Assembly (NCBI RefSeq): GCF_006345805.1
Contig: NC_042998.1
Span: forward strand, 91,078,001 to 91,142,000
DNA length: 64,000 nt
DNA from: Octopus sinensis
Taxonomy: Eukaryota
Direction of reading: 5' to 3'
The stretch's first letter is position 1; each line of letters starts with the position of its first letter. Below the pieces are notes generated by a model, which was given only the letters and a program-made list of their open reading frames with translations, did not search any database and was not told the origin of the DNA. Positions 1 to 64,000 of the stretch are shown piece by piece. The position numbers were made by a program, and so were the translations under genes.

Positions 1-256
1 GTTATTACTGAACAGTTTTTCACGTATATCTGCAAAACTTACAATGACGTCAATTACTACTTATGACTATTGGTGTGTATAAAGTCAATGATTATTGTAT
101 GCGAATTTCTTACGTCATCACTTCATGTGAATTAATGGGTCTGATAATGAAATGATCAAATAAATTGCGGTCACTTAGAAAGTCTGATGATATGGGCACA
201 GAGTTTTATTATAAATATGATAATTTTTTATATTAATTTTCTTCTTGCCTTATCTA

Positions 257-626
<370 letters not shown>

Positions 627-826
627 ACACCACCAAAAGTTATTGCAGCATACTGGAAATTACCAGTATTTCCATGGGTTTAAGCGGCTATGGGATACCT
701 CTTCTTGTGACAGAATGCTAATCTATTACAGAATTTATATCTTTCTAATGAAAGGTTTTACTCGAAAGATTAAGCTTCAAATACTTCTCCTTTACTAGGG
801 AGCCACTTTGGATATTTTATAAAATA

Positions 827-1312
827 CTAGCAGTATCGCCCGGCGTAGCTCGGATTTGTAAGGGAAATAACTATATAAGCATTTTTAGTGAGTTATAGCA
901 AAAAAATGCATTAAAAATGGAATAAAAAATTATGGTAATTTTGGTGTCTTCAAGCCATGAAGTCGTTGTTCTAAAAGAACGCTGGTCTCCTTGACAACGC
1001 TTTACGACGTTGAATTCTTTACACTCCCCTCCCCACAGCTTCACGAGGGTGCAGGTGTGACCATGGACACCAACTCCGCCGCCATCGACACACGAAAAAT
1101 TATGCATTAAAATGGAATAAAAAATGATGTTAAATTATTTTTAAAATCGTAGACTCATCGTAGACGCGCGCTAATACTCAGACGGGCTTGATATGAATCA
1201 CGACTATAAGATACTCGAATTTGGTTAAACTGCACCGCAAAATGTGGGAGTAGTTAGGAATCTAAATCGAAGGGGACAGACACTCACACAACTACAGTTT
1301 TATATATATAGA
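827..1312 (-). mobile_element. Non-autonomous Helitron-like element
   Basis: On the - strand it begins A|TC (TCTATATATATAAAACTG...) and ends CTAG|T, with a GC-rich subterminal hairpin remnant (CCGAGCTACGCCGGG) just before the 3' end; inserted between A and T. Confidence 0.7.
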
Positions 1313-2318
1313 TATAATAAAATATCTGACAATTACAAAGTGACAATGAAACTTTGTCTCTTTGGATGATCTGCCTTATCTACGACTGAGTGCTTCAACT
1401 CGTATAACACAAGACAATGAAGAACCTTTACATGACCTTTACATGTTAGGAATAGCATCTAAATCTACCTGAAATCACTACTGTTTCAACACATTGGATA
1501 ATATAGATCTTGAAACGATACACATCTGAAAAATAGACGAGATGATCACAGCTGGATTGCTTTTAATTACATGCTTGTTCGAAAAGGATTAGCTTGAGGG
1601 AAAACAGCAACAATAGTTTAGCATAAAAAGAAACTCTGATGTTACTCCCTGAGGAGATGGTAAAATAAATGATAAAAGACAATGATTTGTTTACTATAAG
1701 CTGATATATTTTAGACCACAACTATTCATTTCTATTGAATCTGCATGTGATTGGAAATGGGAAGGTCTAAAAGTAGAATTCTGAAATTAGCAGGCACATC
1801 AAAAAAAAACCTTAATTCAGAAGAAGCTATTGAAACATTCATTAATTGTTCATTGCTTTTGTCACTTACAATAATGACTTATTTGAAGCTATGTAGATTG
1901 AGCCACAAGAATTCAATGTTGTGATGATGAACTCAACACAACGCCAGCGTCAGGATTCGAACCACTGTTTATTTAACCCCGAGAGTGGCATCCTACCAAT
2001 CTGGCTGCTTACGATTTTTGTACATGTGGACAAAGATGTGAGAGTAAACTGTCCAAGCATCAGTGTTAAAGACACACCAATCTTCAACACATTATTTTGA
2101 TGACATGCCAATCTTCAATGGAACAAAATAACAATATTTAAAAAACTGGAGGAAATATTTCAAAAGCTAGCACTAATATTTAGGAAATAAAACGGAAACA
2201 GTCCGTTAATGACGCCAGGTGTTTGAAATGAAAGGCACAGTCAGTCAAACGCACGGGTAACATAAATGGTATTTCAATTGTAGAAGATGCTAACATAGCA
2301 TTATAGAATTAACAAAAA

Positions 2319-2510
2319 GGTGGCGAACTGCCAGAATTGTTAGTATGCCGGGCAAAATGCTTAGTGGCATCTCGTCCGTCTTTACGTTCTGAGTTCAAAT
2401 TCCGTCATGGTCGACTTTGCTTTCCATTCTTTCGGGGTCGATAAAAGAAGTACTAGTTGAACACTCCCCCGAAATTGCTGGCCTTGTGCCAACATCTGAA
2501 ACCATTATTA
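2319..2510 (+). mobile_element. tRNA-derived SINE, family A
   Basis: Recurrent unit GGCGGCGAGCTGGCAGAA...GAGTTCAAATTCCGCC...CTTTCGGGGTCGATAAAATAAGTAC...GGCCTTGTGCC. Further approximate copies at 2530-2725, 2925-3130, 11300-11500, 12030-12200(-), 13540-13680(-), 18770-18890(-), 29796-29980, 31339-31555(-), 40895-41105(-), 47060-47170, 53965-54190(-). Confidence 0.85.
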
Positions 2511-3822
2511 GAATTAGCAAGGACAGCGAACTGGTTGAATTGTTAGAGCGTCGGAAAAAGCATCACATGACATTTGATCTAGCTCTATACATTCTAAGGT
2601 CAAATCCCGCCGAGATCAACTTTACCATTTTTACTTTTGGGGTCAATAAAGTAAAGTACCAGTCAAATACTGGAGTAGATCGTATCGACACACCCTCCCA
2701 ACAAAATTGCCGGCTTTGTGCCTAAAAAAGAACCGTTATTAGATTTAACAAGAGTGGTGGACCGTGTCGTCTTAAGGGACGGAGTCACGGGACAGTTACC
2801 TACAGGGCAAGAAGTTCAATTCTTATACGCGTATGCTGTGGATTGCTGTCAATAAATACTATAGGACCCAGTGCAGTGATTTGTCAGGAGGTGGGGCCTA
2901 TAATGATGCTAAGACGGCGTTGGTGGTGGAGTTGCAAATTCGTTAAAGTATTGAATACAATACCTTCGGATATTTCTTCCGGCTCTTGCCGTTCTGAGTT
3001 TAAAACCCTCCGAGGTCAACTTTTACTTTCAATCTTCTGGGCTCGATAAAATAAAAAGATAATCAAGTATCATGGGCGATAAAACAGACTAACCTCCCAC
3101 CTCCGGCCAAACTTTACACCTTGTGCCTAAATTGAAAATCAAATAAGACATAGCGTGTATTCTCCGTAGAACGCAATAGGGATTCGTGCAGTTATTACAC
3201 ACCGACTGAAATTCACCATCTAAGATAAGTAGAGTGGTAGTAGGTTTTGGTGGCAGAGACCGTAGTGCAGACTTTATATAGAGTACCTCCGCTATCATGA
3301 CAGGGGTCATGTTTGCAGCAAAGTAGAAACGGAAAATAGTGCTAGAATGAAACATTTGTTAATTTTACAATGCTGCTGGGTCATTCGTTATAGAGATCAA
3401 AGGTTATGGAAGGTACTGCGTACAGAAGTCATAGCCTAAAGACTTTACTGCTTACAGAAGTTATATGTTTTAGAGGTTACTGCTGATCGAAGTGAGTTGC
3501 TCATAGATAGTTCATATCAATTTATTGCAACACGGTGGACTAGGCTGTTTAAGAGTCAGGTATTTTGGCCAGCGCGGTATTAGTAGCAAGAACGAGTAAA
3601 AGACATAACTAGATACAATAAATCATTTGTACGGCAATCTACTGATTTTGGTAACCACCGATCTATAAATTATAATTATAAAACACTCACTATCAAATAT
3701 ATTTGCTAGTATGTCCATCTATAACAATGTCTTTATAGATGATTTGGTAGGGAAGTTCGTATCTGATAGATTGCCTTTTGGAATTCGTTTCGGCTCTTTG
3801 CCTTTTGAGTTCAAATAACTTG

Positions 3823-4802
3823 TGTAAAGACAGTGCGATGCGAAGTGACGGGAATTGCTCTTTAGTACATTACACGGTCGATACAATAAATATAAAATGA
3901 ATACTACATAAGTGCTAGGTGGGAAAAGAGACACAACCGAGTAGAATAGTTAAGAGAAGATTTATTGACATGTAAACAATGTGTGTCTGTGTATGTGTCA
4001 TATATACAGAATAATAGACAGGCCGTCATGAGAACAAAATGTATGTGCGTGTGTAAGCATAGATGTATGCGCGTGTGAAGAACATATGGGAATGGCAATG
4101 AAGAAAAAGACAGTGAAAGAGTCTATAGCCATCAAAGTGAAAAGTCCATAGACACAAGAATGAGAATACCTGTTCGTAGTCAATTGTACACGGCAATTGA
4201 AATACTGTATCAAGAAGTTGCGGCCATGATGCCAAGCGGTAACAGGTACATGTCGTACGTGAAGTTGTGGCTGTGATGCTGCTGTTTGGGTCATTTGGTA
4301 CAGTTCTCGCAGGTTGTATATTCACTGTTGATCCATGGTGAAGTAAATAATGAACAGAGAAGTGGTGAAACCTGGGCGAGTTGTCGGTAGAGATGTTGAC
4401 GTTAGAACGATGGTGGGAACTGAGGTAGAGGTTGCCGAAAGCTGTTGGACGAAGTTGGTAAGTCGCGACGTGGCTGCTGTGGTGCTGTCGCTGGAACTGG
4501 CTGTGTCTTGTGTGGTCAGTGGCTAGACCTTAAAAGGAGGAACCAAAGACGTTTAATGAGGAAAAAGCTGGGTTTTTATAAGGAGCAGTAGGCCCGAAAA
4601 GGGTTCGAAAAAGGTTGTTCACGTGATGCTATCTAAAACCTCTGACTGGCTATCTGCAGTCAGTTGGCACAACTAAGAAGGGGATAAATTGTGCCAATAC
4701 CAACCAATCATAGTAGTGGACACAACGGGATACAAACAGCAACCGAAGGTTAGCTGTTCCATGCTACGTTCGAATGTACGTATATAGAGAGTCTACGCTA
4801 CA
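3823..4802 (-). mobile_element. Solo LTR (gypsy-type), 980 bp, inserted into a SINE
   Basis: TG...CA ends (TGTAGCGT...CTTTACA on -); 4-bp TSD CTTG at 3819-3822 and 4803-4806; TATA-like TATAAAAA at 4573-4580 (-); AATAAA at 3961-3966 (-); the two halves of a family A SINE lie on either side. Confidence 0.85.
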
Positions 4803-5045
4803 CTTGAGGTCAACTTTGCTTGTCATGATCGATAAATAAAGTACCAGTCCTCTACTAGGATCGATTCTCCTACTTCTTTCTGTCTGTTTCTCATTTCTAG
4901 CAAGAGATCTTCTGTGGTCAGACTTGGAGATGGAAAGGCACCGCTCGGTCTACAACTGTCCAAGACAGTACTCTTACAATTTCATCAGAAATTCTGAGAC
5001 CAAGGAAAAGACATTAGTATTTTTATTTTTAAAGAATTTTCTGGC

Positions 5046-5048
5046 ATG
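5046..5048 (+). CDS. TUBA: Alpha-tubulin probable start-codon exon (ATG|GTAAAC)
   Basis: Alpha-tubulin genes commonly have an intron straight after codon 1, and exon 2 starts with Arg2 in phase 0. This is the nearest upstream ATG+GT, with G at -3, and a pyrimidine tract+AG at 4899-4900 would make 4901-5048 an exon. Other ATG|GT sites (e.g. 1657) are not excluded. Confidence 0.5.
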
Positions 5049-5364
5049 GTAAACTATAATATTGTTGTTGAATTATTTCTTGTGGTGACACATGATCACT
5101 TACATGTAAAGGAGTTTGGTTGATCGAATCGACTCTAGTTTAATACGATCTTATTCATTCAGTTTTATTATAAATTTGATAACAAACGAATAATGTTTTT
5201 ATAAACACAAACATCAGTTTTTCAATTGTATGACACCTCAACTGTTTGTATCTTTAGATGTAAAAACTTTTCTCCCTTGATGTCTCCGGTTGAGACTTGG
5301 GCGCAGCTCGTAGAAATTAAAGGTACATCATAATTATAATCATGTATTCCTTTATTTCTTTCAG

Positions 5365-5584
5365 AGGGAATGTATCAGTATCCACGTTGGACAAGCAGGT
5401 GTACAAATTGGCAATGCCTGTTGGGAACTCTACTGTCTTGAACACAAAATTCAACCTGATGGTCAAGTACCTTCAGATAAGAAATCGAGGAGAGATGATT
5501 CGTTTAGTACTTTCTTCAGTGAAACTGGAGCTGGGAAGCATGTCCCCAGAGCGGTCTTTGTTGATCTGGAACCAACTGTTGTCG
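5365..5584 (+). CDS. TUBA: Alpha-tubulin exon 2
   Basis: TTTCTTTCAG acceptor and G|GTAAGT donor; translates [73 protein letters not shown]; 220 nt. Confidence 0.97.
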
Positions 5585-6849
5585 GTAAGTATTACAAATA
5601 TCTAAAATTCTGGCATCTCCCGAGTTACAGTATCCTGTATTCTTTTAAATATTGTCGCTATGCGGAATTCTGTAATGCGAAACCTATTTTCTCATTGATT
5701 TCCATATTACAAACTGAGATGCATTCTGACAGAATTCATTCGGAAAAAAGAATACATCTTCTGTGCATGAATTCATCTATTAAAAGATATGATCTATTTC
5801 TTCTTCACTTTGTCTATACACGCTGAATCAGGAGTTTTTGTTGGTTTTTTATTTATCTTTTCAATTTAATGTACCTGTTCATCCGAATGGATTCTACGAT
5901 ATTAAAATATCTAAGCACAGTATGTTTATGTAAGATCATTTGAAAAGAAAAATGTAAGGGAATGAATGAGAATACAGTTACAATACGTATTCATCACAAA
6001 TTATGTTGACTGCAGCGTAAAGAGAATTGGTAAAATAGAAATTACTGAAAGGAAGAGCACTATCTTCTGTTCTGTAGAGAAGGGGTGTCAAACATATGTC
6101 CTGCAGCTGTGTTTAGCCCTCCCCGACTCAATTTTTAAAATAAAAATTATCATTAAATACTTTTTAATTATTATGTTAAATGTGTGTCACTAGCATGCTT
6201 TCAGAGCCGGAGCTCGGCTAGAACCGTGATAACATTAGTACAGATTAGTCGAATCAGTGCTCGTTAGGGGACTTTTTTTTATATCTCAGCCAATGGAAAA
6301 AGCTTTCGAAACCAAATACTAAATGATGTGACCTATTTCCCCTTCACTTTATCTGTAACGTTGAACCAACTTATGTTTCAAATTTACGTATGTGTTTAGC
6401 CAAATGGATTCCAGTGGTGTGAACAATATTGAAAAATTTTACAACTGAAACAATGCCAACTTTCTATCGAGCATTGGTCTTCTCAAGAACTATATACTTT
6501 TATTTGGACAATTTCTGTCTCTGCTTTTTCTCTAGGGATTCTTTCTTAATAATTTATATATACCATATGAATATTTCCACACATCTCTGCGCACAAACTT
6601 TGTTAACACCTCATATTCTTTCCTTTCTTCATTGTTAATAAAGTTATTATGTTTATTGCCCCCTTTATCCATTTACTTTGGTCTACGTTATGAATTAGTT
6701 TTAAGAATAATTGTTATTATCCGACCCTCGGTATCTAGTTTATGATTTAATCCGGTTCTTAAAACCAAACAAGTTTGACACCCCTGTTATTCGTCATCAT
6801 CATCATCATCGTCATTTTCATTGTGACCATCACCATCATCATCATCATC

Positions 6850-8150
6850 TGTATCTGTTGAAGGCGTAAAGAACGTATCCAAAGTTGTTAGGCGTTTACG
6901 ACGTATCTTCTGTTTGTACAGATCAGTGTAAAAGCTGAGCTCATTATGAATTCCTCTAGTTATTTATGTTACGTTCAGGTTTAGGATCATGTTATCAGCA
7001 AAGTCCATTATTTAGCTATATTCTTTAAAGTCGATTCGATCCTAATTCAACCGACGACTTCTTCAAATCTTGCACCATTTTCTAGTCTGGCAATGTTGCA
7101 CCCGACATAGGCTTTCGCCTGAAAAAAAAAACTCTACACGGATAGAAACCCTAACGTTACGGATACAATCTGATTGTATTTTGCCAAACACTATTCTTAG
7201 CTGAGGGTTTCAATTCATACGATGACTCAGCTATAATAATTACAGCTTCTATAATATTAAGCATTTTCTAAAAGTCGAACTATAGGTTTTAACTTACCTA
7301 TCAATTGCATTTACGAGTTATTCTAAGGTAACATATCGATGAAGTTAGCTATCACTTCTTTATCCAAGGAAATTGTGTTCTTGAGGATATATTCAACTCA
7401 TCATCAAAAAGATAATTTATGTTCACTTGTGATTGTCTAAAAGGAACAATACTTTGTTGTAAATATTAATCCTGAGACTATATTTTTCTATAACACAGCA
7501 AAATGTCTGTAAATCAATCTCAGAGAAAGCTCGTTGTATCACCCAAGCCTTCTCATTTGAACACGAAATCAAATGTAGATTACATTATAATAGCCTTTGG
7601 ATGCGTTTCAGTTTTTAGAGTGAACTACAAGTAAGGGGCTTTAATTTCATTCCTCAGCAGTACCCCACCCAGTCATAAAAATGCGTTAGACGATATTTGG
7701 AAGCTTTAAAGACTGGAGCTGATTTTTCTGTACCAATAATCATGAGCTTCCAGAGAATCCCGGTTTCATCAACATCATGCACTTGTTTTAATGTACAACC
7801 TCCTCTAACTAATATTTTGTTCAGCTCCTCGGAATAACTAGTAACAGCTATTTTACAGGACTGGCTGTTTCACTGTTCATTTTAATGTACAAAAATAAAG
7901 TGCCTCTTAAACCTCTCAAATCAGACTTTATTAGCAAGAAATTGCTTTGCATTAGAAGTTACTCGTTCTGCTTTCTGCAAACCGTCGTACAAACTAAGTT
8001 TTCGTTTAAATAGCCTAGGTATTTATCGGCATGTTACGCTTAGGTGTCATCATCGATCCACACACTAAGGAGCTGTTGCATTTTAAGCATCAAATCAGAT
8101 CTAAAAAAGAATATTCGAGGACTTAACAAACTAGTTGTTTGAATAGTTTT
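6850..8150 (-). pseudogene. Decayed Tigger/pogo-family DDE transposase in tubulin intron 2
   Basis: Fragments on - strand with stops and frameshifts: KMQQLLSVWIDD, FERFKRH, EELNKILVRGGCTLKQVHDVDETGILWKLM, EKSAPVFKASKYRLT, MKLKPL, ending RKRLTTLDTFF. Terminal inverted repeats (TIRs) not found. Confidence 0.8.
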
Positions 8151-8700
8151 ATCTTTGATCTAAGTCTTTATTGTCATGTATCATCCTCACCCGTATGTTG
8201 CAAGATTTAACATTTTAGGATGTGGAAGTCATAGGTAGTTTTTGGAAACAACATCTGCAACAACAACAACAGCGACAACAATTTCTGGGTGAAGTGTCTC
8301 TACGACACATCTGCAAAACAAACTAGATTGTCAGTACACCACTGGAGGTTCTTGTTAAAACATGTGGTAGAGGTTGCCAATATTATCTAGGCAAAGGAAG
8401 TTGAGTTTAAAGAAGTAAAAGTGAACAGGGTTAGTGGTGACCCCTAAGAAAGAAGAGAAAGAAAACCTGAGAAATAATGGATGATTCAAGGTAATGACCA
8501 ATATAGCCCCAGATTATTACACTAAGGTGTAATGCAATGAGCCATCGAGTTTTTCACGTTATGTTTTAATCGCCCGTTTCATTTTTCTTTTTTCTAATAA
8601 TCCAAACATGTATTCTTTGGCTAACAAAAAATAAAAGAATCATTTCCTTTAAAATGATTTCAATAACTTCAATTTCAATAACCATCTCAACGTTATATAT

Positions 8701-8743
8701 ATGTATGTGTATACATACATACATACATACATACATACATACA

Positions 8744-8816
<73 letters not shown>
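8701..8816. repeat. (CATA)n/(TA)n microsatellite
   Basis: Direct reading. Other large arrays: (GATA)n 11905-12015, (GA)n/(GT)n 12667-12870, (CT)n/(TA)n/(CA)n 13790-14065, (GTAT)n 15047-15230, (TA)n 40440-40570. Confidence 0.95.
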
Positions 8817-8819
<3 letters not shown>

Positions 8820-10631
8820 ATGAAACTTTTGCGGTCTATTTGAAACGAAATCAAGTCAAAACACATAGGCGAGATACAAGTCGCAATTGTGCAAGGTTCA
8901 AAACCATCTTAAAATTCAATGCTTGTTTGCGTAAAGATGGTAATGCTGATGAAGGGTACCGATAAGGACATGTAGCTTTATGGTCATTGCATATTCAAGC
9001 TTCATCACAGATTCTAACACTTTTATTCTCTCTCATATGCACTCTTCATATCTGCACGCTAAGCTTTGTTTAAAATGTAAATACGTATATAATATTATCT
9101 GTCTTTATAAATTTCTGTATCAGTCTTACTTGCTATAACTGACGATTTAACGTAATTCCCTTGAATACAATTGATTAAATATATCAGCAGCGTGTTAGAA
9201 GGTTACTCTCTTAATCCAGGTTTTAGTTTCCTAAGTATTGGTAGTTGTCCTTTAACACGTTTCTTCGTTAGATATCTAAATAAGAAAATTCTTTATAAGA
9301 GTATTAAACCTGGTCTTCAAATTAGTAATTTAGCTTTCCATTAAAATTCCCCTAATGACTCGAACAGATTAAGAGTATAATTTTTGTCTTACCATTAATA
9401 TTGTGTATGCTATCGTTGTTGACATCGTCATCACGTCAATAGAATCACTATTTAAAACTGCATTTCTTAAAATAATCAGCTTCAAGATTTTTATTGTCAG
9501 ATTTGAGAACTAGAAATAAAATTATAGAGTTGTTAGTAACATTATTTTGTGTTCGATGAAGCAAAATTTTAAAACTAGTTCTATTGGTACCAAAGGAATG
9601 AAAGATTAAACTGGACTGTGATTTTAAGTGTAAGCAATGAGATACTTTAGATAAAGAAATTGCTCAACACCAAACCGGCTTTGATATGTTGGAAAATGAA
9701 TATCTGGAAATTGATATTTTATCAGGCTGTCATAATGGAAGTCATGCAGATTGGAGCTCCAGCTGTTGTAGAATCCATATCATTGATCCAAGGTCTATTT
9801 TTGTTTAAAAAATCTGTTTACAGACTGTCAGTTGTAAAACGCAATCCATACTTAATTTTGTGAGGAGGTATACAATCATTGCATACTCTATAATCACTAC
9901 ATTTGTCTATTAACAATTAATTACGATCTTCAAATTTATTGATTCAGAAGAGAGAATAGTACAAAGTTATAAAGTACTGAAACATCATTTTTGCATAATC
10001 CTTCTTTTTTCTTTTGAACAATACCGGGATTAGAAGAATGCAATTTTAAGCTAATCCATTTCATCATGCGGTATATTATTTGATAAGTGTTCAAAGATTT
10101 AAAACAGCGTTCTTATCATTCAGTCTTAAACCCCACTAGAGAGAGAGTGGGGGGACAGACAGATAGACGAACAGACAGACAAACAGACAAATAGACAGAT
10201 GTTCGACGTGATGAAATGTTCGTATGTTCAGGGTCGGAGCTGAATTCTCGACTGAGTTTCAAATCCCAGTCCGAGTTATTTCATTTCATTTATATCACTG
10301 ATGGTCAAAAGAAAGACATGAACACTATAAAATATTTTTTGATTTCTCTTTATAATTTATAATGTCTCCTACTTATGCCAGATATCAAAGAAAGAAACTA
10401 ATCTTGAATGTTCTTCAACGTTGGAAAAAGAACTAAAGGAATTTCAAAAACAAGAGGTGTTTCTGAAAACAAAAATATATTTTTAAAAAACGGGACATTT
10501 TCTTTATGAAGAACTGAATAAAATCCAATCAAATAGCTATGTATGAATCAATAAAATATGAATGAGAACAGTTTTTATTGACGTTAGCCAAATGTGCAGA
10601 TAATTTCCTCTTAATATGATAAAGAATTTAA

Positions 10632-10836
10632 GGCGACGAGCTGGCAGAATCGTTAACATGCCGGACAAAGTGCTTAGCGGCATTTCGTCAGTCTTTGTTC
10701 TGCGTTTAAATTTCGCCAAGGTCGTCTTCAACTATCGGGGTTTATAAAATAAGTACCAGTTGAGCACTGGAGTCGATGTAATCGGCTCGTTCCTTCCCCA
10801 GAATTGCTGGCCTTGTGCCAAAATTTGAAACCAATA
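10632..10836 (+). mobile_element. SINE family A, full-length, CpG-retaining copy
   Basis: Complete unit GGCGACGAGCTGGCAGAATCG...TTTGAAACCAATA. Confidence 0.85.
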
Positions 10837-11903
10837 TCGTAAAGAATTCATAAAGTTATTGTTAATGTATCATTCTTTATTTAAAAGTGTTGTTCTATAT
10901 TTGATGGGGTTTCAGTGTTGAGAAAGCGTTTTTATTGGTCAATATAATTTTTGCACAGAATTATGAGTAGATTCTTATTGAGGGAAAACTGACTGCGAAA
11001 GATATGTAGCTCCTCTCATAAATATATGTTGCAACAAGATTGCGATCAAGACAGAACACCTACAGATAAGGTATAACAGAATCTCTTTTTCTTTGCGCAA
11101 TAGTAACTCTAACCTGATAGGGAGCCATTTGGATAAAACTTTTACCACGTGATAGGGAAATACTCTGGATTTGTAAACGGCTGGACGAAATTTCTTTGTC
11201 TATTTTTGTTCTTGTGATATGCTAAGATGCATTTTGTAATTCGAAGACTTATAAATTTTCCGTTAGGCTTTCCACATCTCCAGGAAATTGTCTTACTCTA
11301 GATAATTGTAAGGGCGTTAGAAAAATGCCTTGCAGTATTTATACTGGCTCTTTATGTTCTGGTTGCAGACCTCACCTAGGTCAACTTTGTCTTTCTTCCC
11401 TCTGGGACTGATAAAATAGATTACAAGTTAAGAACTGGAATCGAGGGTATCGACCGGCCTCTTCCCCTCAAAATGCTAATCCTGTATCTAAATTAGCAAC
11501 TAATATTGCCATCTCATACCAGACTGGATTCGAACCAGGAAATTACATATACTTTTCGACTAAGACTTGTAATCCACTTATTTATTAGGTCGTTGACATG
11601 AATTTCGTAACAGCTTAATTTTTAGAAAAATCTATGCACCTCATTAGCTCTTAATGACTATATGTGCCAGGTTTTCCCAATGGTTTTTTCGTATTATCTT
11701 AATTTTACTGTATCAGTTTTCTAACCTACGACGCAAGCATTTTGCTTGCCTTGCATTGCCTTAGGGTGTTCAATTCCTGACGAAGTCTTTGGAGCGCCGT
11801 CATGATAAGCGGCTTGTCTTGACATTTTTTAGAACTAGTGGAACGCATCCCTTTCCAGGTTTTGCTGCAGCCGATTTCTTCCAGAGAGGAGAGGGAGAAA
11901 GAG

Positions 11904-11974
<71 letters not shown>

Positions 11975-11983
11975 CAGAGATAG

Positions 11984-12017
<34 letters not shown>

Positions 12018-12685
12018 AGAGAGAGAGAGAGAAAAGAATCTATCCCAGCATAGAACTGGTACTTTCTTTATCGATCACGAAAGAAGAAAAGATACTGTTG
12101 GCCTCTAGTATTTGAATTCTTAAAGCTGAGAGCCAAAAAGAATAACTCAAAGCAATTTACCCAATGTTCTAACGATTCTGCAAATTCGCCACTTTAATCA
12201 CTTTGTAAGACACTCCGATTCACTGACTGAAGTTGATTTCGAAAGTCATATTAATGAGCACTAATTACACTAATAAAATGATTTAATGAAGATCCGCCAT
12301 CGATGATGTTCACGTGCACATATATTCCCCCCTTTTCTCCTTTGCCCTCTCTCTCCTTCCCCCCTCTCTCAGTTACATTTTTGTTAGTTTCCTTTCTGTG
12401 ATTTCGAATCCCTCTTCAATCTTACACTTTTGGACGATTTTAGCAAGCAAAAATCTCTGATGTTAAAAATACAGTAAAATACAAAATGAGGTTAATTGTC
12501 TGGCTAATTATTCCTTGCATGAAAATTGACTGTTGGACACGCAAACAATATCGACAAAATGAAATTCGCTTCTACTTAAAACCATTAATAAAATATGTAT
12601 AATGAAAACCTTTTCAATAATGATTAATCTAGTGAAAACCTATTTTTTACATTTTTAATGTTTTTCCTTTGAGAGAGAGAGAGAA

Positions 12686-12756
<71 letters not shown>

Positions 12757-12790
12757 CAGAGAGATAGGGAGAGAGAGAGAGCGAGAGAGA

Positions 12791-12842
<52 letters not shown>

Positions 12843-13895
12843 GGGAGGGCGTTAAAGAAAGAGAAAACGAGAGAGATCAGTAACCTTGTGCTGAGTTTTA
12901 CTGCCTCGTCTGATATTTTCAGTAGTTGAAAGAATCGTCAAACAAAAGACAAAATTAAATGTAAACTGGGATTAAGGATAAAGAGAGCAGATGTTCTATT
13001 CGAAGCAAGAGGGATGAAAGTTTATTACGGATTAACTCAGCTTAGCACGGTGATTTTAATCAGGTGATATAGATTTGCAGTGTCAACGATTACACGTCAA
13101 AGACAAAATTGTAGGTTTCAAGATAGTTAATCTGGAGAAATGGAAGTACATAAGAGATATGTATTTATTGTTCATCCATACAAAGTGATCAATAGCGTTG
13201 TCGTCATTTGATCCCTCCCACAACTATCATGCCCTCTTTCAGCATTATCAACTTCGACAGCGCACATACGGGGTTGATCAAATCTGCGGATGTTCTGCAG
13301 TATAATAGTGGTTTGTAAGTCACGACAGAAAACATGTCTCACTCTAATCGTATTTCAATTCTTTAAACTGCAGCTGAAGCAAATTTCAGGTGCAAATATG
13401 ACTCAAATATGCGTAATGTTGTCCGAAAATTCAATATTATTTTTGCCTACTCTCCCATAGGTTTCCTCTCCTTAACCCTAAAAAATATAAAGTGCTTCTG
13501 TCTACATTGCAATAGATAAAGTTGATAGAATGTGCTTCAGTCGGTTACAGGAATTTATTTTATCGACATAAGGTGGATCAATATCGAAGTCCACCCTAGT
13601 AACATTTGAATAAAGAATAACGAAGTATCAAATTAAATGCTGTCAAACATTCAGTTCGATGGTTTGGAACAAGGCTTAGCAAACTTATTTGAAGGAGGGT
13701 AGAGCTGGAAATACTTTTATATCTTGCGAACCAAAGCAAATAAATGAAGCCATGTTCATACTATATCAAAGAAACAGCGTGTTTACACACACACTCATCT
13801 CTCTCTCTCTCCCTCTCCCTCTCTCTCTCCCTCCCGCTCTCTCTCTCTCTCACTCTCTCTCTCTCTCTTTCTATCAATCTATGTATCTATGTATC

Positions 13896-13978
<83 letters not shown>

Positions 13979-13996
13979 ATATGTATATATATTTAT

Positions 13997-14051
<55 letters not shown>

Positions 14052-14067
14052 TACATATACACACATA

Positions 14068-14247
14068 CGAGGGGGTGCTGAAAAGTTTGTTTGGAGGCCC
14101 AATCTTTGGAGTTATTTTACAAAAACTTTTAGAAAAACTGAAGGACCGGTGCAGTAAGTAAATCTATGTGGGGAATATGTTGAATAAAATCATAATCAAC
14201 TGATCCTCCTGCATTTTCAAACCCAGGAACTTTTCAACATTCCCTCG
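14068..14247 (+). mobile_element. Internally deleted mariner derivative (MITE), 180 bp
   Basis: TIRs CGAGGGGGTGCTGAAAAGTT / reverse complement CGAGGGAATGTTGAAAAGTT; TA on the left, TG on the right; interior keeps a transposase-like C-terminus (GEYVE*). Confidence 0.75.
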
Positions 14248-15327
14248 TGTATATATTTTAAACAGACTTGTTGTCAGGAAGGAATTGCCATACCTTTAAT
14301 GACATAAAAACCGATATATGCCATGTATGACATATGATACAGTTTTAATTAGTCTGAATGTGGGCGGTTGTGAAAATAATGAACTTAAAGATACAAAATG
14401 TATTTTTAAAGATTAAAATACTACAAGGCTATCTTTAAAACACATACGCATATTTTTAAAATTTTGTCTTGTATAGCGCATGGTTAACCATGTGATTAAA
14501 AGAAATCTGGCTATGACCATTAATATTTTTATACATCAAGGACTACATTAACCCATGTGTTTTTTCTTTTATAAGCCGGTAGGATGTGAATCTAGGTAGA
14601 TTTGGCTGTGTTTTCCTAACCGTTTAGGCGACTACGAAAATTTTACCCTTGTTGGATTGTTACACATATAGTCCTAATTATAGATAGACACAATGATATT
14701 TAGACCCGTAAATGGAGCAATCTAAATCGTAGTAATTTAGGATTAATTAGGATAAATTGCAAAAAAAAAAAAACAAATAAAAAACTCCAGCCGATAGTAA
14801 GGATTGATGCAGATTATTCTGACTTATGATAGTTGATGAAATATAAAGCCTGTAAGAGACTTAATGGTTTCCCAATAATCGTATTAACGACTTCAAACTT
14901 CAATATGGCGGCACAGACATATAACATATAAACTTTATTCTCTTATCGTAGTTTCATGATGTCTACGAGATTAGGATCCAGAATACATTTACATGTCCAT
15001 CTGGAATCAACTTCAAATAGCAATTTATTATTTTGAGATTAGGCGTGTATGTATGTATGTATGTATGTATGTATGTATGTATGTATGTATGTATGTATGT
15101 ATGTATGTATGTATGTATGATGTATGTATGTATTTGTGCGTATGCGTGCATGTATGTGTATATACATGTACAGATATATGCATGTATGTATGTACGTTTG
15201 TATGCTTGTGTATATATGTGTATATATATTTCTTATTTATTGTCACGTTCTAATTTATGCTTTATTAATTCATTTTTTTCGGGTTTTTTTCAAGATATAA
15301 AATATTTATATACGATATTGCTAATGA

Positions 15328-16491
<1,164 letters not shown>

Positions 16492-16689
16492 AATGGCTGT
16501 TCAACGTTTAAAATGGCGACAAAGGAGAGAGGACTTATTTTAGTAATAAGAAAAGTCGTCCACTGATATTTTGTGGAGATTTCCGACAGTATGAAACAAT
16601 GTTTCGAGCCAATTATTCTCAAACGTCATTTTTCCCAACCAGGCTCGGAAGAGTGAGACGAAAAAAGATACCAATCTAAATGACAACAA

Positions 16690-16695
16690 AATAAA
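16690..16695 (+). terminator. Candidate alpha-tubulin polyadenylation signal
   Basis: First AATAAA, about 200 nt after the stop, with a T-rich tract downstream. Confidence 0.45.
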
Positions 16696-17734
16696 TTCAA
16701 ACATGGATTTTATTCCTTGAACAATAACAGCGAGAAAGAAAGAAAGAAAGAAAGAATGTTAGTATTTGAGAAAGAGAGAGTGTAAGGGAGAGAGAGAGAG
16801 AGAGCTTGTTAGTATTTGATTTTTTTTAAAAACCTGACTAAAACACCAGAAAATATATTTCTGTGTCGAAGTGTCTTTTATTTATTTCCAATTTGGTTTG
16901 TATAAAATGAAAATGTCGTAGACTTTATAATTAATTAATGATGCACTAAAACAGCGTATATTGCATAATCTGAAATGGTAAGGTTTATCTAATAATAAAC
17001 AAAAAATTTTAGCCATCGCTGTGGTGTTTAACCTAATATACAGGAACAAATGTGAACAAATGCCTTTTTGTTTTATCTTACATCTTTCCGTGAACAGAAC
17101 ATACTGCGAAAAATCTCTATTCAGAGAGAGATAATAAAAAAAAGACATTTATTCATATTTGTATTCGAATGTCTGAATAGACGTCACAGCAATTGTTAAA
17201 ATTTGTAGTTTATCGTAATATATACGTTATAATCTACATTTCGATTATTCTATTCATGAAATTGTTCGCGAAAACGTAAAAATAAAATCAGGTAAGAAAT
17301 CGGGACAAAATTCCAAGAAGTAGACTGCATCTAATATCAGTTTCCAGTCAACAGAATTATATCAACTGTACAAAGCAATTTATTATTTTAAATAGACTTG
17401 TTCAAAACTGATGACCGTATATAAAAAAAAAGTTGAAACTGAATATATTCGTCCATCAAGGTTATTTTCATTATTTTCTAATTAGTTCAATATTTTTCGT
17501 TCTTCTTTTCTATTCAAGGTCCAACATTAATTGATATTCATATTTTTCAAATCTCATGAAATTTTCGTTTAATAGCAAAAGTATTAAATACTTGAGCGCT
17601 TTCTGATTCATGCATGATATGGAAGAGTATTTTTAGTAACTAATTTCAATGATGGCCATCTAAAGGTACTTTTCTAAATATTGGCTGGTACGAGCCGAAT
17701 GCAGTCGGCAAACAAAATTCAATGTAAAAAAAGA

Positions 17735-17766
<32 letters not shown>

Positions 17767-18084
17767 AGAGGCGTATATTCAAATGCCACACACACTGATT
17801 GATCAATATGTTTGTAATTAAGACTGGAAACGGAAATGGTAATAAAAATTAATACAATCAGACTTTTGTTCTGTTGAAGAGTTTAATTGATTATAGCGAC
17901 CCTAGTATTTGATTAGTATCTATTCTATCAGACTTAGGAGGCTGAAAGGAAAGGATGCAGTTGGTTGAATCAAAACTTGTGTATCAATTATATACTTTTG
18001 TCAATGTCAGATGAATTTTTGAACCCCAAAGTATCAAGATATTGAACTAGTGAGTAAAGCATGTAATTTTTTTATTCGAAGGGT

Positions 18085-18234
18085 TTTTTCTTTTAGTGGA
18101 ACAAGTCAAACCCCCAGGATTTTTCTTCAAAGCCTAGTACTTATTCTCTCGGTCTCTTTTGCCGAACCGTTAAGTTACGGGAACGTAGACACACCGGCAT
18201 CGGTTGTCAAGCGATGGTGGGGGGACAAACACAA

Positions 18235-18276
<42 letters not shown>

Positions 18277-18279
18277 TAT

Positions 18280-18328
<49 letters not shown>

Positions 18329-18488
18329 GACGAGCTTCTTCCAGTTTCCGTATACCAAATCCACTCACAAAGCTGCGGTCGGCCTGAGGTTATAGTAGAA
18401 GACACTGGCTCAAGGTGTCACACCATAGAACTGAACTCGGAACCATGTGATTGGGAACCAAGCTTCTTATCACACAGCCACGCCTGTG
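18085..18488 (-). mobile_element. tRNA-derived SINE, family B
   Basis: Unit GGCGCAGG.GTGGCTGTGTG...GGTTCAGTCCCACTG...GGGCAAGTGTCTTC...GAAAGAAGCCCG with a central (CA)/(TA) tract. Other approximate copies: 20697-21055(+), 23405-23785(-), 30545-30915(-), 41865-42190(+), 56045-56415(-), 58590-58985(-). Confidence 0.85.
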
Positions 18489-18982
18489 CCTCAATATTTT
18501 TCTGTCTTGTCAATCTCCACCGTCCGAAAACAAAACAAAAGAAAAATTATTGACATGGAAATAGTCACTGGTCTGTGTCGTCTGCTTCGTACAAAATCTA
18601 AGCAATGTTGAATAAATCATTTTACAGGAAAAATAATTAATTCCACTTTGCGAACTTTATGTAAATGCTGGTTTCTTTTCTCTAGGCCAGTGGCTGGCAA
18701 TATTCTTGATTTCATCACCTGCAGGAAATCATTAAAAACTGCCGGCACATTTCGCAAGGAAAGTTTCGGGGGAAGGTGGTAAGTCGATTACATCAATCCC
18801 AGTACCCCGAAAGGACTCAAAGCGGGGAGACGAACGAAAAGCTGCTAAGCATTTCACTGGGCGTACTAACGATTCTGCTAGCTCGCTGCCTCATTACTGA
18901 AACTAATATTAAAAAGAAGTAAGTTAATCGTATCTGCGCAAACGAAAAACGTATGTGGACTTTAAAACAATGATTATGATGT

Positions 18983-20080
18983 TGTAGAGAAAAATACGAC
19001 CGTACGTAAGGAGTTGGTGACAAATGTCTCCTTTTGAACGCCGCATGGTCGCCCCTAACATAATATTGAAGCCAAATACATGATATAAATACAGTGCCAA
19101 AAGATATAATGAAGGACGACAAGCCGCTCCACTGTTTGAGAGAGAAGAAGACTTTATTTACACAGTGTACAAAGTGAAAGTGTTGTGAGTGCTAGCGAAG
19201 TGTTGTGTATGAATGGGTGCGCATAGTATTTGTGTCTGTGTGTTCGTGTGTGCGACAGAAGGTACAGACAAAGGTGTATGCATCTACAACAGAAATTCAG
19301 AGCATAAGATAAGTCTCAGCCTATTGAATTAAGATAGAGTTAGTTTACCAGTTCATAAGGTACACAATAGCAAGAGTTCTATAACAAGATGTTAGCGGTC
19401 AGATTGGCAGAGGCCGATTACTACACGTGTAGAAGTTGTGACCTCAATGACGTGCACGAGTCTCTTGATACAGATATTCTTTCAGGTTAAATGATGATGA
19501 TGATGATGATGTAGACTGACTGTTCCTTCTCGGTGAAAAGATTCGCACAAACAGCGTGGAGTCAAACCGGGTCGTGGTTGATGTGTACATGTTGTTGAAG
19601 TCGACGGAGATGGAGACGACATAGAGTTGAAGGACGACGATGGTGATGACAGCGGCGGAGATGGAAAACGTCCTGTTGCGGGTGTACATTAGTGTCGTCG
19701 TGACTGAAGCAGGAGCATGGCTGGCAGGTTGGTCATCTGTCGCTGGAAGTGGAACATGGCTAAGTAGCTCTGTGGTCAGTGACTAGACCTTAAAAGGTCT
19801 GAAGTCGAAAGACGTAGAATAGTGAAAGCAGGCTTATTTAAAGGGTTAAAATGGCTCAAAAGGGAGCATCTGAAACACAGTGTCACGAGACCTTATCTAA
19901 AGGCCGTGATTGGTTGGCTTACACACTGGCGCGAAATAAGTCGAGAGACAAACCGCACTAGATGCCAAACAATCAGATCAATGGACACAACAGGGTCAAA
20001 CCAGCCAAAGATGGTTATAATCTCAAACGAGATCATTCTTATTGTGTCTCTCAAACAGTGAGGATATCAGATACGCTACA
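18983..20080 (-). mobile_element. Solo LTR (gypsy-type), 1098 bp, related to 3823-4802
   Basis: TGTAG...CTACA ends; 4-bp TSD ATGT at 18979-18982 and 20081-20084; shares TGTAGCGT start, the GTGGTCAGTG.CTAGACCTTAAAAGG block and AATAAA-TCTTCT with the first LTR. Confidence 0.88.
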
Positions 20081-20159
20081 ATGTTAATATATTAACTAGA
20101 GTGTTACCATCATGTAATGAGTAATGTTACGAGTATGTATTTTGATACTTAATGTAATA

Positions 20160-20584
20160 CAGGTCGTCGTCGACTTACGACCACAATTGGTTCTGACTGA
20201 CAGGTATAAGTCGACCTACAGGCCCACATAGCTTTGTTTTATATTTTTACTTTCTAAAGGTACATTCTCAGGTAAAAGTCACACGCAGCATTCTGTATTA
20301 TACTATTATAATGGCGTTAGTCAAAAATTTAGGAGTCTCAAGCAGTCGTCTTATAAACAAATACGAGGTTGCCTCGATGTCTTCGCGACAAGATAGTCAT
20401 CCAACACTGTCGCAATCAATAACCAAACCTAGGGGAAGCGTTTGTTAGCTGACATCATTCGTAGACAGGTTAATTTCTAAGAAATTAAACCCATTAGATC
20501 TCAGCTGGACTATCTATTATTGCTACCGGGAGCTGGCGCGCCAAACGTCGTAAAGGCGATCGGTCGTAAGTTGACGACGACCTG
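20160..20584. mobile_element. Tigger/pogo-type MITE, 425 bp
   Basis: 23-bp TIRs CAGGTCGTCGTCGACTTACGACC (1 mismatch), TA on both sides. Confidence 0.85.
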
Positions 20585-21323
20585 TATAATTAAGTAATGT
20601 TACAGAAGTACAATAATTATGATTTTACCTTTTCCAAATTCTATAGCAAATAAAAACTAATTTTCAAATTAATTAAAAATATTAATTAAATTACAGTGAT
20701 GGATATGTGGTAAGAAGCTTGTTTCCCAACCACGTAGTTTCAAGTTCAGTGTCACTGCATAGAACTTTGGGCAAATGTCTTCTATAGCCTGTAGCTGATC
20801 AAAGCCTTGTAAGTGCATTTGGTTGACAGAAACTGAAAGAAGCCCGGCCCATGTGTTTGTGTTTGTCCCCATCACTGCTTGACGACCAGTGTTGGTGTGT
20901 TTACGTCACCGTAACTTAGCGATTCGGCAAAAGTAACCAATAGAATAAGTACTAGGTTTGAAAAGAAAAAGTACTGGGATCGATTTGTTCGACTAGAACC
21001 CTTCGAAGCGGTACCCCGGCATGACTGCAGTCAAATGACCGAAACGAGTAAAAGATAAATTAAAATAAGATTGAAATAAATTTCGCATTTGTGTATTTGC
21101 AATATATACATATTACCAACTACAATAATACGATTTAATGGTCAATTGATTGCAGACGTAATATCACTTGATGCTACCAATATTGACAAAAGTATGTTTC
21201 CTGATATTAGCAGCTATATTCAGCTAACACCCTAAATACAAACTAAGCAAGGGAAATAAATCCATTCAAACTAAGTTGATAGAAACTCTTCACATACACT
21301 AAGGCAAGATACACATACACACA

Positions 21324-21819
21324 GGTGCTACTTTGGTATGTGATCTACAATTTAAAGGGAGATTACTTTAGGTTACTTTTCAATTTCTAAAAATCCGTAA
21401 GAGGTTGGCTAAAAATTTTTTCAATGTGATCAACGACGAGAAGAAGGTAGTTGCATTTTTACAAAGAAATGGCCTTTTAGATGATGAAGAAAATGTGGTG
21501 GAGAAATGAAGGAAGCTCAAAGAAAAGGGAAAAACGGGGAAATTTTGCCAACATTACGTTGCAAAACTTGAGGCTAGCAAACTTGTGTGATCTAAGCGAT
21601 TATTTTAATTATCATATCGTTTATTCTTGGTTTCTTCTTATTATTTATTAAGACATAAATGAAACATGGTTTCATTATTATCAAAATAGTAAGAATTTTC
21701 AAAAAATACTTCTACAATGCTAAGTATGTATAAAAGAATTTATAAAAAAATTTAGAATTTGAAAATTAAACCTAAAGTAATCTCCCTTTAAATTGTAGAT
21801 CACACGCCAAATTAGCACC
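21324..21819 (+). mobile_element. Internally deleted TIR element, possibly Merlin/IS1595-like
   Basis: TIRs of at least 51 bp starting GG (3 mismatches). Interior encodes VINDEKKVVAFLQRNGLLDDEE then, after a frameshift, CGGEMKEAQRKGKNGEILPTLRCK, resembling the Zn-ribbon N-terminus of ISXO2/Merlin transposases. TSD not verifiable in CA/TA repeat flanks. Confidence 0.55.
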
Positions 21820-21824
21820 CATAT

Positions 21825-23353
21825 ATATTACATTAAAAGTCATTTTGAATCTTTGCATGCAATGTTACTCAGCCAAACTGGTGCAGAATGGGAAAATACT
21901 AAGAATTAAGTTTACCCTGAAATGTTAATACGAACGAAGTGAAACAACTTTCGCGTAAATCGGAGCAGTAGTTATTGAGATATTCGGGGTTTGGTGGTAT
22001 AAATACCCAAAACGGTGTATCATGGGAACATGTTCCGAATATAACTTTATTCTGAAAGAGAAGTAACTCTAACCTTTCGATTAGACAGTGATTTGACAAC
22101 GAAAAAATACAATGTTTTTTTTTTTTTACAGTAAATGTTTCTATTTTCGCTTTGTTAAACACAATATTTTAATCATTTAGAAATTTTTTTAATTGAATGT
22201 CATTTCAAAAATGTAAGTTATGTGTATAGCAATTATTTATATTTTAGCTTTCTTTAAACAAACAATATTTTAATGTTTTTTAAATCATTTTCAAGTGAAT
22301 AACATTACAAAAATTTTTTTGGCATATCTAAAAAATATTTGAAAGTGAAAATGACTTTAAAAATACGGTAAATATTTCGTAAAAACCCGTTTGTAACCTC
22401 GGTGTGAAATAGCTTTTTTTCCATGGGTTTTTTCAAGTACATTCAACGTATCTCACCGCCAAAGATTTGGCTGCTATTTCTAGCACGTCCTGCTACCACA
22501 TAACAGCTATTTGCGATAAAGGATCTAAAATACCTGTTACGTGGTAGCAGGGCGTGCAAGAAATAGCAGCCAAATCTTTCCTTTTCTGGGGGAAAGGAGC
22601 TGTTGATGCGTGATTTCGAAGTCACATTCGTTGAAAGCATGCGAAATAACCTGGAAACCCCCCCCCCCACAAAACAGAACTCCATTGCTGGGAAACTCAG
22701 AGTTTCCTGGTGACTCAACAGGTTACAGGTAGTCTTGTATTACATTAAAAATGAACTTCAATCTTGCTTGCAATTGTTACACAGCCAAACCAGAGCATAA
22801 TGGGAAAATACTTCGAAAGTAAACTGTCCTTGAAATGTGAATACAAATGGAATAAAACAAGTTTTGCGTAAATCGGACCAGTGGTTATTGAGATATTCGG
22901 GGTTTTGAAAATGCATAATGGGAAAATACTCAGAAAATAACTTAACCCTGCAAGGGAAGAAACTCCGGCCTTTCCATTAGACACATTATGATGGGCAAAA
23001 TATTTTAAAGTGAAAATGACTTTAAAAATACGGTAAATATTTCGTAAAAGACCCATTCGTAACCTTGGTGTGAAACAGTTTTTTCCATAGGCTTCTTTCG
23101 AGTGCATTCAACATAACTCATCTCCAAAGGTTTGGCTGTTATTTCTAGCACACTCTGCTATCACGTAACAACTAATTGCAATAAAGGACCCAAAATACCT
23201 GTTACATGACATGCAAGAAATAGCAGCCAAATCTTTCCTTTTCTGGGGAAAGGAGTCATATACGTGCGATTCCAATGTCATATTCGTTGAAAGCATGCAA
23301 AATAACCTGGAAAAGAAAATAAATAAACACAAAACAAAACTCAGACTTTCCTG
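21825..23353. repeat. Two diverged tandem copies of an unclassified non-coding element
   Basis: 21825-22710 and 22737-23353 are colinear (TATTACATTAAAA...GAGATATTCGGGGTTT...GAAAATGACTTTAAAAATACGGTAAATATTTCG...AAACTCAGA.TTTCCTG); copy 2 is shorter. Confidence 0.75.
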
Positions 23354-24774
23354 ATACCTTGAATAATTGGTGACTCAATGGGACATGGGTAGCCTAGTAT
23401 ATATATATTCTTTTACTTGTTTCAGTCATTTGACTGTTCCCATGCGGGAGCACTGCCTTCAGTCGAACAAATCAATCCCAGGGCTTAGTCTTTGTAAGTC
23501 TAGTACTTATTCTATCATCTCTTTTGCTGAACTGCTAAGTTATGGGGAGTAAACACACCAACATTGGTTGTTAAGTGATGGTGGGTAACAAACACAGACA
23601 CACTAATACATACAAATACACACATATATATACAAATATACGAAGGGTTTCTTTCAGTTTCCTGCTATCAAATCCACTCACAATTCAATAGTAGATGACA
23701 CTTGCCCAAGGTGCCACACAGTGGGACTGAACCCGGTACCATGTGGCTGGGAAGCAAGCTTCTTACCACACAGCCACTCCTGCATAAACAAATCCCTTGA
23801 AATTAACTAATTAATTTGGATTTTTGGATCATGTTAAGAAACACCCTAAAATACATCATCATAATTATTTTAACGTCCACTTTTCCACACTTGCATGGAT
23901 CAGATGGAATTTGTTGAGGTACATTTTCTTTGGTAAATATCTTTCCAGTCACCAAACCCTTGAGTGTTTCCAAGCAAGGTAATATTTCTTCACTATGAAT
24001 AAATAATACTGTTTGTATGATGGTGATGCTCATTTACAACTATTATATGATGTCAAAACAAAGAGGCATGCACACAGTAAGCTTCTTTCACTTTCTATCT
24101 ATCAAGTCCATTCGTAAGGCTTCAGTTGGTCCAGGGCTATTGCAGTGAAGTGGATGTTTTTACTCACTAGTTCCATATCTTGATATTTTGGGGTTCAAAA
24201 ATCCATCAACATCAAATTTGCTTCCATGTCTCTGACATTGACAAAAGTATATAATTGATACACAAGTTTTGATTTACCCAACTGCATTCTTTCCTTTCAA
24301 CCTCCCAAGACTGATCGAATAAGTACTGTCAAATATAGTCAATTAAATTCTTGAACGTGATGTTATGCAGTGGGATTGAACCTGAAACCATGTGGCTGGG
24401 AAGTGAGCTTCTTAACAACACAGTTATGCCTGTGTTTATACAAACACTGAAAATTAGTGTTGTAACAATGATGATTAATATCTGTCAAACTTAGGCATGA
24501 GAGAATGTGGAATCACTTCACAGTTGAACTGCGAACAAGACAAATTTAATCAGTAACATTACTCTCTCACTTAGGAAAGACATCTAACAGTAGAAAATCT
24601 GTCACAACTAATTCTGTCCAACTCATGTGAAAAGTGGATGTCAACAATGATGATGATGATGAATAAATTTTTATTTCAGAAAGTATGGGAAACAACTCTT
24701 AAGTTTTATTATGACCTCATTAGCAAAGAACAAGGTTCTCTGTAATTAAGTAATAATGAGAGAATCATTGAGTA

Positions 24775-26049
24775 CGAGGGGCGTTCAATAAGTAATGCCT
24801 CTGACCCACTTCCCATAGCAGTAGAGCAACGAAACTTGGCACAGTTATTAGTCTTTTTCTACATAGGAACCATCCAGAGTTACGCATTTCTCCCATCGTT
24901 TGATGCGGCTCTGGAGACCGTTTATGTAGAAGAACCCAGCTTGGTCCTCCAACCTCAACGTGACTTCAGAAATCAAGGCTGCATCATCTGGGAAACGCTT
25001 TCCTTTCAAAAACAACTTCATGATTGGGAAGAGGTGAAAATCAGAGGGTGCAAGATCAGGAAAGATGGGGAGGAGTTCATAGCCATACGCCTGTGCTTCT
25101 GATCTGGCGACAAGCGAGTTGTGGACCGGAGCGTTGTCCTGCAAGAGGAGGATGCCTTTGCTGATCTTGCCCTGCCTCTTGATTTTGATAACTTCTCTTA
25201 ATTTCCTCAAAAGTGAAGCATAATAGGCTCCTGCAATTGTGGTACCCTTTGCCAGGAAATCTGTCATCACTACTCCGTCCTGGTCCCAGAAGACTGTGAG
25301 CATGACCTTGCCAGCGGAGGGCTGCATCCTTGCCTTCTTTGGAGGGGGTGAGTCACGGTGCTTCCACTGCATTGACTGGGCTTTGGTCTCTGGATCATCG
25401 TGATGGACCCAGGTTTCATCCTGTGTAATCAGTCTTTTGAAAAATTTTGACTCATCTTCTTGGCAAATTCACCCTCGAGCACTCGACGCGTTCTTGCTTC
25501 TGGAAAAGCGTGAGCAACCTGGGAATCCATCTGGCAGACACCTTTTGCATATGCAAATGGTCATGAATGATAGTTTCCACAGACCCGGTACTAATCTTGA
25601 CCTCATGGGCTATTTGGCGAATAATTATGCGTCGATCTTCAAAAATGGCAGCCTCAACTTGACGGACAGATGCCTCATCAATGGCAGAAGGGGGCGACCA
25701 GATCTGGGAGCTGTTTCCACAGAGTTCCGACCATGTTTGAATTCACGATGCCAGCGTTTTACAAGGTCATATGATGGGGCATCATCACCATAAGTTACTT
25801 TCATTTCATCAAAAGTCTCCCGTGGTGTGCGTCCTTTCAAATACAAAAAGTGGATTACTGCTCGACACTCAACAGGCTCCATTTCACACTTGACTCGGTT
25901 CAAACACCTGTAAATCAGAAACCACAATTAATTCAGAGCTGTAATTTGCCACTTACTCTATAGAGATATAAATGATTGCACATGCAAAATTTCAGCTAGA
26001 TCAAACAACTGCAAGTGGGTCAGAGGTATTACTTATTGAACGTCCCTCG
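24775..26049 (-). mobile_element. Near full-length mariner transposon (DD34D), 1275 bp, defective
   Basis: 37-bp TIRs (2 mismatches), TA on both sides; TIR start CGAGGG resembles the irritans/Hsmar2 type. Confidence 0.95.
24848..25882 (-). pseudogene. Mariner transposase, frameshifted
   Basis: MEPVECRAVIHFLYLKG...RSGRP / ARWIPRLL / TQDETWVH / LQDNAPVH / PDLAPSDFHLF; at least two frameshifts, and the HPPYSPDL motif is shortened to PIFPDL. Confidence 0.9.
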
Positions 26050-26451
26050 TAAATATATAAAGAATGTTTATTGGTTGACGAACAGTAAAATCACTTTGGG
26101 AATAAAGTTGCTGTTAATATATTTTATGCAAGGAATACTACAAGGTTAACTAGAAATAATTATGTTGTAAGGGAGTAAAAATAAATATAGATAACTACTT
26201 CAGCTAGTATTAAGTTGTCCATGTTTTGCTGACAAAGCCAAAATGAGACTGAAATATGTCCAGAATTGCCTCGCATACTCAATGAAATATTTAAAGCTAC
26301 ATTAGGTATTGACTAATATTGTTCTTTTGTTTTCTTCAACACATAGTTGTTTCACATGAACTTTTTTATTGACCCCTGTATTAAATGTTAGCACTAAACA
26401 GAACAATAGAAGTTTTGCACTATTAACTCTTGATATTTAAGAAAATAATTA

Positions 26452-26964
26452 CCGTAAATCTTCGAATATAGTCTGTCCTTGAGTATAATACACAGGGGAT
26501 TTTTAGGGGGCTGTACTTCTGAAAAACCTAAACCTTGTGTATAATACGCACCCCTTCTCTAACTTGAACCATGCATAATTAAGCCAGCAGCACCTAGTTG
26601 AACAAACACTTCCGTGCATGCGTAATACAATAATGGTGATGTTCTTAACTGTTATATGGGAATGTAAATATGTTTGCAAATTGTTTTTGCTACATGTTAT
26701 TCTGTGTTCTGAATACTTTTTTTCTAATAAATGTTGTTTACTGCAAGTTATGGATGATTCTTTTATGACTTCATTGCTTTCAGGCTTAGCTTAAGGTATT
26801 TTCGCGCCCGACATCACAAAATGCATCTGAATAAACATTGCCGAATAGACTCGGACATTGCTTAGAAAATATTTTTCATTTTTAACCTTGTATATAGTAC
26901 GCACTAAGGATTTTGACCTTTAAATTTTGGGAAAAAAGTGCAGATTATACTCGAGGATTTACGG
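26452..26964. mobile_element. TA-flanked MITE (Tc1/mariner superfamily), 513 bp
   Basis: 24-bp TIRs CCGTAAATCTTCGAATATAGTCTG (3 mismatches), TA on both sides, repeated subterminal GTATAATAC motifs. Confidence 0.8.
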
Positions 26965-27844
26965 TACTATTAACAGACAAGATAACTTGTTAGAGTCACA
27001 GTGTTGGCTGACTTGGTAAAGGATCCACAATTAGTATGAAACTGGTGGTGTGTTGTGTTCATAGCAAGATTCTTAACCCTCAAATGGTCCAGTTCACCTA
27101 CCTTCAATAGGCAACATGGAGCGTGCAACATACCAGTGTAAGCAGAAATACTATATCATTGAAAGACCTGTTTAACTTATAGTAATACATTCAAATCTTT
27201 CCATGAGAGTGTTTAAAAAAGAGCTGGGTTCTGAAACACTGACACATAGAAATATATTATGTGCAAAGGTCGTGTGGTTGAGTAGTTTGTTTCCAATCCA
27301 CATGATTTCAGGTTCAGGCCCACCGCATGACACCTAGGACAATTATCTTCTACTATAGACTCAGGCTATATATGTACGTGTGTGATTACGTATTTGTTCA
27401 TGTCTCCTTGACCTGATATCATGTGATAGTTGTAAACAAGTGTCACTGTCATACAAGCAGTGTTATTCCTTTGCAATAGACTGTAAAACATATCTAGCCA
27501 TGGGAATATTACTATATTTGCAAACAAGTGAGGGTTGGCATCAAGAAGGGTATCTGGCCATAGAAAATATACTATGCAAGCATGGAAAAGAGGACATTAA
27601 AATGATCATGATAATGTTGATGATATCTTACCTTGGTATCTCTACAACTGAAGTGATTACACAACTTACACAAAGAGAGATATTCTATTCAAAATGATAT
27701 GAAATAATATAAAAGATTGACCTTTTGCTGTAAATGACTTTGTTTACATGAAGCCTATTTAAAACACACTCACACACAAAAACATGGTAAATATAAATTA
27801 TTTTTAGAATAAAAAGAAAAAATAAACTCGAAAATTATGAATAT

Positions 27845-27850
27845 TTTATT
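27845..27850 (-). terminator. Candidate FBXW4 polyadenylation signal
   Basis: AATAAA on - strand followed by a long T-rich tract; would give a 3' UTR of about 1.5 kb. Confidence 0.35.
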
Positions 27851-29313
27851 CAAACAACAACTGTTAAAATGAACAATAGAGATAATAGTAATAATAATAA
27901 AACTAATAAGTGTATATATTATTCAAATACTGCAAAAAATTTATCACATTTTCTAACTAGTTAGTAATGTAGTCTTTCCTAAAATAAGAATAATAACAAC
28001 AGACCAGGGTTTCTAAGGGAAGGGGATTTAAGATATCTTGGTGATGCCCTATTCCACAGAAAAAAAAATATCTGAAGTATAAAAAACAATTCAAACTGGG
28101 AATTGAATCAAAGTCACAAACATGGTCTTTGGAAATCTTAAGAGTGCATCAAAACACCTGCCAGAGAAATAATTTTTTTCTTTCCATAATGGAAAAATTA
28201 AGTTATTTATAGAATTCAGGCTAAGTTGAAAAGGAAAACAGAAAACCATCTGATTTTTATCAAGTATCCACTGAGTGTATGCATTATAAAGTATTCTTTG
28301 TTTAAAAGACTTTAGCTTCAGAAACTTATATTTCATATAGATGTTAGTGAATATATAAGATAAATTTATAAAAGAAGATATCACCTTGAGATAAATGCCC
28401 AAATATTCATATTAATTACAGTTTATAAGTAAATGCTAATATGAATCAACCAGAAGACAAAAACATCATTTGATTTAAAGAGACAACAAAGGAGCCTCTG
28501 CATGGTCACCCAACATGCAAGAAATAGCAATCAAATCTCTCTGAAATCATACCTTACCATCTTAAAAAAAAATTAAGGACACATCAGATATGCAATTCTT
28601 GATGTACTATGTCATGGAAAGAAAAAAAGGTAGGAATGGTCACAAGCAGAATGTATTTGATTGCAAGAAAAATTAAATACTACACCTCCCCCACTCAAGC
28701 AAACCTGAAATGTGCATCTCCCCTCTTTTTTGTCAACATATCTCACACTGACCACTTAGCCTAAGCCTTTCTCCACATAATCCTCCAAAATTCCCTCGCT
28801 GCCCACATGTTCCAGACAGATACTGATTCACAGAAATTCAAAGTTAAATACAAACCACATTAGTCTCACCACTTTCAAAGGGTTCAACTGGGGAAGGAGG
28901 AAAGGAGAAACTATCAACATTTGCTAGAGCCATATAATTTGCAAATTCTGATTCAATTCCCACAAAAAATCAAAAACGAAAAAACTATCAATATTTGGTA
29001 GAGCTATATAATTAACTCATTCTGTTCTGATTCAATTCACACAAAAAATAAATAAATAAAAAAAGACTGATTAGAATACAAAATTATAATACATAATCTT
29101 ATTAATGTTATAGTGTATACCCTGAAAATTTCAAGATTAAGATGTGTATTCTTTGTTTACAAAGAAAAGCTGAGAAATTAAACAAAATTTGAACTAGTCT
29201 CAGTTTAAAGAAAGCACTGCTCTATATATCTATATAATTCAACAATGTTCATGATAGAATAAAAAATTGTACTTCAATGCATTAGTAATACTGTAAAGCC
29301 TTTTGACTAGTTA

Positions 29314-29430
29314 TTATTTATAAACTGTGAAGTCAAGCAAGCTAACACCTTTGTCCAAAGCCAGGTAAAGATGTTTAGAGTTAAAAGCCATTGAATACAC
29401 CGGACTACTTCGTTGACCAGCATAGTAAAA
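29314..29430 (-). CDS. FBXW4: FBXW4-like exon 9 (last)
   Basis: TTTTCCAG acceptor; FYYAGQRSSPVYSMAFNSKHLYLALDKGVSLLDFTVYK*, matching the FBXW4 C-terminus as recalled (SSPVYCL...KHLYAAL...LDF). Confidence 0.9.
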   Translation of the reverse strand, partial: FYYAGQRSSPVYSMAFNSKHLYLALDKGVSLLDFTVYK

Positions 29431-31123
29431 CTGGAAAAAAAAGAAGATAAGAAACAATTTAATATATTTTGTAGCAAAAGACACATTAATATTACAGTTC
29501 TGAATTAGGTATTACAGGAGTTTGCAAGACATGAAACATTATTTTTTTATATTGGTTTCAAATTTTGGCACAAGGCCAGCAATTTCAAGGGTGAAGCTAA
29601 GTCAATCAGATCATCCCCAGTACTCAACTGGTACTTATTTCATTGACCCTGAAAGGATGAAAGGTAAAGTGGGCCATAGCAGAATATGAACTCAGAATGT
29701 AAAGACAGATGAAATGCTACAATGCATTTTGCCCCAGATGTTAACAATTCTGCCAGCTCACTGTCTTATTTCTTTTTTAATAGTAGATCTAGTTAAGGCA
29801 GCAAGTTGGCAAAACTGTTATGTCAAGGAAAACACTTTTGATATTTCTTCTGACTCATTATGATCCGAGTTCAAATTCTGCTGAGGTTAACTTTGCCTTT
29901 CATATTTTTGGAGTCAAAGTGTTGGGGGTGGATATAATTAATTTCCCCCAACTCCTCAAAATTGTTGGCCTTTGTGAAAATTAGGAAGGCCAATACAGTT
30001 CAATAGTTGACTTCAAAATAAAGGTTCATTTTATAAAATTTTCAATAAAATTGATAAAAAAGACTGATAAAGAAATTATAAGTTTTAATGAAAAATGGAT
30101 TATGTATTGTCCATCAACTTCCAATCAACTAAATTAGTTATATTGCAATAGTTTTCAGTCAATGTGGATTGTTAGAAGGTACTCAACTTTGTATAAGGCT
30201 AGAACACACAAGAATGGAGTTATTGAGTTTCTAAGGTCCTACTATAAAAATGAACTATTTATCTATAATACCAACAAACAGAAAATTGATCAACCAGTGA
30301 TGATTGAACTAGATTCATTTCACCATGCTGAAATATATAATTGATCTCAGGTATGGATTATGAAAGTCCCCCGGTGTTATGATGGATGTTACATGCTATT
30401 ATCTGAGTATATCTCCACAGATATATTTGGAACAGATTGTAATTTATAAGATCTAATCACACAATACATTACTGTTGTGTTTTGTCTTTAATCTGAGACC
30501 TCCTCCATTTATAGTCTATTTGTAAACATCTTTTTTTTTTGTTTCAGTCACTGGACTGCAGTTATGCTGGGATACCGCTTTGAAGGAATTTAGTTGAACA
30601 GATTGATCCCACTATTTTTTTTTTTTGATCTGGTACTTATTCAATCAGCCTCTTTTGCTGGATGAATTAAGTTACAGAGGATGTAAACAAATGAACATTG
30701 GTTGTCAAGCAGTGAGGATGGGGACAAATATGGACACAAAGACACACACATATATATGATGGGCTTTTACACAGTTTCCATGTATCAAGTCCACTCAGAA
30801 GGTGTTGGTTGGCCTGGGGATATAATATGTGTGCCCAAGGTGCCACATGGTGGGAATGAGCTTGAAACCTTGCAGCTGTAAAGTGAGCTTCTTAATCATG
30901 TAGCCATGCCTACACCTATTACCAGAGTTATTTTGTATCTGTAAACTTTATTTATTTCAAATAAGAATATGTCAGGACAACAATCAAAATTGAAACTACA
31001 ACTATTTTATATTTCATTGTCAATTGCAAGTATATTAGTAATTATTCCAAAAACACAAGAATCTAAGTATAAAGATTTTACTGTAAGAGAAATACAGAAA
31101 AATGAATGACTAATTTCTCACAC

Positions 31124-31259
31124 CTGTATTGACTTTGTAACTCGTTTGTCCCATAGCCTAGTCATACCATGCCTTGCAGTACCGGTCAACATCGTGTAGT
31201 TCCCATGAGTTTTCACACAATAGACAGCAGAATTGAAAGGTTCTTCCCACATTAATTCA
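31124..31259 (-). CDS. FBXW4: FBXW4-like exon 8
   Basis: AG/GT bounded, phases fit; (C)ELMWEEPFNSAVYCVKTHGNYTMLTGTARHGMTRLWDKRVTKSIQ, a WD40 repeat. Confidence 0.92.
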
Positions 31260-32750
31260 CTGAAAATGTATTAAAAGTAATTTTTTTTTTAAACTGGTAA
31301 GATAACCAAGTTCAAATCACTAAATAACTAACAATAATAATCCTTTCTACTACAGGCATAAGGCCTGAAATTTTGGGGAGGGGACTAGTCAATTACATTG
31401 ACCCCAGTGTTTCACTGGTACTTAATTTATCAATCCTGAAAGAATGAAAGGCAAAGTTGACCTTAGCAGAACTTGAACTCAGAACGCGAAAATGGACGAA
31501 ATGCCTCTAAGCATTTTGCCCAGTGTGCTAAGGATTCTGCCAGTTCACTACCTTAAAACTATAGCAATAATAACAGTTTTTCTAACTATTGGTACAGGCT
31601 ACACTGTTTGTGCTTTTTTCCTTTTTTTCTTTTTTGAAGTGGAAGAGACAAGGGACTGAACTGACTTCTGAGTGAAATGATACTTATGAAGATGTGAGTG
31701 ATAAGGTACTTCAATACATAGAATACATATTCGTGTTTTATAACAATTTATGGTAACTTTATTAGGTACATTCCAGAAAGACAAGAAGTAGAGTATATTG
31801 TGGCAAGAACAGAATGAAGAGAGATCTCTCGATAAATTTAAAAACTGAAATAGTGAAGTCTTATTTTAAAATTACTCAATTCAAATTAATGAAAATTCAT
31901 AACATGAAAAGCTTCAGGAAAAAAATCATAGTACATCCTTAATACAACAAATGTTTTAAGGCCATTTTCCCTACTAAAGATGTGGTAACCATAGAGGTTC
32001 ATGAGAGTTATCATGGTCCCCTTTATGAAGCAGTATTTAATAGACATAGGCAGTCCTGTTGGCAACTTATTTTGTTATCTCTTACAAGATACAAGGAAAT
32101 GATGCACCAGTTCAAAATCTGAGACACACACATCCTTAACATAATAAACAAATAAAATAAATACTCTCACCATAATTTTTTTTAATGTCTATTTTTCCAT
32201 GCTTACATAGGTTGGAGTTTATTTGAGGCAAATTCTCTAGTCAGATGCCCTTCCTGTTGCCAACACTAACCTGTTTCCAAGTAAGGTTATATTTCCCCAT
32301 GACTAGATATATTCTCACACAATGCCAATGGAAGAAGACACAAACACACACACAATATATATATATCCAGCTTTCCCTATTACAGGATATGAAATAGTGT
32401 ATTTGTATTAAACTGACTTGAAAGTACAGTAGTACACAATTGGAAAAAGTACCTATATCATTACACAAAATATTTGTGTTTTTGTGAGGTCTGAGTGCAC
32501 TTTTCCTTATGTTTATACATCCAATGCATGAGTTGTGTAGCATCTTGGTCAAATCAATATTTGTTCAGCCAGCCTTCTAGTTTTGAAAACCCAGTCTTAA
32601 TTACTGTTATATTTCAGCTCTGAAGCAAGATAATATGTTATCTTCACACTAATGTATTTCAATTTTTTTCTTCTTATCTTTTCAAAATTCTTGTTTGACA
32701 TTTATAAACAACAGCAGCATCAATAATGAACTATATATATATATCCTCAC

Positions 32751-32891
32751 CATTTGTTGGTACGAAGATCCCAGAGACGAGCAAAAGAATCATAACCACA
32801 AGAGAGCAGAGTAAAAGGTGTTTCATATTTTATATCCAATACACCAGCTCCATGTCGATGATTACTCCCCAAACTACAATCGAGAATGCCT
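32751..32891 (-). CDS. FBXW4: FBXW4-like exon 7
   Basis: AG/GT bounded; GILDCSLGSNHRHGAGVLDIKYETPFTLLSCGYDSFARLWDLRTNK. Confidence 0.93.
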
Positions 32892-33179
32892 CTGTAATGA
32901 AACATAAAATACGAAATATTTTATTTCAAACATCTACACAGAATATCCACACCTTGATGATAAAGCAATACAAGCTGATAAATAAATTATAAATATTAAA
33001 GGTAAGCTGATGCAAACTTTTCTTTTTTGTAGGGTTCCACATAGAAATAGGGCAACAAAAATGAACAAAGGGAAAATGGAAAATGGACTAGAAAAAGAAT
33101 TGAATAAAAACCTTACACATTCTTAGCAACTAAAATATTTTTGGTGCCATGAGACTTTCTTTTTTTTTTTTACCTGTGA

Positions 33180-34440
33180 TCTTTGCAGTCTCCACCTCAA
33201 CCAATGAGATTGCTGCAGTGAATATTTGAAGGGTAAAGTTTACATAGGCTAGCAACAAAGCTAGTAAGGTTCTGCTGTCAAAATGGTCAAAAGCAAGGGA
33301 TCATTGGTGAGTGACATGGGAGAGCATAACTTGCACTAATGATTACTGAAGAGACAGCCTGACTGAAAATGATCAAAGAAGTGACTGCTGACAATTGCTT
33401 CATTTGGGGGATGTGACAAATATTGGGATGACCTAAGGAATTAGAACAATTTTAGAAATTAAGTAGTTTGGTAATAAGATGACCAACTCCAAAGCCCACC
33501 ATTCAAATGTGCTCGAAGAGATGCTACTAGAATCAACCATCTTATTGGGTTGAAAAGATTAGAAGAGTTTAGATATTGCAATTGTGTGTCTGTATGTTGA
33601 AACTGGTGCTTTGGAAAACAGATGTTTGGCAGAGCTTTGTTGAGAGTGTGCAGTGTAAAGCTGGAAGAGAAGTAGGTAGTAAATGTAAAGGCTTATTTAG
33701 TGAGTGCTGCTAATAAGGCCATCTTATTTGAGATGTGGTGGTTAAGAGGATTCCACAAAGTTGATGGTAACCCTCTGCTGCAATTTGTTTGGTTACTAGC
33801 AAAGTTTAGAAGCTGTTTTGTGATGCACAAAGCATCCCCTGCTTTTTTTTTAATGTTAGAAGTAGGTAAAAACCTTCACATTAGTAGTGGCAACTGACTG
33901 TCTTCAGGTGATGTAGGCAATGTTCTAGGTCTGTACAACTACAGGTAAATCATTTAGAGTTTACAGGCTTTGATTGTGTACAAAATGTGAATAAACATAA
34001 CTAAGAGATTGCTTCACTCAGTTGCTTAGCTGTCTCAGTGGGGTTAGGACATAAAATCTATAAGCTGTCCTGAGGTAGTTAACATATAATTGGCAGAGTT
34101 CCAACTGAGAGTTTTAGTGTTGAAAAGTATTGCCTTGTAATCAGACAATCCAATAAGTGCAGATAGTGATAACTGAGTTAAGATTGAGCTTGAGTGAAAA
34201 GCAGATTAAAGATACTTGGTGTATTAATGCAACTGTTAGAAATACAAGTTAGAGTAGATACTGATGGTTAGGGGTAGCAAAAACTTCTATCTTGGCATCA
34301 GCGTTAATGTTGGAAAAGTGCAAGAGCCAAGAAGAGTAGTAGATATTGAAATCAGAAGAGAGGGTAACTTCGAAGAGAAATAAATTGAGCTAGATAACTT
34401 CAAAAGATGACAGGTGGTAGTAGTAACTTTATATTGAAAT
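33180..34440 (-). mobile_element. Heavily decayed LINE fragment (CR1/L2-like endonuclease region)
   Basis: Remnants such as DFNIYYSSWL and IGLSDY resemble apurinic-endonuclease GDFN and SDH motifs; many stops. Confidence 0.45.
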
Positions 34441-34495
34441 TATAATGAAAGAATTGATAGTCTTGACTTTAAGAAATAAAATCAACTAAACTTAC

Positions 34496-34561
34496 TTGTA
34501 CAAGTCCCAAACTTGTAAGGGAAATTTACTGTTACAGCAAGCATTTCCTGATGTAAAAGAC
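34496..34561 (-). CDS. FBXW4: FBXW4-like exon 6
   Basis: TATCCAG acceptor, GTAAG donor; (T)SFTSGNACCNSKFPLQVWDLY(K). Confidence 0.9.
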
Positions 34562-34873
34562 CTGGATAAATCATCAATTAGAAAGAAATCAGTAAGTACA
34601 TCATCAACAAAATATTTTTTTGAAACACTATCAAATTACTACACACAGTCATCTTTTACAGATGAAGGCTCATAGGAGAAGGGCCTGACATCTGTTAAGT
34701 GAAACATAGAAGTCTTTAATTTATATCAAGAATAAAAATCTCCAATATCTTTTGTTTTGAATTGTTATGCTCTGTTCACTGCTAACATAAGCAAATCATG
34801 CCTACAACATATGGCCAATACTCTTTCTCCTCATACAAAACTAAAATAAAAAAGTTCAGAGTTACATGCTTAC

Positions 34874-34971
34874 GTTCCATCTGGATTCATTGCCACAGAC
34901 CATAGACGATCTTCAGAATGAAGTGTTGCTCGAACTTGTCTCTTGCTGTCTTTCTCTTGCATGTTTAAAAT
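34874..34971 (-). CDS. FBXW4: FBXW4-like exon 5
   Basis: ATTCCAG acceptor, GTAAGC donor; ILNMQEKDSKRQVRATLHSEDRLWSVAMNPDG(T). Confidence 0.9.
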
Positions 34972-35179
34972 CTGGAATATAAAACAAACGTATAAGTGGT
35001 TGCTAATGCTGACATGAACATGTAACTGCTGGTAAATGGTATATTATTAAACTGATAAGTATATTATAAAATTAAAATAACATTGATTTCATTTGAACTC
35101 TCTTAAAAGTTTAAGACTTTCAAGCCATAAAAAAAATTGGATGACATAAATGAAATTATCAACTATTGACACAAGTTCT

Positions 35180-35608
35180 AGAAATCTATCACTAGCTTTT
35201 AATTACTAGAACTACCTGTAAGATCAAAATCTGCAACCACCAAAGGGAATAACTTGGTTCTAATATATCTTCTGTTAAAAGTTTTAATATTTCTGGAATT
35301 ATATAATCTTTATCTTTCGCGCTGTATTGATGTTTGCAGTTTGGAGTTAGATTTTTTAAATGTTTAGCATAGAACTCATCATCAATAATGACGATGATGG
35401 TGATAATGATGAGTTCTATGCTAAACATTTTAAAAATCTAACTCCAAACAGGAAACATCAATACAGCATGAAAGATAAAGATTATATAAATTTAGAAATA
35501 TTAAAACTTTTAACAGGAGATATATTAGAACCAAGTTATTCCCTTTGGTGGTTGCAGATTTTGGTCTTACAGGTAATTCTAGTAATTAAAGGCATGTGAT
35601 AGATTTCT
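35180..35608. repeat. Fold-back inverted repeat of a gypsy reverse-transcriptase relic
   Basis: Arms 35180-35382 and 35406-35608 (about 203 bp, about 14 differences), 23-nt spacer. The + arm reads FKNLTP...YSMKDKDYINLEILKLLTGDILEPSYSLW and continues RHVIDFSQT...FTELD beyond the arm. Confidence 0.85.
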
Positions 35609-35791
35609 CTCAAACTTCCAGTTGTTTTACAGAACTTGACCATTATTCAGCCTTGCTACAAATCCAGCTCTACAAGCTGGATCTTTCATTTTAAAAGGTT
35701 TGGACAACTGCTCTATGGCATTCAGTACAAATACTGAATTTGCTACTTCTAACAGGTGAAGTGACAATGCCAAGGCTCTTTTGTTGGCCAT

Positions 35792-35825
<34 letters not shown>

Positions 35826-36608
35826 CATACAGCAGTGTGGTGCTGTATTGAAATGAAATCTGGCAACGAATGCATAAAATCAACAATAAGTTCAGTTTTA
35901 TTTAGAGGAACCAATATTGTCTATTGTTATGTAAAATCAGTGGCGGTAGAGTTGGTGAAGCCCTCAAGTTTTGATGGAGTTGTAGGGGCATCATTGTAAC
36001 ATATGGTACATTTTGAACATTTATAAAATTTGGTGGAACCCAACTCTCTCTCAAGTCTAAACACATTTGTTTTCTTCCATAGAGATGGGGAAAAGAACCA
36101 ATATGAGTACTTGATTGGGACTTTAGTGCTAAGAATACAGGACCTCACAAATGAGATGAGACAAGATTATGGTACAGAAATGAATTATTAGATTCATCTA
36201 ATGCAGACTAGCTGAGAAAATTAATGCCCAAATAATCTTGAACCAATATCAAATCTTTGCTTCATTTTTACATAATATTATGCATATGATAATGATGATA
36301 TTAATGTAATTATAGCTTAAAAAATATTTTGAAACAACTATTGGTTATTATTTTTACATTAAAAATAGTTTTAGAATGAATAATTTCTATTACAACAAAA
36401 TTACAAAGACAGTTTCTCAAAATTCCTGCCCCTATCTCAACATCTTTCCCTCACTCAACCTCATGCACTGTATCCTGCTAGTATGCATATAATGTTGGGT
36501 AATATATTTTTCTATAGTCAATTCCTGCCACATAGAGGTACATTTCTAGCTTGTTAGGCTTGAGAATAAACCAACTACAGAAGAATCTGAAATTATGATA
36601 ATTTTTAC

Positions 36609-36747
36609 CTTGATAGTTGCATCACGAGAACCTGAAACAATGATGTCACCATGAAAATCCACGCATTGAGAATCTTCTTTGTGGACATTTGCACAGTGGA
36701 ACAGCTTCTCTTGTGTGTTGCAATCCCAAGCCACCACGCTCCCTTCT
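36609..36747 (-). CDS. FBXW4: FBXW4-like exon 4
   Basis: CTTTCAG acceptor, AAG|GTAAAA donor; (R)EGSVVAWDCNTQEKLFHCANVHKEDSQCVDFHGDIIVSGSRDATIK. Confidence 0.93.
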
Positions 36748-37549
36748 CTGAAAGATGAAAGTTAAACATTTTAAAATTACTATTACAGAAAATACAGTGT
36801 TACAAGATCATGTTCACATTTGAATAAAAACATTTTCTTTTCTAATTTTATATCCCAAGTGTAAAGAAAAAATAAACATTTCTGAAAACAGATATTCTAA
36901 AATGTACTTGATGTCCAAAATTAATTTAATAAAAAAATCAATATTTTAGTGGAATGGAGTTTAATGCAAAATATAAGACAAAAAGCAGTTAAGGGCAATT
37001 TAAAAGACAGTAAAGGAAAAGAAATAACATAGTTAAAATAATTATCATTTGTTACTTCATAGAATGAAGCAAAACAACTTTGTTTCTACTTTAATCTTAT
37101 ATCTATCTGAAGGTTAAGGAAATACCTTTTGTAGTATCTGTTCAGGCATTTTGCATTCTGAGAGAAATGCCTGTGACATCAGTGATGCTAAATTGTATCA
37201 GCATAAGTTGCTGGCCTCTCTTCTGGATGAACATCAGTGATGTGGAGAAGTGAGACTTGATTGCACAGACAGCTGTCAATCTTCCACAAAAAATCTAGCC
37301 CATGACTGAACATACATACACACACAGTCATCTTTTACAGAGAAAGACTCATAGGAGAAGGGCCTGACATCTGTTAAATAAATTTTAGTCTTTAGCACTC
37401 AATGGTCAATACAACAGTTACCAATAATTTACTCAATGTCAAAGACCTGGCTACACTATCTTCCAAAGCATTTATAACCATGAAATAATTTACCATTTTA
37501 AATTTACAAATGAAATCTAACAAATTATGACCAATGTTGATAGAAGATC

Positions 37550-37594
<45 letters not shown>

Positions 37595-37834
37595 GCTGTG
37601 TGAAGATGTGCTGAACTTTAACAGAGGCAGGAACCTGTGGAGGAAGCAGACTCAGGAAGACATGGGATGTGATGGTGAAGCATGAGCTTCAAACGATGGG
37701 CCTCGTGGAGGCAGAATCTGATTGGAACCTAGAGCAGCTCTCCTGTTTACCAGTTTTCAGTCAAACTGTCCAACCCATGCCAGCATGGACAATGGATGTT
37801 AAACGATGATGATGATAACATACATAATACACAC

Positions 37835-37878
<44 letters not shown>

Positions 37879-37903
37879 GGAAGAATGGAGTTGAACAACG
37901 ATT

Positions 37904-38019
37904 TAACAAAATTCCTTTATTCTCAACATATGTTTCGAAGACTGCATATTCCTAATTTGGAAGGAATAAGGGGTGCATTATGCCGCCTTCTCATCAGGAA
38001 AGACAAGGAACTTATGTCA
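37904..38019 (-). ncRNA. Type I hammerhead ribozyme motif (family 2), sense to FBXW4 pre-mRNA
   Basis: Mirror of 38226-38341; CUGAUGA core, GAAAC-AUAU-GUU site. Confidence 0.8.
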
Positions 38020-38225
38020 GCATCATGATGAACAAAAACTTTTAGATGACTGCCCATTCGGAGTCCATATGGCTATGGACTCCGTATGGGCAGTCATCTA
38101 AAAGTTTTTGTTCATCATGATGCTGACATAAGTTCCTTGTCTTTCCTGATGAGAAGGCGGCATAATGCATATGGCTATGGACTCCGTATGGGCAGTCATC
38201 TAAAAGTTTTTGTTCATCATGATGC

Positions 38226-38341
38226 TGACATAAGTTCCTTGTCTTTCCTGATGAGAAGGCGGCATAATGCACCCCTTATTCCTTCGAAATTAGGAATATG
38301 CAGTCTTCGAAACATATGTCGAGAATAAAGGAATTTTGTTA
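38226..38341 (+). ncRNA. Type I hammerhead ribozyme motif (family 2)
   Basis: CTGATGA 38248-38254; stem II GAAGGCGGCATA/TATGCAGTCTTC with G10.1-C11.1; GAAAC 38309-38313; palindromic ACATATGT helix III; GUC site 38318-38320; stem I of 4 bp, a 3x3 internal loop, then about 14 bp. Confidence 0.85.
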
Positions 38342-38522
38342 AATCGTCGTTCAACTCCATTCTTTCATTTATTTGTATGAAAAAAAACACGCAAATTTAC
38401 ACACGAAAGCACGTGATCTCTGCCCTTGGCATGTAGCTTCAACCGTGTTTTTCTGGCATGAATTTGCTACCCAGGTATCGGTTAACCGAATTATCCATAC
38501 TAGGATAATTCATTCAACTACT

Positions 38523-38567
<45 letters not shown>

Positions 38568-38651
38568 TTAGAGACAAAACCACTATTTTGCAAAACAAAC
38601 AAGGAAAGACTTAATCAATACATAAAATTTTAATAAAAAGTTAAAAAACCG

Positions 38652-38694
38652 CCACTACAATTGTTTCATGTCCTGATCGACAATCTTCAGGTGG
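38652..38694 (-). ncRNA. Minimal type I hammerhead ribozyme motif (family 1), sense to FBXW4 pre-mRNA
   Basis: Exact mirror of 40218-40260. Confidence 0.75.
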
Positions 38695-40217
38695 ATTTCC
38701 AATCTAAAATATCAATATTTTAAAATATAAAAAATAATAATTTTAAAATAATTAAAGTATCAATGAAAAAATATAAATATATAATCTATATATAACCTAT
38801 ATATAATCCATATATAATACTTCAACACAATACTTATTCATACTCCCTCACACACACATACAACCCACATTCATAAACAATATACGTATACCCGCTCACA
38901 CATACATATACAAACATACAGAACTCGATATATACACCAATATATTCACACCCACAACTATACAGATAAATAAATTACGCAAATAATTCCCCACACACAC
39001 ACACACACCCATTCACACATACATAAACACTCAAAAGCAAAATAAATAATTCTTTGCACTTGTTGATCGAACGTTTTTTTTTTAAATTATAAATGGAATA
39101 ATATATAATCAACTTAAATATACAGAATCTACTACAAAACACCAATAAACCATCAAGATAAATGAAACCCACATACATATTATGATAAAACTCCCCCTAC
39201 CATACACAATTACACCTATATAGCAATCCCATATACACATTCACACACAAATATACATACGTAAAACACACACACACAACATATACGTATACCCCCTCAC
39301 ATATACATATACATACTTACTAAACTCGACATATACAACAATATTTTCACACCCACACTCATACAGATATGAGTGTGGGTGTGAAAATATTGTTGTATAT
39401 GTCGAGTTTAGTAAGTATGTATATGTATATGTGAGGGGGTATACGTATATGTTGTGTGTGTGTGTTTTACGTATGTATATTTGTGTGTGAATGTGTAATT
39501 GTGTATGGTAGGGGGAGTTTTATCATAATATGTATGTGGGTTTCATTTATCTTGATGGTTTATTGGTGTTTTGTAGTAGATTCTGTATATTTAAGTTGAT
39601 TATATATTATTCCATTTATAATTTAAAAAAAAAACGTTCGATCAACAAGTGCAAAGAATTATTTATTTTGCTTTTGAGTGTTTATGTATGTGTGAATGGG
39701 TGTGTGTGTGTGTGTGGGGAATTATTTGCGTAAGTTATTTATCTGTATAGTTGTGGGTGTGAATATATTGGTGTATATATCGAGTTCTGTATGTTTGTAT
39801 ATGTATGTGTGAGCGGGTATACGTATATTGTTTATGAATGTGGGTTGTATGTGTGTGTGAGGGAGTATGAATAAGTATTGTGTTGAAGTATTTGGCTATT
39901 TTATTTATTTATTTATCCTTGCCTAGACGTTTTTATGTGTATGTATAGGGATATATATATAGGTGTGTGATTTAGTGTATGTATTTAGATATGGTTATAT
40001 ATAATTAGTTATATGTGTATGGGTGTATATTTAGTTTATTTTTATTTTGTTTTATATTTAATTGTTGATAGGTTTATTTTAGTTTATATATTGATTATAT
40101 ATGGATTATATATAGGTTATATATAGATTATATATTTATATTTTTTCATTGATACTTTAATTATTTTAAAATTATTATTTTTTATATTTTAAAATATTGA
40201 TATTTTAGATTGGAAAT

Positions 40218-40260
40218 CCACCTGAAGATTGTCGATCAGGACATGAAACAATTGTAGTGG
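40218..40260 (+). ncRNA. Minimal type I hammerhead ribozyme motif (family 1)
   Basis: CCAC-CTGAAGA-T[TGTC GATCAG GACA]T-GAAAC-AATT-GTA-GTGG: stem I CCAC/GTGG, palindromic ACAATTGT helix III, GUA site; the 10.1-11.1 pair is U.U (non-canonical). Confidence 0.75.
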
Positions 40261-40439
40261 CGGTTTTTTAACTTTTTATTAAAATTTTATGTATTGATTA
40301 AGTCTTTCCTTGTTTGTTTTGCAAAATAGTGGTTTTGTCTCTAATTAATATTATATAATATTTTACTATAAAATTGGATTTAATCCTAAATCTGATTTTT
40401 TTTCCTGTAAATTTGGATTTATTCCCTAATATTTATTAT

Positions 40440-40513
<74 letters not shown>

Positions 40514-40528
40514 GTGTGTGTGTGTGTG

Positions 40529-40572
<44 letters not shown>

Positions 40573-41168
40573 GCACACAATGTTTATGATGAGCTTCTGT
40601 ATATTTTGCCTGCCAATTCCACTTACAAACATGTTATGGGATAGAATCTGAGACAAGCATATTCCATACCCACACAACCATGTCTATGCACACACACACA
40701 GAGCAAGACTTTCATGAACAAAGATTTATAAAAACTCCTTACTGAGAATCAGTATTTAAACTGAAATACTCCATGAAACTTATATTTACACTGATTTGAA
40801 ATAAAATTACTAATGTTTCTTTATAACCTCTGATATGGGTATTAATGAGGTTTTAGTGATTGATTAAAAAGAGAGTTTCAATAGGCATGTAATCCTTTCT
40901 ACTATAAGCACAAGGCCTGAAATTTGGAGGAGGGAGATAATCAATTACATCGACCCCAGTGTTTTACTGGTACTTAATTTATCGACCCTGAAAGGATGAA
41001 AGGCAAAGTCAACCTTGGTGGAATTTGAAACTCACAACGCTGCGACAGGTGAAATACCACTAAGCATTTCATCTAGTATGCTAATGATTCTGCTAGCTCA
41101 CAGCCTTTTTAATAGTCATATAATGATAACAGATATATGTATGCAAACAAATAAAAATTACTACTGAC

Positions 41169-41360
41169 CTACATCCAGTGACAATTACAGAATCTTTAAA
41201 TACAAATCGAGTCACATCACTGGGCAATGGTCCAAGCATTCGTTGACAGTTTTCATGAAAGAGCCCATTTGAAAGAACTTTATAGCACTTTATGTATGAG
41301 CCAATAGATAACCACATTGTTTTATTATAATCGTCATCAAAATGCATCCATGGAAGCTGT
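41169..41360 (-). CDS. FBXW4: FBXW4-like exon 3
   Basis: CTTTCAG acceptor, AG|GTCAGT donor; QLPWMHFDDDYNKTMWLSIGSYIKCYKVLSNG...SDVTRFVFKDSVIVTGC(R). Confidence 0.9.
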
Positions 41361-42329
41361 CTGAAAGATATATCAAAATGACATCTCATGAAAATATTCA
41401 TTCAAAACCACATTAATAAAGTAAAGTACATTCAATTAACTTTAAAGGTTTTGCAGTATATATATAAGATAAAACAACATACTTAACATACATTACAAGA
41501 ATTTTAAAATAATTTATATTTTTAATTTTACTTAATGGTATTTATATGCATGAAAAAAATTTTTTAGATGGTAGAATATTATTTTATTGAAATTAAATGT
41601 TTTGACATGCTCATTTTCTTTTAATACTGGCATGAACTGGATGATTTTTCATAATTTAACTAAGTTTATGATGGACTGCCAGCAGTTTCATAGTAATTAG
41701 CTTTCCTATAATATCTGCCACTAAATTGTTAACAAGAATGCTCTTGTCTCAATAGAATAATTGAAATAATTACTGTAATTGCTTTCATTATGTATGTTAA
41801 ACAAGCATATATTAAACAGCTCTCTAGTTTCTTAAATAAATAAATTATAGACCCACAAATTGATTCACACAGGCATAGCTATGTGGTTGAGAAGCTTGTT
41901 TCACAACCACATGGTTTTGGTTTCGTATTACATGGCATCTTGGATAAGTATCTCCTAAATAAGTAATGGGCTGACCAAAGCTTTGTGAGTTGGATTGGTG
42001 GATGAAAACTGTAAGAAGTCCAGTTTGTGCATGTGCACACGTGCTGTTTATTCCAGCCTTTGACTCACTTGACAACCACTGATTTGTTTTTGCTTCTCTA
42101 ACTTAACAACAGTTCAGCAAAAGAAACTGATAGAATAAGCATTGTAGTCAATTAAACTCTATAAAGTGGTATCCCAGTATAGCTACAGTCGAAAATAGGA
42201 CATAATTTAAAAAACTATTAAAACTTTTAATGTCCATAAATAGTGACTGAAATTTGGAGTGCAAGAAAAAGAAAATTCCACTTCAAGTTTCACATTTTTG
42301 CCAGTGTCATATAACTGGCTTGTTTAAAA

Positions 42330-42815
42330 GTAACCCTCAATTGTTGGGCAATATGATGTGCTTGAGAAGACCTGTTGAGTCAAGTGAAATCATTGTCAAG
42401 GCCAATGCCAGTGTCACCTGACTGGCTCTCATGCTGGTGGCATGTAAAAAGCACCATTCAAGTGTGGTCAATACCAATGCTGCCTGTCTGGCTCCTGTGC
42501 CAGTGGCATGTAAAAAGCACCATCCAAGAGTGGTTGATGCCAGTGCTGCCTGACTGGCTCCTGTGCCAGTGGCACATAAAAAGCACCATTTGAGCACGGT
42601 CAATGTTAGTGCCACCTGACTGGCCCCTGTGCTTGTGGCATGTAAAAAAGCACATACTACACTCTTGGAGTGGTTGGCATTAGGAAGAGCATCCAGCTGT
42701 AGAAACCTTGCCAGAACAGATTGGAGCGTGGTGCAGCCTCCTGGCTTGCCAGTCCTCAGTCAAACCGTCCAACCCATGCCAGCAAGAAAAGCAGACATTA
42801 AAAGACAATGATGAC
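42330..42815 (+). mobile_element. RTE-clade LINE 3' end with internal tandem subrepeats and (GAT)n tail
   Basis: Same tail as the RT-bearing copy at 61295-62760 (GTAAAAAGCACC...GGTTGGCATTAGGAAG.GCATCCAGCTGTAGAAAC...CCAACCCATGC.AGCATGGA). Further tails near 37640-37815, 46230-46600(-), 47650-48075, 48250-48460, 54870-55145, 56880-57150, 59880-59965. Confidence 0.8.
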
Positions 42816-43534
42816 TGATCTTGAATAGGTTCCAAGGAAAATAATTATGAATTACTTAAATTATTATACTAGATAATTGGTGGTGGCAAAGCAATTCTTA
42901 CATATCTCTCAAAACCATAGATTAAGCCTGCGAAAGTTTCTTCTAAGAAGTAAGCCAAAGCAATTTTCTCTCAGGGGAAGATTATAAGTTATCCATACAT
43001 GAAACTCTCCATCTTCACTACAACAATGTTCCAGCAAAAGACAGAATTCAACATAAATTAATCTATTGATTAAAATTGGGTAATCTGTTGTGAATTACAA
43101 TGATCTACAGGGCTAACGCTTCTTCCAGTTTTCTGTAGTATTTTGTATATGCAAGGTTAGGGAGTTGGAGTTGGAAGCAATTACTGAATTACTAGAGTCA
43201 GTAAAAATGTATGGACACCAACTAAATGGAAACTAATATTTTAACAGCATTAAAATTTCAAATGTTTTCTGCACTGAAAATAACCAGGTCAGATTTAAGG
43301 GCTTCTATGAAGGAATATCTGGTAGAAGCACTTCATAGGAACAAGAACAATTTTGAATTTGGATTTCTAATTTAATTCTTATTCTATAGATATAATGATT
43401 CTTTTAACAAATTCTCTAAAGACATTTCAACTATTAATGTCACAATTTTTATTTCATTTCATGTAACCTTTCATGTTGCTTTCATTTGAATTTTATATGC
43501 AAACAATATTTTAATCTCAAAAAATTAGAGTTAT

Positions 43535-43870
43535 ATATCTAATTGACCAGAAATGCTCTTGCTCTCCAAGAATACAAAAACAATCATTGTGGTCAAACTC
43601 ACAATGTCCTGGGAGGATAGACTCAGTATTTCCCACCAGGGAAAGAAATCGAAATATCAGGATTTAGTCAATGAGGCTCTTGTCAAGGGATGGCATGCAG
43701 CCTCATTCCTCACTGAAGTCAGCTGCTGTGGCTTTCCAGCTGGATCAGTGGACTATTTCTGGCAGAAAATAGGTCTGGAACCCAGACAACTGAGGAAAGC
43801 TATCGAGGAAATAAACACAGCAGCTGAAGCTAGCTCAAGATGACTCTGGTTGATAAGAGACCAAAAGTGA
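43535..43870 (+). mobile_element. Non-LTR retrotransposon restriction-like endonuclease fragment (HERO/R2 group)
   Basis: PEMLLLSKNTKTIIVVKLTMSWED...KKSKYQDL...GW...EVSCCGF...AAEASSR*LW fits the PD..E(L)TVPWE...KY..L REL pattern; 5' truncated and degenerate. Confidence 0.65.
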
Positions 43871-45125
43871 AACCCTTCTGTAGGTGAAGACTAGCTCTGT
43901 CATTGTTGCTCCACTCATGTGAAATGTACAGGCTTAGAGATGAAATGCTTGTGACCTGAGACACCTGCTGATGATATGGAAGGGTTTCCAGCATTACAGT
44001 GGATTTAGAAGAGCTTGCAAAACCTCTGAGTAGCTCCATAAATTTCTGCATGGGGCAAAGCACCTCTGATGTTGATTTCACCAACTTATAGTTGGTTTAA
44101 GTTCAATATTTTAGTTTTGAGTTTGATAAACTTGAGATTTTTGAAACAGTAAACAAATACATTACTGATTTTCTGATCTGTTTTTTTCTTTTACATCCTT
44201 TTCATAAAAACTGCCTCTTTTAATTTGGTAAGTTGTATCATATGTTTGTAACTTTGTTAATAAATAATATTAAAAAAAAGCCACACTGACAATAGTTGGG
44301 TACATATGTCGTATGCTTTCAATCAATGTAAGAAATATATAATTAGTCTAATTACAAATAAAGGAACCACAGTCACAGTTTGAGTCACAGATTTTGGGTA
44401 ACAACTCTGCAGCTCTGTGTATATGAGAAGGAAATCTCCAGGATTGTGTTCTGGCCTATTACAAGCAGACAGTTAATTTTTCCCTTTAGAGGAATTGAAC
44501 TTAAGTAGTAGAACATTATTATCATCATCATCATCTGCTTAAGCTTGTTTGGCTTTGCCTGATTCAATTATAATCTTAAATAGTGATTGGTAGGTTAGTA
44601 GGATAACATCCCATGTCCCCATAAAACTGTAAAACTAGCTCATGTTGAAGTGTCCCTAAGAGTATATCACTAACAAGTTCTTGCTTAGCCTTACAGTAGT
44701 GTCCCACAAAGTACATATGTCTCTTTCTAATGACATTAGTAACTGCAAGAAGATTGGTGTGCAGTCTGAGTTTGAATGAATGCCTTTTCTCTGATGATAT
44801 TTAAAACACCCCACAACATATGAAGTACCATCAAATTTTTGTCTTTATGTGTTTAGTAAATGTCCAAATAGTAAACTCATACAACACCACTGATTCCATA
44901 GTAGCACAGAAGAAACTGAGAGCGATGACTTCCAGACAATAGTGAGGTCATGAAGAACTAGCACAAACCAACAAATTATTCATTAATGTACTATACAAGC
45001 TTATGATGCCTACCCAGAGCTAGTCGTAGAGAACTAAGTGCGTTGGTCATGGACATCCTTCAACTCAGCTGTAAGCAGGCAGATAAAATATAAAAATTAT
45101 ACAAAATGAATGCGTTTTAACTTAC

Positions 45126-45221
45126 TTTGAACGATATTTCACAACTGCAGTCTCTCGATTCCTCCCTTTAATCCAGTTTCTAGTCACACGGTACTGTTCT
45201 TTCAAGTTAGGTGTGCAGGAT
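45126..45221 (-). CDS. FBXW4: FBXW4-like exon 2
   Basis: CAATTTAG acceptor, GTAAG donor; (K)SCTPNLKEQYRVTRNWIKGRNRETAVVKYRS(K); not in the ORF track. Confidence 0.9.
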
Positions 45222-46635
45222 CTAAATTGAGTAAAAAAAGAATTTCAAACATAATTATGAAACATCAGGCATTAGAGAGGTAAAATGAGATGTGTCTTAA
45301 GAGAAATGAATCAGATTAACTTTTCAACTCAAAAGGCTAGAAGCATAAGCCTTTTTAATAAGTAAAAGTTAAACAAAAACAAGCTACCACAATGCCAATG
45401 ATTTAAAAAAAAATAACACAGTGAATTGTAATGTTGTGCTTTTACAGGTTTAACTAAGAAACTGAAATGAAATGGTTCCAACTGAGCATCAAGACTAATT
45501 TTAAGATTAATTTTGCTGGGAACTTACCATGACACCAAACAACTGAAACAGTGTCAATTTTAACACAATGTCTGAGATTTTTAAAGGAGAAAGGAAGTGG
45601 TAACGTTCATTTGCCAAAATGCATTAGCAACATACTTTCAGGGAAACGATCTCATTGGAAGACAGAAGTGTAAAATTATTTCTATAAGGCTCACTTGAAA
45701 TAAAAATTATTCACTTGACAATGCATCATTCAATTTTACTAGGGAAAGTGTACAGAAAACAGAAGTAACATAATATATTAAAGTATGTAGTATATCAACC
45801 TGACATGAGGATGCCTCAAACAATAGCTAAATTTCTTTTAATTTACACCATAAAGAAAAGATGCAGAGGATAATATAAAGTCCTAGGTATAAATACATTG
45901 TTAGAAGAAGGATGAGATGATCATTAATGAAATGCTTTTGATCATAGCTGCCCTGGGGTAAACAACATGGAAGTTGGCAATATATGGGTAGATACCATGT
46001 ACTCCAATTAAGTTTTGTTTAGCTATACATCAAATCTAATTAAACACCTATAATTAAAGGCATTTTAGATATGACCCTCCAGTTTATTTAACATGACACT
46101 ATCCAGTGTCTACAATGTTTGAGTTTAGCAGTTCTTTTCAGTTTTATTGATCAAGATCAGACATCCCAGGGATAATAGTCTGAATTAAACCCATTGAAAT
46201 GATTAAAAACTAGATGTACCTTATTTTTATCATCATCATCAGTTCATCATTTAACATCGGTTTTCCATGGGTTGGACACTTTGACTTGAGCTGGCCAGCT
46301 GAAGAGCTACCCAGGCTCCATGTTTGTTTTGGCATGGTTTCTGTGGCTGAATACCCTTCCTAACAGCAACCACTTTACAAAGTGTACTGGGTGCTTTTAC
46401 ACAGCATCAGCACAGGTGTGCTTATGTGGAACTGGTAAGAATGCTTTTTATATGGCACCAGCACCCATGAGATCACAAGATTAAGAATGCTCAACTGGAG
46501 GGGGACGCAAGGGACATGCCTGTATGCAAGGACAACCACACTTTTACTTAGCTTGACATCTCAAGCACAGCAAATTGCCAGGAGTCTCAGTCTCCTGTCA
46601 TTCCTTCTATGAAGCCTATCATATATATATATATA

Positions 46636-46675
<40 letters not shown>

Positions 46676-47801
46676 GCAAAACAGCTCACCACCACCTGGA
46701 TAATTTCTTCCTCAAGATATTCCCATCACTCATCATCTTTCTAACTGTAATATCCTTTCTGCTGCTGCATATGTGAGCAGAATTGCATACTTTCCTTGAA
46801 GGCACTGATCTTTTTCACTACCAAGAACCATTCTACTTGCTATCCATCATTCATTCTTAATACTGTTCTCGTTATCCACATTTTACATTGATCACCAAAT
46901 AATTATTGAGCCACCAAATTATCTCTCCTGCACCTCCTCCTCTCTGCATACACTACATCTGCACTACGTTCTTACATTCTACCCAACTTCTTTCCCTTTT
47001 GCTCATCCTCACTCTTTCTTGCCTTGCCTGATGTATTATTATTATTATATGCTACCAGTATTTCATCTATCTTTACGTTCTGAGTTCAAATTCTGCCTTT
47101 CGGGGTTGATGCAATCAACTACCCACTCACAAAAAAATTTTGGGCCTTGTGCCTATGATAAAAAGGATTAGTATTACTATTCTGCTGCCCTTCACCACCC
47201 CATCCTCTTTTCTGCATATCCATCATCTCTCTTCTTCAACTCATCACTGGTTATTCCTGAACCCCTATCAACCCTACCCTATTTCCACAGTTGTCACCTA
47301 TTCTTTCTTACTTCCTCTACATATCATCCCTCAACACTTGCTCTTCATATTCATGTTCTCACTATTCCCTATCTCGAATCATTTCTCATTCACTCATACA
47401 CTCTTGCAACCTCTATCAACTAACACTTCTTGTTCTCCTGTCTCCATTCACCTTGTATTTCAAGGTCCACCCTGATACCTAATCACCATTTTTCTCACTT
47501 CTAAGTGAGTAACTCCCCTACAGCAAGGAACTTGTTCTGCTTTTGCCCTCTCTCTCTCACTTTAATACCTCACCCTAGAGCCCTATAAATCCACCTCCCT
47601 CTCTACTGCAATCCCACTTAATTGTAGGTGACCTTAGTCTTGCAAGCTGCATGTCAACCTCACTAGTGCTGGTGCTATGTAAAAAGCATCCAGCTGTAGA
47701 AACCATGCTAAAGCAGACATTGGAGCATGATACAGTTATTGAATCCTGTCAAATTGTCCAACCCATGCTAGCATGGAACATGGACATTAAATGGTGCTAA
47801 A

Positions 47802-47841
<40 letters not shown>

Positions 47842-50440
47842 GATATAGATATACTACACTCACGGAGTGGTTGGCGTTAGGAAGGGCATCCAGCCGTAGA
47901 AACACTGCCAGATCTGACTGGGCCTGATGAAGCCTTCCAGCTTCACAGACCCCAGTTGAACCGTCCAACCCATGCTAGCATGGAAAGCGGACGCTAAATG
48001 ATGATGATGATATCAGTCCTCAGTCAAATCGTCCAACCCGTGCTAGCATGGAAAGCAGATGTTAAACGATGATGAATTCTCATTATCATCATCATTTAAC
48101 ATCTAATTTTCATACTGGCATTGGTTTTGTGGAAGAGGTAGACCCAGGAAGACATGGGATGAGGTGGTGAAGCATGATCGTTGGATCTCATGACAAGTGA
48201 TCAAGACCTTTGGCAAGTTGTTGTGTTTGAGGAGACATGCAAGCCAAGTGAAATCATAGTTGTGGCCAGTGCTGGTGACACATAAAAGGCACTCACTACA
48301 CTCTTGGAGTGGTTGGCATTTGGAAGGGCATCCAGCCATAGAAATCAAGCTAAATCAGACTGGAGCCTGGTATAGCTCTCTGGCTAACCAGTTCCAGTTA
48401 AACCATCTAACCCATGCCAGCATGGAAAATGGATGCTAAATGATGCTGATGATAATGGTATATTATTTACATGCAGGGTGTGCTGGATATTTGTGAACAA
48501 ACTTTTGATGACCATAAATAGAAGACAATCTTATATAATGTTGCAGGATATCATACTAAATTTTAAGTTCCACATTTGTCTTTTAGATGCACCAGCAGCA
48601 TCAACATGGCAGATACCAATCTAGCAAAAGAAATGAAAAGTCATGCTGAGGTCACACTCTAGCCATTGACTACACTGATTTAGAGATTACCTGTTTCTTG
48701 AATAAGGCCAAGTTCTTCTTGTTCAGCATTGGCAAAGAGATGGAAGCCTTTGGTGAGGATGTGTCATGTGAGACCAAAAGAAAGGAACATTCTTAGAGAT
48801 CAGAGGTTAGGACAACCAGGTAAGTCCAGGGCATAATCAACAACTCCACCTCGTTGAACAGCCTGTTATCAGACATGTAGTGCACAAGGATATTGGATAC
48901 AGATCATACACCAGAGTTTTTCAAACCAGGATCATAAAAGAAATTGCAAAGGTACATAAACTAAATGCAACTTTTGTCTAGAAGAGACTTTTGTTTGGGT
49001 TTTCATATGAGGGAATCCATTGGAAGAAAATGCTTGATGAGGAAAGTGCAGTTCATGGCATCTTTACTATTTTAGGCGGTAAAAACAGTTGTAAACCAAA
49101 TGCGACTGTTTGTTTTGAAAACATCCTTAAGCTCCATTACAGAACAAAAGAGATGTAACAAATTAAACAAAATTGGACTAATGGAAATAAATTTATTAAT
49201 TTCAAAAACAAAAGTATTTTCATGAAACAAAAGGCCTGAAAACTTTTCAAAACAGCTGCCTTAGGCGGTTTGGTGCAACAATCCTTGTGGTCGTCAGTCA
49301 TGAAGGGCAATGAACAGACTTTGACAAACATGGTTGATTAACTGAACGACTGATCAAACAATCGATTAATTGCTTGACTAGTTAAACGATGGACAAATAA
49401 TAAAGAAGTGAAATAAAGCCTATGCATGCATTTATTATTAGCATAATGACCCTCCCGAGATACAACAAAATTTCATGCATAAGTTGTATTATCAATATAC
49501 TTTATGGTAGTTTTTATAATCAAGAAACACTAATATTTATGAGGAGAGTTATAGTTTTATCACAAAGAACTATACACTCTATTATGAAATTTAGGCACAA
49601 GACCAGCTGCTTTGGCGGGGAGGGCACCAGGCGGGCCCATCTTCCTATCCAAAGAATTTTTTACGATGAATTTCCTGAGTATGTATGCCTGAGTAAGGGG
49701 CCTCATAACTTAACTAGCACAGGGCCTCATCTATCTAAAATCCGGCACTGCACCTGAAGCACCTTCAAGGTGAGTAGGAGCACAGTCATCGTGGGCGTCG
49801 TGGGCAGGGGTCACCTGGCTAATTCCGATATGCAGTCGCTTCAGTGGCCATCATAAGGACTGAGGGTGATTCATCGAATAGCCTGCTTCTTTGACGGGTC
49901 TGGTTGAGTATCTGTGTTGTGTTTCTGATAGTTTTGTCTTGCGGTATTCCTTCCAGCTGATTCTTCTAAGTTTAAATCGCTTCGGAATCGATAGGCGATC
50001 TTTCGAAATGTTTGCCTGCTTATTATGCCGTCATCAATCTTTCAGGGTTCTAGATATCTTTCGTGAGACATCAAATTTTCATAAGCTGGTGATTTGGTCA
50101 ATTTTTTCTAACTGGTCCACGTAAAGATGTAAAGGACGATAATCGCTAACATACTTTCTATGTCGAGATGCTAAGGGTTTAATGAAGGAGCAATTGATTA
50201 GTATTTCCAAAATTTCGATCAAATAAGATTTGAGGCATACATCATATTGTTTTAGTATAAATGACAGTACAGTGTCGGTTTAAAATGTCACTTTTTACCC
50301 TGAAGGATATGTTGATTTAAGAAACAAATGAAGATCATAAGGAATGCCAACACCCTCGCTTGAAAATATTTGACATGATTTTGACATAGACCAGAGTAAT
50401 TGTTTTTAAATAGCTTGTATACATTATATGTAAATATATT

Positions 50441-50472
<32 letters not shown>

Positions 50473-50529
50473 GTGTGTGTGTTGTGAGAGAGAAAGAAAC
50501 TAGAGAATGATTAGAAGTGAGATACGTAC

Positions 50530-50840
50530 TTGCCTTTAGGCCGATGACCCAGATCTTTAATCACCATCTGTTGTCTGGTGAATCGCAGCCATACACTATC
50601 TGTATATATCAGACGACGCAGTTTCCGACAAACACGGCATAGGCGTCCCAAGGAACAAAGATCCAAGTAACGAAACAATAGATAAAGTATATCTTCAGGC
50701 AACTCCATCAATTGCTTTTCTGCATTTAAGCATCGGGTTTGTGTCGAACCCTCGTATGAAGATTGACTTTCGATTGTTGCCATAGGTGATTCCAGGACTC
50801 CATTCTCCGATTGTGGAGGAATCACGAAGTTTTTGAACAT
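50530..50840 (-). CDS. FBXW4: FBXW4-like exon 1 (F-box)
   Basis: F-box LMELPEDILYLLFRYLDLCSLGRLCRVCRKLRRLI; donor AA|GTACGT in phase with exon 2. First true ATG is 50840 (alternative 50783). Nine exons total 1296 nt, 431 aa. Confidence 0.88.
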
Positions 50841-50849
50841 CACAGCCAG

Positions 50850-51390
50850 ACAAAATGTGCCCCTTTGATAGAAGTAAATATATTCCCTCACGGTTATCTG
50901 CGATTTTTCTCATCTTAGACGTCTCTTTTATATATAAATGTTAAACACTGTGGTCAATATTTTAAAACACTTATCGCCATTGTTGTTGCGAACTAAATTA
51001 TGTTTAACGTCAGTTAAATATCGCAGACGAGAGAATATAAATACATTTATTTTATAGACAAAAAAAATCATTGCACGGGTATTTTTCGTATTTCATTTTA
51101 AGTAAAATTGCATTAAATAGACTTCAAATTTAAAAATATTATGTGAATTATTTTCACTTTTGTTTTATTTCGAGATTCTCGTCACTCCCCACTCTCACAT
51201 GTACTTCTTTATTTAAACATTTTTGATTTTCATTGAAGTGAGGTAGGTTATTCTACTTTTTTTTCATCTCACGACCCAGTTTGGTAAATGATCTAATTTG
51301 GATAATCTTCTTAAAACTGGGCACATATATTTATTACTGGTGTTGATATATAAGATCATTCCGTACCACCGGAATATAGCAATAAGTCGA
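50850..51390. promoter_or_regulatory. Probable bidirectional promoter within a CpG-retaining island
   Basis: Lies between the FBXW4 ATG (-) and a candidate + strand ATG 550 bp away; CpG is visibly more frequent over about 49750-52250 than in either flank. Confidence 0.45.
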
Positions 51391-51417
51391 TGGCGTTGAC
51401 CACGTTGTTACGGCCAG
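51390..51417 (+). CDS. Candidate first coding exon of an unidentified divergent gene (MALTTLLRP...)
   Basis: GTCG-ATG-G start, then CAG|GTATGT donor after 28 nt; no convincing second exon found in the window. Confidence 0.4.
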
Positions 51418-51809
51418 GTATGTTTATTGTTTATATAGACTTCAGTGTGTCTTTCTATCTTCCTAATGTGTACTTGAAGACAACTTTCTATTTAACATCT
51501 TGTGAGCAACTATTTGAATATATAGATGCCGGACTTATTAGATCTAAATCAGAAACAAAATTTTTGAAAAGCTGAAAAACAATTATATATTCCTGAATTT
51601 GTTACTAATATTGTATTATTAAAGTAATACAAATAGATATTGAGTGGGGCATCCGAGTTTCGCGCTTGGCTCTCACCCAAACTTTGTATCTCATTTTGGA
51701 AACACACACACACATATATATTTATATATATAGGCTTGGTGATGCTAACAGAAAAATAGAACTCGAATTATGAGTTTATGTATGCATATTATATATAGTT
51801 AATTTTTGA

Positions 51810-51950
51810 CAGCACGTCGGACAAAATGCTTGGCGGCATTTCGTTCGTCTTTACGTTCTGAGTTCATATTTCGCCGCGGTCGACTTTGCCTTTCATCCTT
51901 TCGGGGTCGATGAAATAAGTACTGGAGGTGCACTGGGGTTGAGGTAAGGG
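51810..51950 (+). mobile_element. SINE family A copy with intact CpGs
   Basis: GCTTGGCGGCATTTCGTTCGTCTTTACGTTCTGAG...TTCGCCGCGGTCGACTTTG...TTCGGGGTCGATG. Confidence 0.85.
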
Positions 51951-54900
51951 CCGAAAGTTTCGTTCATTGGCACTTATATATATATATACACACTTTAATT
52001 GTAACGGATATTTGTACATATAAAATAATTATTTTGTATATATAGCCATAGCGATTTATTAGGTATTGGAAGAGTAATTTTTCTTTTGTCTTGGTACAAA
52101 GCGGACTCCCTATTTAAAAAATGGTGCTTATTTTTGTTAATTCTAGATATATCGGTGTGGCGTTGATACGATGTTCACTATCGTTGTAAACATGTATTGA
52201 TGGGAAAATATATTGAACAATATAACTCGAGATAATTGGATGGTTAAATTGATAACTGACATGGAGTATTGATTTTCTTTTATTTTTAATATTTTTTAAT
52301 GTCTTCATTAATTTTTTTAAATCTTCAGATGAAGAGACAATGAAATGCAATTTACTTGCTTTTTCCATTTGAATCTAAACCCCTTAAAGTCATGATCGCG
52401 TTAAATCTTAAAATAAATATTGAAAAAACAAACAAACAAAACTAATAATTTATTTTGATTAGTCACAAGACTAATTTTGTAGGTAGGGAAATTGATTGGT
52501 TTGTCTAAGATGAAAATGTACTCAGGTATTTTTGCATGAGATGACTATACCCCACCATCTTCCTGAACACGCTAGATTGTACCCTACCTAAAATCTTTCA
52601 CAGTACCAAATAAGTAAGTTTTGAGCTTACAGCTCTATCTGTCGCTGTTTCCTCTACCGCTACTTCTATTCAAGTCAGTGAATCCGTCTCTTCTCCCCCG
52701 CATTTTGCACACTTTATTGTGTCATTCCAGGCAACATTCAAAACAATTTTTCCTCAACTGCGTTTTAGGTGTACACACTTTCAGCTCGTTTTTCTTCTCC
52801 AGCTACAATTAACCTACAAGAATAACATCCTTCTCGTATCATCTTTTAATCTCCTGTGTAGGAAGAGATGCTGGAAATCATGGGCAATACAGGGATTTAT
52901 GTCCTGATTTTGTATGTAAAATATACTTAGTCTTATAGAGGTTGATTTGAGTTCACATACGTGAACTTGGAGCTAAACAACAACCTGTCACCCTTGGTAT
53001 TTAATTTTATAGTGTGAACTGGATGTATTTTATTGTGCTACTGGCAATAGAGAGCTTGTCCCACATGAAGGGGATTGATGTCTTCTTTCTTCCCTGAATT
53101 TGTTCTTATCTGGAATAACTGATTTCTTAGGTAGGCAGGTTTTCTACAAGATGTCCTTCCTATCACTAACCACTTTATAACATGTACTAGGTGTACAGAG
53201 CTTATCATGCCACCAGCAGCAAAGAGGTTTCTTTACACAAGAACTAAAGGATTCCCTCTAATTTGTACTGTTTTTAGTTGGGTATTGCTCTCATAGGTGT
53301 GTAGCCTTGCAATGTAGCTTCTGGAGTCCATGTCTTGAATTATTAATGAATAGTGTATTTTAGTTTTGGCTATCCCTTCCACCCTACCTTATCTCTGTTC
53401 ATTCTTCTCTTAAAATAATGAACCTGTTGAAACATTGGAGTGGTTGAAATTGAGATAATAGAGGAATCAGATGTAGCATGCAAGAGAGAAGACTACATTG
53501 CTTTGGACATGTGATGCATATGAATGAGGACAGCTGCATAAAGAAGGTGCCAATCACTGAAAGTGGACAGTGCCCATGGAAGTGGGAAACCCAGGAATAC
53601 ATGGGATGAAGTGGTAAGGACCGATCACGGAAAGTTGGGTCTCACAGAGGAAATAACAATGGACCGAGATGTTTAGCAATATGAAGTTCTTGAGATGACC
53701 CGCCCACGTCAGCGAAACTGAGTTCTAGAAGTGCTGTGTGTCCCACCGACACTTAAGAAAACTTCTCACACACTCTACTACAACAAACCAAACTACGTCT
53801 CTATATCTCTTCCTCACATTTCCACTTCATGTTCTATGCTTACCTCCCACTCCCCAATCCTGTCCTCTTGACTCTGTGCCACTGTATCATTGCTCTCTGC
53901 TTGCTTCTGACCTGTGTGTTCTATCCACATGCCCTGTCTCACTGTATTATTACTATCTTATTTCTTTATTGCCCACAAGGAGCTAAACATAGAGGAGACA
54001 AACAAGGACAGACAAAGAGATTAAGTCGATTATATAGACCCCAGTGTCTAACTGGTACTTAATTTATTGACCCCGAAAGGATGAAAGACACAGTTGACCT
54101 CGGCAGAATTTGAACTCAGAACGTAACAGCAGATGAAATACCGCTAAGCATTTTGCCCAGCATGCTAACGTTTCTGCTAGCTCGCCGCCTTTTTATTATT
54201 GCTATCTGCTAGCCCCCAACCTGTGTGTTCCAGCCACATGTAACAAGAAAACTTTTCCCTCACCCTACCCCAACAAACCAATCTACATCTCCACATCTCT
54301 TTCTCACATTTCATACACTATAGCTAGCTCTCCCTCCCCAATCCTATCCTCATGGCCCTGTTCATTTGTATCATTGCTATCCAGTAGCCCTCCACACACA
54401 CACTCTATATATACCCAGGTTTTTCGTCACTTGTACTCTTTAATCACACTTTCTTCACAATATCCTGCCACTTATATTATGGTGTTGGAACTGCAAAGGT
54501 TTGCTCTGGCACTTGCCACCATCTATATCTCTCTCTTCCTTTATTCAACTATCCTATTTATATTATGATCCCTGTTCCTTGTGAGTATGTCTGGCATTTT
54601 GCCACCATCTCTATTTTACTGTCTCTTACTCTCTCTCTTCTCCTGCACTTCCCTCAGTTTGGGTAACCATATATTTCCTTTGCAGTTGTGCACTTGTTTC
54701 TGTCTTCATTCCTGATCTCTCTCTCTCTCTTTTTCTCCGGACAGGTAACCTTGTACTATCGCTACTACAAGACAAACTGTATCTGTCTCACTATAATCTT
54801 TCATCATCCAACAAAGATCGCCTCCTCCACTCTTCAAAATTTTTGTTTCATACTTGGTGACCCTGTCAATGCAGGTGCTACTTAAAAGCACCCAGTCCAC

Positions 54901-55179
54901 ACTGTAAAGTGAGTGAAGGACATCTGGCTGTAAACCTTGCCAAAACTGACCTCACTTGTGCTTGTGCCACGTAAAAAGCACTAAATCCACTCTGCTGAGT
55001 GGTTGGTGTTAGGAAGAGCATCCAGCTGTAAAAATCCTGCCAAAACAGTCACAGAAGTCTTGTGTAGGCTTCTGCATGGCCGGCTCTTGTGAACTGTCCC
55101 ACCCATGTTAGCATGGAAGGTGGACATTAAACGGTGATGATGATGATAATAGCAGAGCTGTGACTTCTCAGTACAGAGA

Positions 55180-56030
55180 AGCAGTATCTTGATCTGGAGA
55201 GACTCCCTGAGATCCTTCAGAGGACCCCATTTCAGCTGCAAGCATTTGCAATTGTACTCTTTCAGTCATTACCCAACATTCATGACCATGAGTGAAGATA
55301 AGCACAGAAACCAAACTGAAGATGCAGTTTTGGCTTTTTTATCAACCTTTCATTTTCTGAAGATCAAATGCTGGAGCTTGTGCATTACTGTGCTTGCATC
55401 TGCAATCCTAGCATCTATTTCAACCTCTTGCCTTCTGTCATTTGTGAATATGGCCCTGAGATACTTCTTCACTTGTCTTAGTGGTGTTCCACTAGCATAC
55501 AGAGTGCACAGGAAAGATTTTCTTGACAGAATCAATTCCTCAGTCTTTGCATTGCTAATTTTCATCTCTGCCTTGCAGCAATCGACAGCAAATCAATTCA
55601 GTGCATGTTGGAGATCACCTAATGAGGTGACAATACACACCCCTGCCAACACACATGTTGAAAAGTTTTAGCTTAGCACCATTTACCTGAACATAGACAT
55701 CAAGGCATTTGTAAAGGAACACCATGGCAACTAGAAACTGCATGTTAATCCCAAACTCCTGCAAAGCCCTCTGCAGTATGTCGCAGGGCATGTAGTACTA
55801 CACCTTGTCGAGATTTACAAACCAAGTGCACATCTCTTAGCAATATTCCCACAGTTTCTTGATGACCTGCTTTAAAGTGAACATTTGGTCAGTTGTGCTG
55901 CTTCCAAGATAGAAAGCACTCTTTTCTTCATGTAGCTTGGGTTTGACTGTTACCTACATCTCTTTCCCAGGCATCTAGAATAGACTTTACCAGGAAGTTC
56001 AACAAAGAGATTCCTCTATAATTAGAGCAC
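55180..56030 (-). mobile_element. Decayed RTE-clade (Rex3/Expander-like) reverse transcriptase fragment
   Basis: NYRGISLLN.PGKV near 56020; MKISNAKTEELILSRK...IFTNDRRQEVEIDARIADASTVMHKL. Confidence 0.65.
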
Positions 56031-59000
56031 TCTCTCTTGTCTTTTATATTTTACTTGTTTCAGTCCTTAGATTGTGGCTATACTGGAGCACCACCTTGAA
56101 GAATTTTTAGTCATATGAATTGACCCCAGTACTTATTTCTTTTAAGCCTTGTACTTATTCTATCTACTAAATTACAGGGATGTAAACACACCAACAGCAG
56201 TTGTCAAGTGGTGCTGGGGGACAAACACAAAAACTCACACATAAATATATATACAACTGGCTTCTTTCAGTTTTGGTTTACCAAATCCACTCACAAGACT
56301 TTGGTTGGCCTGGGGCTATAGTAGAAGACACTTCTCCAGAGTACCATGCTGTGGGAATGAACCCAGATCCATGTAGTTAGGAAGCAAGCTTCTTACCACA
56401 AAGCCACACCTGTGTCTCTCTCACGTTTTTAAAATTATCAGTTTGGATTGCCATTGCTTTGGTGCCTTTCTAAGGGTTCAAGTGACCTGGCATATACAAG
56501 CCAATCAGAATACCTTCTCTGACTTTGGGACTTTTAGTATCTCAGGCTGAATTTCATTCTTCCCCAGTAGTCTTGTCACATTTGAGTACTTTAACCATCT
56601 CTGACTTTAACTTCTGTGTGGTTAGTCTTTGCCTCTAGATGCATCTCATGTCCTCCAAGAGATTTTATTGCAACTGAATTTAAGAGATCAGCAAGTGTTT
56701 TTCCCACCTCCCAAGGAAACTCTTCTCTGTAGAGAGAACACTAGTCAAATTCTTAATGACAAGTCAGCATATGATCTAACAAAATACTTTGTTGATCAAT
56801 TTATAGTTAGAGTTCAGCTTAATACCAAGGTCTTCCCATGAGAAGGAGGCAAAATCTTTTCTTGTTTGAAGCACTCATGCAGCAGTTCCACATAAAAGCA
56901 CCCAGCACACTCTGTAAAGTGTTTGGTGTTAGAAAGGGTGTCCAGCCATAGAAACCATGCCAAATCAGACTAGAGCCTGGTGCAGCTCTCCAGCTTGCCT
57001 GCTCAGGTCAAACCATTCAACCCATGCCAGCATATACAGACAGACACACACACATGTATGTACATATATACACTGGTATAGCTGTGCTCAAGTCAAACTG
57101 TCCAACCAATGCCAGCATATACAGACAGATGGACAGACACAAACACACACACACAAACATGTACATACATATACACTGTATAGCTGCCCATCATGTGACT
57201 TTGGTTCAGTTCTACTGTACAACACCTTGGTCAGGTGTTTTCTGTTTTAACCCAAGCTTGGACCAAAGCCTTGTAAGTGAATTTGGAAGACAGAAAATGA
57301 AAGAAGCCTGTTGTGTTTGTATTTATTTATGGTCTACAAAATTTATGAGCTACAAGCACTGTTGCTATTGTTAATTCTGTCAAAAAATAATCTATTTGTT
57401 TCTTGCCTTTGAAGTTGTTTAAAAAAAAGAGATCCCTTACCTGAAAATCACGTAAGCATTTGTGACAGGAAGAACATTTGGCTGCAAAACAAAAGCTCAA
57501 TAATATATTTGACCAATCTGTGCTAACATGGAAATCAGGCCATAAAATTATTAAAATGAAAGGATTACATGTGTGTGTGTGGATGGGTATGTATATGACA
57601 GTATATGGCTTAGTAGTCAGGGTACTTGGCTCACAATCATAAGGTTGTGAGCTGGATTCCTGCCATCATATTGTGTCCTTGGGCAAGACACTTTATTTCA
57701 TATTGCTCCCATCCACTCAAGTGACAAAAATGAGTAATTCAAAGGACCAGCCTTGTCACTTTCTGTATCATGCTGAATCTCTCTTGAGAACTATGTTAAG
57801 TGTATGCATTTCTGTGTAATGCTCAGCCACTCACACATTTCCTGAGCAGGTTATTCCATTGACTGAATCATCTGGAACACTCATCATCGTAAACGACTGA
57901 GGGCCAGGCCATGCATGCACATGCACACACACAAATATAAGAGAAAATATACTAAAACTAAATCAAAAATAAAATGTCTGTTATATTTATTATTCAACAG
58001 CCTCCTACTTCAACACTATATCATTTATATGGTAGTGAACAAACACTTAAGGTAATTATTATATGTGGATCCTCTGGATATAATTGCATCATCTCCATAT
58101 ATCTGCATCCTCTCTAGATTCAGTTATTCAGTTGATTCAGATGGTTTTGTTATTGCCTCTGCACCACCAGTAAAAATAAGAAGTCTCTTCTTTGTTATCT
58201 TTATTCTATAGTACCCACAGTTCTGATCTTCAGGTTTTCTTGCAGAGTATTTATTGTGAAGGTTATCTCAAATATACTTTCCAAGTTCCATGTTATTTCA
58301 TTGAGTGTTCAATCTCCCAGGCCCTGCACTAATCACTACATTCATGTAATTCCATCAGGTGTTGACTCAAAGCTTCAAAAGGAACATTTAATAACATCAA
58401 TCTTATTGGTCCAGGAGGGAATGCAAAGGTAATAGGTATAGCCCTTTTCTCCAGGTCCAGCAAGTAAAAAAATAAAAGGTCTATTATTTTTCGTGAACAC
58501 TGGTTCTTAACAGTGTTTGCTTAAATGGCTCCTTTTGATCTTATAAAATGACCAACACTCCTTCCTTCCTGTATTTATATTATCCTTTATCTTGTTTTAG
58601 TCATTAGAATGTGGTCGTTTTGGGGCAATGCCTTGATAAATTTTTAGTCAAATGACTTGAACCTCCAGTACTTTTTTTTAAGCCTGGTGTTTATTTTATT
58701 GGTCTTTATGCCAGTCTGCTAAGTTACAGAGATGTGAATACACCAGGGCTAATTGTCAAGCAATGGAAAGGGGAGGCAAACACAGACATAAAGATGCGCA
58801 CATACACACACAGATAAAATAGATAGATAACAAACTTCTTTCAGTTTCTGTCTACCAAATCCACTCACAAGGCTTTGGTTGGCCTGAGGCTATAGTAGAA
58901 GGCACATGCTCAAGATGCCATGCAGTGGTACTGAACCCAGATCCATGTGGTTGGGAAGCAAACTTCTTACCACACAGCCACTCTTGTGCAATATACATGT

Positions 59001-59784
59001 AATGCTTCTAGTAATTTCAGTTTTTACCACACATATAATTTTCTGTTACAACCTAACAAAGTTGTAACAGTACCCTTTGAGAAACACATTTTTTAAGAAA
59101 GATTTTACATTCCTGTGGTTGGTTGTGTAATATTAGCTTCAGTAACCTCATTACTCTGAGATATTAAAGATCCCAGAAAACAAGATATCTTTTAGTGGCA
59201 ATTATTCTGTAAACTTCTGTTACCTAGGTCAGTCATCAAGTGAATAATTGGGATTTGTGTCAGAAATTATGAAACTTATGATTATTAAATATAAGTATTA
59301 AATTCAAAGGGGGTAGAGGAAAATGTTAAAAAAATACAAGTTACTGGAGGCTGTAATCAGGCTGACCTCTTTGTTACATGAAAATCCCTATATTTACCAC
59401 TTGTCAAGGAGAAACTCGTCAGCTTCATCTGCCTTATTAACAATTTTAATCCTTCAGATATTATTTGGCATATTTTTATCATTGTCACTTAGCTATACAT
59501 CACTGTTACCATTGACAGCAACCTTTTATCCAAAGTGGTATTTTTTATTGAGTCGATGAGGTTGATATGACTGGTATTTAAGTTTTGTTCATGTAGTTCA
59601 TACCTGTAAAGATAGTGTGAGCTGAGAGTGAATTGTAGCAAGGAATAAAGAGGTGTTTTTTGTTGCAAGGGCATGGGACGAGTAAGGACGACAACAGGAG
59701 ATGATGGGGGATCAGGTAGTCTTGGGTGAAGGTAGACACAATTTGTATATTCACAGGATCAAAAGTCATTATAGTAGCAGTAGA

Positions 59785-59820
<36 letters not shown>

Positions 59821-61294
59821 CAATTAAGGACAACTACTTAATAAGGAAAACTTAACAAGAAATATGTATATATATATATCTTCTGGCTTCACAGACCCCA
59901 GTAGAACCGTCCAACCCATGCTAGCATGGAAAACGGACGCTAAACGATGATGATGATGATGATGATATATATATATTAGAACTAGTGGTTGTATTGAGTG
60001 AATCTGCTAATCAGCTGGATAGCTTTTTTTTAATGAAGTTTATGTGCATGTAACATGAGTTCAGGTCATGACATGTGAGCTATATTCAGTGTATATGCTC
60101 AAGTTTGACAAACATGCAAAGAACCCATAATTTATATAAGGAGAAGATAGTTGATTATATCAACTTATTTTATCACAAGCAAACACTGTAACCTATTGTA
60201 TATATTGAATAAATAGGCTGTTATTTCAATGACCATGTTAACAAACATCTCTGTATGTTGAATGGTCATTCATCATTCATCATCATCATTTAATGTCCAC
60301 TTCCCATGCTTACATTGGTCAAATGGAATTTGATGAGACATATTTTCTATGACTGGATCCCCTCTCTATCAGCAATCCCCACCTGTCTCAAACAAGGTAA
60401 TATTATATTTAACAGAAGACTGTAAACAAACAACCCCGTTTGTACAACAGTGATGCTCATTTATAACCATCGTGTGATATCTAGATACATAGATGCATAT
60501 GTACATCATAATGAACACTTAACATCCATTGGATAGTTAACTGATGGTTGGCCAATAATTCATTATACTTGTTCCAGATTAAGAGTTTCTTAATTTATCA
60601 GATAATTGGAATTGCAAATTACCCAATAACAGTATCCAATTTTGTATAATTCTACAATAATGGATTTTTTCATTGTCTGCTCTGTGTGATTCTTTTAGTC
60701 AATCAGTGGCATTCTACACTTTGATGTGCCTCAATTCTTAATGAATCCTTTTAACTGATATATCATTCAACTACAGTAGTAGTTGAATAATATTATTAAG
60801 GCTGCAATTTATCCACAGTCAGTATCTTTCAGAGCTTGTCGCTAATTCAGTTCTTAACCAAATTGTGAACATTTTTGAAGAGGACTGGTCCCTAGCTACA
60901 TTTTGGCATTAAAAAAAAATCGAGATTTGATCCAGTAGAAAAAAGTTTACATCAAAATTTGTAGCAACGTTATAGGAGATTAAGTAATACCACTGATCAG
61001 GTTTGGATCTAAATAACTGTTTTTTTTTATTTTAAAAGCAAAACATATTTATCTTAGCTTCAATGAAGAATTTCATAGTTTTGTTCCCATGCAACAAAAA
61101 TTTGTATCAAAAATGTTATGAGGTAAAATATCATGAAAAAAAAATTGTATTTAAGTATAATTAACTTTTTTATTTTAAAAACAAACTTTATTTTAATTAA
61201 TCTTAAATGATAGAGCTCAATTCAAGGAATTTCATGGTATCAGTTTCATGTAATGAAGTTTAAAAAGAAAAAGTTATGAGTGTTTGTTCCTCAA

Positions 61295-62760
61295 ACTTGA
61301 GGGTAGCCTTTGACAGGGTCCCCCGATCCCTTTTCTGGTGGTTAGTGTGGAAACTAGGGATAGATGAGTGATTAGTGAGAGCTGTACAAGCCATATACAG
61401 GAATGCTGTCAGTAAGGTGAGGGTTGGCACCAAGTATAGTGAAGAATTCTGGGTAGGAGTAGGGGTCCACCAAGGATCAGTCCTCAGCCCCCTCTTATTG
61501 ATCATAGTCCTTCAGGCAGTAACAGAGGAATTCAAGACAGGGTGCCCCTGGGAGCTTCTCTATGCTGATGACCTTGCTCTAATAGCTGAATCACTATCAG
61601 AACTAGAGAAGTTTCAGGTGTGGAAGAAAGGTCTAGAGTCAAAGGGCCTTAGAATCAATCTAGCAAAAATCAAAGTCTTAATAAGTAGGGAGGCAGACAA
61701 ATTACAAATCCCTTCAGGTAGATGACCCTGCTCAATCTGTAGAAAAGGCGTATGTAGAAACTCCATAAGATGTACCTGGTGTAAGCTATGGAAACATAAG
61801 AGGTGCAGCAATATCAAAGGAAGGCTAACTGGGAAGATACTTTTTGTGTGTGGCAAATGCTCAGGTGCAATAAACAATGAAAATGTGCAGAAAGCAGCTT
61901 CCATCACATGCCAGGGGGAAAAACTAAAAGTAGTTGATAGCTTCCATTACCTAGGTGACCAAGTCAGTAGTGGGGGTAAATGCTCTGAGAGTGTAGCTGC
62001 TAGAATAAGAATAGCATGGGCAAAGTTCAGAGTGCTCTTACCTCTGCTGGTGACAAAGGGCCTCTCACTCAGAGTAAAAGGTAGACTGTATGACATGTGT
62101 GCAAACAGCCATGCTACATGGCAGTGAAACATTGGCCATGACCGCTGAGGACATGCATAAGCTTGAAAGAAATGAAGCTAATATACTCTGCTTGATGTGT
62201 AATGACAGAGTATAAGTGCCCTGATAGAAAAGTTGGACATAAGAAGCATCAGATGTGGTGCGCAAGAGAGACAACTGCACTGTATGGTTATGTGTTGCAT
62301 ATGGATGTGGACAGCTGTGTGAAAAAATGTCACACCCTAGCAGTAGAGGGAACCTGTGGAAACCTGGGATGAGGTGGTGAATCACAACCTTTGAATGCTG
62401 GGCTTCATGGAGGCGATGACGAGTGATTAAAACCTTTGGAGATATGCTATGCATGAGAAGACCTGGCAAGGCAAGTGAGACTGTAATTGTGGCCTATGCC
62501 AGTGCAGCATAACCAGCCCGTTTGAGAGTACCCTTCAATCATTGGGCAATAAACTGTGCTTGTGAAGACCTGTTGAGTCAAGTGAAGTCATTGTCATGGT
62601 TGTTGCCAGTGCTGCCTGACTGGCTCCCATGCTGATGGCATGTAAAAAGCACCATTCAAGCATGGCCCTCATGCTGGTGGCACATAAAAAGTACCCACTA
62701 TACTCTTGGAGTGGTTGGCATTAGGAAGGGCATCCAGCTGTAGAAACTTTGCCAGTTCAA
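61295..62760 (+). mobile_element. 5'-truncated RTE LINE: frameshifted RT plus 3' UTR
   Basis: AFDRVPR...GVGVHQGSVLSPLL...LLYADDLALIAES...VDSFHYLGD. Confidence 0.92.
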
Positions 62761-62974
62761 CTGTCCAACCTGTGCAAGAGAAATAGTATTCTTAAGATTA
62801 TAAACCTGGAAAAATTACAGGACAAGTTATTACACTTGGAAAAGCTCAGGACAACTTATTACATCTGATAAAGTACAGAACAAGAAAATTTCTACTTAAA
62901 ATATTGCAGCTAAGGATAAAATTTGAATATTAAAACTTATTTGATTTTAATTTACACAGTAACATTTTAGTTAA

Positions 62975-63290
62975 AAAATATAACATTCATATAGTTTGGG
63001 AGTGGGACCAGTGAAACTTGAAAATATTTGGGTCTCAATGTAGCCAACGAACAGGTTTGCATAGTTGAGGTCCATTCTCGTTCCCATGGCCACTTCTGAG
63101 AGGTGCTGGTAAAAATCAACCATGAACGAGAGGTAGTTGAGTGAGAGGACAAGTTCAGCCAGACAAACGAGTGTGGATGTGTCAGGTTGGGGGTTGGGTC
63201 AAAGGTCAAGGAAATGATGGAGTGCATGCAGCCCCACATGATGAGGGATCACCGTGTAAAGGCTCTGGATGTTGAGAGTGAAGAGAAGTT
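62975..63290 (-). mobile_element. Penelope-like element reverse transcriptase fragment
   Basis: Frame not in ORF track: TLVCLAELVLSLNYLSFMVDFYQHLSEVAMGTRMDLNYANLFVGYIETQIFSSFTGPTPKLY, matching the Penelope RT pattern LVL..N.F.F....Y.Q..GVAMG..M.P.YANLF. Confidence 0.8.
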
Positions 63291-63334
63291 TAGAGGGGCC
63301 AGGAGGGAAACGTATATATATATATATGTGTGTG

Positions 63335-63575
63335 TGTGTGGAGGTGCAATGGCCCAGTGGTTAGGGCAGCGGACTTGTGGTTTCGATTCCCAGACTGGGC
63401 ATTGTGAGTGTTTATTGAGCAAAAACACCTAAAGCTCCACGAGGCTCTGGCAGGGAGTGGTGGCGATCCCTGCTGTACTCTTTCTTCTGTTAGCGGCATC
63501 ATTTGAAGGCTAAAACAATGCGAAGCGCATTGTGACCAGCGATGTCTAGCAACATCTAATAGCCTGGTCAGTCAC
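63335..63575 (+). mobile_element. tRNA-derived SINE (third type)
   Basis: GGAGGTGCAATGGCCCAGTGGTTAGGGCAGCGGAC...GGTTTCGATTCCC A/B-box-like head. Confidence 0.65.
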
Positions 63576-63629
63576 ATGATCACGTGATATATATATATAT
63601 ATATATATACATATACATAATATATACAT

Positions 63630-64000
63630 ATCACAGAGAGGGTCATAGCCCATCTCATTAGGGAGAGAGTTTGCTTAGATGAGATGCAGTTCGGTTTTGT
63701 GCCGGGTAGAAGCACCACTGATGCCATATTCCTGGTTCGACAACTGCAGGAGAAATACATAGCTTTCGTGGACTTGGAGAAAGCCTTTGACAGGGTCCCC
63801 CGATCCCTTATCTGGTGGGTGATGCGGAAACTGGAAATTGATGAATGGCTAATAAGGGCTGTACAGGCCCTATACAGAGGCTGTCAGCAAGGTTAGGATT
63901 AGCAATGAGTATAGTGAAAAATTTCCTGGTAGGAAGTAGGGGTCCACCAAGGTTCAGCCCTCAGTCCCCTTTTATTCATCATAGTCCTCCAGGCAATAAC
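63630..64000 (+). mobile_element. RTE LINE RT fragment running off the window
   Basis: MQFGFVPGRSTTDAIFLVRQLQEKY...AFVDLEKAFDRVPRSLIWW; same family as 61295-62760. Confidence 0.9.

What the first reader, a model, noticed from the sequence alone, without database searches (positions are those of the whole stretch)
5446..5510. Alpha-tubulin with a rewritten, basic and shortened K40 loop
Seen: [22 protein letters not shown], where canonical alpha-tubulin has [23 protein letters not shown]. K40 is kept (codon 5479-5481), but the five-residue TIGGG becomes four residues KSRR, and G29 becomes K. The exon is 220 nt rather than the canonical 223. The rest of the protein is highly conserved with an intact frame, so this does not look like decay. 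Established: this luminal loop is the alpha-TAT1 acetylation site and contacts microtubule inner proteins. Inference: a specialised isotype with altered acetylation, a second candidate lysine (K41), an RR/S motif and four extra positive charges in the lumen.
Basis: partly seen in the sequence, partly recalled or inferred. Interest (0 to 1): 0.72.

Follow-up and report, generated by a model that had tools for sequence, protein, structure and literature searches.

The report
Octopus alpha-tubulin with frame-shifted K40 loop
An otherwise almost perfectly conserved octopus alpha-tubulin gene carries a short, strongly basic version of the inner-surface loop that holds the acetylated lysine 40, apparently created when three single-base deletions made the old Gly-rich codons read in another frame; whether it is conserved, expressed or functionally special could not be tested here.

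Summary
Window 5365-5584 (+) is exon 2 of an intact alpha-tubulin gene and 15362-16491 is exon 3. The ATG-only exon 1 lies 21.8 kb upstream, outside the window. The 450-aa product is already in RefSeq as XP_029650996.1, "tubulin alpha-1B chain", Octopus sinensis. It is about 96% identical to mammalian TUBA1B, but reads H-K29[11 protein letters not shown]40-KSRR-DDSF-S. That makes the loop one residue shorter and four charges more positive.

New here: the DNA AAA TCG AGG AGA is the canonical ACA ATC GGA GGA GGA minus three single bases. Against real gastropod DNA this gives 10/12 matches, versus 4/12 with one 3-nt gap (shuffles reach this in 0.4-0.7%). The loop therefore looks like a compensated frameshift, with RR being GGA GGA read as AGG AGA.

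The loop was not found in any cluster representative of a 5.8-billion-protein database, in JGI metagenomes, or in the literature. K29 and T363 (canonical P364) are also near-unique.

Conservation in other octopods, expression and read support could not be tested. Altered acetylation or a changed electrostatic switch is plausible but inferred. Divergent K40 loops are a known kind of isotype variation, so interest is moderate.

The parts
5365..5584 (+). Alpha-tubulin exon 2 (220 nt; codons 2-74 plus the first base of codon 75)
   Evidence: AG acceptor at 5363-5364 and GT donor at 5585-5586. Splice positions are identical to six gastropod/bivalve alpha-tubulin exons of 223 nt.
5446..5448 (+). Codon 29, AAA = Lys, where alpha-tubulins have Gly
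   Evidence: K was seen in 0 of 382 aligned alpha-tubulin domains and G in 376.
5470..5502 (+). The K40 loop, P37-S47 ([11 protein letters not shown]), part of the luminal H1-S2 loop
5479..5481 (+). Codon 40, AAG = Lys (the canonical acetylation site, retained)
5482..5493 (+). Rewritten segment AAA TCG AGG AGA (K41 S42 R43 R44), inferred to be ACA/ACC ATC GGA GGA GGA minus three single bases (compensated frameshift)
   Evidence: derivable from only one TIGGG coding, and only 0.17% of all 12-mers are so derivable; 10/12 matches to Pomacea DNA with dispersed deletions versus 4/12 with one 3-nt gap; shuffles reach 10 or more in 0.4-0.7% of trials. One search shows the mollusc codons.
5585..15361 (+). 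Intron 2 (9.8 kb), rich in microsatellites; holds no alternative exon 2
15362..16491 (+). Exon 3 coding part (rest of codon 75 to Y450, plus stop TAA at 16489-16491)
15379..15381 (+). Codon 81, ATG = Met (canonical T82, H2-S3 loop region)
   Evidence: M was seen in 4 of 383 and T in 306.
16225..16227 (+). Codon 363, ACC = Thr (canonical P364, in the alpha-specific S9-S10 loop)
   Evidence: T was seen in 0 of 170 and P in 168.
16690..16695 (+). First AATAAA after the stop (candidate polyadenylation signal, about 200-nt 3'UTR)

Best explanation
This is an intact nuclear alpha-tubulin isotype gene of Octopus sinensis with three coding exons. The luminal K40 loop was remodelled by a compensated frameshift. 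Three single-base deletions fell in codons 41, 43 and 45 of an ancestral ACA/ACC ATC GGA GGA GGA (T-I-G-G-G). The same DNA now reads AAA TCG AGG AGA (K-S-R-R), and the original frame is restored before D46. Substitutions G29K, M36V and N50S accumulated around it. (Shown: the sequence, gene structure and DNA-level fit. Inferred: the ancestral codons and the order of events.)

Everything needed for folding, GTP binding, dimerisation, polymerisation and C-terminal tail modification is canonical. The protein should therefore co-assemble into microtubules.

It would present a luminal loop that is one residue shorter and lacks the hydrophobic I42 and the Gly-Gly-Gly turn. The loop also carries four more positive charges, two of them arginines that cannot be acetylated.

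The most likely consequence (inferred) has two parts. First, acetylation can no longer neutralise the loop's positive charge, so the proposed K40 'electrostatic switch' is blunted towards a permanently charged, deacetylated-like state near the lateral contact. Second, K40 becomes a poorer or altered substrate for alpha-TAT1 and a changed docking site for luminal proteins.
For: Gene integrity:
- Open frame and conserved splice sites.
- ATG|GTAAGG exon 1 with upstream CCAAT and TATAAAA in L001, and AATAAA after the stop.
- Pfam Tubulin + Tubulin_C and E about 1e-302 to TUBA1B over the full length.
- Exact match to RefSeq XP_029650996.1 on chromosome CM016860.1.

Frameshift origin:
- The 12-mer derives from one TIGGG coding by three 1-nt deletions. 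Only 0.17% of all 12-mers, or 0.07% at window composition, can be so derived. The in-frame route needs at least 5 substitutions.
- Five of the six gastropod/bivalve exon-2 copies read ACC ATC GGA GG[A/C/T] GG[T/C] at these codons; the sixth, a divergent Pomacea copy, reads GTT ACG GGA GGA GGC.
- There are 10/12 matches to Pomacea with dispersed deletions versus 4/12 with a contiguous gap. Composition-preserving shuffles reach this in 0.4-0.7% of trials.

Rarity:
- No other retrieved protein has two or more K/R between K40 and DD.
- No cluster representative carries the loop words.

Functional plausibility from papers:
- Acetyl-K40, T41 and I42 pack on the globular domain and the Gly-rich part makes a tight turn. 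Acetylation is proposed to act as an electrostatic switch on lateral contacts (PMC6535015).
- An 11-mer covering residues 38-48 is a much better ATAT1 substrate than residues 34-43 or SDKT (bioRxiv 10.64898/2026.08.17.745310).
- ATAT1 residues R69, H75 and K102 line the loop-binding groove (PMC11039541).
- K40 loops are ordered by MIPs such as DM10-domain proteins and CFAP52 (PMC11006419).
Against: - No orthologue or paralogue from any cephalopod could be examined, so the ancestral codons are inferred from distant molluscs. The statistical test was devised after seeing the data.
- Three separate 1-nt deletions imply non-functional intermediates.
- There is no expression, proteomic or read-level evidence.
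- The K40 loop is disordered and among the most variable parts of alpha-tubulin. Many 4-residue and partly basic variants exist, so the change may be tolerated rather than functional.
- In doublet microtubules, loss of K40 acetylation barely changes MIP binding (PMC11006419).
Confidence: 0.5

Rival explanations
1. The variant is real but functionally neutral. The H1-S2 loop is disordered and tolerant. In a multigene family, one isotype drifted, by frameshift plus compensation, to a basic loop with no specialised role. Canonical isotypes supply the acetylatable tubulin.
For: The loop is highly variable across alpha-tubulins. One-residue-shorter loops (for example SDKSTAADDSF, SDKLMGGDDSF, SDSSAMGDDSF) and single basic residues (TRGGG, TKGGG, TIGRG) occur in many lineages. 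Anti-acetylated-tubulin antibody labels the nervous system of the squid examined in PMC7259959, so canonical epitopes exist elsewhere in cephalopod genomes.
Against: The change is accompanied by substitutions at nearly invariant positions: G29K (0/382) and P364T (0/170), plus the rarer T82M. By textbook structure all three lie in luminal or lateral loops, which suggests co-adaptation rather than isolated drift. The rest of the protein is under very strong constraint.
Confidence: 0.3
2. Assembly or consensus artefact. The three missing bases are long-read consensus deletions in a paralogous region that short reads polished poorly. Two of them fall in GG pairs and possibly one in a CC pair. The true gene would then have a canonical or near-canonical loop.
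For: The loop differs from the canonical DNA by exactly three single-base deletions. I recall, without checking here, that the assembly GCA_006345805.1 (Li et al. 2020) is PacBio-based. The exact protein is on record from a single contig only.
Against: The deletions sum to exactly 3 and keep the frame. There are none elsewhere in 1,353 coding bases. Deletions alone from the ACC codon seen in other molluscs would give ACA (Thr), not AAA. The neighbouring changes G29K, M36V and N50S, and also T82M and P364T, are substitutions, which indel-type errors do not produce.
Confidence: 0.08
3. A recently silenced or never-expressed gene copy. It would be a young unprocessed pseudogene whose frame happens still to be open.
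For: No expression evidence was obtainable. The introns are very long (21.8 and 9.8 kb) and filled with repeats. The exact protein was not found in any transcript-derived contig of the collection.
Against: The 450-codon frame is open. Splice sites match those conserved in other molluscs. Promoter-like CCAAT/TATA and AATAAA are present. Only about 20 differences from human TUBA1B exist, most of them conservative. A frameshift that had been compensated implies selection to restore the frame.
Confidence: 0.07

Closest known systems
Canonical K40-acetylatable alpha-tubulins (mammalian TUBA1A/TUBA1B, C. elegans MEC-12, Tetrahymena/Chlamydomonas alpha-tubulin)
   Same: About 96% identity over the full length to TUBA1B. 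K40 is retained in an S-D-K context, followed by DDSF. The MREC start, GGGTGSG, the E254 equivalent and the acidic tail ending in EEY are all present. Exon 2 boundaries match other mollusc genes.
   Different: Residues 41-45 are KSRR instead of TIGGG, so the loop is one residue shorter, has no I42 and has no Gly turn. G29 is K. The net charge of residues 28-49 is +1 instead of -3. P364 is T and T82 is M.
Alpha-tubulin isotypes with divergent H1-S2 loops (human TUBA8 and TUBAL3, Drosophila alphaTub67C, C. elegans isotypes other than MEC-12; recalled from memory, plus the divergent loops seen)
   Same: Isotype-specific rewriting of the luminal loop on an otherwise conserved alpha-tubulin. This is the known kind of variation to which the octopus gene belongs.
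   Different: To my recollection, most of those isotypes lose K40 and are divergent elsewhere too. This one keeps K40 and a canonical body and tail, and it gains three basic residues directly after K40. That combination was not seen in 304 retrieved proteins or in any cluster representative.
Compensated frameshifts as a source of new peptide segments (Raes and Van de Peer 2005; Okamura et al. 2006; recalled from memory, not checked here)
   Same: A short internal segment is translated in a shifted frame between nearby indels, with the flanks left in the original frame.
   Different: Here the segment is only four codons long and needs three 1-nt deletions. It lies in one of the most conserved eukaryotic proteins, at a known modification site.

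Membership tests
Alpha-tubulin (Tubulin/FtsZ superfamily) | Tubulin GTPase domain plus tubulin C-terminal domain | tested here: met
   Pfam PF00091 at 1e-61 and PF03953 at 1.4e-52.
Alpha-tubulin (Tubulin/FtsZ superfamily) | Full-length near-identity to solved alpha-tubulin chains rather than to beta or gamma | tested here: met
   Residues 1-450 align to 1-451 of TUBA1B at E = 1.2e-302. All top hits are alpha chains.
Alpha-tubulin (Tubulin/FtsZ superfamily) | Signature motifs: MREC N-terminus, GGGTGSG, the catalytic Glu of DLTEFQ (E254 equivalent), the alpha-specific S9-S10 insertion, and an acidic tail ending in EEY | tested here: met
   All were found. The S9-S10 insertion is present but carries T in place of P364.
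Alpha-tubulin (Tubulin/FtsZ superfamily) | Gene structure shared with other mollusc alpha-tubulin genes (intron after the ATG; intron after the first base of codon 76 in canonical numbering, codon 75 here) | tested here: met
   The same splice positions occur in 6 gene copies from Pomacea, Mya and Batillaria.
K40-acetylated alpha-tubulin (alpha-TAT1/MEC-17 substrate) | Lysine at position 40 preceded by S38-D39 | tested here: met
   P-S-D-K40 is present, with the K40 codon at 5479-5481.
K40-acetylated alpha-tubulin (alpha-TAT1/MEC-17 substrate) | Canonical residues 41-48 (TIGGGDDS) C-terminal to K40, which improve ATAT1 substrate use and shape the acetylated conformation | tested here: not met
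   Residues 41-44 are KSRR and one residue is missing. The role of 38-48 comes, and that of T41/I42/Gly.
K40-acetylated alpha-tubulin (alpha-TAT1/MEC-17 substrate) | K40 is actually acetylated in vivo or in vitro, and an alpha-TAT1 orthologue is present in the species | not testable with these tools
   This needs biochemistry or proteomics.
Compensated frameshift | At DNA level the segment matches the ancestral sequence far better with dispersed indels summing to a multiple of three than with an in-frame gap, and the flanks stay in frame | tested here: met
   10/12 versus 4/12 matches to Pomacea, with shuffles reaching this in 0.4-0.7% of trials. Enumeration gives 0.17% of 12-mers.
Compensated frameshift | Ancestral state documented in a close paralogue or orthologue | not testable with these tools
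   No cephalopod alpha-tubulin DNA other than this gene was reachable. Orthologues are hidden inside 90% clusters.
Pseudogene (processed or decayed) | Stops, uncompensated frameshifts, lost splice sites or loss of introns | tested here: not met
   The 450-codon frame is open. Both introns are retained with GT-AG ends.

The most novel reading that the evidence does not exclude
The basic loop may be a tunable element rather than a fixed one. In coleoid cephalopods, A-to-I editing of the first A of AGG (5488) and AGA (5491) would recode R43 and R44 to Gly-Gly. That would give K-S-G-G, close to the canonical Gly-rich loop. Editing of AAA/AAG could recode K41 or K40. The luminal charge of this isotype could then be set post-transcriptionally, for example by tissue or temperature. 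That would be a second way, besides acetylation, to switch the charge of the microtubule lumen.
Probability: 0.04. Interest if true: 0.8.

Novelty: new variant of a known kind. Interest (0 to 1): 0.4.

Why it matters
K40 acetylation is the only well-established modification on the luminal face of microtubules, and how it changes microtubule mechanics is still debated. A natural alpha-tubulin that keeps K40 but surrounds it with K-S-R-R, on an otherwise canonical body, is a ready-made experiment. It separates the lysine itself from the loop's charge, flexibility and hydrophobic packing.

If the isotype is conserved and expressed in particular octopus tissues, it would point to a lineage-specific use of luminal charge, acting through lateral contacts, protofilament number or luminal partners.

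The likely origin also matters. A four-codon stretch read out of frame is a clean small example of compensated frameshifts creating new sequence inside one of the most constrained eukaryotic proteins.

If reads show an assembly error, the finding disappears.

Tried and rejected
1. Full-length protein search. The top 120 hits were dominated by fused or duplicated models. No near-identical orthologue appears among representatives, because the octopus protein itself sits in a 5,862-member 90% cluster headed by a fish protein.

2. A 74-aa loop-centred query and a synthetic query of ten repeats of residues 18-62. Neither found any representative with the loop.

3. A degenerate DNA scan for [10 protein letters not shown] in JGI metagenomes. 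It gave six hits, none of them tubulin.

4. A literature search for the accession numbers and the peptide gave nothing. The supplement of the octopus brain atlas lists other alpha-tubulin loci (LOC115213416, LOC115213542), but these cannot be linked to this gene.

5. An alternative, mutually exclusive exon 2 with a canonical loop. None was found in the window or in the 52.9-kb locus L001.

6. A second tubulin copy in the window. None was found.

7. An RNA structure that could guide editing. The exon 2 fold has z = +1.0, and no inverted repeat covers 5479-5493.

8. The Szyk et al. 2014 paper on alpha-TAT1 substrate recognition is not held, so its details are not used.

9. Structure prediction was not run. 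The tool returns confidence values and secondary structure rather than coordinates, and the loop is intrinsically disordered, so it would not discriminate between the hypotheses.

Full report
**What is there**

The region 5200-5800 contains a clean exon. The acceptor AG is at 5363-5364, the coding sequence runs 5365-5584 (220 nt), and the donor GT is at 5585-5586. The exon translates as [73 protein letters not shown].

After a 9.8-kb intron, the reading frame continues at 15362 and runs to a TAA at 16489-16491. With an initiator ATG, the product is a 450-residue alpha-tubulin.

The ATG is not in the window. An exact look-up identified the protein as XP_029650996.1 / A0A6P7TPX0, "tubulin alpha-1B chain [Octopus sinensis]". 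The encoding locus is on chromosome CM016860.1 of GCA_006345805.1. It shows an ATG|GTAAGG mini-exon 21.8 kb upstream of exon 2, and window position 1 corresponds to L001 position 26406. A CCAAT box and a TATAAAA lie about 420 and 250 bp upstream of that ATG. An AATAAA follows the stop by about 200 nt.

Pfam finds Tubulin and Tubulin_C. The protein aligns end to end with mammalian TUBA1B at E = 1e-302. MREC, GGGTGSG, the E254-equivalent Glu and the EEY terminus are present.

**The observation**

- K29 is at 5446-5448.
- V36 is at 5467-5469.
- K40 is at 5479-5481.
- K41-S42-R43-R44 are at 5482-5493.
- S49 is at 5506-5508.

The canonical loop [23 protein letters not shown] is the commonest form, with 117 occurrences among the first 254 retrieved proteins.

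Six exon-2 copies from Pomacea, Mya and Batillaria use the same splice positions and are 223 nt, against 220 here. The net charge of residues 28-49 is +1 against -3 for the canonical stretch.

**How unusual it is**

The loop is known to be variable, and this sample confirms it. One-residue-shorter loops and single basic residues (TRGGG, TKGGG, TIGRG) are common. However, no other retrieved protein has two or more K/R between K40 and the DD pair.

Two loop-focused searches of the 5.8-billion-protein database found no representative with the loop. A degenerate DNA scan of JGI metagenomes gave only six non-tubulin chance hits. No paper mentions the accession or the peptide.

Three more substitutions are rare:

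| Position | Residue here | Seen in sample | Usual residue |
|---|---|---|---|
| 29 | K | 0 of 382 | G (376) |
| 363 (canonical P364) | T | 0 of 170 | P (168) |
| 81 (canonical T82) | M | 4 of 383 | T (306) |

By textbook tubulin structure, and in part by PMC6535015, these lie in the H1-S2, S9-S10 and H2-S3 loops. That is the luminal and lateral-contact side, the same face as the K40 loop. I could not verify their spatial proximity with coordinates.

**Where the loop came from**

The DNA of K41-R44 is AAA TCG AGG AGA. Deleting one C and two Gs from ACA ATC GGA GGA GGA, a coding of T-I-G-G-G, gives exactly this string.

By enumeration, it is derivable from only that one coding. Only 0.17% of all 12-mers, or 0.07% at window composition, can be derived from any TIGGG coding by three deletions. 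An in-frame codon loss would need at least five further substitutions.

Five of the six gastropod and bivalve copies read ACC ATC GGA GG[A/C/T] GG[T/C] at these codons, and one divergent Pomacea copy reads GTT ACG GGA GGA GGC. Against Pomacea ACC ATC GGA GGA GGC, the octopus 12-mer matches at 10 of 12 positions with three dispersed single-base gaps. It matches at only 4 of 12 with the contiguous gap that MAFFT drew. Composition-preserving shuffles reach 10 matches in 0.4-0.7% of trials.

So "KSRR" is best read as the old codons translated out of frame. Ser comes from (A)TC-G, and Arg-Arg comes from GGA GGA read as AGG AGA. The frame is restored before D46.

Three cautions apply. The test was post hoc, the comparison species are distant, and three separate deletions imply null intermediates. 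A close paralogue or orthologue is needed to settle it.

**Alternatives examined**

- There is no second exon 2 that could be spliced alternatively, and no other tubulin fragment, in the window or in L001.
- Exon 2 has no unusual RNA structure (z = +1.0), and no inverted repeat covers the loop codons. There is thus no support for, but also no exclusion of, A-to-I recoding. Editing of AGG/AGA would give Gly-Gly.
- An assembly artefact is conceivable, because the difference from canonical DNA is three single-base deletions. It is unlikely for three reasons. The deletions sum to three. There are no others in 1,353 coding bases. The surrounding differences are substitutions.
- Only reads or the O. 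vulgaris assembly can close the artefact question. O. vulgaris diverged about 2.5 My ago and O. bimaculoides about 34 My ago (PMC10700109).

**Likely mechanism**

Shown: an intact alpha-tubulin with a shorter, basic K40 loop. The following steps are inferred.

Cryo-EM and molecular dynamics of acetylated versus deacetylated microtubules indicate that acetyl-K40, T41 and I42 pack onto the globular domain. The Gly-rich part makes a tight turn possible only for glycines. Neutralising K40 is proposed to act as an electrostatic switch that weakens lateral contacts (PMC6535015).

The octopus loop lacks I42 and the glycines. It carries K41, R43 and R44, plus K29 at its base, so acetylating K40 would no longer neutralise it. 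The loop should therefore behave as permanently charged.

ATAT1 uses an 11-mer covering residues 38-48 far better than peptides ending at residue 43 or at T41 (bioRxiv 10.64898/2026.08.17.745310). It binds the loop in a groove lined by R69, H75 and K102 (PMC11039541). A basic 41-44 segment is therefore expected to be a poorer or altered substrate.

K40 loops are also ordered by luminal proteins such as DM10-domain MIPs and CFAP52 (PMC11006419), so docking of such partners may change.

None of this was tested.

**Comparison with what is known**

The gene is a member of the alpha-tubulin family, and every defining feature tested was met. It only partly meets the profile of a K40-acetylatable alpha-tubulin: K40 and S-D-K are present, but residues 41-45 are not canonical.

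Isotypes with divergent H1-S2 loops are a known kind of variation, so this is a new variant of that kind. It is distinguished by keeping K40 and a canonical body while becoming strongly basic, and by its probable frameshift origin.

The gene model itself is already in RefSeq under a generic name. I found no description of the loop in the searchable literature.

**Limits**

Orthologues, paralogues, expression and read support could not be reached with the available collections. These are the decisive next steps.

**Verdict**

The feature is real in the assembly and correctly described, and its origin is now explained. Its functional meaning remains open. Interest is moderate at 0.4.

Noticed in passing
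window 16225-16227 and 15379-15381: Two further rare substitutions occur in the same protein. T replaces the near-invariant P364 (0/170 in the sample) in the alpha-specific S9-S10 loop. M replaces T82 (4/383). Together with K29, they may be co-adapted with the rewritten loop on the luminal or lateral face.
   Followed up: partly
L001 10001-10003 (16.4 kb upstream of window position 1): Exon 1 consists of the ATG only, followed by GTAAGG and a long (ATT)n run. It lies 21.8 kb upstream of exon 2, outside the window. CCAAT sits at about L001 9581 and TATAAAA at about 9754.
   Followed up: partly
window 254-625: A long trinucleotide microsatellite, (CTA)n with about 125 copies and 93% matches, lies in intron 1. 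It creates spurious poly-Thr, poly-Leu and poly-Tyr ORFs.
   Followed up: no
window 8711-8817, 11896-12016, 12671-12847, 13798-14041, 15046-15204: Intron 2 is packed with microsatellites: (ATAC)n, (AGAT)n, (GA)n, (TC)n, (TA)n and (TGTA)n. The last one ends about 160 nt before the exon 3 acceptor.
   Followed up: no
window 24848-25372 (-): An ORF of 174 aa matches Pfam Transposase_1 (a mariner-type partial DDE domain) at E = 1e-21. It is probably a transposon remnant downstream of the tubulin gene.
   Followed up: partly
window 61375-61725 (+): An ORF fragment matches the reverse transcriptase family RVT_1 at E = 1e-10 and contains a YADD motif. It is probably a LINE-type retroelement remnant.
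   Followed up: partly
window 50511-50891 (-): An ORF contains an F-box / F-box-like domain (E = 3e-11). It may be an exon of an F-box protein gene on the minus strand.
   Followed up: partly
window 4957-4970 and 5431-5444: A 14-nt inverted repeat, 93% complementary, pairs intron 1 with exon 2 codons 24-27. It is short and probably a chance match, and it does not cover the loop codons.
   Followed up: no
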